Assembly: GCA_019058275.1 (NCBI GenBank)
Contig: JAHLVW010000066.1
Span: forward strand, 64,001 to 128,000
From: Candidatus Heimdallarchaeota archaeon
GTDB taxonomy: Archaea; Asgardarchaeota; Heimdallarchaeia; JABLTI01
Length of the DNA stretch: 64,000 bases
Direction of reading: 5' to 3'
A program made the position numbers and the translations under genes. A model generated the notes under the pieces. That model was not told the DNA's origin, did no database searches, and worked only from the letters and a program-made list of their open reading frames with translations. Positions 1 through 64,000 of this stretch are shown here, piece by piece (position 1 is the stretch's first letter; every line of letters starts with the position of its first letter).

Positions 1-194
1 ATATTGTAATCTTTCTCATTTAGTGCAATATCGGTGATAATTATCTTATCCATTTTTTTTATTTTCTTGAGATCATCATCTAGTCTGACAGGATTTGTTA
101 TCCAAATTCTTGCTCCAGGATTAGCAGCTAATGCTATTGCTCCAGCAGTCATTCCATCACAATCGCCATGACAAAGGATAATTATTTCTTCCAT
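1..194 (-). CDS. DHH-family phosphoesterase, N-terminal part (runs off the window)
   Basis: Manual translation from ATG at 194: MEEIIILCHGDCDGMTAGAIAL...IIITDIAL; carries the HxDxDG motif I of the DHH family. Confidence 0.7.
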   Translation of the reverse strand, partial: MEEIIILCHGDCDGMTAGAIALAANPGARIWITNPVRLDDDLKKIKKMDKIIITDIALNEKDYN

Positions 195-318
195 GAGAAT
201 CCCACATTTAGTACTTGTTTACTTTACTCACTAAAGCTAATTAAATTCTACTAGAAACAATTATTTTAAATGACCGTTTAATGCTAATCTAATTAATACA
301 ATCACTGGATGTTTCAAT

Positions 319-1227
319 GTGAGAGTCTTCATTATACACTTCGGTTGGAAGTTAAAACCAAAGACAGTACCATATCTTGTTTATTTACCTGAGGATTCTA
401 CAAAAGAAGAAGTTTATGTTCTTAAACCTGGAGCAAATATAACCATAAAGATTGTACCAAATGAATCCAAATATTGTATTGGTTTCAATAATTATGAAGA
501 TGCAAGATTCTCTTGTCCTACTGCTGAGAAAATTCCTATGAATAGATCTCAATGCCAAAGTTGTAGTTTAAATGAATTTTTCTTCTGTCGTGCTCTATGT
601 CAAGGAGATTTTTGTCAACCTTCTAGTGAAGAAGCAAAAGAGTATTGTTGGAAAAAGAATGCTTATGTTTATTTAACTTACATTGCAGGTAAAATCAAAG
701 TTGGTTCTTCAACAAGTCCCCATCGTAGATGGATAGGTCAGGGAAGTGATGCTGGTATCAGTATTGCAAAAGGTGTTGGATTAGCACCAAGAGCTCTTGA
801 GCATCAAATAGGGACAAAGTATTCACTGCCATTAGGAATTAGATTGACTCAAAAAGTCAAATTACTGGGAAAATCAATAGACAAAAAAACAATTGAAAAA
901 GAGATAATGTTACTCGTTGATGAAATCCAAAAATCCATGAAATCTGAGATATTGATTCCTCGAGATAAACTTGAACCAATAACATTTTTAGATGAATTTT
1001 ATGGCAATATTCCTACAATCACTGCTAGACCAATACTAAAGAAGTTAGAGTCAACCGGATTAGAAATAAGTGGAGAAATTATTGGCATAAAAGGAACTAT
1101 TCTTGTTGTTAAGAATGTGGGTACATATTTTGCATTAAACTTAAGCTCACTTATTGGTCTTAATGCAACAATAACCGATGATGCTCAAGAGATGAAAGGA
1201 CAAAAAAGTTTATTTGATTTTGTGTAA
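319..1227 (+). CDS. DUF2797-family protein (Cys-rich, VYL...KVG...RWxxQG) with C-terminal PIP-like motif
   Basis: YCIG...CP...QCQSC, YVYLTY...KVGSS...RRWIGQG; ends in QKSLFDFV. Confidence 0.75.
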   Translation: MRVFIIHFGWKLKPKTVPYLVYLPEDSTKEEVYVLKPGANITIKIVPNESKYCIGFNNYEDARFSCPTAEKIPMNRSQCQSCSLNEFFFCRALCQGDFCQPSSEEAKEYCWKKNAYVYLTYIAGKIKVGSSTSPHRRWIGQGSDAGISIAKGVGLAPRALEHQIGTKYSLPLGIRLTQKVKLLGKSIDKKTIEKEIMLLVDEIQKSMKSEILIPRDKLEPITFLDEFYGNIPTITARPILKKLESTGLEISGEIIGIKGTILVVKNVGTYFALNLSSLIGLNATITDDAQEMKGQKSLFDFV

Positions 1228-1261
1228 AGATCAAACATGTGATTTTTTTTATTTGGGATAT

Positions 1262-1864
1262 TTACAGACTAATATTTTTCTTGATCAACCTTGAAATATA
1301 TGCTAGAACTACAATAATTGATAGTATTAATAGAATTGAAATGGCAATATTGTAAACTAAATTAGTATTAATTCTAACTGCACTCTCATCCGATCTTTCA
1401 TTTAAACCCCAGATCATTAGAATGATGCTATTTGTTAATGTAAATCCAAGGGTTATAAAATAAGGCCATATTAGTTTTGAAAGAAATCCTATTCTAGTTA
1501 AATCAGCCTTAATTATTGGAATTATCACTTGGATTATCCCTATAGCCATTGAACTAGCAAGTGAAAAAATTAGGAGCCAACCTGCTGCAAATGGAAAACC
1601 TTCTTCGATTCCTATTTCTGTAGTATGAGTTTCTAAATCTTGCAGCAGAAAATTACCATTCCATGAAACGTATATTATTTGATCTTGCAATAGAATACTT
1701 TTGAGTATTATTGGGTTTATGAGATTAACAATGAGCATGATTAGAAAATTGATAAACAAGATTAAGCCAATCATAATAATTGGATCTTTTAATCTTTGAA
1801 GATACACATTTTTCTTAACTGATCTAGTAGATTTGTCAGACATATTATAACCTCTAATCCTCAT
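1262..1864 (-). CDS. Hypothetical membrane protein (~4 TM)
   Basis: 200-aa ORF with hydrophobic segments; start may be ATG ~1843. Confidence 0.6.
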   Translation of the reverse strand: MRIRGYNMSDKSTRSVKKNVYLQRLKDPIIMIGLILFINFLIMLIVNLINPIILKSILLQDQIIYVSWNGNFLLQDLETHTTEIGIEEGFPFAAGWLLIFSLASSMAIGIIQVIIPIIKADLTRIGFLSKLIWPYFITLGFTLTNSIILMIWGLNERSDESAVRINTNLVYNIAISILLILSIIVVLAYISRLIKKNISL

Positions 1865-2306
1865 TCTGAAATGATTTTTTGTGAATACTTACTGCTACCA
1901 ATACAAATGGTAGAATAATTGCTACTACAGATAAAACAACTGAAAAAACTGCTAAACCATGAGCTGTTGAATTTAAATCATTGTTAACTATGTAGTTTAG
2001 TAGTACAATAAATGGAACAACACCTTCTACAAGTGACCCCATAATTGCCCATAAATAACTTCCTTCAAAGTAAATAAAATTCAATGTACCTCCACACATC
2101 AAAATCATTAGTATCCCAAAATAAAGAAATATATCAACGAAAGTAAATAACTCATTTGCAGGGAAAAATAATGCTATAATATTTAACATGAAAAAGACTG
2201 ATAATAATAATGAAATCAACATTCCTCTCTTTCCAAGATAATAAGCAAGGTATGTATCCTTGCTAAATAATCTCTTCCAAGCTGAACGTTTTTTACTCTG
2301 TTCCAT
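1854..2306 (-). CDS. Hypothetical membrane protein (~4 TM)
   Basis: 150-aa ORF with hydrophobic segments. Confidence 0.6.
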   Translation of the reverse strand: MEQSKKRSAWKRLFSKDTYLAYYLGKRGMLISLLLSVFFMLNIIALFFPANELFTFVDIFLYFGILMILMCGGTLNFIYFEGSYLWAIMGSLVEGVVPFIVLLNYIVNNDLNSTAHGLAVFSVVLSVVAIILPFVLVAVSIHKKSFQNED

Positions 2307-2402
2307 TTCATGCTCATACCTATGTCTCTATTCAGAATAGTATTTGTAAGCTTGATTTTAAAGATTAGCTACATCCCTCATAAAACATATTATTATCAAC
2401 TA

Positions 2403-2915
2403 TCACTTATCAATAATTTCTAGTAATTGCTGAGCACAAACTGGACAGCTATTTTTAGTTCTAATCCAATCAAGAAGATGATCTTTATGATATAATGATT
2501 CACATACAGGGCATTGAAGTATTTCATCTGTTTCATTTAAGTAGAGTTTGCAAACCATACATATATCATTATTTAGTAGTTTATCAAACTTAATAGCTGT
2601 TAACACCTTATTTGGAGCAATTTCTATTATTCTACTAGTTGCTCTTTGTATTGCTTCTTCAACTCTTTGTTTATATATTTCCTGAGCTTGATTTCTCTTC
2701 TCCTTAATGGAAGCTGGAGTTTCATAATGGTATACTGCCTTTGTTTTTCTTTCAAGATAAATAGCAAAAACAATAGCGGTTACTAGAAGAATCAAGCCGA
2801 TTACTCCTGTAATAATAGCAGCACTTCGTTTTTGTTGAATACCTAATGCAAGTGCAGCAAATAATAGTAATGTTGATAATACAAATAATAATTGCATAAT
2901 TTTTCTTTTGTCCAT
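2403..2915 (-). CDS. Membrane-anchored RING-finger protein (putative E3 ubiquitin ligase)
   Basis: Two N-terminal TM helices; C-terminal CMVC-x12-CPVC-x4-HKDH-x3-W-x6-CPVC. Confidence 0.75.
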   Translation of the reverse strand: MDKRKIMQLLFVLSTLLLFAALALGIQQKRSAAIITGVIGLILLVTAIVFAIYLERKTKAVYHYETPASIKEKRNQAQEIYKQRVEEAIQRATSRIIEIAPNKVLTAIKFDKLLNNDICMVCKLYLNETDEILQCPVCESLYHKDHLLDWIRTKNSCPVCAQQLLEIIDK

Positions 2916-2961
2916 GAATACCCCTTTAACCAATACTTCCTTATGTTGATTTTGTATAACA

Positions 2962-2975
2962 CATTTTTATAGCTT
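2962..2975. repeat. Left target-site duplication CATTTTTATAGCTT
   Basis: Identical 14-mer at 3972-3985. Confidence 0.85.
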
Positions 2976-3971
2976 TGTTAAGTAAACCTAATATGGTGAC
3001 AGTCTTCTCTAGTTAATTAAGTGATATCAACTATGATGAGAAAACTATCACCACAAGAACGATTAGAGCTCTTGCAGATATACTTTTCTGCGAGAACGGA
3101 AAAGGAGCTCTGCGCAGAGCAGCAGCTGAAAGTAACAACACTGTGCAAAAGCAGAGGGATATCTAGGAACAGTTTTTACCACTGGAAGAAGCGATTCGAG
3201 CGAGAAGGCACAGCGGGGTGTTCGACAGACCAGCAGGAAGAAAGCAGCTACCAGGAAGAACCAGCATCCCTGAAGAACTGGTGCAACGAATGATCTTTTG
3301 CAGGCAATTCCTTGGCTTAAGCTTTCGACAGATTGCTGAAGCACTGCAGCGCTTCTTGGTCGTCAGTCACACAACGATCAGACGAATTTTGCACCTGCGA
3401 AAGGTCACAGGAAGGGTCTACAAGCGACGAAAAAAGGTTTGGCAGCGGTTTGAGAGCAAAAAACCCGATGAACTGTGGCAAATCGACCATTCGAGGAGCG
3501 ATTTCGATGGCAAATGGCGTCTGGTGATCATGGACGACCACTCACGAATGGTTCTCTGCTGCGAAGAAGTTTCTTCTCTCAAGAGCAAAGAGTGCTGTGC
3601 CTTACTTTTGCAACCGATTACAAAACTTGCTGGTCGACGACCGAGGAAGCTTTTGAGTGATAATCACCGAGCCTTTCGCTCACGAGCCTTCAAAGAGCTC
3701 TTGTCTCGTCTCGGGATTAGGGCTGTTCATTCTTCTGTTCATCACCCGCAAACCCTTGGGAAAGTCGAGCGATTCAATCGCACCTTCCAGGAGAATGCTT
3801 GGTTGTTTGAGCACCCCCAAGCCTTCCTAAAGTACTACAATTCTGAACGAACCCATTCCTCCCTCTTTGGTCGTACTCCTGCTGAACGTTACTTCCGAGA
3901 AGAAGGCTTTAAAAGTACTATCGAAATCAGTTCTTTAGGAAGAATTGTCACACGATTAGGTTAACTTTACA
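2976..3971 (+). mobile_element. IS481-family insertion sequence (996 bp)
   Basis: Ends TGT...ACA; imperfect ~26-bp terminal IRs (TGTTAAGTAAACCTAATATGGTGACA vs reverse complement TGTAAAGTTAACCTAATCGTGTGACA); GC visibly higher than host; encodes an rve DDE transposase. Confidence 0.9.
3021..3964 (+). pseudogene. IS481 transposase split by a frameshift at ~3218
   Basis: HTH (GISRNSFYHWKKRFEREG) in one frame; FDRP...WQID...DDHSR...SDN...HPQTLGKVERFNRT...YNSERTHSSL in the -1 frame. Confidence 0.8.
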
Positions 3972-3985
3972 CATTTTTATAGCTT
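3972..3985. repeat. Right target-site duplication CATTTTTATAGCTT
   Basis: Identical 14-mer at 2962-2975. Confidence 0.85.
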
Positions 3986-4121
3986 TATAATTAGCTTAAT
4001 TTTGAATTTAATAAAATGTGAGAAAATTTCAATAGATATGAACATAAGATTTTAGTTTAAGGTATCTCCCTATTTAACACCTTTAAGAGCATTTAAGAGA
4101 TTTCATAAAAGAGGACTAAAT

Positions 4122-6587
4122 ATGTCAGACGAGAAATATATTCAGCATAGATATATCAAACCAAATGCTATTGAAGCTCGTCTGTATCAGCAAACAATTT
4201 TTGCTAAAACATTATCAGGGAATACTTTAGTTGTATTGCCTACAGGCTTGGGTAAAACCATAATCCTAGCACTCTTAACTGCGAAAAGAATGGAGCAATA
4301 TCCTGATTCGTTTATCCTAATTATGGCTCCTACAAAACCACTAGTTGAACAACATCTTAAAACATTTCAAAAAACATTCAATATAATCGAAGATGAAATT
4401 GTTATGCTTTCGGGTTCTATTTTACCTGAAAAACGAATGAAGATTTGGAAGCAAGGTCAAATCATCATTGCTACACCTCAAGTTGTGGAAAATGATATAC
4501 TGACTGGAAAACTCGATCTGAGAAAATGTTCCTTGCTAGGTGTTGATGAAGCTCATCGAGCTGTAGGAAATTATGCTTATGTATATGTTGCCAAGCAATA
4601 CATGAAGAAGGCAGCGAATCCATTAATTCTTGGAATTACTGCTTCTCCTGGATCAAAACAAGAAAAAATCAAAGAAGTTTGTAGAAACTTAGTAATAAAT
4701 CACGTAGAGACGCGTATGGAATCTTCTAAAGATGTAAAACCCTATGTACAAAAAACAGATGTCGAATGGGTTCACATTGAATTACCTGAGAAATTCAAAC
4801 GCATCAAAACGTTATTCGAGCGTTCTCTTTCCTATAAATTAAAAGAGCTAAAAAGATTTGGCTGGATTGAATCTTCTAATGTGAACATCAAACGTAAAGA
4901 CCTACTAAAACTTCCTCCACAGATAACCAAACAATTCGACAAAACTGATAATGTTTCTGAGGTGTATTTAGCTCTTGGTCTAGTTGGTGCTTCAATAAGG
5001 TTGACTCATGCGTTGGAGCTCCTCGAGACACAGGGCTTAAGCTCACTATTAAGCTATTTTGAGAAGATGCACAAAGAAGCAAAGAGCTCAAAAGCTACAA
5101 AAACGCTTCTCAGTTTATTAAATGAGGATGCCATAGTTGTTTCCTATGATATTGCCAAGCAAATTCTAGATGAGGGTCATGATCATCCAAAAATACCTGA
5201 ATTAGAACGTATTGCAAGTGAAACTATTTCTAAGAGTCCAGATTCAAGAATCCTTGTTTTCACTCAATATCGGAACTCAGCAAAAAATTTGGCTAATATC
5301 CTAAATAAATTAGATAACATAAATGCTTCGAGGTTTATTGGTCAAGCATCAAAATCCGGTGACAAAGGATTTTCACAAAAGAAACAGCTAGAAGTAATGC
5401 AACAATTCAGAGATGGCTTATTCAATTGTTTGGTTGCAACAAGTGTAGGTGAAGAGGGTTTAGATGTTTCTGAATGTGATTTAGTTGTCTTTTATGAGTG
5501 TGTCCCTTCAGCTATAAGAAACATCCAGCGTAGAGGTAGAACAGGTAGAAAGCGTGCTGGGAAAGTAATAGTTCTAATCACAAAAGGCACTCGAGATGAA
5601 GGTTATTTTTGGGCTGCAAGATATAAAGAGAAGGCTATGAAGAGGAATCTCAGAGAATTGGAAAAATATGGAAAGAAATCCATTGATACTTCACAAAGGA
5701 CCATGGAAGATTTCTTCGCAGCAGCTTCTTCAGAAGCAGATGTTATAGAAGAGGATGTTGCTGAAGTAGATGAACCATTTGATGAGTTATCTATTCTCTC
5801 AGATGAAGCATTAAGTAAACTTGAACAAGAAATTGAACAAGGTTCGCCTACCGACATTAGTGAACTATCTGATGGTGAAAAACAATCCATTGATCAATTC
5901 TTTTCCGAGGAACTTGATTCTTATGAACCTAGAAAAGTTCGTATAATAGTTGACTCACGGGAATCAAGATCTGGTATCGCTAAGGAGCTTTCAGAACTAG
6001 ACATCGAGATAGATTTACAACAGATATCTGTTGGTGATTTTGTTTTAAGCTCAAGAGTAGGTGTTGAAAGAAAAGATGTTGCTGATTTTAGTCAAAGTTT
6101 AATTGACGGAAGACTATTCCCACAATTAATTGCACTGAAAAGGAATTATCAAATTCCCATTTTAATTATAGAGGGTGAAACACTTTACGGTCATAGAGCT
6201 TTGAATCCAAGTGCTATTAGGGGTGCTATAACTGCGATTACATTGAACTTTGATATTCGTATTATCTGGACACGAAGTACTAAAGATTCTGCTAGATACT
6301 TGAAAAGTATTGCTACTCGAGAACAGAAACGATCAGATAGAACTCCTGTTATTAGGAGCGAAAAGGCACCAATTGAATCTTCAGATTTATTGGAATTTAT
6401 CGTTGCTGGCTTTCCTAACATTAATGCTATTCTTGCACGTAGAATTTTGCATAAATTTGGCACTCTTGAAAATTTCTTCAATGCTTCAGTAAAAGAAATT
6501 CATGAAGTAAAGGGTATAGGGAAGAAAATTGCAGAAGAGATTAAAGAATTAATACAAACGAAATATGATAAGGAAGTTAGTGAATAA
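4122..6587 (+). CDS. hef: Hef helicase/nuclease (FANCM/XPF-like: SF2 DEAH helicase + ERCC4 nuclease + HhH)
   Basis: LPTGLGKT, DEAH, TASPG, QRRGRTGR; VDSRE...GDF...VERK nuclease core; GIGKK HhH. Confidence 0.95.
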   Translation: MSDEKYIQHRYIKPNAIEARLYQQTIFAKTLSGNTLVVLPTGLGKTIILALLTAKRMEQYPDSFILIMAPTKPLVEQHLKTFQKTFNIIEDEIVMLSGSILPEKRMKIWKQGQIIIATPQVVENDILTGKLDLRKCSLLGVDEAHRAVGNYAYVYVAKQYMKKAANPLILGITASPGSKQEKIKEVCRNLVINHVETRMESSKDVKPYVQKTDVEWVHIELPEKFKRIKTLFERSLSYKLKELKRFGWIESSNVNIKRKDLLKLPPQITKQFDKTDNVSEVYLALGLVGASIRLTHALELLETQGLSSLLSYFEKMHKEAKSSKATKTLLSLLNEDAIVVSYDIAKQILDEGHDHPKIPELERIASETISKSPDSRILVFTQYRNSAKNLANILNKLDNINASRFIGQASKSGDKGFSQKKQLEVMQQFRDGLFNCLVATSVGEEGLDVSECDLVVFYECVPSAIRNIQRRGRTGRKRAGKVIVLITKGTRDEGYFWAARYKEKAMKRNLRELEKYGKKSIDTSQRTMEDFFAAASSEADVIEEDVAEVDEPFDELSILSDEALSKLEQEIEQGSPTDISELSDGEKQSIDQFFSEELDSYEPRKVRIIVDSRESRSGIAKELSELDIEIDLQQISVGDFVLSSRVGVERKDVADFSQSLIDGRLFPQLIALKRNYQIPILIIEGETLYGHRALNPSAIRGAITAITLNFDIRIIWTRSTKDSARYLKSIATREQKRSDRTPVIRSEKAPIESSDLLEFIVAGFPNINAILARRILHKFGTLENFFNASVKEIHEVKGIGKKIAEEIKELIQTKYDKEVSE

Positions 6588-6595
6588 CTGTTGTA

Positions 6596-6991
6596 TTAAC
6601 TTTCAGAAGCTTTTTCCAATGTCTGAAGTAGCTTATCAATTGCTTCTGTAATTTTTATAATTTCATCAGGATCATCTGTGTTCTCCAGTTTCACCCTTAA
6701 TTGTTCAATTTTTGCATTTATTGTTTTGGTAATGCTTGTTTCTGTTGCACTTGTTTTTGCAGCATTTTTCTTCATTGCTTTTTGAATTTCAGCTGGTAGC
6801 TCCTTTTCATCTTTATAGATCAAAACCTCTTTGTCACAAACCTTGCAATAGATTTTATCTTGAATTTTTATTAAAGGAGAATCACATACTGGACAAGCTG
6901 CATGTAATAAAGTTCCACCTGCTCTTAGTGCCTGTGCGATTGCTTTTATTCCTTTATCATTTTCTGTTTCTTTTTCATCCATTAGTAGCAC
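6596..6991 (-). CDS. UPF0148 / autoantigen-p27-like zinc-ribbon protein
   Basis: LRAGGTLL..ACPVCDSPL...IYCKVC followed by a helical C-terminus. Confidence 0.75.
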   Translation of the reverse strand: MLLMDEKETENDKGIKAIAQALRAGGTLLHAACPVCDSPLIKIQDKIYCKVCDKEVLIYKDEKELPAEIQKAMKKNAAKTSATETSITKTINAKIEQLRVKLENTDDPDEIIKITEAIDKLLQTLEKASES

Positions 6992-6996
6992 CCGAA

Positions 6997-8292
6997 TTAA
7001 AATGAAATTTGTTTTTCAATTGCCTGCTGACCGAATATTTTCTTTGCTGCTTTGTTTACTTTTTCTCTATCCTCTTTATACGAGTAGACTCTAAAAATAT
7101 ACATCATGCCCATTAAAGATTCAAAAATCCTTGATACTTTTCTTATTTTAACTTCTTTTTTAGTTCTATCTGTTCCTTCTCTTACAAACATTGGTATTTC
7201 ATATGCAGGTAAATCTATAGAATGAGAATAGGGAACACTCGGGAGTGTTGGTATATCAATGAATACGCTATCAATACTAACTTTTGCTTCATTAGCTATT
7301 TCTTCAATAAGCTTCTCTCGATACTCCTTTTTACCTAAAGTTGATTGTATGAAATCATCTCGAGTCATAAATTCTCTTTCAAAAGCAACCTTCAGCAATT
7401 TTCTATCAGCTAATTCAGTCATAATTTTTCTAGCTGCTTTACTTTCCATGAGTTGACTCCAAACAGAAAAGTCATCTAGTTTTAGATAATCTTCTGGTTT
7501 TTTGAAGCTTAGTAAACCAATTTCCTTTTCTGCTAGCTCCATTGCTCTAACAATCATCAATTGTGATGCTCTAGATACTTTATGAAAGTAGATTGTTCTA
7601 AAAGATTCAACTCTGGCAATAAGAAATGCTTCTAATGCTGGTAAGGCTGAGTAATTTACTGCTAAATTGTCATTAATTACACCCATTGTATAGAGGATTC
7701 TCATAACATCTACTTGACCATATTCTGCCCCTGTATGATATGAATCTCTAACAATGAAATCCATTTTATCTACATCACACGAACTTGAGATTATCTGATT
7801 AAGAAATCCTTTATTTTTGATGGTCTTATTTCCATGAATAAGATCACATACCTGATCAACCTTTAATCCATTCTCATTTAAAATATCAGCAATTTCTGAT
7901 TCCTTAATTATCCATCTCGAGAGATCTTCATGATTTTTCCTTACTTTTTGAAGTAATGCTTCAAACGTATGAGAAAAGGGTCCATGACCAACATCATGTA
8001 GTAAAGCAGCAATTTTGACCAATGATTTCTCATGATCTGTAATATCAACGTCTTCATCATTACAAAGAGAAGCAGCCATTTTTTCAGCTAAGTAACTCAC
8101 ACCTAAAGAATGTTCAAACCTCGTATGATTTGCTCCAGGATAGACAAATTCAGATCCAGAAAGTTGTTTTATTCTTCTTAAACGTTGAAAAAATCTGGTA
8201 TCGATAAGCTCCCTTTCGAAATCATTTATGAAAATATATCCATGTATTGGGTCTTTAATGAATTGCATTTTATTTGTAGTTGATTTTGTCAT
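6997..8292 (-). CDS. HD-domain phosphohydrolase (SAMHD1/dNTPase-like family)
   Basis: IKDPIHGYI, FQRLRRIKQL, HTRFEHSLG, LLHDVGHGPFSH, DVDKMDFIVRD. Confidence 0.9.
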   Translation of the reverse strand: MTKSTTNKMQFIKDPIHGYIFINDFERELIDTRFFQRLRRIKQLSGSEFVYPGANHTRFEHSLGVSYLAEKMAASLCNDEDVDITDHEKSLVKIAALLHDVGHGPFSHTFEALLQKVRKNHEDLSRWIIKESEIADILNENGLKVDQVCDLIHGNKTIKNKGFLNQIISSSCDVDKMDFIVRDSYHTGAEYGQVDVMRILYTMGVINDNLAVNYSALPALEAFLIARVESFRTIYFHKVSRASQLMIVRAMELAEKEIGLLSFKKPEDYLKLDDFSVWSQLMESKAARKIMTELADRKLLKVAFEREFMTRDDFIQSTLGKKEYREKLIEEIANEAKVSIDSVFIDIPTLPSVPYSHSIDLPAYEIPMFVREGTDRTKKEVKIRKVSRIFESLMGMMYIFRVYSYKEDREKVNKAAKKIFGQQAIEKQISF

Positions 8293-8474
8293 ATAAAAAG
8301 CCCCAGAGTTTCTTAACTACTCTCTACTGCTTCTAATATCGCACAATTGATTTTCAGCTTAAAAAATAATTTGCATATGATTTTTTATTACAAAAAAGTG
8401 ATTTACAGGGATTCTATAATAACTAAAACGATGCATAGATTCTAATTTTTTACCCCTATTGCAACTCTAAATCA

Positions 8475-8873
8475 TTAATGAGTTTGTATTGAAGACATAA
8501 TTTCAGCTAATTTTGGTGCATGTTGAGATAAACTTCTAACAGTTATTGGCATTGATTGCTGGTCTGTAGATCCTCCGATGAGATAGAATCTTCCCAAATC
8601 TTTCAAAACCAAAAAACCATTAGAACCTCTCAAAATTATGTCTTGCAAAGGATTGAAGGACAATCTATCTATAGTCAACTTGCTTGTAGAGACTAAAGCA
8701 GCTGCTACAGCAGAAAGTTCTACAGGATCAATTGATTTATCCTGAGAAAAGAATGCTACTCTCTCGCCTGCATCAGAGACTACTGCTAAAGCTCCTAATT
8801 GTGTTTCAGAGGTAATCTGTTGGAGCACAGTAACTAGCTCTTTCGCTTTGTCTGGTGGTACCTTTATAGACAT
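8475..8873 (-). CDS. Roadblock/LC7-domain protein
   Basis: AVVSDAGE...ELSAVAAALV...IILRGSNGFLVL pattern, 132 aa. Confidence 0.75.
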   Translation of the reverse strand: MSIKVPPDKAKELVTVLQQITSETQLGALAVVSDAGERVAFFSQDKSIDPVELSAVAAALVSTSKLTIDRLSFNPLQDIILRGSNGFLVLKDLGRFYLIGGSTDQQSMPITVRSLSQHAPKLAEIMSSIQTH

Positions 8874-8913
8874 TTTTCTTCAACATGTTATCTATTTTAC
8901 TAATATATAATAT

Positions 8914-9942
8914 TTATTCAATTTCTATTTGAAAAGTACTCATTAGATCTTCAATTCCTTGATCTAATTTTACTTCATCTTTTTCTTTGACTTTCTTTTC
9001 AAGTTTTCTTAATACTTCTACTACTTTTACAACACCTTTTTCAATAATAATTCTTGGAACTCTATCTGGTGCAAGGAAAACTCCTTCTGGAGGGTCTGGT
9101 GGAACTAAAAATTCATTTCCTTGTTGTTTATATACTCCGGTTCCTACAATTATTAATTCTCGTTCATAACCAGCTGGTACTCCTAGTTCTTTCAATAGAC
9201 TGAATGCATGTCTTGGATCAACTTCTTCAATCATTTTTTGATGTGATGGTGTTGGTGCTGCAGCTTGTGCTCTTGGTTGTGCTTGTGGTGGTGGTGCGGG
9301 TGTGCCACTTGACTTTGTGTCAAATTTTTTAGCAGTAGTAGTTCCTGGTGCTGGACGAATGATTTTGGTTTCTTTACCATCACCCATCATTGCACTGAGA
9401 ATAGTTCTTTGTGGTTGTCTTGTTTGTTGTTTTGGTTGAGATTCTGGTCTCTTTGGTCTTGGACCACCAACTTTTGGTTTAACGCCTTCTTTTTTTGATC
9501 CAGCAAATTGACTCATAGAAGCTTTATCCTTATCCGTATAGATAATCTTCTTAGTTGGCTCACTACCTGATAGTTTAAAATCAACACCTGATTCTAATCC
9601 CATCTCTGAAGGATTAGTTGGGATTCCTCTTGTAGTTGAATCAATAACACCAACTGAAGCTTCTCCACGGGAACGTTTTATAGTAAATTCAAACTCTTGG
9701 GTTTCATCACCTTCTTCAACTACAGATAAACGATAAGCAAACCCATAATAGGTTTTTCTAAGTTCAGCAGCAGCTCTGCTGCCAATAAATTTCTTTTTTA
9801 TGCCTGAATTAGCTCCCTTCCAAAGGAATATTCGCTTAAATTGATCATCAACAACAATTATTACTTTTGTACTTTCTGAAATAAACTCATTCTCTTCATC
9901 TAAAGTGCCATCTTCGAGTACTTCATAAAACTTCATTGTCAT
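8914..9942 (-). CDS. Gelsolin-domain protein (one gelsolin domain + Pro/Gln-rich linker + conserved C-terminal domain; 1DGelX-like)
   Basis: VIIVVDDQFKRIFLWKGANS...SRAAAELRK...VVEEGDETQEF gelsolin signature; C-terminal PAGYERELIIVG...PEG...PRIIIE. Confidence 0.75.
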   Translation of the reverse strand: MTMKFYEVLEDGTLDEENEFISESTKVIIVVDDQFKRIFLWKGANSGIKKKFIGSRAAAELRKTYYGFAYRLSVVEEGDETQEFEFTIKRSRGEASVGVIDSTTRGIPTNPSEMGLESGVDFKLSGSEPTKKIIYTDKDKASMSQFAGSKKEGVKPKVGGPRPKRPESQPKQQTRQPQRTILSAMMGDGKETKIIRPAPGTTTAKKFDTKSSGTPAPPPQAQPRAQAAAPTPSHQKMIEEVDPRHAFSLLKELGVPAGYERELIIVGTGVYKQQGNEFLVPPDPPEGVFLAPDRVPRIIIEKGVVKVVEVLRKLEKKVKEKDEVKLDQGIEDLMSTFQIEIE

Positions 9943-10095
9943 TTTATTGCATTCTCCATTAAACGCGTACGAATTCGTATCTTTTGTTTTAACAACAACT
10001 CATTGTTTTCTGAATACACGCATAAATTATCCTAAATAACCTTTACTCTATGTATATAAAATCCCTTTTGGTATTGACAAAAAATAACAAATTAT

Positions 10096-10509
10096 CTATG
10101 TGCTGATTTTTGAGAGTAATTGTTCTATTAATTTTATTGATTCCAAGAATAAATCTTCGTTATTTTCTTGAAAATATACTGAAAGATAAACCATTTTCCC
10201 TTGTCCAACTACGATTTTCTCTGCTAAAGCTTTGGCATATAATTCATTTCTAGATCCAATTACTGTTGCAGACATTAGTTCTCTTCTATCGATACGTGGT
10301 TGAGTAATTTTATCAAAACCTGTTCCTGACCCTTGTTGAACAGAAGCTGTGGGTAATGATATAGCTGTAGTTCCTAAATTAAGTGAATCCTTTTCTGAAA
10401 TGGACACAAAAAAACCATTAGTAAAATGTATTGCTATTAGCTGAAGATTTTCACTTTCTATTTTTGTAATAGGTAGATTTTGATCATGAACAGTATCTTT
10501 CTCTGTCAT
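10096..10509 (-). CDS. Proteasome assembly chaperone 4 (PAC4/PSMG4)-like protein
   Basis: FFVSISE...LGTTAISLP...SATVIG...AKALAEKI...KMVYLSV resembles the PAC4 pattern. Confidence 0.5.
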   Translation of the reverse strand: MTEKDTVHDQNLPITKIESENLQLIAIHFTNGFFVSISEKDSLNLGTTAISLPTASVQQGSGTGFDKITQPRIDRRELMSATVIGSRNELYAKALAEKIVVGQGKMVYLSVYFQENNEDLFLESIKLIEQLLSKIST

Positions 10510-10527
10510 TATAATCCAACCTACTAT

Positions 10528-10998
10528 TTACTTAAGATAATCAAGGTAGAGAATATAATCAGCAATTGATTCCATTGCTTGTGTAACATTTTCTTTCCAT
10601 GAAATTAGCAACAATTTTTTCTCTTTTTTTATTCGAGCATAAACCGGATATAGATTTGGATCAGTGGTTCCAATTCCAATTATATCTATCGATTGAGAGT
10701 TCATATATTCTAATATACTGATTGTCAAGTGAATGTCTAAATCACTACCTACAATCTCTTCCTGAAAGCCTTGGTCACTTAATAGGTTGGATTCTTTCTG
10801 AGTAATTTGCATATCAAAGATTACTTTCCCAGTTCTAATTGTACCTATTTCGGATAAAGCATCCTTCAAAATACCCAGCTTATATATCTCGAAATCTGGT
10901 AAAATTGTTGGTCCATCTAGAATAATCGCTATATTTTTTTTATCCTCATCGGATATAATTCTTAACGCTTTTCCCATTTTGCTTAACATTCTATCCAC
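10528..10998 (-). CDS. NYN/LabA (DUF88)-like PIN-fold protein, degenerate
   Basis: IAIILDGPTIL, SDLDIHL, TDPNLYP, ADYILYL. Confidence 0.6.
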   Translation of the reverse strand: MDRMLSKMGKALRIISDEDKKNIAIILDGPTILPDFEIYKLGILKDALSEIGTIRTGKVIFDMQITQKESNLLSDQGFQEEIVGSDLDIHLTISILEYMNSQSIDIIGIGTTDPNLYPVYARIKKEKKLLLISWKENVTQAMESIADYILYLDYLK

Positions 10999-11013
10999 CT
11001 TGCAAATTAACTA

Positions 11014-11778
11014 CTATTTTCCATATCGTCTTTCTCTTTGTTGGAATGTTCGCACAGCTCTCCACAAATCAATTTTTCTAAATGCAGGCCAATAGATATC
11101 TGTGAAATAGAGCTCTGAATATGCACTTTGCCAGAGCAGAAATCCACTTAGTCTTTCTTCCCCCGAAGTTCTGATTATTAAATCTGGATCTGGAATTCCT
11201 TCTGTATATAAATGATCATTAATGGTCTTCTCATCAATATCTGCAATTGTTAATTCATTATCTTTAACCTTGTTAGCAATCTTCTTTACTGCATCTACTA
11301 TTTCTGCTCTTCCACCATAACTTAGAGCCACATTTAGTAAATGCTTATCATAATCTTTAGTTTTTTCCTCAATATCATCAATTAATTTCAATATATTCTT
11401 TGAAAGATTCTCTCTTCTACCAATGATTTTTACTTTAACTTGATTATCGACAATCAATGGATCTGTATTTATTTTATTTAGTTTCTTTACAAGTAATTCC
11501 ATGATTTTCTTAACTTCTTCTGGAGATCTATTAAAATTTTCAGTTGAAAAGACATATAAAGTTATGACTTTAATTCCAATACCTAAACACCAAATGAGCA
11601 ACTCCTCAACTTTTTCTGCTCCAAAGAAATGTCCTTCTTTAGCATCTAATCCCTTCTTGCGTGCATATCTTCTATTACCATCTAGGATTACTCCAATATG
11701 ATGTGGTTTGGGACCCTTCTTTACTTCATTCCATAACCTCTTTTCATAGAATTTATAAATGGATGAGGGGAGCTTCAT
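11014..11778 (-). CDS. uppS: cis-prenyltransferase (polyprenyl diphosphate synthase)
   Basis: HIGVILDGNRR, FSTENFNR, YGGRAEI, IIRTSGEERLSGFLLWQ, RRYG. Confidence 0.95.
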   Translation of the reverse strand: MKLPSSIYKFYEKRLWNEVKKGPKPHHIGVILDGNRRYARKKGLDAKEGHFFGAEKVEELLIWCLGIGIKVITLYVFSTENFNRSPEEVKKIMELLVKKLNKINTDPLIVDNQVKVKIIGRRENLSKNILKLIDDIEEKTKDYDKHLLNVALSYGGRAEIVDAVKKIANKVKDNELTIADIDEKTINDHLYTEGIPDPDLIIRTSGEERLSGFLLWQSAYSELYFTDIYWPAFRKIDLWRAVRTFQQRERRYGK

Positions 11779-11881
11779 TTTCTATCAACAACGTAGCAAA
11801 TGATTAATCTATATTAAGATTTCAAAGGTCATTATTTAACTATTGCCTTTTAAATGAGAATCTAAACTATTTCAAATTACT

Positions 11882-12469
11882 TCAAGATTGGAGAATATCT
11901 TTAACGATTTTACCATTCTTAATAATTCCATAATAGGAAAAGCTTTCTTTATTATTGAACGAATTAGCTAACCATCTATCAAAAGTCTTACTAGTTTGAG
12001 TTAATACTTTAGCAAAAAAGAGGTTTAACACTATTCCATGTGAAACTATCAATATTTTCTTGTTTGTGAATTTGGAATCAATTTCTCGTACTTTCTTATC
12101 AAATCTCGTTAAAGCATCACCTGCTTTTTCCCAATTGTTAAAAGATTGATTAAAATTCCCGATACTTTTCTTGACAAATTCCTTGTAACCTTCATTTGTT
12201 GTGAATTTTCCTTTATCCCTATCCAATTCATTGAATTCTTTACATTGTAGAATTTTTATGTTATCCCTTTTGGCAAAATAAGACGCAGTTAGAATTGCTT
12301 TTCTCTCTTTTGAAGAATAAATAATATCAAGATTTATCAAATTCTCGTCATTCATTAGTGATTGAATCTGATTTATACCATCTTCAGCTAAATCCCATTG
12401 TGAAACAGGTATTTCTTGATCTACTTTCGTTTTAGTATGTCGTAGGAATATAATTCTATTATTTGACAT
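11882..12469 (-). CDS. Histidine phosphatase (phosphoglycerate mutase superfamily)
   Basis: FLRH, YSS..RKAILTA, IVSHG. Confidence 0.8.
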   Translation of the reverse strand: MSNNRIIFLRHTKTKVDQEIPVSQWDLAEDGINQIQSLMNDENLINLDIIYSSKERKAILTASYFAKRDNIKILQCKEFNELDRDKGKFTTNEGYKEFVKKSIGNFNQSFNNWEKAGDALTRFDKKVREIDSKFTNKKILIVSHGIVLNLFFAKVLTQTSKTFDRWLANSFNNKESFSYYGIIKNGKIVKDILQS

Positions 12470-12543
12470 GATATATTCATATATGAATAAAATCTCAAAG
12501 ACATATAATAATTATCCAAAATCCACTTGTGTAATTAAAAGAA

Positions 12544-12575
12544 TATAGAAAAGAGTTGCATAAGCAACTTCTATA
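12544..12575. terminator. Hairpin just downstream of the roadblock gene (possible terminator)
   Basis: TATAGA..AGTTGC-ataa-GCAACT.TCTATA interrupted inverted repeat. Confidence 0.35.
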
Positions 12576-12578
12576 AAT

Positions 12579-13010
12579 TTAGAGAATATCAGCAATTTTC
12601 CTAGCTGCTCTGCCCATCTCTAAAAAGATTAATCCTAATTTAGCATCTTTTCGAGAGCTAACAGTAAGCACTGCATTAGGACCTGCATTCATAGAAATGA
12701 TGGTTCCTTCTGATCCTTCTACAAAAACCCTTTCGATTCGTCCTTTTCGCATTTCCTCGATTACTCTTTCACCTAAGGAAAGCATTGCTGCTGTCATCGC
12801 TGCCAATCTTGTTTCCTCGATATCTCTTGGTAAGGCAGATGCTATAGGTAATCCTTCAACACTAACTACTGCTGCGGCTTCTATCTCTGGTACGGATGAC
12901 TCTAATTCTTTTAACATATTATTAAGCTCAGTATTCCTTCCGCCAGCTTGACCAAAACCAATAACTGAGAGTAAATCTTCTCTTGAAACTTGTTCATCTT
13001 TTCGCTGCAA
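12579..13010 (-). CDS. Roadblock/LC7 (MglB-like) protein
   Basis: IEAAAVVSVEGLPIASALP...LAAMTAAMLSLGER...KLGLIFLEM. Confidence 0.9.
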   Translation of the reverse strand: MQRKDEQVSREDLLSVIGFGQAGGRNTELNNMLKELESSVPEIEAAAVVSVEGLPIASALPRDIEETRLAAMTAAMLSLGERVIEEMRKGRIERVFVEGSEGTIISMNAGPNAVLTVSSRKDAKLGLIFLEMGRAARKIADIL

Positions 13011-13326
13011 TTTGACACCTTCAGTGTAATGAGTGTAGGTGAATATTTTATATTCTGTCTTTGTTCTTTACCTATTATAAGTTTATTTAAATGTGATATT
13101 TAACGGTACAAATATCCCTACATAATAATATAATACAAAAACTAATAACCAGCACTATAAAAAAACTTCAAAAGAGGATTTTTTTTCATCAAGAATTTAC
13201 TTTTACATTTCATTAAGTATAACAATTAATGCAATCATCAATAGAAATAGTACTTTTAACAAAACATTGAATATTATTAAAAGAACAATATCATGAATTT
13301 TCTATATCTACGAATCATTTATTAAT

Positions 13327-14037
13327 ATGCATTTATCAACTGAACCGACCAACAATTGGTGTGACAAAACATTGAGAAGAAGGAAATTATTACCAATTAG
13401 CCTTGCTCTAACATTAACATGCTTTGCATTATTTAGTGGTTTAGGTTACATTAATTCTGAACCAACATTAAATACGATTATTTTGTATGTGGCTGCAGAT
13501 AACACTCAACCAATTATTGGAGATCAAATTAATTTTACAGTGGTCTTTAAAAATTTCTTAAATGAAACCGAGAGCCTCTCAGAGGTTGTTGTAGAAACTT
13601 CAACATCTACAGAGATAAATATTACAAATGTGTTTGATGCTTCATTTAATGAAACCACATATAACACAACACAATATTATGTAGACAATGAAAATTCAAC
13701 CGATCCAATATTCTGGATTGAAGAAAATTATTTCAATATCACATGGGCAAAATTCCATCAAAACATGACATATAACTTCTGGTTTACAGTAAATTGTACA
13801 GATACAGGTTTATTCTTTGTTGATAATCCATATATTCATTATAAATTGAATAATGAAACAAATACAGTTCGTGGCTCAGGTTATAACTTTGAGGTCAGAG
13901 ACATTCCCGTAACAACTTCAATTCCGTCACCTGCCAGAGGAGATTGGACTTGGCAATGGTGGTTTATTGGAAGCATTCTTGTTGTAGTACCCATAATTGT
14001 GATTGTAATCACAAGACTAACCTTATGGAAAAGATAA
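13327..14037 (+). CDS. Secreted, C-terminally anchored surface glycoprotein
   Basis: N-terminal hydrophobic signal, many NxT/S sequons, C-terminal TM followed by basic tail. Confidence 0.6.
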   Translation: MHLSTEPTNNWCDKTLRRRKLLPISLALTLTCFALFSGLGYINSEPTLNTIILYVAADNTQPIIGDQINFTVVFKNFLNETESLSEVVVETSTSTEINITNVFDASFNETTYNTTQYYVDNENSTDPIFWIEENYFNITWAKFHQNMTYNFWFTVNCTDTGLFFVDNPYIHYKLNNETNTVRGSGYNFEVRDIPVTTSIPSPARGDWTWQWWFIGSILVVVPIIVIVITRLTLWKR

Positions 14038-14077
14038 AGCATGAATTGATTAGCTAAAAAGCATAACTAATCATTCA

Positions 14078-15175
14078 TTATTTTTCATTTATTGTTCTTT
14101 TATACAAATTCTCATAGAGAGGTATTATTTTATCTGGGTGGAATTTCTCCCTCGCAACCTTAGCTGCATTCTCTCCATAAGTTTTCAATAGTTTCTCATC
14201 TTCGATTAAGATACTCATGTAATTTGCAAGAGCATCAACATCTCCAACATCAGCTAAGAAACCAGTCTGTTCATGAGCAACTACCTCAGGTAATCCACCT
14301 GCTTTTGAAGCTATAACTGGTATTTTGCAGGACATTGCTTCAAGTGCTGCTAAACCAAAGCTCTCAATTTCAGAGGGTATTAAAAAGACGTCTGTATAAC
14401 ATAAAATTCTAGGAACATTAAGTAAGCTGCCACGGAAAGTTATTGAGTCCTTCAATCCCATTGATATCGCTAAATCTCTACAATATTCTAATTCTGGTCC
14501 TTGTCCAATCATTTCCAATCGAATGTTTTTGTGTTGTTTGTGTATTTTTGAAAAAGCTTGAATTATATCAGGTGATCTTTTTACTTGTCTGAAATTAGAT
14601 ACATGAGAGAAAACAAATTCATCTTTTTCTGGTTTCTTAATATGGGCGAATTTATTTGGATCTACAAAATTATAAATAACCTCAATTTCTTTTTCAATAT
14701 TATATCTTTCATAAATAAAATCCAACATGAAATTTGAAACTGTTGTAAGAGCATCATGATTGTTTAAGCTTAACTCAAGAATTGGCTTATAAGCATCATC
14801 AAGCCCAAGCAAATGCATGTCTGAACCATGTAGTGTTGAAATTATATTCATTTTATTATCTGTTAATTTTGCTAAATATAAAGAAATAGAGTGAGGAATT
14901 GCATAATGTGCATGAAAAATATCAATCTTTTGTTCTTTATAAAGTTTAGATAATAGTGAAGCAAGTATTACCGTATAAGGTTTGTACTTAAATAGTGGGT
15001 ACGAAAGTATGTTCACTTCATGAAAGATAAAATTCTCTTCAAGCTTTAATCGTTCAGGTAGCTGGTATGATATAAAATGAACTTCATGCCCATTTTCCAT
15101 TAATTTTAATCCCAACTCAGTACCAACAATACCGCTACCACCAAATGTAGGATAGTTTATGATTCCAATCTTCAT
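14078..15175 (-). CDS. bshA: N-acetyl-alpha-D-glucosaminyl L-malate synthase
   Basis: MKIGIINYPTFGGSGIVGTELG, HAHYAIPH, TLHGSD, HVSNFRQVKR, ESFGLAALEAM. Confidence 0.9.
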   Translation of the reverse strand: MKIGIINYPTFGGSGIVGTELGLKLMENGHEVHFISYQLPERLKLEENFIFHEVNILSYPLFKYKPYTVILASLLSKLYKEQKIDIFHAHYAIPHSISLYLAKLTDNKMNIISTLHGSDMHLLGLDDAYKPILELSLNNHDALTTVSNFMLDFIYERYNIEKEIEVIYNFVDPNKFAHIKKPEKDEFVFSHVSNFRQVKRSPDIIQAFSKIHKQHKNIRLEMIGQGPELEYCRDLAISMGLKDSITFRGSLLNVPRILCYTDVFLIPSEIESFGLAALEAMSCKIPVIASKAGGLPEVVAHEQTGFLADVGDVDALANYMSILIEDEKLLKTYGENAAKVAREKFHPDKIIPLYENLYKRTINEK

Positions 15176-15205
15176 TTTTTCACACCTTATTTTTATTCTG
15201 CGATT

Positions 15206-15883
15206 TTAAAAGAATATCTTCCAATCCTTTAATGCTATTGGATTCTTCAAGAAGAATGCTTCACCAAAATCAGCCAAGATTAATGAACCATAAAAACGAC
15301 ATCTCTCATAAACTGGAAAAGGCAGATATTCCTTAGAAAATTCTTTGAATTGAGACTTATATGTCATGATTGCTTCTTTCTTTCTTTCAAATTCTTGACT
15401 TATATCCAAAATATAAGAGGGAGAAAATTGTCCATTTAATTCGTAATAGATCATATGGTTTACTTTATACCTTGGATGATCCAGTTCTACTTTCTTCAGT
15501 TTGGCATAATGACAAGCTTTTGTAACAATATCAGATGTTGTTGAGTGATCCGGATGGCGGTCTTCCCAGTAAGGAATTAAAACAACTTTAGGTTGATACT
15601 CTCGTATCTTACTAGCAACAAAAAGGATAGTCTTCTTTTTATCCTCAAATGGTAGGTTCGCATCTGGAAAACCTAGATTCTCTCTAATTTTTACTCCCAA
15701 ATTTTTTTTAGCTTTATCTGCTTCATTTATGCGAGTTTCTTTATTACCTAGTGACCCCATTTCTCCTGTAGTTAAATCTATAATGCCTACAGCTAATCCC
15801 TCATCAACAGCTTTAACAATTGCTCCACCTGCACCCAATTCTGCATCATCAGGATGTGGAGCAAACACTAAAACATCCAACAT
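15206..15883 (-). CDS. bshB1: Bacillithiol biosynthesis deacetylase (PIG-L family)
   Basis: APHPDDAELGAGG, DLTTGEMGS, DRHPDH, YKSQF; located between bshC and bshA. Confidence 0.85.
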   Translation of the reverse strand: MLDVLVFAPHPDDAELGAGGAIVKAVDEGLAVGIIDLTTGEMGSLGNKETRINEADKAKKNLGVKIRENLGFPDANLPFEDKKKTILFVASKIREYQPKVVLIPYWEDRHPDHSTTSDIVTKACHYAKLKKVELDHPRYKVNHMIYYELNGQFSPSYILDISQEFERKKEAIMTYKSQFKEFSKEYLPFPVYERCRFYGSLILADFGEAFFLKNPIALKDWKIFF

Positions 15884-17487
15884 TTCATCACCACATGATT
15901 GCCTGGATCAACTTTTGTTAGGTAATCCTGCATACAATTTAGTAAATTCATTGAATATTTGTTAAGATATTGAAAGATGTTAAAAACTCTTTCTTGTGGT
16001 TTATCCCCTGGAAATAGGTAATCTCGAGCTTTTCGTAGCTGATTTTGTAGAACTTTATTATCATCTTTGACGTACTTTATGTACATTCTTTCAATATTTG
16101 ATAGTTCTTTCATAATATTCTGCTTTCTGTGTTGAGAACGATTTCCAAGTTCTTGATTAAAAGTTAAAAGATTTTCATTTAATTCATCAAGTGTTCTAGA
16201 AATTTGATTGAAATATATATCCAAGAAATCTTTATTATCACTTTTAAGCAAATTAGAAGTAAGTCTATTTAAATCCCTAAGCTCAGCAATATTAAATTTA
16301 TATTTTTCAATAATTCTGTTAATATGTCTTTCAATTACTGTAGCACCAAATCTGAATTGCAAATTAGGTTGAGTTAAACTAAATTCCTTATACAAATCCT
16401 TAATTTGTATATGGTAGCCAATCTCTGAAGGACCTCCGATAAAAATATGTGTTGGGATCATTTGATCTTGAGCAAGAGGTCTAAAAATAGCATTTGTACT
16501 AAATCTTTCTGGATTTGATTGGATTTCATTAGTTATCTCTTCTTTTGTTATTGTTGTTCCATTAGATATTTCATATACTCCATCATTATTCAAAGAAATA
16601 GTATTTCTGTAATATTTCTCATCAATATAGAATAATCCAACTATATTCTCCTTTTTATGCATTTTTGGTTTATAACCAATTTCAGTTAATTTCTTGGTTG
16701 TTTCGAGGAAGATCCTGTTATATTTAATTGGATCTGTTACTAATTTTGTAAAATAGTCTTTTAAGTAAGGTCTGAAAATCCATGGTTCAATTAAAATTAA
16801 CCCCCATTTGCTCATGAGTTTTGACATTAATCTGCTGAAGAATTCACCCCATTTTTTGGATTTATCAAGTGTTTCTTTAATTAGACCTTGATAAAGTTCA
16901 TTGGTAAATTCAGTTACTGGTAATATATCAACAATTTCCTTTAACATGTCACTTATTTGTGTTTTATCAAGCTCACAAACTTCAAGACTTTTACCTGTCA
17001 TGAATTTATCTTCAACAACAAATGGAATAATTTCATTCTGTTTGTTTAATACACAAATATTATTTACTTCTTCCACATCATGATCCTCAGAAGCATTCCA
17101 AAAAAGGGGAATCAAATGTAATTTCTCATCTGAAAACTTCTTTGCATAGTTAATTGCAGAGAGTGTCTTGAAAATGGTATATAACGGTCCTGTGAGAAAG
17201 CCGGGTTGTTGCCCTGTGACAACAAACTTAACCTTTTCATTTTCAACAGATTCGATGTTCTCAAAAACATTTGTTTGTGCACCTATTGATTTATTATATT
17301 TTGTAAGAATTTCCTTTAGTAAACCTCTATCTCCAGTGAAATTGATAGATTGGAATTTAGTAGGTTTCCTATCTATGAAACTGATCATTGGATTTTTACC
17401 ATTAAGATAATCTAATAGCATTGTATTAGGATACATTTTCTCGCGATCAAGTATTTCAAGTTTAATAATATCAGCCATAAATTTCAC
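15868..17487 (-). CDS. bshC: Bacillithiol biosynthesis cysteine-adding enzyme
   Basis: VVTGQQPGFLTGPLYTIFK, PLFWNASEDHDVEEV, FSTNAIFRPLAQD, GGPSEIGY, PQERV. Confidence 0.92.
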   Translation of the reverse strand: MKFMADIIKLEILDREKMYPNTMLLDYLNGKNPMISFIDRKPTKFQSINFTGDRGLLKEILTKYNKSIGAQTNVFENIESVENEKVKFVVTGQQPGFLTGPLYTIFKTLSAINYAKKFSDEKLHLIPLFWNASEDHDVEEVNNICVLNKQNEIIPFVVEDKFMTGKSLEVCELDKTQISDMLKEIVDILPVTEFTNELYQGLIKETLDKSKKWGEFFSRLMSKLMSKWGLILIEPWIFRPYLKDYFTKLVTDPIKYNRIFLETTKKLTEIGYKPKMHKKENIVGLFYIDEKYYRNTISLNNDGVYEISNGTTITKEEITNEIQSNPERFSTNAIFRPLAQDQMIPTHIFIGGPSEIGYHIQIKDLYKEFSLTQPNLQFRFGATVIERHINRIIEKYKFNIAELRDLNRLTSNLLKSDNKDFLDIYFNQISRTLDELNENLLTFNQELGNRSQHRKQNIMKELSNIERMYIKYVKDDNKVLQNQLRKARDYLFPGDKPQERVFNIFQYLNKYSMNLLNCMQDYLTKVDPGNHVVMKCWMF

Positions 17488-17705
17488 ATCAAATATCTAG
17501 CTTAAGGTAAATTATTCACACAAATTTATTTAATTTAATACAGAACAATCTATTTTATGAAATTAAATGTTTAGTTTATTTTATACAAATATATTGATTG
17601 TTCATTTTATTAAGATTGTTTTAGATTTTAAAGAAAAGAATTTAAGGATACTGAACTGTCCTCAATTTAAGAGAAGAATATTAATTTTGAATTTGAGGGT
17701 AAAAA

Positions 17706-18978
17706 ATGTCTGATGATGAAGATAATCCATATGCAAATTTCTTGCAACAACTTGAGAAATCCGCAAAAGTAGCAAATTTGGATCCAGAAGTTCATAAAAT
17801 TTTATGAGAGCCTGAAAGAGAACTAAAAGTATCACTTCCGGTTAGAATGGATGATGGCAAAATTAATGTCTTTATAGGTTATCGAGTTCAACACAGTAAC
17901 TGCTTTAGGCCCCTCGAAAGGCGGGGTTCGTTTTCATCCTAATGTTTCATTAGATGAAGTTAAAGCACTCGCAGCTTGGATGACTTTTAAATGTGCTGTA
18001 GCTGGTTTACCATATGGCAGTGGTAAAGGTGGAGTTATTGTTGAACCACATGATTTGACACAAGGTGAGGTTGAAAGGCTTTCTAGGAGATATTTCTACT
18101 CAATAATGGATATTGTTAATCCTATGAAAGATATCCCAGCTCCTGATGTTAACACAAATAATCAAATTATGAATTGATTTGTTGATACCTACTCAATGAT
18201 AGAAAGGGTCAATACTAATGTAGCAGTAACTGGCAAACCAATAAACTTTGGAGGATCCTTAGGAAGATCATATGCTACAGGAAATGGTGTTCGATTTCAT
18301 ACCATGAGTGCTTTAGAAAAGCTAAACATGAATCCCAAAAAATGTACCTCTGCTGTGCAAGGATTTGGTAATGTTGGTTCATATTCAGCCAAATTCTTCC
18401 AAGATGAAGGTATGAAAGTGGTAGTAGTTTCAGATTATTTTGGTGGAGCTGTTCTTAATAAGAAAGGAATTGATATGAATGATTTAATTAATCATTTCCA
18501 TAAAAAACGAACAATTGCTGGTTACAAAGATGCAGAGCATATTGATGACTTGAATGAGGCCAATAATGCTATCTTAACTGCAGATGTAGATGTCCTTGCA
18601 CCTTGTGCGTTGGAAAATCAAATAACAGATGATAATGCTATGAACGTAAAAGCTAAGATTATTGTAGAAGGAGCAAATGGACCTACGACACCAACTGCTG
18701 ATGAAATGCTACACAAACAAGGTACACTAGTAGTACCAGATATCCTTGCAAACGCTGGTGGTGTAACAGTCTCTTATTTTGAATGGGTTCAGAATTTACA
18801 ATACTATTATTGGACAAAAGATGAAGTAAATACTAAATTGAAGAACTTAATGAATCGTGCTTTTGATAATGTTTGGGATATTAAGGAATCTGAAAACACT
18901 ACTATGCGAGTTTCAGCTTATACTTCAGGTTTAAAACGATTAGAAGAAACCATCAAAATGAGGGGAATATTCACATAG
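17706..18978 (+). pseudogene. gdhA: Glu/Leu/Phe/Val dehydrogenase (archaeal-type GDH), disrupted
   Basis: ATG 17706; in-frame TGA 17805; frameshift near 17898 just before [11 protein letters not shown]; TGA 18175 at the conserved Trp (IMN*FVDTYS); remainder intact (VQGFGNVG, EGANGP, NAGGVTVSYFEWVQN). Confidence 0.85.
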
Positions 18979-19026
18979 AATAAGAAAAAATAAAATGAAA
19001 GATAATTTTCATTATCAATTATCTAC

Positions 19027-20463
19027 TTATTTTTTATTCATGACATACTCATGCATTGCTTTTGCTGTTGTTCTTCCAGCTCCCATAGCTAGAATGACTG
19101 TCGCTGTACCAGTGACAATATCTCCACCTGCATAGACTCCTGGAATGGAAGTTTCACCAGTTTCTTCATTGACAATGACACCACCCCATTTATGAGTTTC
19201 CAATTCAGGTGTGTTTCTAGCAATCAATGGGTTAGGTCTTTGACCGATAGCAATTATGAGAGTATCACATTCAATATCAAAACAAGCTCCATCAATGGGT
19301 AAAGGTCTGCATCTGCCTGATTCATCAGGTTCACCTAATTCACATTCTTGACACTCAAGTCCAATGACATTGTTCTTCTCATCACCCATAATTCCTAATG
19401 GACTAGATAGACAATGGAATTCAACACCTTCATCTTGAGCGTGGTGAATTTCTTCATCTCTGGCAGGTGCTTCTGCAATGGATCTTCTGTAAACAATGTA
19501 AGATTTCTCTGCACCAAGTCTTAGAGCAGTTCTTGCACTATCCATAGCGACATTTCCTGCACCAATGGTTATTACTTTCTTACCAATATTTACAGGGGTA
19601 TCAGAACCATCTGGGAACTTGTAGGCTTCCATTAAATTCGCTCGAGTCAAAAACTCGTTTGCAAAATAGACACCATTTAAACTCTCACCGGGAATTCCTA
19701 GATATCTAGGCAAACCTGCGCCAGTTCCAAGAAAGATGGAATCATAACCCATTTCAAATAAATCATCGAGACTATAAGTAAGACCAATTACAGTATTGTA
19801 TTTGATCTCAACGCCCATCTGTTCAAGAGTTTCAATTTCTTCAGCAAGAATTGTTTTTGGTAAACGAAATTCAGGGATACCATAAATTAAAACTCCTCCA
19901 CCCTTGTGAAAAGCTTCAAACAAGGTTACTTTGTGGCCAAATCTAGCTAAATCTGCAGCAGCAACTAATCCAGCAGGACCAGAACCAACAACAGCAATTT
20001 TCTTACCAGTTGATTTTGCTACTTCAGGAGTTGTTCTACCACGTTCACGCTCCCAATCAGCTAAGAATCGCTCTAAACGACCAATTCCTACAGGATCCCA
20101 ACCTTCTTTCTTACCTAAAAGACAAGCTGCTTCACATTGAGATTCTTGTGGACAAACTCTACCACAAATTGCAGGCAAAATATTAGTTTCTTTGATAATC
20201 TTTATACCATTTTTGAAATCTTTTTGGAGGATAGCATCAATGAATGCTGGGATATTAATATCAACAGGACAACCTTCTTGACAGAAAGCTCTTCTACAAT
20301 GAAGACATCGTTCAGCTTCTAAAACAGCTTCAGCTTCAGTGTAACCAAAAGGAACTTCTAAATAATTCTTAATTCGATCCTTTGGTTTTTGTTCCTTCAT
20401 AGAGGTTTTCTTAGGGGTTTTATCACTTCTTTTGTGAACTTTCTTTTTTGTTTCTTCGGTCAT
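19027..20463 (-). CDS. nfnB: NfnB/SudA (GltD-like flavoprotein subunit of the electron-bifurcating transhydrogenase)
   Basis: EAERCLHC, GCPV, CGRVCPQESQCE, GSGPAGL, YGIPEFRLP, GGDIVTG; overlaps nfnA. Confidence 0.85.
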   Translation of the reverse strand: MTEETKKKVHKRSDKTPKKTSMKEQKPKDRIKNYLEVPFGYTEAEAVLEAERCLHCRRAFCQEGCPVDINIPAFIDAILQKDFKNGIKIIKETNILPAICGRVCPQESQCEAACLLGKKEGWDPVGIGRLERFLADWERERGRTTPEVAKSTGKKIAVVGSGPAGLVAAADLARFGHKVTLFEAFHKGGGVLIYGIPEFRLPKTILAEEIETLEQMGVEIKYNTVIGLTYSLDDLFEMGYDSIFLGTGAGLPRYLGIPGESLNGVYFANEFLTRANLMEAYKFPDGSDTPVNIGKKVITIGAGNVAMDSARTALRLGAEKSYIVYRRSIAEAPARDEEIHHAQDEGVEFHCLSSPLGIMGDEKNNVIGLECQECELGEPDESGRCRPLPIDGACFDIECDTLIIAIGQRPNPLIARNTPELETHKWGGVIVNEETGETSIPGVYAGGDIVTGTATVILAMGAGRTTAKAMHEYVMNKK

Positions 20464-21320
20464 TTGTGTTTTCCTCCACAACCATATTCTTTGTTGTATC
20501 TATCCAAAGCAGTTTTTTCGTATTTCTTGTATTGATCTAACCTATTCAACAGCTCATCAAAATCAACTTTGTAAGCATCAAATTCTGGTCCATCGACACA
20601 AGCAAATTGAATTTTACCATCAATTGTAACTCTGCAAGATCCACACATTCCAGTCCCGTCAACCATTATAGGATTTAAACTTGCTATTGTTGGGATGTTG
20701 TATTTCTTAGTTATTTGAGCTACAAATTTCATCATTATTGTTGGTCCAACTGTGAAAATCATATCAAATTTCTTACCTTCTTTCTTAAGGTCTTCAATAG
20801 CATTTTCTAACAAGTGAGTTGTGAACCCCTTCAACCCTTTAGATCCATCATCTGTACAGTATTGCATTTCTTCACAATATTGAGACATCTCATCTTCCCA
20901 AACTAATAGGTCTTCAGTTCTGGCTCCAACCATTCCTATGACAGTATTTCCAGCTTCCTTCATTTCTTTAGCAACTAGATTTGCTAGTGGAATACCCAAA
21001 CCACCTGAAACGATACCTACAGTACCATACTTCTCTACTTCAGTTGGTTTACCTAAGGGTCCAACAACATCTTGAATGAAATCGCCTTTCTCAAGAGTTG
21101 AAAGAAGTTTTGTGGATTGACCAATAACTTGGATAATACAAGTTACTGTTCCTTTTTTCCTATCATATTCAGCTACTGTGATAGGAATTCTTTCAGCTCC
21201 TTCTCTCATTCTGAGAACAAGAAAATTACCTGCTCTAATTTTCTTAGCTATTTGAGGAGCTTTAATTTCTATTAGGAATATGACTTCATGAAGCCATTCT
21301 TTCTTTACAATCTCAAACAT
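20460..21320 (-). CDS. nfnA: NfnA/SudB (FAD/[2Fe-2S] subunit)
   Basis: ERIPIT, GPLG, TDDGS, MVDGTGMCGSCRV, CVDGPEFDA. Confidence 0.88.
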   Translation of the reverse strand: MFEIVKKEWLHEVIFLIEIKAPQIAKKIRAGNFLVLRMREGAERIPITVAEYDRKKGTVTCIIQVIGQSTKLLSTLEKGDFIQDVVGPLGKPTEVEKYGTVGIVSGGLGIPLANLVAKEMKEAGNTVIGMVGARTEDLLVWEDEMSQYCEEMQYCTDDGSKGLKGFTTHLLENAIEDLKKEGKKFDMIFTVGPTIMMKFVAQITKKYNIPTIASLNPIMVDGTGMCGSCRVTIDGKIQFACVDGPEFDAYKVDFDELLNRLDQYKKYEKTALDRYNKEYGCGGKHK

Positions 21321-21483
21321 TAAGTAATTCCTCGAACGAACTATTTAAAATTGCGACAATCTTTTTTTAGATTCAATAAAAATGTTATGATTTTAACGTA
21401 TTTTCACAATAATTTCAAAAGATAGTTGAAAATAGAAAAAAAGAGGTATAAAGGGCAAGAAAAAATTACCCTGTAATGTGATT

Positions 21484-22854
21484 TTATATAATACCTTGTG
21501 CAAGCATTGCTTTTGCAACTTTCAAGAAACCAGCGATATTAGCACCGATTACATAATTTCCTGGTTTACCAAATTCTTCAGCAGTCTTGTAAACAGTATC
21601 ATGAATGTTGATCATGATTTTGTGAAGTCTACCCAAAACTTCATCTTTTGTCCATGCAAGTCTCAAGCTGTTTTGAGACATTTCAAGACCAGAAGTTGAT
21701 ACACCGCCGGCATTAGCTGCTTTACCTGGACCGAAGGAAACACCTTTCTCAATGAAATAGTCAACACCTTCTGGAACAGTTGGCATATTTGCACCTTCGC
21801 AAACAGCAATACAACCATTCTTAACAAGTGCTTTAGCTTCATCCAAGTCAACTTCGTTTTGAGTTGCGCTTGGGAAGGCAATTTCTATATCAGGAACGTA
21901 CCATGGACTCTTGAGATCTTTGTGTTCATTATAGGTGTAGTATTCAACACCTTTGTATTTTTCAGTGTATTCTTTGATTCTACCACGTTTGACGTTCTTC
22001 AAGTTCATGACATATACTAATTTCTTCTTATCAATACCATCTTTGTCAATAATGAAACCAGATGAATCAGATAAGGTAATACATTTACCACCTAATTTGT
22101 TGATTTGTTCAACTGTGAATTGAGCAACGTTACCTGAACCAGAAACTGCACAGATTTTTTCTTTAAGACCAGCTTTATCACCTCGAGCTTTGACCATTTC
22201 TTCAGCAAACCAAACAGAACCATAACCAGTTGCTTCTGGTCTACCAAGGGAACCACCATATTCAGGGGCTTTACCGGTTAAGACACCATGGAAAACGTTT
22301 TTGATTTTACGATATTGACCGAACATATAGCCAATTTCACGAGCACCAACACCAATATCTCCTGCTGGAACATCAAAATCAGCATCTATGTACTTGTAGA
22401 GCTCGGTCATAAGTGATTGACAGAATCTCATGACTTCACCATCAGATTTTCCTTTTGGATCGAAGTCAGAACCACCTTTACCACCGCCCATAGGCAAACC
22501 TGTTAAAGCGTTTTTGAATAATTGTTCAAAAGCTAAGAATTTAAGAATACCATCATAAACTGAAGGATGGAATCTCATACCACCTTTGTAAGGACCTATA
22601 CTCCCTGAAAATTGTATCCTAAATCCTCTGTTTACTTGCACCTTTCCTTTATCATCTACCCATGGTACTCTGAAGTGTATTACTCTTTCAGGTTCCACTA
22701 GTCTCTCAAGGATTCCAGCTTCCACAAATTCTGGATATTTCTCTAGTGCCGGTTCTATTGAATCCAGAACTTCTTTCACTGCTTGGTGAAATTCTGGTTC
22801 ATGTTTATTTCTTTCCAATACTTGCTTGTATATTGGATCTGTAATCTTTCCCAT
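21484..22854 (-). CDS. gdhA: NADP-specific glutamate dehydrogenase (bacterial GdhA type)
   Basis: EPEFHQAV, GPYKGGMRFHPSV, GGGKGGSDFDPKGKS, VPAGDIGVG, SGSGNVA, PGKAANAGGV. Confidence 0.95.
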   Translation of the reverse strand: MGKITDPIYKQVLERNKHEPEFHQAVKEVLDSIEPALEKYPEFVEAGILERLVEPERVIHFRVPWVDDKGKVQVNRGFRIQFSGSIGPYKGGMRFHPSVYDGILKFLAFEQLFKNALTGLPMGGGKGGSDFDPKGKSDGEVMRFCQSLMTELYKYIDADFDVPAGDIGVGAREIGYMFGQYRKIKNVFHGVLTGKAPEYGGSLGRPEATGYGSVWFAEEMVKARGDKAGLKEKICAVSGSGNVAQFTVEQINKLGGKCITLSDSSGFIIDKDGIDKKKLVYVMNLKNVKRGRIKEYTEKYKGVEYYTYNEHKDLKSPWYVPDIEIAFPSATQNEVDLDEAKALVKNGCIAVCEGANMPTVPEGVDYFIEKGVSFGPGKAANAGGVSTSGLEMSQNSLRLAWTKDEVLGRLHKIMINIHDTVYKTAEEFGKPGNYVIGANIAGFLKVAKAMLAQGII

Positions 22855-22903
22855 TTTGAATTTACCTCAATTGCATTTCTTCGAGGATAATTATTAACTA
22901 TAA

Positions 22904-22945
22904 AACTTCACTCTAGAAGTTAACTTTCCCTTCATCGATGAAGTT
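22904..22945. promoter_or_regulatory. Two CTTC-N6-GAAG palindromes (putative operator) at the gdhA-nfnAB promoter
   Basis: AACTTC-actcta-GAAGTT 22904-22921 and CTTCATCGATGAAG 22930-22943; minus-strand TTAAATA box ~22969-22975. Confidence 0.5.
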
Positions 22946-23151
22946 ACGACTGCTAAAAGTTTTGGGCATATTTAAGAACTTTTTCCAATTTCTGTAAATA
23001 GCTATTTAGCATCTGCTTTTAGACTGAACTTTTTTCTTCTTTATATTTTTTTCACATGTTTTCGATAATTGTGATAGGTTTAAATTATTTTAACAACTCT
23101 TTTTACTTGAAATATACTCAATTTGATTGATATTTAGCTCTTAAGTACAAA

Positions 23152-23710
23152 ATGGTGGTTGTTATTTCACGAATAAATAGAACAGATAGAAATCTAATAG
23201 GATTGATTGTAGCTAGTATTATTATTACCTCATTTGTTTGGATTGGTGATGTTGCATCATGGGCTTATCTAGGCAATGGTTTTGTTAATGATTTTGTTTT
23301 GCTTATAATAGCTATTCTATTGACTCTTGGTACTATTTTTTTAATTCGTTTCAATCAAAATAAGAAAGTCTCTTCTACTCGCTACAGAGACACAAAAAAA
23401 GCATCCAACTATTGAATCCGAAAAGAAGAGCAAAGTCAGATCTCATAAAAAAGCAACGTTATCTTGTTCTAGTTGTGGTGAATTATTTCCAGTTAATGAA
23501 ACTCATTGTTCTTCTTGTGGATCAGCTAAACCAGTTTGTGTTGTTTGCTTATCAGATCTTGAAATTGAGCATGAAGTTGTTAAATTAAATTGCTGTTCAG
23601 AATACTCTCATAAAGAACATATAATCAATTGGTTAAATGTTAAAGGTTTTTGCCCAAAATACAATAAAAAAATTGAAAAAAATGATTGGGTGAGTTTTGT
23701 ATTAGATTAA
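23152..23710 (+). pseudogene. TM + zinc-ribbon + RING-finger protein, frameshifted
   Basis: TM ORF ends at 23415; a shifted frame continues CSSC...CSSC...CVVC...CC...HKEH..W...CPKY to TAA 23710; last RING Cys replaced by Tyr. Confidence 0.7.
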
Positions 23711-23727
23711 GCTCATCATCAATTTAG

Positions 23728-24426
23728 TTATTTTTCAGATTTTGGAACTGAAATTACTCGAAATGATGCATGTTTCAATTTGTTGAGTTTATTTAGATTA
23801 ATCACTAATGCTGTCATCTGTTCTGTTGTTCGTGAGAACATCAATGGTCCTGCATTTAGAACTCTTAAACTCTTAATTTTGCTTAGTATGTTTATTAGTT
23901 TGCTTTTAGCATCTACATCGTTTGATGTTAGGAAAACATCGACGTCTAATGGATGTTCTAATCTATTTAATTTCGCAGCTGAAACTGTTTTGAATGCTCC
24001 CACAACAGAAATACTTTCTGGAACTTTTGCTTGAATACACTCACTAACTGAAGGATAGGTTGCTTCATCAGTACAAATTCCATCATCACAATATGCTAAA
24101 CCTGTTTCAAAAGACAAAGGAACAATTACATCTACTAATATTGTATTAGGTTTCATATCATTTACTAACCCATCTAGTGTATTTATGAGGTACTCTGGTG
24201 GTACAACTAAAAAGATAATATCACATTGTTTGACAACTTCGTTATTATTATCCCCAACGAATTGATCAGTTGATAACCTTGCATTTAACTCTTCAGCAAT
24301 TTTAGTTGCTTTCTCTGTTGATCTTGATCCAATCATTACTTTGTAACCAGCTTGAGCTAATCTAAGTGCTATACCTTGGCTTTGCTTACCAGTTCCCGGA
24401 ATCATACCTATTTTTCTTTCAGTCAT
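23728..24426 (-). CDS. npdG: NADPH-dependent F420 reductase
   Basis: GTGKQSQGIALRLA, IGSRS, VDVIVPL, VVGAFKTVSA, LNAGPL. Confidence 0.8.
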   Translation of the reverse strand: MTERKIGMIPGTGKQSQGIALRLAQAGYKVMIGSRSTEKATKIAEELNARLSTDQFVGDNNNEVVKQCDIIFLVVPPEYLINTLDGLVNDMKPNTILVDVIVPLSFETGLAYCDDGICTDEATYPSVSECIQAKVPESISVVGAFKTVSAAKLNRLEHPLDVDVFLTSNDVDAKSKLINILSKIKSLRVLNAGPLMFSRTTEQMTALVINLNKLNKLKHASFRVISVPKSEK

Positions 24427-24623
24427 AGAAACACACTCATGTACAGTTAATGAACATTGATAGAGTAAATCACAAGTAGGTGCTTAAAAATTATTGTGCA
24501 ATAGTTAAAATCAAGATTTACAGTCCTTCACTATGAGTGAAGATTTATAAATTAACTATAAGAATAATGAAATTAGATTCTAGAGATAATATTGGAACTA
24601 AAGCAAATTTGGAGATAATTATT

Positions 24624-25877
24624 ATGTCAAAAGCAGCCTCGTCGTTTGAAACCTATAAGATAAAGCAAAGCATCGAGCGACTCGAGAGAAAGAAATCATT
24701 CAATGGTGCTACTTGCTTAGTAACACTTTATATGCCAAACGGCACATCAATTCCTGATGTAACTCAGCAGTTAGTTGATGAAAGAGGTACTGCTGCTAAC
24801 ATTAAAAGTAAACAAACAAGCAAAGCTGTGACTGCTGCTTTATCAAGCATTCTTAATAGAATAAAGCAAATAAGAGATCTACCTAATAATGGCTTAGTCA
24901 TTTTTTGTGGTATGACTCAAAACGGAAAAGTTGAATACATTCCGATAACTCCTGTTGAACCAATAACCAGAAAGATGTACGTATGCGATTCAAGATTCCA
25001 TACAGAGCATTTAAGGGAACAACTCGAGGAAAAAGAGCAATTTGGTCTTATGGTAGTAGACAGAGAAACTGCTGCCTATGCTTTACTAAGAGGTAATCAT
25101 ATGACCTTTTTGAGAAATCTTCATTCATTTGTTCCAGGTAAGCATGGTAAAGGTGGCCAATCACAAAGACGTATACAAAGAGGTACTGAAATTCTTGCAC
25201 AAGATCATCTTAGAAGAGCTGGAGAAGTTGCAAGTAAGCTCTTCTTAGAAGTACCTGACTTGAAAGGAATAGTCCTAGGTGGTCCATCTCTAGCTAAAGA
25301 AAATTTTGTCAGAGGAAATTTCCTAGATTTTCGTTTAACAGATAAGGTTCTAGGAACAGTCGACACTGGCTACACTGGAGAGCAAGGAATTAGAGAATTA
25401 ATGGAGAAATCTTCTGAAATATTGAAAGATGTTTGCTACTTGAAAGAAAAACAATTAGTTCAGATTTTTCTTAGAGAATTAGGAAAAGATACTGGTCAAG
25501 TAGCCTATGGTCAAAAGGAAGTTATGAAGGCTATTGAACTAGGAGCAGTAAAGACATTACTCATTAGTGAAGAATTGGATGTATTTCAAACAAAGGTTCT
25601 TTGCCCACAATGTAACTACACGAAACAAGAAGCAGTAAAAGCAAAAGAATTCGTTGAATTTGAAGAAGAGATACTAAAACGCAATTGTCCTGAATGTGGT
25701 AGCTCAAAATTATCAATTGAGGATACAATCGATTTTGTTGAAGAGTTAGGTAAACGAGCTGTTGAAATCGGTGCTGAAATTGAAATTGTTAGCACAGATA
25801 CAGAAGAAGGTATGATTCTTTACAAATCATTTGGTGGACTAGTTGCTATCTTAAGATATTCTATAAGAGAAATGTAA
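24624..25877 (+). CDS. prf1: Peptide chain release factor aRF1
   Basis: TAANIKS, YVCDSRF, GKHGKGGQSQRR, FGGLVAILRY. Confidence 0.95.
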   Translation: MSKAASSFETYKIKQSIERLERKKSFNGATCLVTLYMPNGTSIPDVTQQLVDERGTAANIKSKQTSKAVTAALSSILNRIKQIRDLPNNGLVIFCGMTQNGKVEYIPITPVEPITRKMYVCDSRFHTEHLREQLEEKEQFGLMVVDRETAAYALLRGNHMTFLRNLHSFVPGKHGKGGQSQRRIQRGTEILAQDHLRRAGEVASKLFLEVPDLKGIVLGGPSLAKENFVRGNFLDFRLTDKVLGTVDTGYTGEQGIRELMEKSSEILKDVCYLKEKQLVQIFLRELGKDTGQVAYGQKEVMKAIELGAVKTLLISEELDVFQTKVLCPQCNYTKQEAVKAKEFVEFEEEILKRNCPECGSSKLSIEDTIDFVEELGKRAVEIGAEIEIVSTDTEEGMILYKSFGGLVAILRYSIREM

Positions 25878-25902
25878 AAAGAAGAAAGAATTAAACCTAG
25901 AT

Positions 25903-26301
25903 TTATCTCCTTTTGTATTTTCTTTTGAAAGGTGGTCTATAGTCATCAGGTGGTTTTGGGAAATTATTTGGTATTTTCTCTGTTTCTGGAAATTCAGCAT
26001 CTTCTTCAATTTTTACCAATTCACCATATTTTCCTATATTTAACCTCAACTCACTACGTATAACTTTGATAAACCCATTTCTAACCTCACCTATATCTCC
26101 ATCATTAATCAAATCTATATTTTGATCCCATAATGTTAGATAAATTCTCCCAGTTTCATCTCCAACCTCTACTTCAGATAATCTTAATTCCTTTCCATCT
26201 CCAGAGATAATTTCACGAATCTCTCCTTTGCTTATCACACGAAAACGAATATCGATATTCCTCATATCTGCTTTTAAATTTACAATTTTCATTAACATCA
26301 C
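25903..26301 (-). CDS. ssb: Single OB-fold ssDNA-binding protein (crenarchaeal SSB-like)
   Basis: VGDETGRIYLTLWD, LRLNIGKYG. Confidence 0.8.
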   Translation of the reverse strand: MMLMKIVNLKADMRNIDIRFRVISKGEIREIISGDGKELRLSEVEVGDETGRIYLTLWDQNIDLINDGDIGEVRNGFIKVIRSELRLNIGKYGELVKIEEDAEFPETEKIPNNFPKPPDDYRPPFKRKYKRR

Positions 26302-26413
26302 TTCTTTTTTTTCGAAATAATAACTCTACTGAAAATTAGTTATTAATATAAGTAATGGTCTCACACAATAAATATAGTTATACTAATGAAATTCTTATGA
26401 TTGGTGCAACCTG

Positions 26414-28442
26414 TTATTTCCATCGATAATTTCCTTTTATCATCTTGCCTATTTCAAATGATCTTAGTATATCAGTTTGAGACAAAGTACCTATGAGTTT
26501 CATTTCTTCTTTTGAATTGACAACAGGTGCTCTTCGATAGCTATGACGTGTCAATATTTCTAAAGCTTCATCTGCTGATTGGTCTTCAGTAAGAATAACA
26601 TAATTTGGTTCAACATATTTCATTACTGTTTCATCTGTATGATTTTTTAATTGAGCCATTCGAATGTCAGATAAACTTATCATGTCTACTAATTTAACAT
26701 CATTTTTAACAATTGGAAGACCAAAATGTCCTTTTGTTTTAACCATTTCAATTGCGTCATAAATTTTCGCTGTTTCGCAAATATAACTTACATCTTTTGT
26801 CATTATATCTCGGACTTTCGTTTGTGAGAGAATTGTTATGTGTCTGCCTAACTTAATGTTTAACCCCTTATCTGCTAGTGATTGTGTATAAATTGACTCC
26901 TTCAAAAAACTCCTGCAAACTAGATAGCTTATACTACAAGTAAGCATTAACGGAATCATTAGTTTAATATTGCCTGTCATTTCTGCGCCCATAAAAATCA
27001 TTGTTAGTGGTGCTCTTGTTGCTCCAGCAAAAACTGATGCCAAACCTGCTAATGCGAATACAGATACATCAACATCTATGTTATTACCGGTATTAATCAC
27101 AGTCGCAAAGAAATTTCCCAAACATGCACCAATGAATAATGCTGGAGCAAAAATTCCTCCAGGATTATTTGAACCAACTGAAAAGGATGTTATCAAGATT
27201 TTCAATAGTAACAAAACTATTAGAAATGATATTAATGAATTCAGGGGATTTTGCGTTTGTAATTAAGTTACATCATTTTCCAAGATGTTTGTGATTGTTG
27301 TATATCCTGCCCCAAAAATCAATGGAATACCTTTCGCATTTTTTGGACTAATCAAACCAGTTAAACCAGCACATAAAGCACTGAGAACTGGAATATATAA
27401 TCTTGATATTTTTATCCGAGCAAAAATTCCTCTAGTGAAATGAAATATTTTCGTGTAAAATACTCCAATCAAACCTGCAACTATTCCAAACAAAATAAAC
27501 CAATGTAAATCAAAAATGAAAGAATTTCAATCTAATTCTCTTAACAATTCCATTTTGAATGAAGGTTCTGGTATGCCTGTACTATTTGGTGATAGTCTAG
27601 CAATATCAATTATAGCACTAATACTAGATGATGTTAATGATGCTATAACTATAGGAACAATCTCATCTGCAACCAATGATACTAGAAGAATTTCAATACC
27701 AAAAAGTGCTCCGCCAATAGGTGAATTAAATGTTGCTGCTATAGCTGCTGATAACCCACTAATTACAACAATACGCATATTTCTACCATGCAACCCGACA
27801 AGTCTTGCAATCTCAGAACTAAATCCTGCACCTACTTGGGTAATAGGTCCTTCTCTACCAACGCTCAGTCCACCTCCAGAACTAATTACTGAAGTAAACA
27901 TTTTAATTACAGGTGTTCGTCGACGCATAAACCCATCTCTTAAAGCAATGGATTCCATAACATTTGGAATACCAGATCCTTGAGAGTCAGGATCATATCC
28001 CCAAATAATTGGTGTAGTAATCATTGAAGCAATAATTGGTGTGATAATTATTGCTAGGAATTTCCAAGATTAAAAACTATCAAGCATTTGTGGAAATAAT
28101 CTCCATAAAGAGAAAATCAGCTCCAACATAAAGCCATTCGAAACCCCAAGCTGTTAATGTACCAATAACACCTACAACAATAGCTAAAGAATTTATTATG
28201 AAGCTTTTAGATTTAACCAAATCAGACATTGCCTTTCTAGGATGTTTAACATCATCAACGAAATTAGCCCAACTATTTCTTATACATCTCATTGTACTCA
28301 ACCAATTTTTTTTGACAAATCCTGATATTTTTTTCTCCTCTATATCCTCTTCTTGATTTTCATTTTGCTCTGGATGAATTTGCTCCTCTTCAGAAGCATT
28401 ACTTTGTTTTTCAGGTTGAGTCTCTGGATTCTCTTCAGTCAT
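26414..28442 (-). pseudogene. CLC chloride channel/antiporter with CBS domains, disrupted
   Basis: GSGIP, GREGP and GIFAP motifs plus CBS pair; frameshift + TAA at ~28070-28082, in-frame TGA 27527, in-frame TAA 27263. Confidence 0.85.
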
Positions 28443-28658
28443 TTAATTCATCCTTACGTAGTCAATTTCGCAACTAAGATTTACTTTGATTCTCTTAATA
28501 TTTCTCTAAAACTTCTTTTAAGGTTTTCAGTAGTTGCTTTTGTTATCTAAAGACCTTTGATGAAATGACTTAAATATCAAATATTTTTGAATAAAATAGA
28601 AAACTTGAAAATCTAACTAAGAAAGTGAATCACTGTAAAGTTTGTTGGTGTTTATTAT

Positions 28659-30806
28659 ATGACGAAAACCAAATGTTCAATTTGTCATGGGTCAGGTAAG
28701 GAAATTATCTCGGATAAAACATGTCCTGATTGCAAAGGAATGGGTAGTACAAAAATAGTATTATCTTCTTATAGTTCAAAAAAAGATGCTGATAATTGCC
28801 CAACTTGCAATGGTTCAGGATCTCTTGTAAAAGATAAGAAATGTACAAACTGTAATGGTAAGGGATCATTGATTGTATGTGATTCCTGTGGTAAACCAAT
28901 ACAAGAAGGTACCATACCAGAAGGAATAACTGATATTTGTCAAGAATGTAAGACAACTCCTATTGTCTTTGTTTTAAAACCTCCTTGCACTACAAGAACT
29001 GTTAAACTAGGAACTTACTATCATGCAAAAATAAAAGATTTCAAAGATTTCGGAGTTTTTGCTGAATTATATCCCAGTGTTCAAGGTTTGATTCGCACTA
29101 AAAATTTGAAAGGTATTAAACGAAGTGATAAGGGAAAAGATATTATTGTCTATGTTAATGGGAAAACACGTGATGGTAAACTTGAATTAACACCTGCAAA
29201 CATCAAAGAGTATCGTTATGGTGTAAAAAGAGATAAAATGGATCGTATGAAAATATCCTCTATCTCGAGAAAATTGGAGAATAAAACTGTTCTAATACAA
29301 GGTAAAGTTTCTCAAATTCGTAAGACATCTGGACCAATTTCATATAACTTCATAGATGATTCTGGGTCAATTGCTGGTGCTGCTTTCATCAAACCGACTC
29401 AAGAAAATCCCTACAAATCCATAGTAGTAGGAGATATAGTAGAAGTTGTTGGAACAGTAAATACTCATCGTGATGTTTTACAAATTGAAATATTAGACAT
29501 GATTGAAGCTGGTGATGAAGAAGCAAAAATAATCCTTGAAAAAATAGAGAAAGTATTAGAGCAACGATCTAAACCAAAGGAGATACCACTTCTCATTAAA
29601 GACGAAATTCTTGAGAAAATGAAACCTGACTTATATAATTTAGCAAAAATGATTAGAAGAGCTATCTTTGATGGAACACCTATCTTACTAAGACACCATG
29701 CTGATACAGATGGTATAACAAGCGCTGTTGCTTTAGAACATGCAATAATTCCATTGATCATGGAAGAACAACCAGATGCTGCAAAGTATCGTGTAAAACG
29801 TTCACCTTCAAAATCACCCTTTTGGGATTTCATTGACGTAACAAAGGATGTTGATTTTGCATTACAGGATGCTATAAAATTCGGCGATAAACTACCTTTT
29901 GTTTTATTAATGGATCTTGGTAGTTCTCATGAGAGCTTGGCTTCTATAAAGAATGCTAAATTATTTGGCATTAATGTTGCAGTTTTAGATCATCACTTTC
30001 CCGAAAAAATTGTGAAGAAAAATGTAGCTCTTCATGTGAATCCTTATTTCTATGAGGGTGACTATAATCTTTGTACTGGGATGCTTGGCGTTGAATTAGC
30101 AAGAATAGTTAATCCTGATATTTCTGATAAGATTGATTACATAGCAGCAATTGCAGGTGTTGCAGATAGGGTCCAAGGCTCATCTCTTTTACAGTATCAG
30201 AAAATTGCTAAGAAAAAAGGACTTAACGAAGAACTTATGCGAAAGATTGCTCTTGCTATTGATTATGAACAATACTTTTTGCGATTCTCAGATGGGAAGA
30301 ATATAATAGACTCCATTTTTGGTTTTGAGAATTTGATGGATAAATCTCATTTGAACTTAGTTGATTTTCTATATTCTGAAGCTAAAACAGCTATCCAAGA
30401 ACAAGTTGACATATGCTTAGCACACTTACAAGAAGAAGAACTCAAGAATGAAGTTTTGCTAGGAACGATCGATGTTGAAATATTCGCAAGAAAATTTGAA
30501 TTCCCACCACCTGGAAAAACTACTGGGGCTCTTCATGATTTGCTATGTGAGAAACACCCAGAGAGAGGAGTTATAACCTTGGGAATTGGTCCTGATTTCG
30601 TAGTTTTAAGATCGAGAGGAGTCACTATAAATTTCCCAAGCATAATTAAGGGTTTAAAGAAGAAATTACCAGCTGCTGGTATAGAAGGTGGAGGGCATGA
30701 AGTAGTGGGATCATTAAAATTCGTAGCAGGAATGCGACAAGAAGTTCTATCTTCCTTAAAGAACTCATTATCAAAAGTAGAAGTTAATAAAGCAGAACCT
30801 GAATAG
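28659..30806 (+). CDS. Archaeal RecJ-like DHH exonuclease with DnaJ-type Zn finger, S1 and OB domains (HAN-type)
   Basis: CxxCxGxG repeats, FGVFAEL...GLI S1 domain, RHHADTDG, LDHH, GGGH. Confidence 0.85.
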   Translation: MTKTKCSICHGSGKEIISDKTCPDCKGMGSTKIVLSSYSSKKDADNCPTCNGSGSLVKDKKCTNCNGKGSLIVCDSCGKPIQEGTIPEGITDICQECKTTPIVFVLKPPCTTRTVKLGTYYHAKIKDFKDFGVFAELYPSVQGLIRTKNLKGIKRSDKGKDIIVYVNGKTRDGKLELTPANIKEYRYGVKRDKMDRMKISSISRKLENKTVLIQGKVSQIRKTSGPISYNFIDDSGSIAGAAFIKPTQENPYKSIVVGDIVEVVGTVNTHRDVLQIEILDMIEAGDEEAKIILEKIEKVLEQRSKPKEIPLLIKDEILEKMKPDLYNLAKMIRRAIFDGTPILLRHHADTDGITSAVALEHAIIPLIMEEQPDAAKYRVKRSPSKSPFWDFIDVTKDVDFALQDAIKFGDKLPFVLLMDLGSSHESLASIKNAKLFGINVAVLDHHFPEKIVKKNVALHVNPYFYEGDYNLCTGMLGVELARIVNPDISDKIDYIAAIAGVADRVQGSSLLQYQKIAKKKGLNEELMRKIALAIDYEQYFLRFSDGKNIIDSIFGFENLMDKSHLNLVDFLYSEAKTAIQEQVDICLAHLQEEELKNEVLLGTIDVEIFARKFEFPPPGKTTGALHDLLCEKHPERGVITLGIGPDFVVLRSRGVTINFPSIIKGLKKKLPAAGIEGGGHEVVGSLKFVAGMRQEVLSSLKNSLSKVEVNKAEPE

Positions 30807-30873
30807 GATATCCATAAATAAATATATTAAAGAAATTTCATAACGATTTCTCCATAATTTAGATAAGGGGCCA

Positions 30874-31908
30874 ATGATGACCAACCTTGAATGTACGCCC
30901 GGAGAAGATTATGATGACTGGGCAAAGGAAAACAAAAGATGGAAAGTAGTACCCCGTCCTTATGCATTCAAAGACGCAGTTATCTTCTTGAAAAATTGGG
31001 TTTTTGGTCCTTCTAAGAAGTATAAAGGATTAGCTGAATTTGTTCCAAAATCAAGTACTATAAATGACATTACACCTTCAATGAAGGTTGGATTTATTGG
31101 CGATATCATGAGAATGGCTAAATACAAACTCGTTATAGATGATTCGATAAAGGAATTCTTCAAAGATGTTGATTATCTGATTGGTAATTTTGAGGGTGTC
31201 ATTACGAAGTATAAGAGAGGAGCTATAGGTTCTCAGATTCATGATGAAGGTATTCTTGAATCACTCAAAGATTTATTCCCACCTGAAAAAACGTTATTGT
31301 GTCATTCAAACAATCATGCAGGTGATTTCGGATGGCAAGAGTTCCAAAACAGCTATCAGATTGTCAAAGATCATGACTTCATGATAGTAGGTAGAAGAGA
31401 TGAACCAACTTTTATGTTGGACAAAAAAGTGAATGTTGCCACTGCATCATTTTTGAGTGATCAAAGGTGTTCATTTATTTCAAATGAACATGAATTATCC
31501 AGTTATTATAATGAAAAGGCTAAATTCAATGTCTTATACCCACATTGGGGTTTCGAACTACAAATTTACCCACATCCACCTCAAGTTACTCAGGCAAAAA
31601 CATTTCTTGAAAAATGGGATTTGATTGTTGGTCATCATGCTCATGTACCTCAACCAATATCGTCATATCCAGCTGAAAAAGGAAACAAAGTTGTTGCATA
31701 CTCATTGGGTGATTTTAGTTATGGATTGAAATGGAAAAAATACCATCATTATGGCTTAATTGTTAAAATGGATGTCGGACCTAATAAAGATGGGATATGG
31801 CAAACTGGTAACTTAGATTGGCAATTCAATCATCTTTTATTTGAAAATAAGAAACATGTTCGAGTATCAATAACTGAGCATTATAAGCATTTGAAACATA
31901 TTAAATGA
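30874..31908 (+). CDS. CapA-family (poly-gamma-glutamate synthesis-like) metallophosphatase
   Basis: GDIM, GNFEG, NNHAGDFG, HWGFE, GHHAHVPQP, YSLGDF. Confidence 0.8.
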   Translation: MMTNLECTPGEDYDDWAKENKRWKVVPRPYAFKDAVIFLKNWVFGPSKKYKGLAEFVPKSSTINDITPSMKVGFIGDIMRMAKYKLVIDDSIKEFFKDVDYLIGNFEGVITKYKRGAIGSQIHDEGILESLKDLFPPEKTLLCHSNNHAGDFGWQEFQNSYQIVKDHDFMIVGRRDEPTFMLDKKVNVATASFLSDQRCSFISNEHELSSYYNEKAKFNVLYPHWGFELQIYPHPPQVTQAKTFLEKWDLIVGHHAHVPQPISSYPAEKGNKVVAYSLGDFSYGLKWKKYHHYGLIVKMDVGPNKDGIWQTGNLDWQFNHLLFENKKHVRVSITEHYKHLKHIK

Positions 31909-31923
31909 CATTACTCAAGTCAA

Positions 31924-32742
31924 TTAATCATATGTTTTTGTTGATCCTTTAGCAATAACATCGTGTTTATGGATACTTTCTAAACTTTTGACGATAGCTT
32001 CCAAATCTAATTTTTTATCTTTGAATTTCTCTTTTGCTTTAGCTAGCATACTTCTACATACATCTTCAACAAACATTGGATTCTCATACATACAATCAAT
32101 TACTGATTGCTCATCATCTGTTTTTAGAATTGAATAAGTTTCAGCTGAAAATGACTTTCTTAATACTTCTACCATGGATTCAAATGAGGGCAAATGCTCA
32201 ATTTGTCCTCTAGCACTCAATTTACCTAACGCTCTTTGTATATGTGTTCTTTTCTTTGGGTGATTTTCCATTGCATGTGGACAAACAGTATTTCCAATAT
32301 ATTCTATTGAAATCTCTATCTGATCTTCTTTTCTATCTTCAACCCAAGTTTTTACTGTTATATTTGTTACCTCAAAAGTTTTCTTTTTACTTACAGGCGT
32401 TTTTGTTTCATAGAAGAAATCAAAATTAAGTGAGAGGTGAGCATTGGTATAAGGATGCTTCTCTTTTAATTTCTTTAGCACTTGCAAAGATAATTCTTCA
32501 ACAGAATTATGAGCATTTCTTTCATCATTGATTATCTCAATAACTGATTCACTTATACGAGACATGTGTGCTCCTTTCATGTCTGCTGGAAGGTTAATTG
32601 TCGCTTCAATCACAGGAGTCAAGTGAAATGTTTTTTCATTTCTTGTTATCACTAATAGAGTCTTGAAATTTGTTATCCCAACATAGTCCAAAGAAATTTC
32701 CTCTTTGGGTTTGGTATTCTGCGTTTCTATTTGCTTCTTCAA
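31924..32742 (-). CDS. mptA: GTP cyclohydrolase MptA/FolE2 family
   Basis: KGAHMSR, TVCPHA, THIQR, ENPMFVEDV, ESIHKHD. Confidence 0.85.
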   Translation of the reverse strand: MKKQIETQNTKPKEEISLDYVGITNFKTLLVITRNEKTFHLTPVIEATINLPADMKGAHMSRISESVIEIINDERNAHNSVEELSLQVLKKLKEKHPYTNAHLSLNFDFFYETKTPVSKKKTFEVTNITVKTWVEDRKEDQIEISIEYIGNTVCPHAMENHPKKRTHIQRALGKLSARGQIEHLPSFESMVEVLRKSFSAETYSILKTDDEQSVIDCMYENPMFVEDVCRSMLAKAKEKFKDKKLDLEAIVKSLESIHKHDVIAKGSTKTYD

Positions 32743-32927
32743 TTTTGCTCATTCCATCTATGAAGTCTCTATATTCTATAATCGAAGTCTGATTTAAAGA
32801 ATTAAAACTCTTTCTTTTATTATTGAAAACCATTTTACCTTATTTTTTCAAGATTTCATGTAAATAAGAAAAGCTTTTCATAGTGATAGTTATTTGTAGT
32901 ATATTTGTTCAGAAAAAGGAGATTTAT

Positions 32928-33680
32928 ATGACAATAAAAGCAGTACTATTTGACATGGATTCCACTTTAAATTCAATAAATGAAATAGCTTTTAGTCGCA
33001 AATATTTCAAAATGTTGCACAATCGTTTCTTTTCTGACCTTGCTCATCAGTTTTTCTATGAATCTCTAACAGATATCACAAAAAATGTCATGCTTAGTAA
33101 AAGTCCACGTGAACTAGCAGTTAAAACGTTTATGAGTGAAATGTCAAAGTGTTTTAAAAAACCAGCAAATAAGATCTATGATAATTTCAAAGAATTTTAT
33201 GTTACTGATTATAATCAACTAGAAGAATTTGTTCAACCAGCTGAAAGTGCAAACGAAGTTGTTCAATTATGCTTTGACAAAGGTTATGTTGTTGTTATTG
33301 CTACGACACCAATTTTCACTGAAACTGCTATAAGGAAGAGATTGAAGTGGAGTGGTTTTGGAGCTTATGATTTTAGATTGGTAACTCATGCTGAGAATAT
33401 GCACTTTTCTAAACCACGTGAAGAATACTACACAGAAATCATGAAGAAAATCAGAAAGAATCCTTTCGAATGTATAATGGTTGGTAATGAGTTTATGGGT
33501 GATATAGTTGCTCCTACAAAGTTAAGCATGAATACTTTCTATTGTCCTCAACCTTCAGATAATGATGAGCTCTTTGTCTCCCCAGAATTAAAACGCTTCA
33601 GTAAAATCAAACCTTCTTACAGAGGAACATTAAGAGATTTCATTGAATTAGTTAAAAACGATTTTCAATCCAATCTTTAG
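32928..33680 (+). CDS. HAD-superfamily hydrolase
   Basis: LFDMDSTL, KP, CIMVGN...DI. Confidence 0.8.
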   Translation: MTIKAVLFDMDSTLNSINEIAFSRKYFKMLHNRFFSDLAHQFFYESLTDITKNVMLSKSPRELAVKTFMSEMSKCFKKPANKIYDNFKEFYVTDYNQLEEFVQPAESANEVVQLCFDKGYVVVIATTPIFTETAIRKRLKWSGFGAYDFRLVTHAENMHFSKPREEYYTEIMKKIRKNPFECIMVGNEFMGDIVAPTKLSMNTFYCPQPSDNDELFVSPELKRFSKIKPSYRGTLRDFIELVKNDFQSNL

Positions 33681-33690
33681 AGTTTTTTTG

Positions 33691-34203
33691 TTAAAGTAAA
33701 TCGTTTTCGGATAGCACTTTTAGACCATTTTGTTTTAACAAAGCTGTAGTAACTCCTGATCCCCTAGTTTTCGCTTCTTTATCATCTCTTTTATTATAAA
33801 TAAAATTCACACCACACGACGGGCTGCTCTCTTTCAGAATAGCTAACTTTACTTTGTTTATTTTGGCTACTAACAAAGCTTCTTGAGCTCCTTTAATGAA
33901 GTTCATACTTACATCTTCAATATTTCTATTTATGCCCTTAGTTTTACCTTTCAATACATCTTCGCCAGAACCACTTTCAATGCATTGAGGTATTCTTGGT
34001 ATTGGCAACCCTCCTAGCTGTTCTGGACAAATAGATATGAACAAACTTCTATTGGATAATTCCACAATAATCGAATTTTCATTACTAGAACCATCATATA
34101 CACATTTGACTCCTAAAAGACAAGCACTAACAATAATAGGACCCATTTCATTTGCTAGAATTTTTTCTATTAGCTCATTCTTAGCTGTTATACAGAATGT
34201 CAT
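33691..34203 (-). CDS. DUF523 (2-thiouracil desulfurase-like) Fe-S protein
   Basis: VSACLLGVKCVYDG, CPEQLGGLPIPR, LKESSPSCG. Confidence 0.85.
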   Translation of the reverse strand: MTFCITAKNELIEKILANEMGPIIVSACLLGVKCVYDGSSNENSIIVELSNRSLFISICPEQLGGLPIPRIPQCIESGSGEDVLKGKTKGINRNIEDVSMNFIKGAQEALLVAKINKVKLAILKESSPSCGVNFIYNKRDDKEAKTRGSGVTTALLKQNGLKVLSENDLL

Positions 34204-34285
34204 AATCCTCTTTTATAATAAAAACAGATAACAGGTACTTTAATTTTCTGAGTTTTATTTAAATTGAACTTAGTAGATAATTTAA

Positions 34286-34978
34286 TTGATTATTATGAAT
34301 TCTGTAACAGGAGAGAGTATAACCAATACTACAACTGACGCTTCTTATAGTTTGCATGCACACATGTATAGTTTCTTTACTGGTTTTCTATACATGATAG
34401 GGGGAAGTTTTCAGAATAGATTTAGAAGAGATAGATTCACAGAATTCTTACCAATAAAAGCCGATGAAAGGATTTTAGACATTTGTTGTGCTAATGGAAA
34501 GGGAACAAATGTTTTAGCATCATTTGCTAAAGATTGCAAAGTAACAGGTATCGATATCGATCCAAAAATGATTATCTTTGCTATCAAAAATTCAAGAAAA
34601 GTATCAAATGTCAATTTTAGAATTGCTGATTGTACAAATATGCCTTTTCCTGCTAATACATTTAACATAGTAAATTCTTTTCTTGCTTTACACGAAATAC
34701 CTAATGAATTAGTTCCCATAGTTCTTAATGAGATTAAAAGAACTTTGAAGAAAGATGGACTTCTACTAATCTTCGAATTAAAATTGCCAAAGAAATCTTC
34801 CTTAGATATACTCAACCTTCGATATTATCTCTTTAGACTTTTCGAAGATGAAAATGCAGCTAGATTTATGATGACTGATCAAGTGAAATTGGTTGAAAAA
34901 TCAGGCTTTAATCTTGTGAAAAGCAAAGAATTCCATTTTGGTTTAACATCAGTTAGATTGTACAAAGTTAACAAATAG
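34286..34978 (+). CDS. Class I SAM-dependent methyltransferase
   Basis: ILDICCANGKG, GIDID, MPFPANTF, LALHE. Confidence 0.8.
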   Translation: MIIMNSVTGESITNTTTDASYSLHAHMYSFFTGFLYMIGGSFQNRFRRDRFTEFLPIKADERILDICCANGKGTNVLASFAKDCKVTGIDIDPKMIIFAIKNSRKVSNVNFRIADCTNMPFPANTFNIVNSFLALHEIPNELVPIVLNEIKRTLKKDGLLLIFELKLPKKSSLDILNLRYYLFRLFEDENAARFMMTDQVKLVEKSGFNLVKSKEFHFGLTSVRLYKVNK

Positions 34979-35083
34979 AAAATTTTAGAACCTACTTTCA
35001 TTTATAAAAGAGTTAAAAAAATCTTTTATTTTTTTAGTTCAAATGAATTTTCTCAATTAAAATAATATAAATTTTAAAGAGGT

Positions 35084-35965
35084 TTAAACTAAACCTCGTT
35101 CAACAAGCATGCTAAATTCCTCAAGAGAGAGTTTCTTACCATCTTTATATTTTTGTAATGCTTTCTCTGCTCGAGCTTCTATTGATTCTTTGACTTCTCT
35201 GAAATGATCAACACGTGCTTTCTGTCTAATTTTTTGTAATTCTTTTTGGTGTTTCTCTTTTCCTTTGATGACATCAATGAACTTCTTATGTGTTTCATCT
35301 GCGGTTTTCTTTGTTTCTATGAAATCTTTATGCCATTGATCAGCATCTTTTCGTATTTCGTCTATTTCAGCAAATAACTTGGTCATTTCATGATGATGCC
35401 TTTGAGATGATTTTGCTGTTCTGATAACTGCTTTATGATAGTGATTCAATTCAGCTTTAAAACCTTCATAAGTGCTAAAACGAGCATTTCTTTCTTGCCT
35501 TAAGGTTCTAATTGCTTCTGCTTCTTCGAGTTGTTCTTGCAAAGTAGCAATTTCTTGAACTAGTCGTTTTTCTTCTTCAGCTGGTAAAATTTCTGTTTGA
35601 ATTTTCCACTCAAGTTGTTTCAGATTTCGACGAAGAACTTTCTCAGGAATAGGAGGTTTTGGTAAAGGTTCTAATTCTTCGTCTTCCTTTATTTGGTCAA
35701 CTTCTTTTTTTGCTTCTACGAGATTTTTGCGAACAACTTCTCTTTTTTCCTTAAATTCTTGGACTTTTTTGTTTTCTTCATCTCTTTGTTTTTGATGGTC
35801 TTTAACTTTAGCAATTAGTTCAGCCATTTTTTTGTTTAACTCATCTCTTCGGTCTGCTTTTTCTCGAGCTTCAGTATTTAATTTGTCTCTGTTTACTCGA
35901 AGCTCACTTGCTTGCTTCTCGAGATCGGATAATTTTAGAACGAGTAGGTCAACTTCTGATATCAC
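35084..35965 (-). CDS. Conserved archaeal coiled-coil protein (COG1340-like)
   Basis: RDELN repeats, LEWKIQT, ADQWH...ADETH, GKKLSLEEF. Confidence 0.75.
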   Translation of the reverse strand: MISEVDLLVLKLSDLEKQASELRVNRDKLNTEAREKADRRDELNKKMAELIAKVKDHQKQRDEENKKVQEFKEKREVVRKNLVEAKKEVDQIKEDEELEPLPKPPIPEKVLRRNLKQLEWKIQTEILPAEEEKRLVQEIATLQEQLEEAEAIRTLRQERNARFSTYEGFKAELNHYHKAVIRTAKSSQRHHHEMTKLFAEIDEIRKDADQWHKDFIETKKTADETHKKFIDVIKGKEKHQKELQKIRQKARVDHFREVKESIEARAEKALQKYKDGKKLSLEEFSMLVERGLV

Positions 35966-36331
35966 GGGGATCGCCTTTAATTTTCAATAGAGGATTTATT
36001 ATAAAGTTAAAACCTTACGGATTTAACTCACATTCTATTAACGCTCAAAATACTTTGAGCATTATAATCGAAAATGAAATATAGACTTTTATAAATTCTT
36101 CGTCAACATCTTATTTCAAAAAAAGAGAAGAACTCTAGTACAATCTTCAAACGAAAAGTACTCAAAAACAAGTATTAACACTTAAAAAAAATGGTCAATT
36201 ACTAGCAAAAAGTTTTGAATATTAAAAGCTCAAACTATCCGAAATGCTAAAATAGAGAAAAGAATTCGCCAATATAGAGTAAAAAATATTAATCTTAGAC
36301 ATTGAATTGCTAATACAAGGCGTGAAACTTT

Positions 36332-37756
36332 ATGACAAGTAAATTCCTGAAACTCTTCAAACCATTAACACATTTAACCTTTGAAGTTAAAAAGCCTGAT
36401 CGAACAGTTTCATTTAAAGAGAAAGCTGTTTGGACCATTGTCTGTCTTGTAGTTTACTTCATTATGATTAGCGTTCCACTCTACGGTATAGAAGAAACTG
36501 TTGGACAAGCTGACCCATTCTTTGCTATGAGAGCAATCTTAGCCTCTCAAAGAGGAACTTTGGGAGAATTAGGTATAGGTCCTATTGTAACAGCTGGTCT
36601 TATTATGCAATTACTTGTTGGCAGTCAAATCATCAAAGTTGATTTCAATAATCCTGAAGAAAGAGCATTATACACTGGTGCCCAAAAAGTATTAAGCGTT
36701 TTAATGGTCCTCTTCGAGGCTGGTGCTTACCTTTTCGGTGGTGCTTATGGTGAGGATATTACTCTACTAACTGGTACATTAATATTCGTGCAACTGCTGG
36801 CAGCTGGATTAGTTATCATGCTGATGGATGAGTTAATCCAGAAAGGATATGGTTTAGGTTCAGGAATATCATTATTTATTGCTGCTGGTGTTTCATTTAA
36901 CATACTAAACGGTCTGTTTGGATTCACAGAGGGGATTGGAGCAGATCCCGCAGGAAGGTACTATGGAGCAATCATAGCATTCTTCTATGGATTAGCAAAT
37001 AATGAGAAATTCATTAACGTCATATATAGACCATTAAATCCGGATATCATAGCTTTTCTAGCGACGATAGTCGTTTTTGGAATAGTTATATATGTAGAAT
37101 CTATGCGGATTGAAATACCGATCTCGCATGCCAAGTATAAAATTCCAGCAAGATATCCTATCAAGTTCCTTTACACGTCGAATATACCGGTAATACTGGC
37201 GTCAGCGTTGTTTGCGAATGTTTACTTCATCTCACAGATACTATACAAGAGGGTATCGGGAAACCCGATCGTCGACCTGATCGGCCGGTGGGACTTCGCC
37301 GGCGATCAACCAATGCCGACAGGTGGATTAGTTTATTATACTACAGCCCCTCGGGGAATATCGCAGATCGTAGACGATCCTATGCGGGCTGTGATATATT
37401 TAGTTATACTAGTTGCTGCATGTATGATTTTCTCGGCAATATGGTTGGAAACTGCAGGTATGGGTCCACGGGATGTTGCGAAACAACTCCTGGATGCTGA
37501 TATGCAAATTCCCGGTTTCAGAAGGAATCCCAAGGTCTTAGAAAAGTACCTTGAAAGATACATCCCTATAGCTGCCCTGCTGGGCGGTCTATTCATAGGG
37601 GTCTTGGCGGGATTCGCGGACTTCCTAGGAGCACTAGGAACGGGAACGGGAATTCTGCTGACTACGGGAATCATCAAGCAGTATTCAGAAATAATAGCCA
37701 AAGAACGTTTGGCAGAAATAAGTCCCGCAGTTCGGGACTTCCTAGGTATGGAATAA
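36332..37756 (+). CDS. secY: Preprotein translocase SecY/Sec61-alpha
   Basis: GTLGELGIGPIVTAG, KGYGLGSGISLFIA, YPIKFLYTSNIPVIL, GTGILL. Confidence 0.97.
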   Translation: MTSKFLKLFKPLTHLTFEVKKPDRTVSFKEKAVWTIVCLVVYFIMISVPLYGIEETVGQADPFFAMRAILASQRGTLGELGIGPIVTAGLIMQLLVGSQIIKVDFNNPEERALYTGAQKVLSVLMVLFEAGAYLFGGAYGEDITLLTGTLIFVQLLAAGLVIMLMDELIQKGYGLGSGISLFIAAGVSFNILNGLFGFTEGIGADPAGRYYGAIIAFFYGLANNEKFINVIYRPLNPDIIAFLATIVVFGIVIYVESMRIEIPISHAKYKIPARYPIKFLYTSNIPVILASALFANVYFISQILYKRVSGNPIVDLIGRWDFAGDQPMPTGGLVYYTTAPRGISQIVDDPMRAVIYLVILVAACMIFSAIWLETAGMGPRDVAKQLLDADMQIPGFRRNPKVLEKYLERYIPIAALLGGLFIGVLAGFADFLGALGTGTGILLTTGIIKQYSEIIAKERLAEISPAVRDFLGME

Positions 37757-37796
37757 AATCCTTACCTTCATTTTTTCCTTTTTTGGAAAATAAAAC

Positions 37797-37941
37797 GCGA
37801 GGGTAGCCAAGTGGTCAACGGCGAAGGACTCAAGATCTCCAGTATTTAACTGGAACAAAACTAGGCGTATGTCGTTGGTAACCCTGATGGGAAATCCTTT
37901 CCTGTAGAGGTTCGTGCGTTCGAATCGCGCCCCTCGCACCA
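37797..37941 (+). tRNA. tRNA-Leu(CAA) with a 59-nt intron at 37/38 (37835-37893); CCA encoded
   Basis: GCGAGGG/CCCTCGC acceptor stem, AAGGA/TCCTT anticodon stem, CAA at 37831-37833, BHB helix CTCA/TGGG, GTTCGAATC T-loop. Confidence 0.93.
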
Positions 37942-38045
37942 TTTTATATCAATTTCTTAACTTCTGTTGATTTACCAAATACTTAAAACACCTAGTATTA
38001 ATTATACACAAGTAATTTTATTCATTAAAACCGGGATGGGTATTA

Positions 38046-38861
38046 ATGGAAATTTCAAAAGAAGAAATTGTAAAAAGTGAAGAAGTAATCGAAGAAACAA
38101 GAGTAGAGAAAAAGGGTTATTCCATCAGATTTTTCATATCATTAGCATTTTCATTTATTGGTATTGGTTTGTTAATTTTCTTAAATTCTAAACTACGAAC
38201 TATAATTAATACTCATGAAGGCAGTACTAATCCTAATGCATTGTATGACAATTATTTCTTTGATGGAATCTATTCCATATTTGCTGATAATTGGTCACTT
38301 GAATATACTACACTAAACACAGGGTTTTATATTGTTATGCCTATCATATTAGTATTATTATTCCTATCTGGTAGTACAATTTTAGCAAAAGATACAAGAG
38401 AAGCAAGAATTCAAATCTTCATTAATTGGTTTCTATACATAGCTTGCGCAATAACTACATTCCTTTTCTATTTAGTAAAAAAAGATGATGATACCATATG
38501 GCTTCAAGGCAATCCGTTTTTATGGTTCTTTGCTATGGTTCCATTCTATTTTATGTTAGCTTTACAGATTTCATTGCTAGTTGAGAAAAGAACTTTCTTG
38601 CGTTGGTTAACATTCTGGAAAGAAGAAGAACCTGAATATGAAGGTGTTATCATTATCATCCTTAGAGCTATCAATCTACTATTTATGTTTGCAATTATTG
38701 CCAATTATGCTTGGATTCCATTTTTCATGGGAATTGCTAAATTTGAAAATGTAGAAGCTCGTAGGTATCTCTTTCAAGTGCCACCAATACTGACAATAAC
38801 TTTTATGCTTCTTTGGTTACTAATAAAATTGATAGTTAATATAATTAAGAAGAGAAGATAA
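38046..38861 (+). CDS. Hypothetical multi-pass membrane protein
   Basis: 271 aa with ~6 hydrophobic helices. Confidence 0.65.
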   Translation: MEISKEEIVKSEEVIEETRVEKKGYSIRFFISLAFSFIGIGLLIFLNSKLRTIINTHEGSTNPNALYDNYFFDGIYSIFADNWSLEYTTLNTGFYIVMPIILVLLFLSGSTILAKDTREARIQIFINWFLYIACAITTFLFYLVKKDDDTIWLQGNPFLWFFAMVPFYFMLALQISLLVEKRTFLRWLTFWKEEEPEYEGVIIIILRAINLLFMFAIIANYAWIPFFMGIAKFENVEARRYLFQVPPILTITFMLLWLLIKLIVNIIKKRR

Positions 38862-38959
38862 TCAAAGAAAAGTTAGAAAATAAAGTATAATATAGCTATG
38901 TGTCTAAAATATAAACATACCATAGCTTTCTTTATCTTTTAATACTGAATTTTAGATTT

Positions 38960-40165
38960 TTAGAAGAATGTTCTCAATCTTGTGTATCTTTTGGGGAATG
39001 CCAAGTTTATTTTTTTAATCATCTCATTATTAACACTTACCTTGTTGGATTCAATAAGATCATAGATTGTTCTGTAACCAGTGAAAAGTTGCGTAAAAGC
39101 ATTGATGTCTGAACTAAGATCTGCAGTTTTATTGTTACTCATTTCAACCTTTGCTTTTCCATTTTTTATTGTAATATTCATTTGATTAGTATTCCATGGT
39201 GCAAACTCGTCGTCTATCTTGATTGAAAATGAAAAGTTCAAGTTCTTCTCATAATCAAGTAGTTCCATTGCCTTTTCGATATCTACAATTCGAAACATTG
39301 GTCCGCCGGTAATTTGATATTTAAAAGATCCTTCCCAAAGGTCATCAAAATAATCTGTCACTCGTTCATCGCCTAAGAAACTAAAGCTAAAATCTTTGTT
39401 TTGATCTGTATGTTTCTTAATATAATCAAAAACTGTTAATCTTGCATGTTCACTATCAACAATTACATCACGTAGATTTAATCGAACGTTCCATGGTCCT
39501 TCTCTCTTTTCTAAATTGGTTATGAAGTATCCAACATTTTCCCCATTCTCAATGATGACAAAGATTTTGCTCTTTTTCTTTAAATGATTTTCCTTCCACA
39601 TTTCTGGACTATCAAATATAACTAAGTTGAATTTCTTACCTATCTTTTCCCTAATATACATAATAACTTTGAATGATTCCTCATGTGATATTTCTTTAAT
39701 TTCTAATGATTGGAAATCTTTAGGAATAAGTATATTTTTTGGTGGAGCAATTACCCAACCAAATTCAGCACAATTTTCATATCCATATCTTCGATAAAAT
39801 GAAAATTTAAATGGATATAAAACAGAAACAATCTGTTCATTTTTTCTCATAATTTTTAGTGATTCTGTAACCAATGCTGTTACTTGTCTTTGTCTTCGAA
39901 AGTGTGGTTTAGTTGCTACTGCGCCTATTCCTCCCATTTTCATTAAAACCCCTCTAACAAACATTTTGTAAGGATGAATGACATATGTACTAGTTAGTTC
40001 ATTGTTAACATAATAACCAAGGCTGTTTTTCAAATCAAGTGTAGCAAACCATCTTTTCCAATCTGAATCTTCCATTGCTTCAGAATAGAAACAATACTCC
40101 CACAAGTCTCTTAGATTCTCTTCTTTTTCATTTGATAATCTTTTAATTGACATATTCAGATTCAC
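38960..40165 (-). CDS. Eis-like GNAT acetyltransferase with C-terminal SCP2-like domain
   Basis: GGIGAVATKPHFRRQ, SVLYPF..SFYRRYGYE, MFRIVDI, PWN, LFTGY. Confidence 0.85.
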   Translation of the reverse strand: MNLNMSIKRLSNEKEENLRDLWEYCFYSEAMEDSDWKRWFATLDLKNSLGYYVNNELTSTYVIHPYKMFVRGVLMKMGGIGAVATKPHFRRQRQVTALVTESLKIMRKNEQIVSVLYPFKFSFYRRYGYENCAEFGWVIAPPKNILIPKDFQSLEIKEISHEESFKVIMYIREKIGKKFNLVIFDSPEMWKENHLKKKSKIFVIIENGENVGYFITNLEKREGPWNVRLNLRDVIVDSEHARLTVFDYIKKHTDQNKDFSFSFLGDERVTDYFDDLWEGSFKYQITGGPMFRIVDIEKAMELLDYEKNLNFSFSIKIDDEFAPWNTNQMNITIKNGKAKVEMSNNKTADLSSDINAFTQLFTGYRTIYDLIESNKVSVNNEMIKKINLAFPKRYTRLRTFF

Positions 40166-40281
40166 CAGTTTTTTGATGAATATGTAAAATATAAATATTA
40201 CAGTCTTATTGTTTTTTTTATTTGATTATAAATTACAAAGATTTTAATGTCAATTATGACTACTTATGATACTAAGAGGTT

Positions 40282-41181
40282 TTGGAGTTTCACGACTTGC
40301 GACCAGGATTTACTGCATTGATCTTTATATCTGGAATAATAATCTTACATGTTATTATATTTCTAACTTATTATACTATAGTCATGAGGTTAATTTTTGG
40401 TAAACCAAAAAATAATCCAAAGCAATTTCTGAGAAGAAACAAAAACAAACTATTGCATGATGAGCAAAAGAAGAGAATAGTTTTTGTTGGTGATAGCATT
40501 ACTCATGGAATTTTAAGTGTAAACTACATCAAAATGATTGCAAAAGAATTAGGCAAGAGTAAATTTTATTATATTAATGCTGGAATAAATTCGCATCTGG
40601 CTTATAATGTTCTTATGAGAATAGATGAAATTGTTGCTTGCAATCCTGCTTACATCACAATAATGATCGGAACAAATGATGCCCATCGGGAAATGAAACT
40701 ATATAAAGAAACAAGATCTTCAAAGAGAATCAATCTGCCAAGAGAACCAACCAAGGAATGGTATAAAGAGAATTTGTTGAAGATAATCACAATTTTGCAG
40801 AAAAAGACAAATGCTAAATTAGCTATTTGCTCAATCCCACCAATTGGGGAAAATATGAATCATCCAATTTTCAAACAAAGCATTGAATATTCAAAATTAA
40901 TTAAAGAAATAGCTGAAAAGAGGGATTTAGTTTACCTGCCAGTTAATGAAAAGCAAATAGCCTTTTTAAAAGCAAATCCATCTAAACCAAAGCATGAACC
41001 TGAACACATGCTATATGAAACTACCGCAGCAAAATACTTTCTTTTGGGGCATAGTTTTGATAAGATGTCAAAGCATTATGGCTTTAATCTTTTAGTGGAT
41101 CATTTACATTTAAATTCTAGGGGAGCAAAAATTGTGGCAGATCTTATTGTTGGGTTCATTCTTTCCCAAGATTCTTCGTAA
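40282..41181 (+). CDS. SGNH/GDSL hydrolase with N-terminal TM
   Basis: FVGDSIT, NAGIN, IGTND, DHLHLN. Confidence 0.85.
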   Translation: MEFHDLRPGFTALIFISGIIILHVIIFLTYYTIVMRLIFGKPKNNPKQFLRRNKNKLLHDEQKKRIVFVGDSITHGILSVNYIKMIAKELGKSKFYYINAGINSHLAYNVLMRIDEIVACNPAYITIMIGTNDAHREMKLYKETRSSKRINLPREPTKEWYKENLLKIITILQKKTNAKLAICSIPPIGENMNHPIFKQSIEYSKLIKEIAEKRDLVYLPVNEKQIAFLKANPSKPKHEPEHMLYETTAAKYFLLGHSFDKMSKHYGFNLLVDHLHLNSRGAKIVADLIVGFILSQDSS

Positions 41182-42001
41182 ACTCTAGTGATGGTTGTTC
41201 TGCATCTGGGTGAACATTATTGTACCAATAAAGCTCATCACAGAAACTAGCATGGTGTAATGTTTGGGTTCTCCTCATGTTCCAGAATTTTCCTGGATGT
41301 GCTCCTTGTACATTTCCTCTATAGCAAGATGCAATGTAAGCAATGTTCGGATCTTGAAAATCTTTAAGAGCTTCATGTATAACACATTTATCGAATCTGA
41401 ATAATACTTTGTAATCATCAAAGAAGCATGAAGTGAAATTTCCTAATCCAGTTTCAGTCCAATATTTAATTGATTTCTCACCGGATTCCCTTTGAGTTTT
41501 TCTCTTATAATCAGCATTTCTCACTTCTTCATCAACTATTTTAGCAAGAATCTGTTTGTATAACTCAAGACCCTTCTCTTCACCTAAAACATCAATAAAC
41601 GATTTGACGCGATAATAAGAAATTCGTATATAGGCTTTTGTGTAATTTAAATTGAAAATTTCTACTCTGTCATCTTTGGTTTTTGTTCCATCAGGCAAAT
41701 CCCAATATTTGCAAACAAATTGGCTGATTATGTCTTGTAGTTCTTTTTTATCTTTCAAAATTGTTAGATTTTTAACAACTTCTTCAAGTTCTAAGAAACT
41801 TGAATTAACCTTTTTATTATCCACATCTTCGTTTAACCGTTTTTTCAATGCCTGAATGTATTCACTTTCTATCTCTGGTTTGATTTCCATGAGATATTTA
41901 AGAAAAGGTTCAGTTGCTTGAATAATGCGTCCAAGATTTTCAGATGGATTGACATTATGAATTGCTTTAGTATTATAACACTTATGATTCTCAACTTTCA
42001 T
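41156..42001 (-). CDS. ATC-hydrolase-like (V4R/HNOX clan) protein, subtype A
   Basis: KCYN...FDKC..HEALKDF.DP..AY.ASC...RRTQTLHH..FCDELYW...EQPSL. Confidence 0.65.
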   Translation of the reverse strand: MKVENHKCYNTKAIHNVNPSENLGRIIQATEPFLKYLMEIKPEIESEYIQALKKRLNEDVDNKKVNSSFLELEEVVKNLTILKDKKELQDIISQFVCKYWDLPDGTKTKDDRVEIFNLNYTKAYIRISYYRVKSFIDVLGEEKGLELYKQILAKIVDEEVRNADYKRKTQRESGEKSIKYWTETGLGNFTSCFFDDYKVLFRFDKCVIHEALKDFQDPNIAYIASCYRGNVQGAHPGKFWNMRRTQTLHHASFCDELYWYNNVHPDAEQPSLEFTKNLGKE

Positions 42002-42089
42002 AATTGCTAAGTTAGATTCTTGCTTAAAAAGTATACTCTAAATTCTTGGTAAAACTACAGTCATATTCTCAGAATTCGAGAATTTGTAT

Positions 42090-42758
42090 CTACTCTTGAT
42101 ATGTTTCTTGTAATTTCTTGATTAGTTCTGGGTCTTTTATTAATACAAGTAGAGATGATGCTAGATCATTAATGTAGTTTACAGAATCAATGTCTATATT
42201 GATATATAGATCTGTTAGTATCTTGCTCTTTGGAATTTTTGCAACTATGTCTCTATTATATTCTTGTTCTAAATCAAACATTTTAAGCATAAGCTTTTCA
42301 AAAACATTATAGTTGATCAACGGTTTATTATCAATATTCTCTAAAACAGTGTAGAGTTTTTTTAGATGTTCTTTTCTTTTCTCTGCAACTTCAGGATAAA
42401 CCTCTTCTTTCTTAGCTTTGAGAAATATATCAGCTGTTCGTGTGTACAATTTTTCTGATAATCTCTTTCCCTCTGTTAATCGATGACCAGATATCTTTAC
42501 TAATTCAGCTTCTTCTAATTTCTCTAGATATCGATAAATAGTCTTAATGGTATAGGTGTGCTTATTCGTTTCTTCATCAATATATAGCTCATGAATCTCT
42601 TTTGCAGTCATGTATTTATTGGCTCTTAAAGCCTTAATGATAGTTAGATGTTCTTCTGCAAGTTTTGTTTGCTCTGGATTTAGAAATTTAATAATCGGCG
42701 TTTCATAATCAATATAATTCTTGAATTTGCTGTTTTCTTTTTTTGTCATGATGTACAC
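42090..42758 (-). CDS. Winged-helix transcriptional regulator
   Basis: MTAKEIH...TIYRYLEKLEEAELVKISG...EKLYTRTA. Confidence 0.75.
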   Translation of the reverse strand: MYIMTKKENSKFKNYIDYETPIIKFLNPEQTKLAEEHLTIIKALRANKYMTAKEIHELYIDEETNKHTYTIKTIYRYLEKLEEAELVKISGHRLTEGKRLSEKLYTRTADIFLKAKKEEVYPEVAEKRKEHLKKLYTVLENIDNKPLINYNVFEKLMLKMFDLEQEYNRDIVAKIPKSKILTDLYINIDIDSVNYINDLASSLLVLIKDPELIKKLQETYQE

Positions 42759-42828
42759 ACACTATTAGTTCTACTTCTCTTCTAATTAAATCTACTTGCT
42801 ATGTACTTAAGATTAAAGGCAATACTAA

Positions 42829-42884
42829 TATATAATACTGTCCATAAATGTCATTAAGCGACATTTTTTGTCTCTCATAGACAA
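42829..42884 (+). promoter_or_regulatory. TATA box plus tandem TGTC-N7-GACA operators
   Basis: TATATAAT 42829-42836; AAATGTC-N7-GACATTT 42846-42866; TTGTCT-N5-AGACAA 42868-42884. Confidence 0.6.
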
Positions 42885-42911
42885 TTAAAGTCTCTTACTT
42901 CTGAACTAAGG

Positions 42912-43760
42912 GTGAAATCAATGAAAGTTGAAAAAGTGGGAAAATTTAATCCAAAACGTACCATTAAAAGGGATATTGCGAGTTCAAATAGATCTTTTCT
43001 TTTATTTCATGAAAGATTTATGAAATATCTCTATGATAAGAAATCAGATATCTATCACTCATATATTGAAAATCTAATCTCTAAATATAAATCTGAAACA
43101 AATCAAGAGTATGAACTTGCTGATGAACTAGATATTAATTCAGTAAAGTCCAAACTAGAATTACTATTGAAAAATCAAGATTTAATCAAAATATGTGTAA
43201 ATTTACATCTTTCGTTGTTAAAAATTCCTCAAAATTATTCTTGGGAACCTGAGGAGCTTTCATTATTACACATAGATGTTGATAGAGCTAATTATGCACC
43301 AAGGTATTTTGCATATAAAACACTGATAGAATTGATTGACAGAAAGGAAGCGATTCGATTTCTTAAGGAATTCACAGATTACTACATTACTAATTTCAGA
43401 GTAGGTAAATATGATGATTTAACATCTATCTTTGATGATGATGTTAAAAGAAGGAAGAAATTCGATTCATCAGTTTATACATGTGTTCTAATTAATGATG
43501 GGAAATATGCTGGAAAATGTGAAAAGTGTATGGGTTATGAATCATTAAAGGATTTAGAGGATAATGAAATATCTGAAATTGTTTTGTGTTATGGTGATTT
43601 TGCTTTAATAAGGAAATTGAATGAGAATTTCCTAGCAACGAGAACCATCACTCTCAATAAAGATCCATATTGTGATTTATGTGTTCACGATACTCGAATT
43701 GTGAAGGAAATTGAGCATCCTTCTCGAGAATTTTTTGATAGTCTAAATAAAAAGAAATGA
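42912..43760 (+). CDS. ATC-hydrolase-like protein, subtype B
   Basis: EKC...LCYGDF...NENF..TRTITL..DPYCD.CVHDTR...HPSREFF. Confidence 0.65.
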   Translation: MKSMKVEKVGKFNPKRTIKRDIASSNRSFLLFHERFMKYLYDKKSDIYHSYIENLISKYKSETNQEYELADELDINSVKSKLELLLKNQDLIKICVNLHLSLLKIPQNYSWEPEELSLLHIDVDRANYAPRYFAYKTLIELIDRKEAIRFLKEFTDYYITNFRVGKYDDLTSIFDDDVKRRKKFDSSVYTCVLINDGKYAGKCEKCMGYESLKDLEDNEISEIVLCYGDFALIRKLNENFLATRTITLNKDPYCDLCVHDTRIVKEIEHPSREFFDSLNKKK

Positions 43761-43770
43761 GGTAAAAAAA

Positions 43771-44619
43771 ATGGAAGAAAAGTACTACAAATGTTATAAT
43801 GCTGATGCTCTTTTAGGGTTCAATCCTGTTGATAGAATAAGGGATCATATTAAAAGAACAGATTCTATAATAAAATACTTGATAGAATTACAAAAGGATG
43901 TAGCTCCTGATTATGTTGAAGCATTAGTTAAGAGGTTACTTAGTCTAATTAATGATTATAAAATTGATACTAATTCTTTCAATCTAAAAGCAATTGCAAA
44001 AGAACTTAGCTATCTTAAACAAGGAGATCTCTTAACAGATTTGATTATACGCTATATTGCTAAGGAACTCGGTTTACCAGAGAAATCTAAAATCAAATCC
44101 GAATCTGCAGAATTTACTAATCTTAGTCGAGCTAAAGCATCTGAAGGATTTTCTTATTATAGAGTAAAAGCTTTCACTGACATTTTAGGAAAAAAGGATG
44201 GTATAAAGCTCTATTCAAAAATTCTTAGTTTAATTGTCAAAGATATGAATAATTCGATGAAAATTAATGAAAACGATATTATAAAAGCTCGAGGGGAAAG
44301 ATCAGTTAAACGTTGGTGCAAAGTTGGAGCGGGAGATTTTTGTTTCAAGATATTTGATGACAATAAAATACTGTACCGTTTTGATAAATGTGTCACTCAT
44401 GAAGCTCTCAAGAGCTTCAATGATCCTGATGTAGCTTATATCGCATCATGCTTCATTGGTGATATTGAGGAATACAATGTGAGTGATTTTATTCATTTAA
44501 GGAGAACTCAAACATTGCATCATGGAGATTTTTGTGATGAGCTTTATTGGGATAGTAGAGTTCACAATAATCCTGAACAACCGTCTCTTGAGTATGCTCG
44601 AAAAATTGGAAAAACCTAG
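43771..44619 (+). CDS. ATC-hydrolase-like protein, subtype A
   Basis: YKCYN...FDKCVTHEALK..RRTQTLHHGDFCDELYWD...EQPSL. Confidence 0.65.
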   Translation: MEEKYYKCYNADALLGFNPVDRIRDHIKRTDSIIKYLIELQKDVAPDYVEALVKRLLSLINDYKIDTNSFNLKAIAKELSYLKQGDLLTDLIIRYIAKELGLPEKSKIKSESAEFTNLSRAKASEGFSYYRVKAFTDILGKKDGIKLYSKILSLIVKDMNNSMKINENDIIKARGERSVKRWCKVGAGDFCFKIFDDNKILYRFDKCVTHEALKSFNDPDVAYIASCFIGDIEEYNVSDFIHLRRTQTLHHGDFCDELYWDSRVHNNPEQPSLEYARKIGKT

Positions 44620-44659
44620 TCAAATTCATTGAAGTAAATTTAAAAGGAATGAATGAAAA

Positions 44660-45535
44660 ATGAAATTTCAAGAATATGGGTCATATGCTCCAGAAACATT
44701 GAAAAATTTGGAAGAAATACAACCATTAGAGATTGCTCAAAAATCATCATTAAGTCGATTAAATTATTTTATTGGGTTCTTTAAGGAAAAAAGACCAAAG
44801 GATTTTGAAAAATATCTGAAAAATCTGAAAAAGAAATATGTTAGTTTAGTAAAGAAGGATTATTGTGATAAAAGAAAATTCGATGTAACGAAATCATTAG
44901 AAGAATTAACTAATTTACAGAATTACAAAAAATTAGTAACTGATAGTATAAATTATGTATTGCAATTACTTGAATTACCAGATGATGTTGATTGGGTAAA
45001 CGAGAAGGTTAAAGTTCCACTAGGGAATTATTTCAAATCATTTTTAGTTCCTAGATATCAAAATGCAGCTGTTTTTTCTGATACAATTGGACGAGAAGAA
45101 GGGATTAAGCTTTACAAAATCTATAGAACTGAATACGTGAAATTCTCAATTCCTGGAAGTAAAAATCAACATTCAACTTTGGAAAATTTGCATGAAGATA
45201 ATGTTAAGGATTTTGAATGAAATGGAAATCTTGGTTGGGTTCGAATAGAAAGTACAGTTGAGAATGGCAAATTAGTTTATCGAAGAGATTCTTGTCTATG
45301 GGCAGAAGCAATAAAAGATTACCCAGATAATGATTTCAAATTTCTTGCTGCTTGTTATGGTGATTACCAAGGAACAAAGATGATTTGGAATGAAGATTTT
45401 GTCCTAACAATGAATCATACAATAGCAAAAGGCGATTTGTATTGCAGTTGCGTTGTTCACGATACAAAAATAGATTGGGATTTAACTCATCCGCCAGATG
45501 AATTTTGGGAATCTATTTGGCCATTACGAGAATAG
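44660..45535 (+). pseudogene. ATC-hydrolase-like protein, subtype B, with internal TGA at 45218
   Basis: Frame continues past TGA: NGNLGWVR...DSCLW...CYGDYQ...LTMNHTIAKGDLYCSCVVHDTKIDW. Confidence 0.75.
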
Positions 45536-45571
45536 CAGAAAAAAAGTGATTGAATCATATGAGGTTTTCAA

Positions 45572-46435
45572 ATGAAATTTGAACAGCATGGAAAAGAAGT
45601 TATTAATTTAGAAATTAAATATAATCCATTTGAATTTGCAGAAAGTAACTTATTCAAGAGATTAAGTAATATATATGGTTACGTCAAAGAGAATAAACCT
45701 GAAATATATGATGAATTAATTGAAAAAGTATCACAAAAAATTAAGTTATTACCAAAGAAAGACTTTTTCACAAATAAATCAAAAGTAATTGAAAGAATAG
45801 CTCAATGTAATTATCTTCTAGAAAATCAGGATTCAGTTATAAGACACCTAAATATTTTCATCGATACACAAGGAATAACTGATAGTGAATATTGGCAGAA
45901 AAATGAAATAAAAATCCCAGCTAAGAATTTCATGCATTCAGCAAAAGATCTCTATTTTCTATATATAACCTCGCTTGTGGAAATTATAGGAAAAGAAAAT
46001 ACAATAGAAATTTACAAAAAAATGATTGATAGTTACGTAAGAAAATACGATACAAATCAGCTGAATATTTTCAATGATTTAGAAGACATGCGTACGAGAG
46101 TTATTCGATGGGTTGATAATAATCCATATGGCAGAGTACGTCTCATCAGCACAGTTGAGAATGGACGATTAATAGAAATTTGTAAAAACTGTGAAAAAGT
46201 GCAGTATCTAGATGATTTTGATGAACTAGATGGAGACTTATTGTACATAGAATCTTGTTATTGTCATAAACCTTTGGCAGAAATGTAGAATGATAATTTT
46301 GTATTAACACTTGAAGAATGCATTGCCAAAGGAGATCCATATTGTGCTTATGTCTATCATGATAAAAGAATCGTGGAGAAAATTGAACATACACCAAAGG
46401 AATTCTTTGATGAAATAATTTCAAAATTTGACTAG
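45572..46435 (+). pseudogene. ATC-hydrolase-like protein, subtype B, with internal TAG at 46286
   Basis: AEM*NDNFVLTLEECIAKGDPYC...HD; the neighbouring paralogue has Trp at this position (WNEDFVLT). Confidence 0.75.
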
Positions 46436-46534
46436 AATTTAAGCTAATTTGAGAAAAGAAGATATTCAAAAAATAATGATAGAAAATTGTGAAATTTATC
46501 GATGAAAGTAATGAGAAAATTATTGGTGAGAAAA

Positions 46535-48298
46535 ATGGAAATAAAATCATATAAATGTTATAATACAAAAGCAGAAATTGAATTTAATCCAAATACTTGG
46601 ATTCAAGACCAATTAGGAAATATGAATTCAGTGATAAAATACCTAACTGAATTCAAACCTGAATTTGTAGTAGATTATGTACAACATTTAATTAAGAGAA
46701 TAAAGAATGCAATAGATTCTATTGAGAAGAAAGATGGATATTATGACTTACCAGCAATAAAGGAGAAATTTGAATTTCTTGATAAATATCCCAATCTCCG
46801 AATATTAACTCAAGAGTTCCTTTTAGCACATATGAATCCAATGAAGAAATCGCCAACTGACTCTAAGAAATTCATTGTATATGGGTTAAATCAATCTATG
46901 GCTTTTAGAAGAATTTCCTATCATAGCGTGAAATCTTTTTCGGAAATGATTGGAAAAGAAGAAGGAATAAAACTCTATACAAAAATTCTTACTCGAATTA
47001 TTGAAGATGCGAACAAGAAAAACCCACAAAAAAGTGATATTTCTGTTACTAAAAGACGAAAAAATGCTATCAAAAGTTGGTGTGAAATTGGTATGGCTGA
47101 TTTCACTTGTTGTGTTTTAGATGAACATAAAATTATTTTCAGATTTAATAATTATTTTGCTCATGAAGCTTTGAAAGATTTCAATGATCCAGATATAGCT
47201 TATTATGCTTCTTGCTATGGTGCTGACATTCCAGCCTTTAATAAAGGAAGAATTATCCATATAAGAAGAACTCAAACACTTCACCATGCTGATTTCTGTG
47301 ACGAAATGTATTGGGATTCTCGAGTTCATAATAATCCAAAACAGCCTTCTTTGGATTTTACAAGAAAACTGGGAAAAAGAATGAAATTGGAAGTAATAAA
47401 GTTTGGTGAATTTAATCCAAACGCGTTAGATCGTGTTTTGGAAATTCAGCCAGTTGAAACCATTCTGAGTATTGCAAATAATAAAGTAAATAATTTTGCT
47501 TGTTTGAAAAGATTGGATCATTTATTAGGATTTATTGATAGAAACTATTCATCATTTTTAGAAAAATACATTGAAAATCTAAACACTAAATTTCAAACTT
47601 TATTAAAGGAAAACCTATTTGGAGATAATAAATTTGTTCTAACTAAGATTTTTGAAGAAACAGATTATTTGAAAAAATCTACTAACCTTGTTGAAAATAT
47701 ATTGAGTTATTACATAGAGCTGTTAAGATTATCAGATAATTTTGATTGGATAAAAGATAGAATTGAAGTTAAACAACGTGATTATTTCCGATCATTCCTA
47801 ATTCCAAACTACTATTACTTGTTAGTATTGACAGAGACAATTGGTCGAGAAGAAGGTATAAGGTTATTCAAGATGCATATATCTGACTTTCTTATTAATC
47901 AAAAACCTAAATCACCTATCAATTTTACAACTCTTGAAGACTCGTTTGAGAAAAGAAAAAATTCTGCAAAGAATCCCTCTGATTGGGTTATAATATATGG
48001 CATGCTATCAAAAAGTAAGCTGGCTTTTCGAAATGATAATTGTCTTTGGATTGATGTTTTGCAAGATTTGCCTGATAAGGAGTTAAAATACTATGTGTGT
48101 TGTTATGGGGACTATCAAAATGCGAATACCTATTCTAATGGAAATGTTGTCTTAACTATGGAACATACAATTGCTCAAGGAGATCAGTATTGTTCTAGAG
48201 TAAAACATGATACAAGAATTGATTGGAACTTGGAGCATCCAAAGAAAGAATTTTTCGACAATATGTGGCCAATACATGACAGCAAAAAAGAAAACTAA
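46535..48298 (+). CDS. In-frame fusion of subtype A and subtype B ATC-hydrolase-like domains (second ATG at 47381)
   Basis: A domain ends QPSLDFTRKLGK, followed by MKLEVIKFG...CCYGDYQ...HTIAQGDQYC. Confidence 0.65.
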   Translation: MEIKSYKCYNTKAEIEFNPNTWIQDQLGNMNSVIKYLTEFKPEFVVDYVQHLIKRIKNAIDSIEKKDGYYDLPAIKEKFEFLDKYPNLRILTQEFLLAHMNPMKKSPTDSKKFIVYGLNQSMAFRRISYHSVKSFSEMIGKEEGIKLYTKILTRIIEDANKKNPQKSDISVTKRRKNAIKSWCEIGMADFTCCVLDEHKIIFRFNNYFAHEALKDFNDPDIAYYASCYGADIPAFNKGRIIHIRRTQTLHHADFCDEMYWDSRVHNNPKQPSLDFTRKLGKRMKLEVIKFGEFNPNALDRVLEIQPVETILSIANNKVNNFACLKRLDHLLGFIDRNYSSFLEKYIENLNTKFQTLLKENLFGDNKFVLTKIFEETDYLKKSTNLVENILSYYIELLRLSDNFDWIKDRIEVKQRDYFRSFLIPNYYYLLVLTETIGREEGIRLFKMHISDFLINQKPKSPINFTTLEDSFEKRKNSAKNPSDWVIIYGMLSKSKLAFRNDNCLWIDVLQDLPDKELKYYVCCYGDYQNANTYSNGNVVLTMEHTIAQGDQYCSRVKHDTRIDWNLEHPKKEFFDNMWPIHDSKKEN

Positions 48299-48317
48299 AA
48301 ATCTGTGTGATAAAAAA

Positions 48318-49190
48318 ATGAAATTTCAAAAATATGGTAAAAAGATTCCAGAAGCTCTTGAGATTGTAATAGAAATACAACCTCTTGATTTTGCTATGAA
48401 ATCACCATTCAAGAGATTGAATTATTTATTGGGTATGGTAAAGAAAAAGAAACAAAGCATATTCTTAGAATATATTAGGAATCTAGGATTGAAATACGAA
48501 TCACTAGTGAAAGAAGATTTCGTATCAAATAGAGAAGATCATAATATCAATGAATTCTTAACCAAATTCGAAATTTTGAAAGACCATCCAAAATTGGTCA
48601 AAAATTATCTAAATTATTTTTTACAAATTCTACATATCCTAGATAAGGACAATTGGTTAAAAGAAAAAGTGAAAGTAATAAATAGAAATCACATTCGTTC
48701 ATTTTTACTTCCAAAATACTACAATTTGCTAACATTAACTGAGACTATAAATCGGGATGAAGCAATTAGTTTGTATAAATTATATGTTACTCAATACATC
48801 AAAGATAATGCAGCTCCTAATAGAAAAATCTTTGATAAATTAAAGGATTTTAAAAAATACTTTGAAAAGGATAAAGAAGAAATAACAATTGGGTGGTATG
48901 GTTTTCTAAGTGATGTCAATGATGGTAAATTCTGCTTTAGAAAAGATAATTGTCTATGGGCAGATATACTAACTGATTTGCCTGATGTAATGTTAAAATA
49001 CCTTGTTTGTTGTTATGGAGATTTTCAGGCAGCAGTAACAAGGAGTAATGATAATTTTATTCTAACAATGAAACATACAATAATTGAGGGAGATCCTTAC
49101 TGTGACTGTATTATACATGATACAAATATTGATTGGGATCTAACCCACCCACCAAAGGAATTCTGGGATAATCTAAATTCAATTGAATAA
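48318..49190 (+). CDS. ATC-hydrolase-like protein, subtype B
   Basis: MKFQKYG...DNCLW...CCYGDFQ...LTMKHTIIEGDPYCDC..HDT.IDWDLTHPPKEFW. Confidence 0.65.
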   Translation: MKFQKYGKKIPEALEIVIEIQPLDFAMKSPFKRLNYLLGMVKKKKQSIFLEYIRNLGLKYESLVKEDFVSNREDHNINEFLTKFEILKDHPKLVKNYLNYFLQILHILDKDNWLKEKVKVINRNHIRSFLLPKYYNLLTLTETINRDEAISLYKLYVTQYIKDNAAPNRKIFDKLKDFKKYFEKDKEEITIGWYGFLSDVNDGKFCFRKDNCLWADILTDLPDVMLKYLVCCYGDFQAAVTRSNDNFILTMKHTIIEGDPYCDCIIHDTNIDWDLTHPPKEFWDNLNSIE

Positions 49191-49374
49191 GTTGTGAGTT
49201 TATTTTGATGAATACAAAAGAAACTAATAAAAAAAATGTAAAATTCATCGATAATTTCTATGCAAATAGAAATCTGAATTAACTATTGAACAATCCTTAT
49301 TATTTCATAATAAGATATTAACACAATATAATCAATTCAATAACCTTAATATTTCATCCAAGCTTCCTTTTTTC

Positions 49375-49998
49375 ATGAAAAAAAACACCAAAATCATTCT
49401 AGGTGTAATTATTCCATTAGTAGTTATAGGTGCAAGTATAGGAGGAATAATGCTCTATAATTTTCTGCAGAAAAGAGCTATAGCAAAATTAGAACCTCCC
49501 ATAATTGATTTTCCTGTAGAAAATACTGATACAATAGATATTATCTGGGGTTATGGTGATCAAGGAGGAGATTTTCATAATGGTATTGACTTTGGTTGTA
49601 ATTCATCAGTAAGCATTTTGGCTTGGTGTGATATGACTGTTGTAGATGTTACAACCTTTTTAAATGATAGAAATGGACTTTGGCAAACTAATGTATTTCT
49701 AGAATTTAACAAGCGCTTTACTTTCGATTGTGCTTTTGAACCTGGATCACAAAATGAAACATATGCCAATTTACAAAGAGATGCGATAAATGTAGAAGTA
49801 GGCCAAACAATTCAAAGAGGAGAAGTACTAGGCGAGTTGTTAATTCATAGAGGTGGAACACACATACATTTTGGGATGCATGATCAAGGAGAATCTGTAT
49901 GTGCTTATCACTATTTTTCCGAAACAGCTAAAGCAATTTTTAATCCTCTTTGGATTAAATATGGTTTTGGAGATGATAGTTGGTATGACGATCCTTAA
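49375..49998 (+). CDS. Membrane-anchored M23-family metallopeptidase-like protein
   Basis: N-terminal TM; HNGID (HxxxD); VEVGQTIQRGEVLG; HIH (HxH). Confidence 0.7.
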   Translation: MKKNTKIILGVIIPLVVIGASIGGIMLYNFLQKRAIAKLEPPIIDFPVENTDTIDIIWGYGDQGGDFHNGIDFGCNSSVSILAWCDMTVVDVTTFLNDRNGLWQTNVFLEFNKRFTFDCAFEPGSQNETYANLQRDAINVEVGQTIQRGEVLGELLIHRGGTHIHFGMHDQGESVCAYHYFSETAKAIFNPLWIKYGFGDDSWYDDP

Positions 49999-50054
49999 TC
50001 TAAAAAAATACTGATTTTTTAGTTAATGAATTTATATTAATAAAATAAATTTGG

Positions 50055-50879
50055 TTGATAGAATTGAACGAAAAGAAATTTCAACATGTTGAAGGCAAAT
50101 ATGTCAGAATAAAAGATCTAAAAATGTATTATGAGGAATATGGTTATGGGTATCCTCTAATATTAATTCATGGTGGAGCAAGCTCTATTCAGATGTGGGA
50201 TCATCAGATTCCGGATTTTTCAAGTTTTTTCAAAGTAATTGCTGTTGATTGTCGTGGTCAAGGTAAAACAAACAATCCAAGTGGTGAATTTCACTATAAG
50301 CAAATGGCTGATGATTTTGCTAATCTGATAAAGAAATTAGAATTGGAAAAAGTACTGATTTGTGGATGGAGCGATGGTGCACAGATTGCTCTTGAGATGG
50401 GATTACTTTATCCTGAATTAGCAAAAGCATTGATTGTAGGTGGAGCATTACTAGATGTCAGCCAAGAAATGATTGAAGGTATGAAAGCTATTGGTACTGA
50501 AGGACCAGGAAAAATTAATTATGAGCATTTAGAAAAATCTCTTCCTTGTTTTGTAAAATTGCTTAAGGAACATCATTCCTTTGTCTATGGTGAGGAATAT
50601 TGGAAAGAAATGTTAGCAAATATAACGAAGATGTGGTTAGATCCTAAAGAATTTCTTGGGGATAAAGTTAAGAAAATACCAACTCCTTCACTTATACTTC
50701 AAGGTGATCGTGATGATTACATACCAATTTCTGATGCTATTAAAATGCATGAATTGATGCCTAAAACAGAATTAGCAATAATACCAAATGCCAATCATGA
50801 TGTATATGAAACTAGTACAGAAATATTCAATAAAATTACCTTGGGCTTTCTTTTAAGACAAACTAAAGATGATGAATAG
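50055..50879 (+). CDS. Alpha/beta hydrolase
   Basis: LIHGG, DCRGQG, GWSDG, GDRD, NANH. Confidence 0.9.
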   Translation: MIELNEKKFQHVEGKYVRIKDLKMYYEEYGYGYPLILIHGGASSIQMWDHQIPDFSSFFKVIAVDCRGQGKTNNPSGEFHYKQMADDFANLIKKLELEKVLICGWSDGAQIALEMGLLYPELAKALIVGGALLDVSQEMIEGMKAIGTEGPGKINYEHLEKSLPCFVKLLKEHHSFVYGEEYWKEMLANITKMWLDPKEFLGDKVKKIPTPSLILQGDRDDYIPISDAIKMHELMPKTELAIIPNANHDVYETSTEIFNKITLGFLLRQTKDDE

Positions 50880-50883
50880 TACT

Positions 50884-51054
50884 CTAAAAACATAATGCTA
50901 AGTAAATGAATCCAAACATTAGTACGGAGAGCAATAAACCAATAAGAAGTGCTTTAATTGGTGAAACTTTTAGATTATCTCGAGCCATTTTTGCTGAATA
51001 TTCTTCATCATAATCAGCTGGATATAACCTATTGTATCTGATATCATAACCCAA
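50884..51054 (-). CDS. Possible small membrane protein or gene remnant (56 aa)
   Basis: Manual translation LGYDIRYNRLYPADYDEEYSAKMARDNLKVSPIKALLIGLLLSVLMFGFIYLALCF; below the ORF-track length cutoff. Confidence 0.3.
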   Translation of the reverse strand: MGYDIRYNRLYPADYDEEYSAKMARDNLKVSPIKALLIGLLLSVLMFGFIYLALCF

Positions 51055-51197
51055 TGAAATCCCTAGGTACTTATTATTCAGCGTTACTAATTAATATTTC
51101 CGATTTCAACAAACATCTTATCCTATAGTTTTAGATAATTAGCAAGAAAAGTATATTAGAAAAGGGGTTGATAATTGAATATGGGTTGGGATGAATA

Positions 51198-51746
51198 ATG
51201 TCATATTCTTTTGATGTCACATATGAATATGATTCTGCAGAATTATATCGTTTACGTGAACTAACAGATGATTTTGTTTTTTGTCCAAAATGTGGAACGA
51301 AGAATTCTTTTGAGATTAGACAAACAGAAATTAAACTTAAACACTTTTGTAAAAGATGTAGTGCAAGACTAAATGATTTTTGGGATAAATTTTATGATGG
51401 GAAGCTAACAGATGCTTGTTGTAAAGCATGCCAACAACCAACTTTTGAAGAGCACAAATACTGTATTTCTTGTGGCGAAATACACTACAAAGCAACAGGA
51501 AAAGACCAAAGACAAATCATCAAATCTAAAAATCGGAATGTTATCTCTATTTACGATGTTCTATTTTTCTTGTGTTGTGCTGGAAGTTGTACTGGTAGGC
51601 CGGCTATTGATAATAGATCTAAAACTCAGAGAAAATCAGAAAGAATAATTATAGGAGTGATAATTGCTTGGTTTAGCATACTTTTAATCGTTTTTACCCT
51701 ATTATTACGTTTCAATGTATGTGATAATGTATGCAGGTGTGATTAG
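51198..51746 (+). CDS. Double zinc-ribbon protein with C-terminal TM
   Basis: CPKC, CKRC, CKAC, CISC; hydrophobic C-terminus. Confidence 0.6.
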   Translation: MSYSFDVTYEYDSAELYRLRELTDDFVFCPKCGTKNSFEIRQTEIKLKHFCKRCSARLNDFWDKFYDGKLTDACCKACQQPTFEEHKYCISCGEIHYKATGKDQRQIIKSKNRNVISIYDVLFFLCCAGSCTGRPAIDNRSKTQRKSERIIIGVIIAWFSILLIVFTLLLRFNVCDNVCRCD

Positions 51747-51842
51747 AGTGGAATTAGACTTAATTTTTAAATATCTAACCATTTTCTATTTTTGTAGTAA
51801 TCTTTTTAATATGAATCTTTACAAAAAAACCTAGACGAATTA

Positions 51843-51919
51843 GCCGTTGTAGCACAGCCTGGTAGTGCGACTCCTTGGTAAGGAGTAGGTCCCGAGTTCA
51901 AGTCCCGGCAACGGCTCCA
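51843..51919 (+). tRNA. tRNA-Thr(GGT); CCA encoded
   Basis: GCCGTTG/CAACGGC acceptor stem; ACTCC-TTGGTAA-GGAGT anticodon arm; GTTCAAGTC T-loop. Confidence 0.93.
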
Positions 51920-51928
51920 TTATTCTTT

Positions 51929-52255
51929 TCAATCACCTTTGCTATCCAATGATAAGGGCTCAAAAAGCATTATAAACGATTTTTCTTTGCTTATTGTTTT
52001 ATATTCAATTCCTTTGTTGATAACTATCATATCCCCTTCATTCAATTGCTGATCTGGATGTCCTTTTTGCTGTATGGTGATATTACCAGATACAACATAG
52101 AATAATTCATCTTCCTTTTCATGTTTATGCCAATGATATTCCCCTTCAAAAAGTGCTAATCGAACAATTTGATCATTTATTCTTAGAATTTCAACTGGTG
52201 ACCATGGCTTTTTTATTTCTTTGCTTTTCTCAACTATATTTATTGGTTGATTCAT
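51929..52255 (-). CDS. Cupin-domain protein
   Basis: PWSP...VRLA..EGEYHWHKHEKEDELFYV. Confidence 0.85.
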   Translation of the reverse strand: MNQPINIVEKSKEIKKPWSPVEILRINDQIVRLALFEGEYHWHKHEKEDELFYVVSGNITIQQKGHPDQQLNEGDMIVINKGIEYKTISKEKSFIMLFEPLSLDSKGD

Positions 52256-52401
52256 AAACATTTGATGATTGATTTCGAGTAAAAATTTTTCCCAGAAGAA
52301 TTTGCACAGTATTTCAAATCGAAGTAAACAAATTTCTTCCATGGGGGTTTTTATCTCTCATTGTAAAATTCATATTACTAACATTTCTGTCGGGATAAAG
52401 A

Positions 52402-53358
52402 ATGGTTCATAACGTGAATGGTGTTACTAAACTTCTAAATACTAAAGAAGTTTATTTGGAGCATACACCCAAAAACAAGTATAGTGAAATGGTTAAATTA
52501 ATGGAAGATAAAACCATATATGAGCTTTTACAAATTGCTACTAAAGATAAGAATCATTATCACCGTATTTTCGCTGTACATTTACTAGGAAAAAAGAGCG
52601 AGAAAAGAGATGAAATAGTTAACGTTTTACGAGAAGTTGTAACTTATGAGCACTATTCCGTTAGAAACGAAGCAATTTGGGCTTTGGCTAGATTAGGTGA
52701 TTTGAATATACAAGTATCACTTATTGAGATATATGCTACAAATAAGACGAATTTAGAAAAGACACTTACGGTAAAATTATTGGGTAAAATCGGAGACGAA
52801 AACTCAATTCCATTTCTTCTTAATGTCTGTGTAAATTCTGATAGCATTACTAGTTTAAGTGCCGGATCATCAATTCACGAAATATTAGATCGAATTGGTG
52901 TTAAACCACTTTTAAGAGAATTGCATAATGAAGATCTAAAAATAAGACAAGAAGTTGTATGGATTCTAAGTGCTCGCTGTAAATTTCTATATCGCTCAAA
53001 TGAGAAGAAAATCATCATTGAAGCTCTTAAAAATAAACTAGCTCAAGATCCTTCCATTCTTGTTCGTTTAGCAACAGCTTACAATCTGTCTGCACTAAAC
53101 ATTTCTGAAGGATCAAAAGAATTACTTATCTTGTGTATCTCAGGAAAGATTAAACGAGAAAGGCAAGCTTTCTTCCTAAACGAAGTTATTAGAGCATTTG
53201 TCTACAGACAGAAAGAATCATCATTAAAGCTTGTGAACAAGTTACACTTAGCAATTGAAAATTCTGAGGATTTTAGAAAAGATACTAAAACAACTAGAAT
53301 CATTTCAAAAATCGAGAAATCTATAAAGAATTTTGATAAAATTTTTGATATTATGTAA
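52402..53358 (+). CDS. HEAT-repeat protein
   Basis: VRNEAIWALARLG, LLGKIGDENSIPFLL, IRQEVVWIL repeats. Confidence 0.75.
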   Translation: MVHNVNGVTKLLNTKEVYLEHTPKNKYSEMVKLMEDKTIYELLQIATKDKNHYHRIFAVHLLGKKSEKRDEIVNVLREVVTYEHYSVRNEAIWALARLGDLNIQVSLIEIYATNKTNLEKTLTVKLLGKIGDENSIPFLLNVCVNSDSITSLSAGSSIHEILDRIGVKPLLRELHNEDLKIRQEVVWILSARCKFLYRSNEKKIIIEALKNKLAQDPSILVRLATAYNLSALNISEGSKELLILCISGKIKRERQAFFLNEVIRAFVYRQKESSLKLVNKLHLAIENSEDFRKDTKTTRIISKIEKSIKNFDKIFDIM

Positions 53359-53399
53359 GTAATTTTTATTTGATAAAAAAAGATATTTTAGTATAGTAA

Positions 53400-53490
53400 T
53401 AATTAACACAATCATGTTAATTAACAATTTTAATTACTAGCTAATTTGACCTTGAATTAACACATCTATGTTATATTTACCTATTTATAA
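53400..53490 (+). promoter_or_regulatory. Twin TAACA-N6-TGTTA operators plus TATA box upstream of the candidate ncRNA
   Basis: TAATTAACA-caatca-TGTTAATTA 53400-53423; AATTAACA-catcta-TGTTA 53455-53473; TTTATAA 53484-53490. Confidence 0.55.
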
Positions 53491-53511
53491 GAAGATGCTG
53501 ATATATTTATT

Positions 53512-53664
53512 GGCGATTAGGAAGCTAATGTATCGACAAGAAATCAACAAGGGTCTTGTATGTTGGTTTTTCTGGTGGTGCATTAGAAATAGACGAAAAG
53601 AAAATAGTCAAGATTCCTTTACCCAAAGGAGCTTGATGACATTCGGAAACGTCGACTAATCGCC
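53512..53664 (+). ncRNA. Unclassified structured ncRNA (~153 nt, three-way junction)
   Basis: 9-bp terminal stem GGCGATTAG/CTAATCGCC; two arms with five G-U pairs that fit only the + strand; TATA 28 bp upstream; T-tract downstream. Confidence 0.65.
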
Positions 53665-53690
53665 CCTTTTTGGTTATGGGATAATTTCAC

Positions 53691-54566
53691 TCAAATTGTA
53701 TCTGATCCAAATTCCTTGATTTTTTCTATGACTCTGATAGCTTCTAATGTTTCTCTTACATCATGAGTTCTAATCAAGCTTGCACCATGTAGAACAGCAA
53801 TACTAGTTGCTCCGAGAGAACCGTAAAGCCTATCTTTTGGGTCCTTGATGTCTAATATCTTCCCAATAAATGATTTTCTTGATAATCCAATGCAAATTGG
53901 TTGATTGAATTTCTTACCTATATCCTGCAGATGTTTCAAAATATGAGCATCAATCTTATACCACTTAAAATCTTCAATTCTATGAAAGCCAATATCTGGA
54001 TCAACAATTATCTTATCGAGCCCAATACCTGCGTCTTGAGCGATTTTTAGAGAATGATCTAGTGCTGAAATAACTCTCTCTGTTGGATTTCCTTTGAATC
54101 TGTTTAGCTTAGTGGCTCCAATGATAATTGGTACATCAAAATCTGCTGCTACTTTCGCTAAGCTAGGATCATCATTTAGTCCACTAATATCGTTAATCAT
54201 TTTAGCACCATTTTTTAAAGCTGCTTTAGCAACTATAGCTCTGGTAGTATCAATTGAGATTGGTTTTTTTATTTCATCAAGAATGATTTTTAATCCCTTT
54301 ACCACTCTATCACTTTCCTCTTTAGGAGAAATCTCAGTCTCGAGATAAGGAGCTGTACTTTTTGCACCAATATCAATTATATCTGCGCCCTCTTTTATTT
54401 GTCTGATAGCAGTTTGCAAAATACTTCCAGGACAAGTTTTAATTGAATCCTTGTAGAACGATTCTGGACTAAGGTTGATTACTCCTTGGATCTTTACAGA
54501 TTCATTTATTCCTATCTTCAATTCATCTAATTTAACAATACTCAATTGAAAAGCTCCTATCTTCAT
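53691..54566 (-). CDS. folP: Dihydropteroate synthase
   Basis: GVINLSPESF, IDIGAKST, SIDT, INDISG, DPDIGF, GLSRKSF, RTHDV. Confidence 0.92.
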   Translation of the reverse strand: MKIGAFQLSIVKLDELKIGINESVKIQGVINLSPESFYKDSIKTCPGSILQTAIRQIKEGADIIDIGAKSTAPYLETEISPKEESDRVVKGLKIILDEIKKPISIDTTRAIVAKAALKNGAKMINDISGLNDDPSLAKVAADFDVPIIIGATKLNRFKGNPTERVISALDHSLKIAQDAGIGLDKIIVDPDIGFHRIEDFKWYKIDAHILKHLQDIGKKFNQPICIGLSRKSFIGKILDIKDPKDRLYGSLGATSIAVLHGASLIRTHDVRETLEAIRVIEKIKEFGSDTI

Positions 54567-54661
54567 ACACTAATTAATCCATTAAAAATTAAACGGATAA
54601 TTTTCCAAAGACTTTTTTAATTCTTTTGAGATGTTAGTTCGCATTTCACAAGGTTAGAGCA

Positions 54662-56713
54662 ATGAAAATCATGAAGAACAAAAGATTTAATCGTCTTAAA
54701 GAGAAATTTAGATATTTTGATGATTCATTAGATTTAGAAGAACGTGTTAATATACTTCTCGGTGAGTTAAGGTTAAAGGAAAAGTTTCGCTTAGTATCTG
54801 GGTTAAACTTCTCTTGGTGGACAACAAAACCAATAAGACGATTAAAAATTAAACGACTTGGAATGACTGATGGACCAATTGGTGCAGCAACCCATTCATC
54901 ACATTTCAAGAAAAATACCGAATTCCCTTGTAGTAAAAATTTAAGTTCAACTTGGAATCGCACTCTAGCATATGACTATGGTCTTGCTATTGCAAAAGAA
55001 GTTCGAGATTTAGGTCGTCATGTTTTACTTGGACCAGGAATAAATATTGATCGAACACCATTAAACGGTAGAACTTATGAATATCTTAGTGAAGATCCAC
55101 ATTTAACACAAGAAATGGCTATTCCTTATGTTCAAGGTGTTCAAAGCCAACGAATTGGTGCTTGTATTAAGCACTATGTAGCTAATAACCAAGAAACTAA
55201 TCGCTTTTATGTCAATGTTAATGTTGATGAAAGAACACTAAATGAAATTTATTTGAAAGCTTACAAAGGTGTAATTGAAAAAGCGGATCCTTGGGTATTC
55301 ATGAGTTGTTATAATAAAATAAATGGAACACATGGTTGTGAAAATAAAGAATTGCTCCGAGATACATTAATGGATAAATGGGGATTCAATGGTTTTGTAG
55401 TAACTGATTGGTTCGCAACAAGAAGAATATCTGAACCTGTGAAGAGTTTGCTTGCTGGATTATCTTTAGAAATGCCATTAACACTTATTTACAAATTGAG
55501 ATTCCTAAAAAAAGCATTCAAAGAAGGAAAGTTCTCAGAGGATGATCTTAATTTTGTCATTAGACGTTTACTTCGAGTTATGTTCTTAGTTGGTTTATTT
55601 GATAGTTCAGATAAAGTTCCAAAGGGAGAAAGAAATACCCCTGAACATCAAATGCTTGCAAAAAAAATAGCAGAAGAAAGTATCGTACTACTGAAAAACG
55701 ATAACAATCTTTTACCACTAGACATCAATGAAGTTAGAAAAATTGCAGTTCTTGGTCCAAACGCTAAGAAAAAAATGGGTCGGCTTCTTTACGGTGGAGC
55801 AGCAGCAGTCCATCCACCATACGAAATCACACCTTTACAAGGTTTAGAAGAGATAAGTGAAGGGAGAATAGAGCTAATAAATGACGTAGCATCTGCTGAT
55901 GTATGCATTCTATTTTTAGGACTCAATCATAGCAAAGGAAATGATTGTGAGAATTTTGATAGAAAGAACTTAGAATTACCTATAAAACAAATTCAATTAA
56001 TTAAGGAAACTGTAAAGAAAAATCAAAATGTAATTGTTGTTTTGAAAAACGGTAGTCCAATAGCAATGGATAATTGGATAGATTTGGTACCTGCTTTAGT
56101 AGAAGCTTGGTACCCTGGATTGGAAGGAGGAAGAGCTTTAGCAAATGTCCTATTTGGTGATGTTAATCCCTCAGGAAAATTACCAATAACATTTCCAAAA
56201 AGATTAGTGGATTCACCAGCACATAAATCTCAAAGAACCTATCCTGGAGATGAGAATGTGTATTATGAGGAAGGTCTGTTTGTAGGATATAGACATTTTG
56301 ACATTGAAAACATTGAACCTCTATTCCCATTTGGGTTTGGACTCTCTTATACCACCTTTGAATATAGTAATTGTAAATTAGATAGGAAAACGATTACACC
56401 AGAAGAAGAACTGACTATTTCATTAGAAATAAAAAATACTGGAGAAAGAAAAGGTTCAGAAATAGTTCAAATGTACATATCTGATAATGAATGTTCAGTT
56501 AAAAGACCTAAGAAGGAATTGAAGAATTTTGCAAAAGTCAATTTGCAACCTGGCGAAAAGAAAGCAGTAAGCTTTAAGCTAACTATTGATGATTTAACTT
56601 TTTATGACATGGACGCTCATAATTGGAAATATGAACCAGGAACATTTACAGTGTTAATTGGTAGTTCATCAAGAAACATACATTTGGAGCAAAAGATTGA
56701 ACTAAGAGAGTGA
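54662..56713 (+). CDS. GH3 beta-glucosidase with Fn3-like C-terminus
   Basis: TDGPIG, LGPGINI.R.PLNGR, KHYVANNQE, VTDW, NPSGKLP, PFGFGLSYT. Confidence 0.93.
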   Translation: MKIMKNKRFNRLKEKFRYFDDSLDLEERVNILLGELRLKEKFRLVSGLNFSWWTTKPIRRLKIKRLGMTDGPIGAATHSSHFKKNTEFPCSKNLSSTWNRTLAYDYGLAIAKEVRDLGRHVLLGPGINIDRTPLNGRTYEYLSEDPHLTQEMAIPYVQGVQSQRIGACIKHYVANNQETNRFYVNVNVDERTLNEIYLKAYKGVIEKADPWVFMSCYNKINGTHGCENKELLRDTLMDKWGFNGFVVTDWFATRRISEPVKSLLAGLSLEMPLTLIYKLRFLKKAFKEGKFSEDDLNFVIRRLLRVMFLVGLFDSSDKVPKGERNTPEHQMLAKKIAEESIVLLKNDNNLLPLDINEVRKIAVLGPNAKKKMGRLLYGGAAAVHPPYEITPLQGLEEISEGRIELINDVASADVCILFLGLNHSKGNDCENFDRKNLELPIKQIQLIKETVKKNQNVIVVLKNGSPIAMDNWIDLVPALVEAWYPGLEGGRALANVLFGDVNPSGKLPITFPKRLVDSPAHKSQRTYPGDENVYYEEGLFVGYRHFDIENIEPLFPFGFGLSYTTFEYSNCKLDRKTITPEEELTISLEIKNTGERKGSEIVQMYISDNECSVKRPKKELKNFAKVNLQPGEKKAVSFKLTIDDLTFYDMDAHNWKYEPGTFTVLIGSSSRNIHLEQKIELRE

Positions 56714-56749
56714 TATTCAATACATAAAACTATTTTGCGCTGATTCCTC

Positions 56750-58119
56750 TTGGAAAATGCTGAAGAAACCAATAATAAAATGAAACGTATTTCAGCTAAA
56801 CAAAAGTCATATATGGGAATGACAAAAGCTGGTGGAGATATACTGGGTGTTTTGTTCAATGGTGCTCTTCTTACTTTTTATATTGATGAACTCAATATGG
56901 ATCCAAAACTGTTTGGAATAGTCATGATAATATTCGCAGTATGGAATGCTATCAACGATCCAATGTTTGGCTATATTTCTGACAAAAGAAAAATGGATTC
57001 AAAAGGAAAAAGAACATTCTTCATAAGACTGTCTATACCAATATACTTGATTGGTTATCTATTGTTTTGGGTAGCATTTCCGAATTGGTCTCAAGCTTCA
57101 CTGTTTATTTTCTTACTAATTGCTTTATTCATTTTTGATACTGGGCTAACAATTTACGGTCTTAATTTAAGTGCTATACAAACAAGCCAAACCACAGATT
57201 CAAATGAAAGAACAAGAATCATGGTTGTTGCTTCTGTAATTAGTTTTCTGCCTTTAGGTTTAGCAGCTATTTTACCGAATATAGTTTTCACATCTAACCT
57301 TTCTTTAATCCATATTCGATTAATTTTCTTGGTAATGGCTATTATTGCAGCCATTTTTATGTTTGTAGGATCTTTTAAAATGAAAGAACACTCGCTAGAA
57401 GAAGAAGGTGTTGAACCACTACCTGTTTGGTCAGCAGTTAAAGAAACTTTCAAATCAAAATCCTTCATATTGTTTGTTATAGTTAATTTCATGCTTGTTG
57501 GTGTAGCTACAAATATCGTTGGTGTAATGCCTCTTTATTTCAAGTACGTATCTCAAATTGATGGATTAACAGTTTTATTTGTTAGTATTCCAAAGGTGTA
57601 TTACAAATACCTTTCTATTTTCTGTATGGTTATCTACAAAGGAAAATAGGTATAAAATATTCAGCATGTATTATAGTCAGTGTAATGTTAGTTGGGTTAG
57701 TTGGTTTATTCTTCCCAATACATATTGTATTTACAACAATATCCTATGGATTAGTTTTAATGATGATTACTTTCTGGTATGTAATAGTCAATCCAATGAT
57801 TGGAGATGTTGCAGATGAGGATGAAATAAGAACTGGCTGTCGAAGGGAGGGAATGTTCTTTGGAATTAATGCATTGATAACAAAACCAGCAATTTCGCTA
57901 ATTATCTTCCTTTTTACAATAATCATAGATCGATTTGGTTATGATTCTGAACTAGATTTACAAACAGCACAAACACAACTAGGCATTCGTATTGGAATAA
58001 GTATGTTGTCTTTAGCTTTTCTTGTACTTGCTATAGTACCATTAATACTGTATCCATTGTATGGAAAGAAAATTCAAGAAATAAAAATGGTGTTAAAAAC
58101 AAAACATGAGAAATTATAG
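56750..58119 (+). pseudogene. GPH/MelB-type MFS sugar transporter, frameshifted near 57592
   Basis: WNAINDPMFGYISD in the first frame; DVADEDE...RREGMFFG in the second frame; reading continues after a 1-bp shift. Confidence 0.8.
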
Positions 58120-58190
58120 TAAGACAAATGCAAAAACTAGCTATGATAAATCTTATAAAATGGTGTCTTTCATATCAAATAAATGGCTTT

Positions 58191-58279
58191 GCCGAGGTAG
58201 CCAAGCCCGGACCACGGCGCTGGTCTTGAAAACCAGTTCTCGTAAGGGAGCGCGAGTTCGAATCTCGTCCTCGGCACCA
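58191..58279 (+). tRNA. tRNA-Ser(TGA) with long variable arm; CCA encoded
   Basis: GCCGAGG/CCTCGGC acceptor stem; CTGGT-CTTGAAA-ACCAG anticodon arm; GTTCGAATC T-loop. Confidence 0.92.
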
Positions 58280-58298
58280 ATTTTTTTCTTTATATTAT

Positions 58299-59072
58299 TC
58301 AAATTCTATATTCTGCTTTTCTAATATTTTTGACAATATTGTTGCTTGAATCTTCGATTATCTCTTTAGCGTAAGCTGTTTTAGTAATATATTGTACATT
58401 ATTTTTAATACCTAATTCCTTATTCCATTGTTGCTTCTTTTCATCTGATAATTTTTCAAAAAATTTATCCCATTTTGATAACCACTCTTTATAATTCTCT
58501 TTTAATTCTTCATCTGTAGGAATTTTGTAAGTATTTTTGTGAACAAGAGTATCGACAGGTAAACAAGTCCGTAATCCAGGAATATTTGCAGGATAACCAA
58601 TTGATAACATCCCAGCAGCAAAGACATAATCTGGTAATTCAAATAATTCTTGATTTTCTGTTCCTAAAATCATTCCAATATAACAAGTTCCCAACCTCAT
58701 GCTCTCAGCAGCTATTGCAATATTATGTAGAGCAATGAGTGCATCCCACATACCAATGAAAATACTATCAATTGAATCGAAATGAAATGGTGCATCAAAA
58801 GCATCACATAATCTTTTAAAACGATAATAATCAACTAGTGAAACGATGCAAATTGGTGCTTCTGCAATAAAAGACGCAACAACTTCTTTCCCAATTTTCT
58901 TTAATTTCTCCTTATCATCTAAAACCTATAGTGAAAAATTTTGTAAATTTCCTGAAGAAGGAGCCCTAATACCAACCTTCAGAAGCAGATCTAGAACCTT
59001 AGGTTCTATGGATTTGTCTTAGTATTTTCTAATAGACCTATGATTTAAAAGACATTCAATAGTTGTATCCAT
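58299..59072 (-). pseudogene. NfsA-like nitroreductase, disrupted
   Basis: MDTTIECLLNHRSIRKY* ... RAPSSGNLQNFSL* (in-frame TAA and TAG); C-terminal part DALIALHNIAIAAESMRLGTCYIG...IGYP. Confidence 0.8.
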
Positions 59073-59234
59073 AATTAACAAACAACCTTTACAGATTTTG
59101 CTTTATAACAACTTTATTTGTCATTAAAAGAAATTGGTTAGTCTTATTTGGAGTAAGAAGAAAAATATTGCCCTTTAAGGGATCTTTTTATTTCTTCTTT
59201 TAGACAATTTTATGTCAGTAATCATATCAAATCA

Positions 59235-59777
59235 ATGTCTATATTCACTGAAAAGGGATTTCTCTCAATGAAAGTAAATGAGAATCAAACCTTCTTTATA
59301 GCTGGGAAGAATACAAAGTACTTTAATGAGATTGAAAATGAATATCAACAACAAGAATCAATTGTTCGAAATTTCATCAAGGATCAACAACGACCAGCAA
59401 ATGATCTTTGGGTAGCTGCCTCAGTACAAGCTATAGGAAAAATAGCTAAATCTGTTGAAAATAATGATTATTCTAAAACAAGAAAGTTAATTGTAAAATT
59501 CATTTCACAGTTGCTAGTGTGGGTAGATATTTTTAATCATGATGATTTTAACGAAGTAACTACAAAAACAAAACAAATCTATCATCTTTCTTTCAATACA
59601 ATCCTAGTTAAATTAATTGGCGAGTTATCACAGGAAGTTTTAAGAAATGACAATGAAACTATACAGCAAAAATTAGCTATTTTTCGTTCATTTTGTGAAC
59701 AGTGGATTGATAGGATAGCCAACCCGGATATGAAACAAATAGATATAAAGGATCTTTCTCACGAGATAGAAGAATAG
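59235..59777 (+). CDS. Hypothetical all-alpha protein with two internal repeats
   Basis: 180-aa ORF; repeats IGKIAKSVENND...W and IGELSQEVLRND...W. Confidence 0.5.
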   Translation: MSIFTEKGFLSMKVNENQTFFIAGKNTKYFNEIENEYQQQESIVRNFIKDQQRPANDLWVAASVQAIGKIAKSVENNDYSKTRKLIVKFISQLLVWVDIFNHDDFNEVTTKTKQIYHLSFNTILVKLIGELSQEVLRNDNETIQQKLAIFRSFCEQWIDRIANPDMKQIDIKDLSHEIEE

Positions 59778-59942
59778 TACTGGCATACAGAGGCTGAAAA
59801 ACATGATGGATTAGATGTTCTTTTTTCAGAATTAGAAGAAGAGATCTAGTTTTTTGTCTAAAAGTTAGATTTTTTAGCTTTTTTCAGATTTATGTCTATT
59901 TTTATATTAATTATTGTACATAGTATATCTTGAACCTATATC

Positions 59943-60058
59943 TCGGCCAAATTTAGGGTTCCTAGCTGCGTCCGTGTTGGGAAACCTTCTATCATCAATT
60001 CAACACCCTCCTAAATAGAAGGAATTTAACTCTTCCCTTTTTAGCCAGCACGGACCGA
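59943..60058. ncRNA. Candidate structured RNA / cis-element upstream of archease
   Basis: GC-rich island; helices 59970-59980/60045-60055 and 59985-59992/60015-60022; alternative pairing 59951-59957/60010-60016. Confidence 0.45.
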
Positions 60059-60116
60059 CTAGTAATTAGTAGTATGTTATTGATATTCTTATACTGAAAA
60101 ACTTTAGAAAGGATAA

Positions 60117-60575
60117 TTGAGTTTAATGCTATTGAAGATAATTAAGGAAGATCCTGTTTTGAGTTATGAATTTCTTGAACACACAGCCGATGTCATCATC
60201 AATGCAAAAGGTAAAGATTTGAAAGAAGCATTCGAACAAGCTGCTTTAGGTTTTTATGATATGATTACGGATTTAGCAATTATTGATACAAAAATAGAAC
60301 TGGAAATTGAATTTGAATCTGAAGACTACGAATCATTATTGTATGATTGGATTGATTGGCTTATCTATTATTTCGACACTAAACATTTTATTTCTAACAA
60401 AATACAAGTAATAACTTTGGAAAAGATAAATGAGAGCAAAATTACCTTTAAAGCAACCTTAAAGGGAGAAAAATTTAATTTGGAAAAACACACTCAAGGA
60501 ACAGAAGTAAAAGCAATGACTTATTCTTTTATGAAAATTGGCGATAATTTCGTTGAATTTACTCTTGATTTATAA
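60117..60575 (+). CDS. Archease (RtcB cofactor)
   Basis: YEFLEHTADV, LYDW, EVKAMTY, LDL; start may be TTG 60159. Confidence 0.9.
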   Translation: MSLMLLKIIKEDPVLSYEFLEHTADVIINAKGKDLKEAFEQAALGFYDMITDLAIIDTKIELEIEFESEDYESLLYDWIDWLIYYFDTKHFISNKIQVITLEKINESKITFKATLKGEKFNLEKHTQGTEVKAMTYSFMKIGDNFVEFTLDL

Positions 60576-60675
60576 TATTATTAGCTTGAAGATAGACATA
60601 ATAAACTGATAATGTTGTTCATGGTAATAATAAAACTCAAAAAGTACCTCCATATGAGCTTTGAAGAGTGAGATT

Positions 60676-62301
60676 ATGTCAAAGAGAAGAGATCTAGTTA
60701 GAGAATTATTGGATAGACACTGCTTAATTACTCCTGAGTCCTACGAAATTCTCGAAGATCTTGATGAAGATGTTATAGATATTGATAAGCTTGCTGAGGT
60801 TTTGAAGGATGAAATTGTTGTTACTGCTGAAAAATTAAATGAAGCCCTATCATCATTTGTAGAAATTCTCTCAGAGGGGGAAATTGATGCAGAATTAGAA
60901 ATAAATCAACCTACAATAGAAATAAGACAAGAAATCGACAAGCAAGAGATTAGAGAGAAAAGTTCTGATGTAACAGAAATGAAAATAAAACCTAAGAAAA
61001 AAATTACAAAGGTTGAATTTGATCCAATAGGTAAAAAGATAAAACCTAAGATAAAAGTTCTGCAAGATTCTTCAGGTAAAACAACTATTGAAGGTACTAT
61101 TGTTGATTTTCGTAAATACTTTTTGAGTAGATATAATCAATTAAGAAATATTTTGAAGAAAAGAGGAGATATTGCAGGATTACTTAGCATTAGAGATTTA
61201 GATAGGGCAAAACTAGAAGCAAATGAACGGATTACTGTTATTGGTATTGTTACAGAAAAAAAATCTTTGAAAAATGGTGGTATGTTAATTGATGTTGAGG
61301 ATCCAACTGGGCACTTGACGCTAACAATTTCTGCTAAAAATCCTGAATTGGTAGGCAAATCAGGAACGCTATTACAAGATCAAATTGCTGGTTTTTATGG
61401 TAGGTTATACGAAGAAATGTTTATTGTTGAGGATTTGATTTTTCCAGACATCCCAATAAGCGCTACGAAACCAAAAATTTCAGATCAAATTAGTGTATGT
61501 ATGACAAGTGATCTACATATTGGTAGCAAAGAGTTTCTGGAAGATTCTTTCAATAATCTTTTGGATTTTCTTAATGGTCGAATTGATGATCCTTATCAAC
61601 AAACAATTGCTAGCCAGGTTAAATATCTAATAGTTAATGGTGACCTTGTTGAAGGTATAGGTATTTATCCAAAACAAGAAGATGATTTGTTAATTACAGA
61701 TATTTATGATCAATACAAACATGCTGCTAATCTTTTAGCGAAAGTACCGGATTGGATTAACATAATAATCACTTCCGGAAACCACGATGCTTGTCGATTA
61801 GCACTACCACAACCAGCTGTTAGCAAAGAGTATGCTCCAGATTTATGGAAGATGTCTAATGTCACATTTCTTTCAAATCCTTCGACAGTAGAAATTCATG
61901 GAAAAGTTTTCTTAATATATCATGGAAATTCATTTGAAGATGTAGCATCCTTAACTCCGGGTCTAAGTGTGAACGATCCAAATGGTCCCATGATCTACAC
62001 TCTAAGATATCGTCATTTAGCACCAACATATGGAAGAAGAAGTAGTATTGTTCCAACCCTGAAGGACGAACTAGTTATCGAAAAAGTTCCACAGGTTTAT
62101 CATACAGGGCATATTCACATTAATTCTCATACTCGATACCGGGGTGTTGAATGTATTAATTCAGGTACATTTCAATCGCAAACAGATTACATGTTGTCTA
62201 AAAACATAAATCCTACTCCCGGTAGAGTACCAATCTTAAATTTACAAACTAACAAATTGCATGAATTGGTGTTTTTTGAAAAGACTGAACCTAGGAAGTA
62301 A
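60676..62301 (+). CDS. polD1: DNA polymerase D small (exonuclease) subunit DP1
   Basis: YFLSRY, EDPTG, SDLHIGS, GDLVEGIGIYPKQ, GNHD, YHG, RHLAPTYG, GHIH, NSGTFQSQT. Confidence 0.95.
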   Translation: MSKRRDLVRELLDRHCLITPESYEILEDLDEDVIDIDKLAEVLKDEIVVTAEKLNEALSSFVEILSEGEIDAELEINQPTIEIRQEIDKQEIREKSSDVTEMKIKPKKKITKVEFDPIGKKIKPKIKVLQDSSGKTTIEGTIVDFRKYFLSRYNQLRNILKKRGDIAGLLSIRDLDRAKLEANERITVIGIVTEKKSLKNGGMLIDVEDPTGHLTLTISAKNPELVGKSGTLLQDQIAGFYGRLYEEMFIVEDLIFPDIPISATKPKISDQISVCMTSDLHIGSKEFLEDSFNNLLDFLNGRIDDPYQQTIASQVKYLIVNGDLVEGIGIYPKQEDDLLITDIYDQYKHAANLLAKVPDWINIIITSGNHDACRLALPQPAVSKEYAPDLWKMSNVTFLSNPSTVEIHGKVFLIYHGNSFEDVASLTPGLSVNDPNGPMIYTLRYRHLAPTYGRRSSIVPTLKDELVIEKVPQVYHTGHIHINSHTRYRGVECINSGTFQSQTDYMLSKNINPTPGRVPILNLQTNKLHELVFFEKTEPRK

Positions 62302-62364
62302 CCATAATAGCTATTACCAAAAGCTTTTTCTTTTATTATATCTGCGAGAAAATGTTGATTTACA

Positions 62365-63294
62365 ATGACGAATCCTTGGATACGAATTATGCGACCATTC
62401 AATTGTTTTCTAATTACGATGTGTGCAATAGTAGGAATAATGGTTAGCAATCCTGAGGAATTTCTTTATGTGAATCAATTTCTCGATCATCTCCCTTCTT
62501 TAATAATGATTTTTATTGGTGGTTGGGCTCTAAGTGCTTCAGCAATGGTTTTGAATGACTATTTTGATATTGAAATAGATAGAATAAATGATCCAGATCG
62601 ACCTATTCCTTCTGGCCAAATAAAGCCAAAACAAGCATTGACATTCGGAATTATCTTGATAGTGATTGGTATCTTGATGGGAATTGGCATTGACTTGTAT
62701 GAACATTTTAAAGGTTTAGGATCCCAAATTGGCGTTTCAATGATTACTGCTGTTATTGGTGCATTTATGGCATCTCTCTATACTAAATATATGAAAAGAT
62801 ACTCAATTGTTGGAAATCTAGCAGTTTCTATTGGTGTTTGGTTGGGTTTCCTTTATGGCGATTTAGTTTTTGATTTTACACTTGAAGTTTTACCAGAATG
62901 TATGGCTGCATCAGCATTCTTTCTTAATTTTGGCAGAGAAGTTGCTAAAGGTATAATAGATGTTGAAGGTGATAGAGAAAATAAGGTAACTACTATTGCA
63001 ATTGCTTTAGGACCAAGATGGACAGCTATAATAGCTTCTGCAATTGTATTCTTAGCAATACCAACTTCAATTATTCCGGTTATCTTTGCAGGAGCAAGCT
63101 GGGTTTATCTAGGAACAATTATAGTAATTCAAGTATTAAGTTTGGTTACAATAATTTGGTTATTATCTGATCAAAGAGTTGAAACTGTTAAGAAAATTAA
63201 AACCTTAATACTATATGTGATGCTATTATCTTTGGTTTTTTTTACCCTAGAAGCATTTTTAGGTGGATTTGTTGTCCCACCTATTATTTCATAA
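62365..63294 (+). CDS. UbiA-family prenyltransferase, probably digeranylgeranylglyceryl-phosphate synthase
   Basis: MRPFN, NDYFDIEIDRINDPDRPIPSG, REVAKGIIDVEGD. Confidence 0.85.
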   Translation: MTNPWIRIMRPFNCFLITMCAIVGIMVSNPEEFLYVNQFLDHLPSLIMIFIGGWALSASAMVLNDYFDIEIDRINDPDRPIPSGQIKPKQALTFGIILIVIGILMGIGIDLYEHFKGLGSQIGVSMITAVIGAFMASLYTKYMKRYSIVGNLAVSIGVWLGFLYGDLVFDFTLEVLPECMAASAFFLNFGREVAKGIIDVEGDRENKVTTIAIALGPRWTAIIASAIVFLAIPTSIIPVIFAGASWVYLGTIIVIQVLSLVTIIWLLSDQRVETVKKIKTLILYVMLLSLVFFTLEAFLGGFVVPPIIS

Positions 63295-63317
63295 AAAAAG
63301 GATAAATTAGAGATGTA

Positions 63318-64000
63318 TTACATCTCTGTTGGTGACTTTGGATCTGGAGCACCTTCGATTACTGGAGGTTTACTTTCTGTTGTTTTTGAGAGTTTGCTTT
63401 CACAATATGTCAATCTTTGGTTTATCAAATCAAAAGCACGTGATAATTTGCTTAACTCTTCTTTGATTCCAATCATATCAACAGTATCCTCAACGATTTC
63501 TCCTCCTATGGTTCTAGTAGTTATAGTTTTACCTTCAAGCTGAGAGATTTTACCTTCTAATGCTTCTATAGCTGTTAGAATGGAAGGAACTCTGTCATCA
63601 CCTTTAGTAGCAGCTAAGGATTCCTCAATTTTGTCAAGTCTATCATTAATATTTGAAATTAATTCTTCTTCACCTTTATCATCATTTTTGACGATTTCAG
63701 ATTCAAGTCTAGCAACTCGCTCATTTTCTAATGATTCTAATCTTTGGGAAATTCCATTTATGCTCTCTTTAAGTTCCTCATTGACATTTTCAATAGTATT
63801 TTCTAGTAAGTCAATTTTTTGTTTGATTTCATCTAAATCTTCACTATCAACAACTTCCTCAGGAACAGGAGTAGTTATTGGTAAACTTCTTTCTGCTTCT
63901 GCGAATAATTGATCACAAACATTCTTCAGTGGATATTTATCTATGACCAAACGTGAGTTATTGAGCAACTCATTTGCAGCTTTATTGATGCCGTTTTTGG
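63318..64000 (-). CDS. Acidic coiled-coil protein, C-terminal part (start lies outside the window)
   Basis: Frame is open to the window edge; heptad-rich (RLESLE, RLDKIE, ALEGKI). Confidence 0.6.
   Translation of the reverse strand, partial: KNGINKAANELLNNSRLVIDKYPLKNVCDQLFAEAERSLPITTPVPEEVVDSEDLDEIKQKIDLLENTIENVNEELKESINGISQRLESLENERVARLESEIVKNDDKGEEELISNINDRLDKIEESLAATKGDDRVPSILTAIEALEGKISQLEGKTITTRTIGGEIVEDTVDMIGIKEELSKLSRAFDLINQRLTYCESKLSKTTESKPPVIEGAPDPKSPTEM

What the first reader, a model, noticed from the sequence alone, without database searches (positions are those of the whole stretch)
53400..53671. Unannotated stand-alone structured RNA gene with promoter, operators and terminator
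Seen: it lies between convergent genes (HEAT protein and folP), so it cannot be a 5' leader. Terminal stem 53512-53520/53656-53664. Arm 1: 53525-53534/53577-53586 and 53539-53549/53561-53571. Arm 2: 53592-53595/53650-53653, an A-rich internal loop, 53608-53612/53632-53636 and 53614-53620/53625-53631 with an ACCC loop. Five G-U pairs specify the + strand. TTTATAA lies 28 bp upstream of the first G, two TAACA-N6-TGTTA palindromes lie further upstream, and a T5 tract follows the stem. I do not recognise 5S, SRP, RNase P, C/D, H/ACA or riboswitch signatures. Inference: a transcriptionally regulated, possibly novel Asgard ncRNA class.
Basis: partly seen in the sequence, partly recalled or inferred. 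Interest (0 to 1): 0.78.

Follow-up and report, generated by a model that had tools for sequence, protein, structure and literature searches.

The report
Orphan kissing-loop RNA gene family
This is a real, separately transcribed gene for a folded RNA of about 155 bases that matches no catalogued RNA family, occurs in 2-3 diverged copies per genome in one family of Heimdall-group Asgard archaea, and carries control sites also found at the RNA-ligase gene rtcB; what it does is still unknown.

Summary
Window 53512-53664 (+) folds into a three-way junction (-55.2 kcal/mol, z = -5.0). All 11 genus genomes and the sister genus carry an ortholog.

**Structure.** In 24 distinct sequences, 90% of cells pair, against 37-49% when partners are slid. 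36 of 50 pairs show double compensatory changes (0/500 shuffles).

**New here.**
- A covariance model finds 2-3 diverged paralogs (A, B, C) per genome.
- The two apical loops are complementary and change together between paralogs, for example GGGU/ACCC, GGAUUGG/UCAAUCC and GAGAGA/UCUCUC. The arms are equal in length, which implies a tuning-fork fold closed by a kissing loop.
- Every paralog keeps the same promoter: TTAACA-N6-TGTTAA at about -105, usually a second copy at -52, a TATA box and a T-run.
- The same motif lies in the purA/rtcB divergent promoter and upstream of guaA.

**Excluded.** 5S rRNA, SRP RNA, RNase P RNA, every Rfam family and the 63-aa ORF.

**Range.** I detected the family only in this one archaeal family and about 20 metagenome contigs.

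**Open.** Function is inferred only; I favour a regulated protein-binding or scaffold RNA, perhaps tied to RNA repair. Transcription itself is not shown.

The scan had noted this same stretch before, not other DNA.

The parts
53403..53420 (.). Distal palindrome TTAACACAATCATGTTAA, a perfect TTAACA-N6-TGTTAA; presumed binding site for a dimeric transcription factor, centred about 100 bp upstream of the RNA start
   Evidence: It sits at a fixed -105/-106 from the model start in paralog groups A and B and in most of C. 18 of 22 exact genomic matches in 12 genomes lie upstream of family RNAs.
53457..53474 (.). Proximal palindrome TTAACACATCTATGTTAT (one mismatch), ending 9 bp before the TATA box; its centre lies 54 bp from the distal site
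   Evidence: It is conserved at -52/-51 in all group A loci and partly in group B. The same placement next to a TATA box is seen at the rtcB promoter.
53484..53490 (+). TATA box TTTATAA, 28 nt upstream of the first G of P1
   Evidence: Read directly from the sequence. A TTTATAA, TTTAAAA or TTTAAAT box lies at the same place in all paralogs.
53512..53664 (+). The structured RNA, from P1 5' strand to P1 3' strand. The predicted transcript runs from about 53510 to about 53671. It forms a three-way junction with two equal-length arms.
   Evidence: MFE -55.2 kcal/mol, z = -5.0. 36 of 50 pairs carry compensatory changes and 90.3% of cells pair, against 37-49% when slid.
53512..53520 (+). P1 5' strand GGCGAUUAG, pairing with 53656-53664. 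The first five pairs, GGCGA/UCGCC, are nearly invariant across the family.
   Evidence: Helix 1 is 98-99.5% paired, and 4 of its 9 pairs change on both sides.
53525..53586 (+). Arm 1 (P2a, a 2x2 internal loop, P2b and the apical loop)
   Evidence: Helices 2 and 3: 17-18 of 20 pairs show compensatory changes.
53551..53554 (+). GGGU in the apical loop of arm 1, the 5' partner of the kissing loop
   Evidence: It is complementary to ACCC at 53621-53624. The loop pair differs between paralogs but stays complementary.
53592..53653 (+). Arm 2: P3a, an A-rich internal loop, the 3-bp P3b GAA/UUC, a conserved 4x4 loop AAUA (53603-53606) / GACA (53638-53641), P3c, P3d and the apical loop
   Evidence: Helices 4-7. 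P3b changes from GAA/UUC in group A to AAG/CUU in group B. The 4x4 loop reads AGUA/GACG in one ortholog, which resembles a loop E motif.
53621..53624 (+). ACCC in the apical loop of arm 2, the 3' partner of the kissing loop
53667..53671 (+). T5 tract directly after P1, the presumed archaeal oligo-T terminator; it lies 20 nt before the folP stop codon on the other strand
   Evidence: A T4-T6 run follows P1 in every paralog.
53468..53659 (+). 63-aa ORF overlapping the RNA; not a gene
   Evidence: It is intact only in G000 and G004. In the other nine orthologs it is truncated, frame-shifted or absent, and it has no Pfam hit.

Best explanation
Window ~53510-53671 (+) is an independent gene for a stable, trans-acting structured RNA of about 155 nt. 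It belongs to a previously undescribed family that I detected only in one family-level clade of Heimdall-group Asgard archaea, with 2-3 diverged paralogs per genome.

**Fold (supported by covariation).** A closing helix P1 (GGCGA.../...UCGCC) leads into an A-rich three-way junction. Two arms of equal length (about 60 nt each) lie side by side. Their apical loops pair with each other; in this copy GGGU 53551-54 pairs with ACCC 53621-24. This gives a closed 'tuning-fork' shape. Arm 2 carries two conserved purine-rich internal loops, one of them resembling a loop E motif. These are the likeliest protein- or RNA-contact surfaces.

**Expression (inferred from conservation).** RNA polymerase starts about 25 nt after the TATA box and stops at the T-run after P1. 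A dimeric DNA-binding protein recognises TTAACA-N6-TGTTAA at about -100 and -45. Both sites lie upstream of the BRE/TATA region, the position typical of archaeal activators. The same motif lies next to the TATA boxes of the divergent purA/rtcB promoter and upstream of guaA. The RNAs are therefore probably switched together with the tRNA/RNA ligase RtcB and two purine-nucleotide enzymes.

**Function (inference only).** The RNA most likely acts as a protein-binding scaffold or decoy, as Y RNA and 6S RNA do, in an RNA-repair or nucleotide-status response. It is probably not a base-pairing regulator or a cis element.
For: **Fold and strand.**

**Orthologs.** An ortholog is present in 11 of 11 genus genomes and in the sister genus.

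**Covariation.**
- 18 of 50 pairs are compensatory within the genus.
- 36 of 50 are compensatory across paralogs. 90.3% of cells pair, against 37-49% when partners are slid, with 0/500 shuffles as good.

**Paralogs.** Groups A, B and C score 64-186 bits. Twenty further members come from metagenomes.

**Kissing loop.**
- Cognate loop-loop duplexes average -7.81 kcal/mol. Shuffled loops give -5.37 +/- 0.44 (0/500 as good), and cross-paralog pairings give -5.36.
- Loop pairs seen include GGGU/ACCC, GGGUAU/GUACCC, AGGGUU/AACCCU, GGAUUGG/UCAAUCC, GGAUUGAG/CUCAAUCU, GAGAGA/UCUCUC and CUGGGUU/AACCCGG.
- The arms measure 59-66 and 61-66 nt. In paralog groups A and B the kiss lies about 25-28 nt from the junction in both arms.

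**Promoter.**
- The palindromes sit at fixed positions, -105 and -52.
- 18 of 22 exact genomic matches in 12 genomes lie upstream of family RNAs.
- The motif is conserved in the purA/rtcB intergenic region across the genus.
- A 16.2-bit site lies 34 bp upstream of guaA.

**Not cis-acting.** The next gene downstream is convergent in nearly all loci, and it differs between paralogs: folP, a PolX-type polymerase, and a glycosyltransferase.

**No known family.**
Against: - No transcript data exist, so transcription, RNA ends and stability are all inferred.
- No protein partner or transcription factor is identified.
- The regulon link rests on motif matches. The rtcB/purA site is conserved in the genus, but I checked the guaA site only in this genome.
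- The promoters of the RNase P, SRP and 5S-like RNA genes lack the motif, so this is not a general stable-RNA signal.
- Covariation cannot tell an intramolecular kiss from an intermolecular one.
- Detection in only one family means any function is lineage-specific or that homologs diverged beyond reach.
Confidence: 0.78

Rival explanations
1. It is the genus's highly divergent or expanded 5S rRNA. It has a three-way junction, a loop-E-like arm and one conserved copy, and Rfam finds no 5S rRNA in any genus genome.
For: - RF00001 finds nothing above its cut-off in 11 of 11 genus genomes, and in only 3 of 61 genomes of the class.
- The RNA has the overall 5S layout: a closing helix, two arms, and an AAUA/GACA loop that reads AGUA/GACG in one ortholog.
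Against: - A separate 5S-like gene carrying the canonical GGAAGUUAAGCC (loop C) and GGGAAC (loop E) motifs exists at G000:C89:~84530-84760. Relatives carry similar sub-threshold 5S genes.
- The candidate gives no RF00001 hit even at E <= 10.
- It has 2-3 diverged paralogs with different arms and a kissing loop that 5S rRNA lacks.
Confidence: 0.02
2. The region encodes the 63-aa protein at 53468-53659, and the fold is incidental.
For: An ATG-to-stop ORF of 63 codons spans the region.
Against: - The ORF is intact only in G000 and its 96%-identical relative G004. It shrinks to 47 aa with a different C-terminus in three genomes and is absent from six.
- Indels of 1 and 2 nt are tolerated where they preserve helices.
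- It has no Pfam hit.
- Substitutions are compensatory for base pairing rather than synonymous.
Confidence: 0.01
3. It is a cis or antisense element serving the convergent neighbour. It could be an elaborate bidirectional terminator or insulator, or a source of read-through antisense RNA against the 3' end of folP (and of PolX or the glycosyltransferase at the other loci).
For: In 18 of 20 loci the RNA ends 12-71 nt from the stop codon of a convergent gene.
Against: - The convergent genes are unrelated: folP, a PolX-type polymerase and a glycosyltransferase.
- In G000 the B copy is followed by a co-directional gene instead.
- A terminator does not need 50 conserved pairs, invariant internal loops, a covarying kissing loop, or its own promoter with two conserved operator sites.
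Confidence: 0.06
4. It is a free-standing ligand-sensing aptamer, built like a purine riboswitch (P1, two parallel arms and an L2-L3 kiss). It would bind a nucleotide-related metabolite at the junction and act in trans.
For: - It has the same global architecture as purine-riboswitch aptamers (established knowledge; architecture shown).
- Its junction strands are conserved and A-rich.
- It shares a promoter motif with purA and guaA.
- Its neighbours include folP and pyrF.
Against: - There is no expression platform and no downstream gene.
- The arms are about three times longer than in any purine aptamer.
- It gives no Rfam riboswitch hit even at E <= 10.
- The strongest conservation lies in the arm-2 internal loops, not only at the junction.
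Confidence: 0.07
5. The loop-loop complementarity acts between molecules. The RNA would then self-assemble into dimers or rings, and each paralog would carry its own 'address'.
For: - Each paralog group has its own self-complementary loop pair.
- Cross-paralog pairings are as weak as shuffled loops.
Against: - Equal arm lengths, with the kiss at matching heights in groups A and B, are what an intramolecular side-by-side arrangement predicts.
- Drift alone would also make intramolecular kisses paralog-specific.
Confidence: 0.1

Closest known systems
Purine riboswitch aptamer (Rfam RF00167)
   Same: A closing helix P1, a three-way junction, and two side-by-side hairpins of matched length whose apical loops pair with each other.
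   Different: - It is about 155 nt rather than about 70 nt, with arms of about 25 layers rather than about 7.
- It has conserved internal loops in one arm.
- It is a stand-alone gene with its own promoter and terminator, and no downstream gene.
- It is archaeal.
- There is no sequence or covariance-model similarity.
Bacterial Y RNAs (YrlA/YrlB) of the rsr-yrlBA-rtcBA RNA-repair operon (PMC4201824, PMC7790460)
   Same: - It is a small stand-alone ncRNA closed by pairing of its 5' and 3' ends.
- Its multi-branch domain is held together by loop-loop contacts.
- It occurs in more than one copy per genome.
- Its expression is tied to RtcB: by a shared operon in bacteria, and here by a shared promoter motif.
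   Different: - No Ro60/TROVE protein is found in the genome.
- It has no T-loop or D-loop consensus.
- Its arms are long.
- It gives no Rfam Y_RNA or YrlA hit.
- It is not adjacent to rtcB.
5S rRNA (RF00001)
   Same: A three-way junction with a closing helix and an arm holding a loop-E-like purine-rich internal loop.
   Different: - It gives no model hit.
- It lacks the loop C and loop E consensus sequences.
- It has a kissing loop.
- It has paralogs with different arms.
- A separate 5S-like gene exists in the genome.
SRP RNA Alu domain
   Same: Two hairpins at a junction whose loops form G-C tertiary pairs (GG.../...CC).
   Different: - The hairpins are much longer.
- There is no UGUAAU-type turn.
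- A full-length SRP RNA is present elsewhere (94.9 bits, just under the Rfam cut-off).
Orphan structured ncRNAs known only from comparative genomics (for example raiA, OLE, ROOL)
   Same: It was found by conservation and covariation, has no assigned function, and is restricted to one lineage.
   Different: - It is archaeal (Asgard).
- It is smaller.
- It has a dedicated operator-bearing promoter.
- It has several paralogs per genome.

Membership tests
Any Rfam 15 family | Covariance-model score at or above the family's gathering threshold | tested here: not met
   The whole window at gathering thresholds gave only two tRNAs elsewhere. Permissive scans (E <= 10) of paralogs A, B and C gave only unrelated hits of 10-19 bits.
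5S rRNA (RF00001) | Model match plus the loop C (CCGAAC...GAAGUUAAGC) and loop E (AGUA/GAA) consensus | tested here: not met
   No RF00001 hit at E <= 10. The motifs are absent from the sequence but present in another locus, G000:C89.
5S rRNA (RF00001) | It is the only 5S-like gene in the genome | tested here: not met
   A separate 5S-like gene lies at G000:C89:84545-84752.
Archaeal SRP RNA / RNase P RNA | Model match, and no other copy in the genome | tested here: not met
   RNase P RNA lies at C22:3491-3829 (136 bits). SRP RNA lies at C74:6866-7172 (94.9 bits, just under the 96.5-bit cut-off).
Purine riboswitch | Three-way junction with an L2-L3 kissing loop | tested here: met
Purine riboswitch | Lies in the 5' UTR of a regulated gene, with an expression platform | tested here: not met
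   The next gene is convergent in 18 of 20 loci, and P1 is followed directly by a T-run.
Purine riboswitch | Binds a purine ligand | not testable with these tools
   This needs in-line probing or ITC.
Y RNA / YrlA | A Ro60 (TROVE-domain) partner encoded in the genome | tested here: not met
   PF05731 gave no hit in the genome, which is 92.8% complete.
Y RNA / YrlA | A tRNA-like T-arm with the UUCRANY loop, or a Rfam Y_RNA/YrlA match | tested here: not met
   The apical loops read AAGGGUCUUGU and ACCC, and there is no Rfam hit.
Y RNA / YrlA | Co-expression with RtcB | tested here: inconclusive
   The same palindrome lies next to the rtcB TATA box and is conserved across the genus. Co-expression itself was not measured.
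C/D-box or H/ACA guide sRNA | C/D boxes with a K-turn, or an ACA box with a pseudouridylation pocket | tested here: not met
   Only chance snoRNA hits of 13-19 bits. The UGAUGA in group A reads AAGAC or GAGAC in groups B and C, there is no CUGA partner, and ACA is not conserved.
Small protein gene | The reading frame is conserved among orthologs | tested here: not met
Archaeal independently transcribed RNA gene | A TATA box about 25-30 nt before the 5' end and an oligo-T tract after the 3' helix, both conserved in homologs | tested here: met
   (sequence evidence only; no transcript data).

The most novel reading that the evidence does not exclude
These RNAs are the RNA component of an archaeal RNA-damage or RNA-repair response. 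They would be functional counterparts of bacterial Y RNAs, but without Ro60. One palindrome-binding regulator would switch them on together with the ligase RtcB, and they would act as structured scaffolds or substrate mimics that recruit or gate RNA-processing enzymes. This would be the first regulated ncRNA/RtcB module described in the archaeal lineage closest to eukaryotes.
Probability: 0.18. Interest if true: 0.82.

Novelty: categorically new. Interest (0 to 1): 0.64.

Why it matters
Very few structured non-coding RNAs beyond the universal ones are known from Asgard archaea. None that I could find in Rfam 15 or the searched literature resembles this one.

This is a well-supported new RNA family. 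It has a defined fold, a testable tertiary contact and a dedicated promoter architecture. Its predicted regulon link to RtcB, purA and guaA gives concrete experiments:
- find the factor that binds TTAACA-N6-TGTTAA;
- find what binds the RNA.

If the RtcB link holds, RNA-repair modules built around a structured ncRNA would have arisen independently in bacteria and in the closest archaeal relatives of eukaryotes.

Its narrow detected range (one family-level clade) limits its general reach.

Tried and rejected
**5S rRNA.** I took this seriously because RF00001 fails in the whole genus. I rejected it after finding a separate 5S-like gene with canonical motifs.

**Wider homologs.**
- Model R1 over 83 genomes of the class, and model R2 over 41, hit only family f1.
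- R2 with laxer filters on five genomes from other families gave only hits below 20 bits, which on inspection lacked the family's GGCGA/UCGCC closing helix, T-run and promoter.
- The promoter palindrome is not enriched in those five genomes, and nothing RNA-like follows it there.
- A 25-base structural pattern over 185,579 species genomes found only Heimdall-group MAGs plus one chance Firmicutes hit.

**Protein and context leads.**
- Ro60/TROVE: absent.
- A conserved protein neighbour: none. The neighbours are folP, PolX, pyrF, DUF202 and glycosyltransferases.
- The promoters of the RNase P, SRP and 5S-like RNA genes lack the palindrome.
- The archease-upstream RNA noted earlier at 59932-60062 has no palindrome.

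**Other dead ends.**
- I looked by eye for complementarity between the conserved AUUCGGAA of the RNA and the rtcB leader. It does not covary, so I dropped it.
- A possible further regulon locus (G000:C98:97995 and G006:C99:37961) keeps the palindrome, but the downstream sequence is not conserved.
- K-turn, hammerhead-core and T-loop readings of the conserved loops did not fit the consensus when read by hand.
- Literature searches found no description of this RNA.

Full report
**Observation**

P1 is 53512-53520 / 53656-53664, arm 1 is 53525-53586, and arm 2 is 53592-53653 with an ACCC loop.
- The + strand folds at -55.2 kcal/mol, against -35.6 +/- 3.9 for dinucleotide shuffles (z = -5.0, 0/200 as good).
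- The opposite strand folds much less well, at -39.6 kcal/mol.
- The flanking genes are a HEAT-repeat protein (+) and a Pterin_bind/folP gene (-). They converge on the gap.
- GC content rises from about 15-22% in the promoter region to 35-39% over the RNA.

**It is a conserved structured RNA, not a protein gene**

BLASTN finds exactly one copy in the window's own genome. It also finds one ortholog, at 73-96% identity, in each of the 10 other genomes of the genus.
- In an alignment of 10 orthologs, RNAalifold returns the same three-way junction. 18 of its 50 pairs are kept through changes on both sides.
- The 63-aa ORF that overlaps the RNA is intact only in this genome and its 96%-identical relative. 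Elsewhere 1-nt and 2-nt indels truncate it or remove it. It has no Pfam match.

**It is a family with paralogs**

A covariance model built from the orthologs (R1) finds a second, and in some genomes a third, diverged copy. This holds in almost every genome of the family-level clade, including the sister genus.
- Group A includes the window copy and scores 143-186 bits.
- Group B scores 75-101 bits. In the window's own genome it lies at G000:C55:15314-15478(-).
- Group C scores 64-72 bits.

With 24 distinct sequences:
- 90.3% of cells pair, against 37-49% when the 3' partners are slid by 1-3 columns;
- 36 of 50 pairs show double changes;
- no shuffle out of 500 reaches the observed values.

A second alignment that adds 20 metagenome sequences gives the same numbers.

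The short P3b helix inside the A-rich internal loop is GAA/UUC in group A and AAG/CUU in group B, so it too is supported.

The apical loops of the two arms are complementary to each other, and the complementary pair differs between paralogs and lineages. Examples are:
- GGGU/ACCC (this copy, 53551-54 with 53621-24);
- GGGUAU/GUACCC;
- AGGGUU/AACCCU;
- CUGGGUU/AACCCGG;
- GGAUUGG/UCAAUCC;
- GGAUUGAG/CUCAAUCU;
- AGGGU/GCCCU;
- GAGAGA/UCUCUC.

Cognate loop pairs give a mean duplex energy of -7.81 kcal/mol. Loops with shuffled letters give -5.37 +/- 0.44 (0/500 as good). Loops paired across paralog groups give -5.36.

The two arms have matched lengths in all paralogs, 59-66 and 61-66 nt. In groups A and B the complementary segments lie about 25-28 nt from the junction in both arms.

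I read this as two parallel arms closed by an intramolecular kissing loop. An intermolecular contact that leads to oligomers is not excluded.

**What stays invariant across paralogs**

The following sequence elements are the same in all paralog groups:
- the first five pairs of P1 (GGCGA/UCGCC);
- the junction strands, (R)AAAG and AGGAAAAAGAC;
- the base of arm 2 (GAC/GUC);
- two internal loops of arm 2, including a 4x4 loop AAUA/GAC(R) that reads AGUA/GACG in one ortholog and so resembles a loop E motif.

**Promoter and operators**

All paralog groups keep the same upstream layout:
- TTAACA-N6-TGTTAA at -105/-106 from the model start;
- a second copy at -52 in group A, degenerate in groups B and C;
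- a TATA box about 28 nt before GGCGA;
- a T4-T6 run right after P1.

Across the 12 genomes of the clade there are 22 exact matches to the palindrome. Eighteen lie upstream of family RNAs. The reversed-pattern control gives 0-5 matches per genome.

A position-weight scan of the window's genome ranks the sites as follows:
- first, the two RNA promoters (25.1 and 23.2 bits);
- next, an ORF-free gap at C98:97994 (18.5 bits);
- next, a pair of sites (18.4 and 13.9 bits) in the divergent promoter between purA (my reading of its N-terminal translation; not checked against Pfam) and the genome's only rtcB gene;
- lower down, a 16.2-bit site 34 bp upstream of guaA.

The purA/rtcB sites are conserved across the genus, and one site abuts each gene's TATA box.

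The promoters of the RNase P, SRP and 5S-like RNA genes lack the motif. In the 64-kb window it scores at or above 10 bits only at this gene.

Sites upstream of the BRE/TATA region are where archaeal activators usually bind (established knowledge; TrmBL1 and Ptr2 are examples). I therefore infer activation by a dimeric regulator. No binding has been shown.

**What it is not**

- No Rfam 15 family matches at gathering thresholds or at E <= 10 for paralogs A, B or C.
- RNase P RNA (136 bits) and SRP RNA (94.9 bits, just under the 96.5-bit cut-off) lie elsewhere in the genome.
- The 5S idea deserved a real test, because RF00001 fails throughout the genus and most of the class. A separate 5S-like gene with canonical loop C and loop E motifs exists on contig C89, and relatives carry similar sub-threshold 5S genes. 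The window RNA is therefore not the 5S rRNA.
- There is no Ro60/TROVE protein, no T-loop, no conserved C/D or ACA boxes, and no hammerhead core.

**Range**

- Models R1 and R2 hit 12 of 12 genomes of the family-level clade. They hit none of 71 (R1) or 29 (R2) other genomes of the class.
- Laxer filtering on five genomes of other families gives only spurious hits.
- A 25-base structural pattern run over 185,579 species genomes returns only MAGs titled Candidatus Heimdallarchaeota, one mislabelled 'Bathyarchaeia' MAG that carries both paralogs, and one chance Firmicutes hit.
I did not test that.

**Context**

The neighbours differ by paralog:
- group A has folP convergent;
- group B has a PolX-type polymerase convergent, with pyrF and DUF202 upstream;
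- group C sits between two glycosyltransferases.

In 18 of 20 loci the RNA ends 12-71 nt from the stop codon of a convergent gene. This could be simple terminator sharing, and I keep it as a minor rival explanation.

**Mechanism and confidence**

Supported by comparative sequence evidence:
- a conserved structured RNA gene on the + strand;
- its secondary structure;
- loop-loop complementarity that covaries between paralogs;
- a conserved promoter layout;
- several paralogs per genome;
- no known family.

Inferred:
- the transcript ends;
- activation by a palindrome-binding regulator;
- co-regulation with rtcB, purA and guaA.

Speculative:
- the RNA works as a protein-binding scaffold or decoy in an RNA-repair or nucleotide-status response, by analogy with Y RNAs of the bacterial rsr-yrlBA-rtcBA operon (PMC4201824, PMC7790460).

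I put about 0.9 on 'real, new ncRNA gene family', about 0.8 on the kissing loop, about 0.65 on the palindromes being operators, and about 0.2 on the RtcB-linked function.

**Novelty**

This is a new RNA family with no detectable relative. Its fold reuses a known architectural idea, a three-way junction closed by kissing loops. Its size, its conserved internal loops, its stand-alone regulated gene and its Asgard host set it apart. Its narrow detected range and unknown function keep the interest moderate to high rather than top.

Noticed in passing
G000:C89:~84530-84760 (locus L028:~1525-1690), outside the window; also L033-L040 in relatives: The genome's only 5S-like gene scores 18.3 and 13.9 bits as two adjacent partial RF00001 matches, and it looks circularly permuted. 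The loop C 3' half, helix II 3' strand and the loop E arm come first. A hairpin GCUGCGUCUCGACGCGGUCA follows, then the 5' half. A 10-11-bp stem (GAAACUCAUCG/CGAUGAGUUUC) closes the new ends inside loop C. RF00001 finds nothing above its cut-off in 11 of 11 genus genomes, and in only 3 of 61 genomes of the class. The sub-threshold 5S hits in relatives all end in a similar GCUGCG...CGCGGCCA hairpin.
   Followed up: partly
G000:C48:10550-10905 (L066/L067), outside the window: The sole rtcB gene shares a divergent promoter with purA. That promoter holds two copies of the TTAACA-N6-TGTTAA-type palindrome, conserved across the genus. rtcB is preceded by a conserved leader of about 110 nt. In the leader, a covarying stem (GUGAG/CUCAC, GCGAG/CUCGC, AUGAG/CUCAU) encloses the nearly invariant sequence UCUGAWACYGGUCUUWCC.
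   Followed up: partly
G000:C44:18878-18897 (L080:2479), outside the window: A 16.2-bit match to the same palindrome lies 34 bp upstream of the guaA (GMP synthase) start codon. Together with purA, this hints that the unknown regulator also controls the two branch-point enzymes of purine nucleotide synthesis. I did not check conservation in relatives.
   Followed up: no
G000:C98:97995-98012 (L078:2495) and G006:C99:37961-37978 (L109): A perfect palindrome (AATTAACAGCARAATGTTAATT) is conserved in two genomes. It lies in a gap of about 480 bp between convergent ORFs with no Pfam hit, and a TATAAATA box follows it. The downstream 200 nt fold with z = -3.7 but are not conserved between the two genomes. 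This may be another regulon member.
   Followed up: partly
window 51843-51916 (+) and 58191-58276 (+): These two tRNA genes are the only Rfam matches in the window. The second is 86 nt long.
   Followed up: no
I checked only whether it carries the TTAACA-N6-TGTTAA motif, and it does not.
   Followed up: partly
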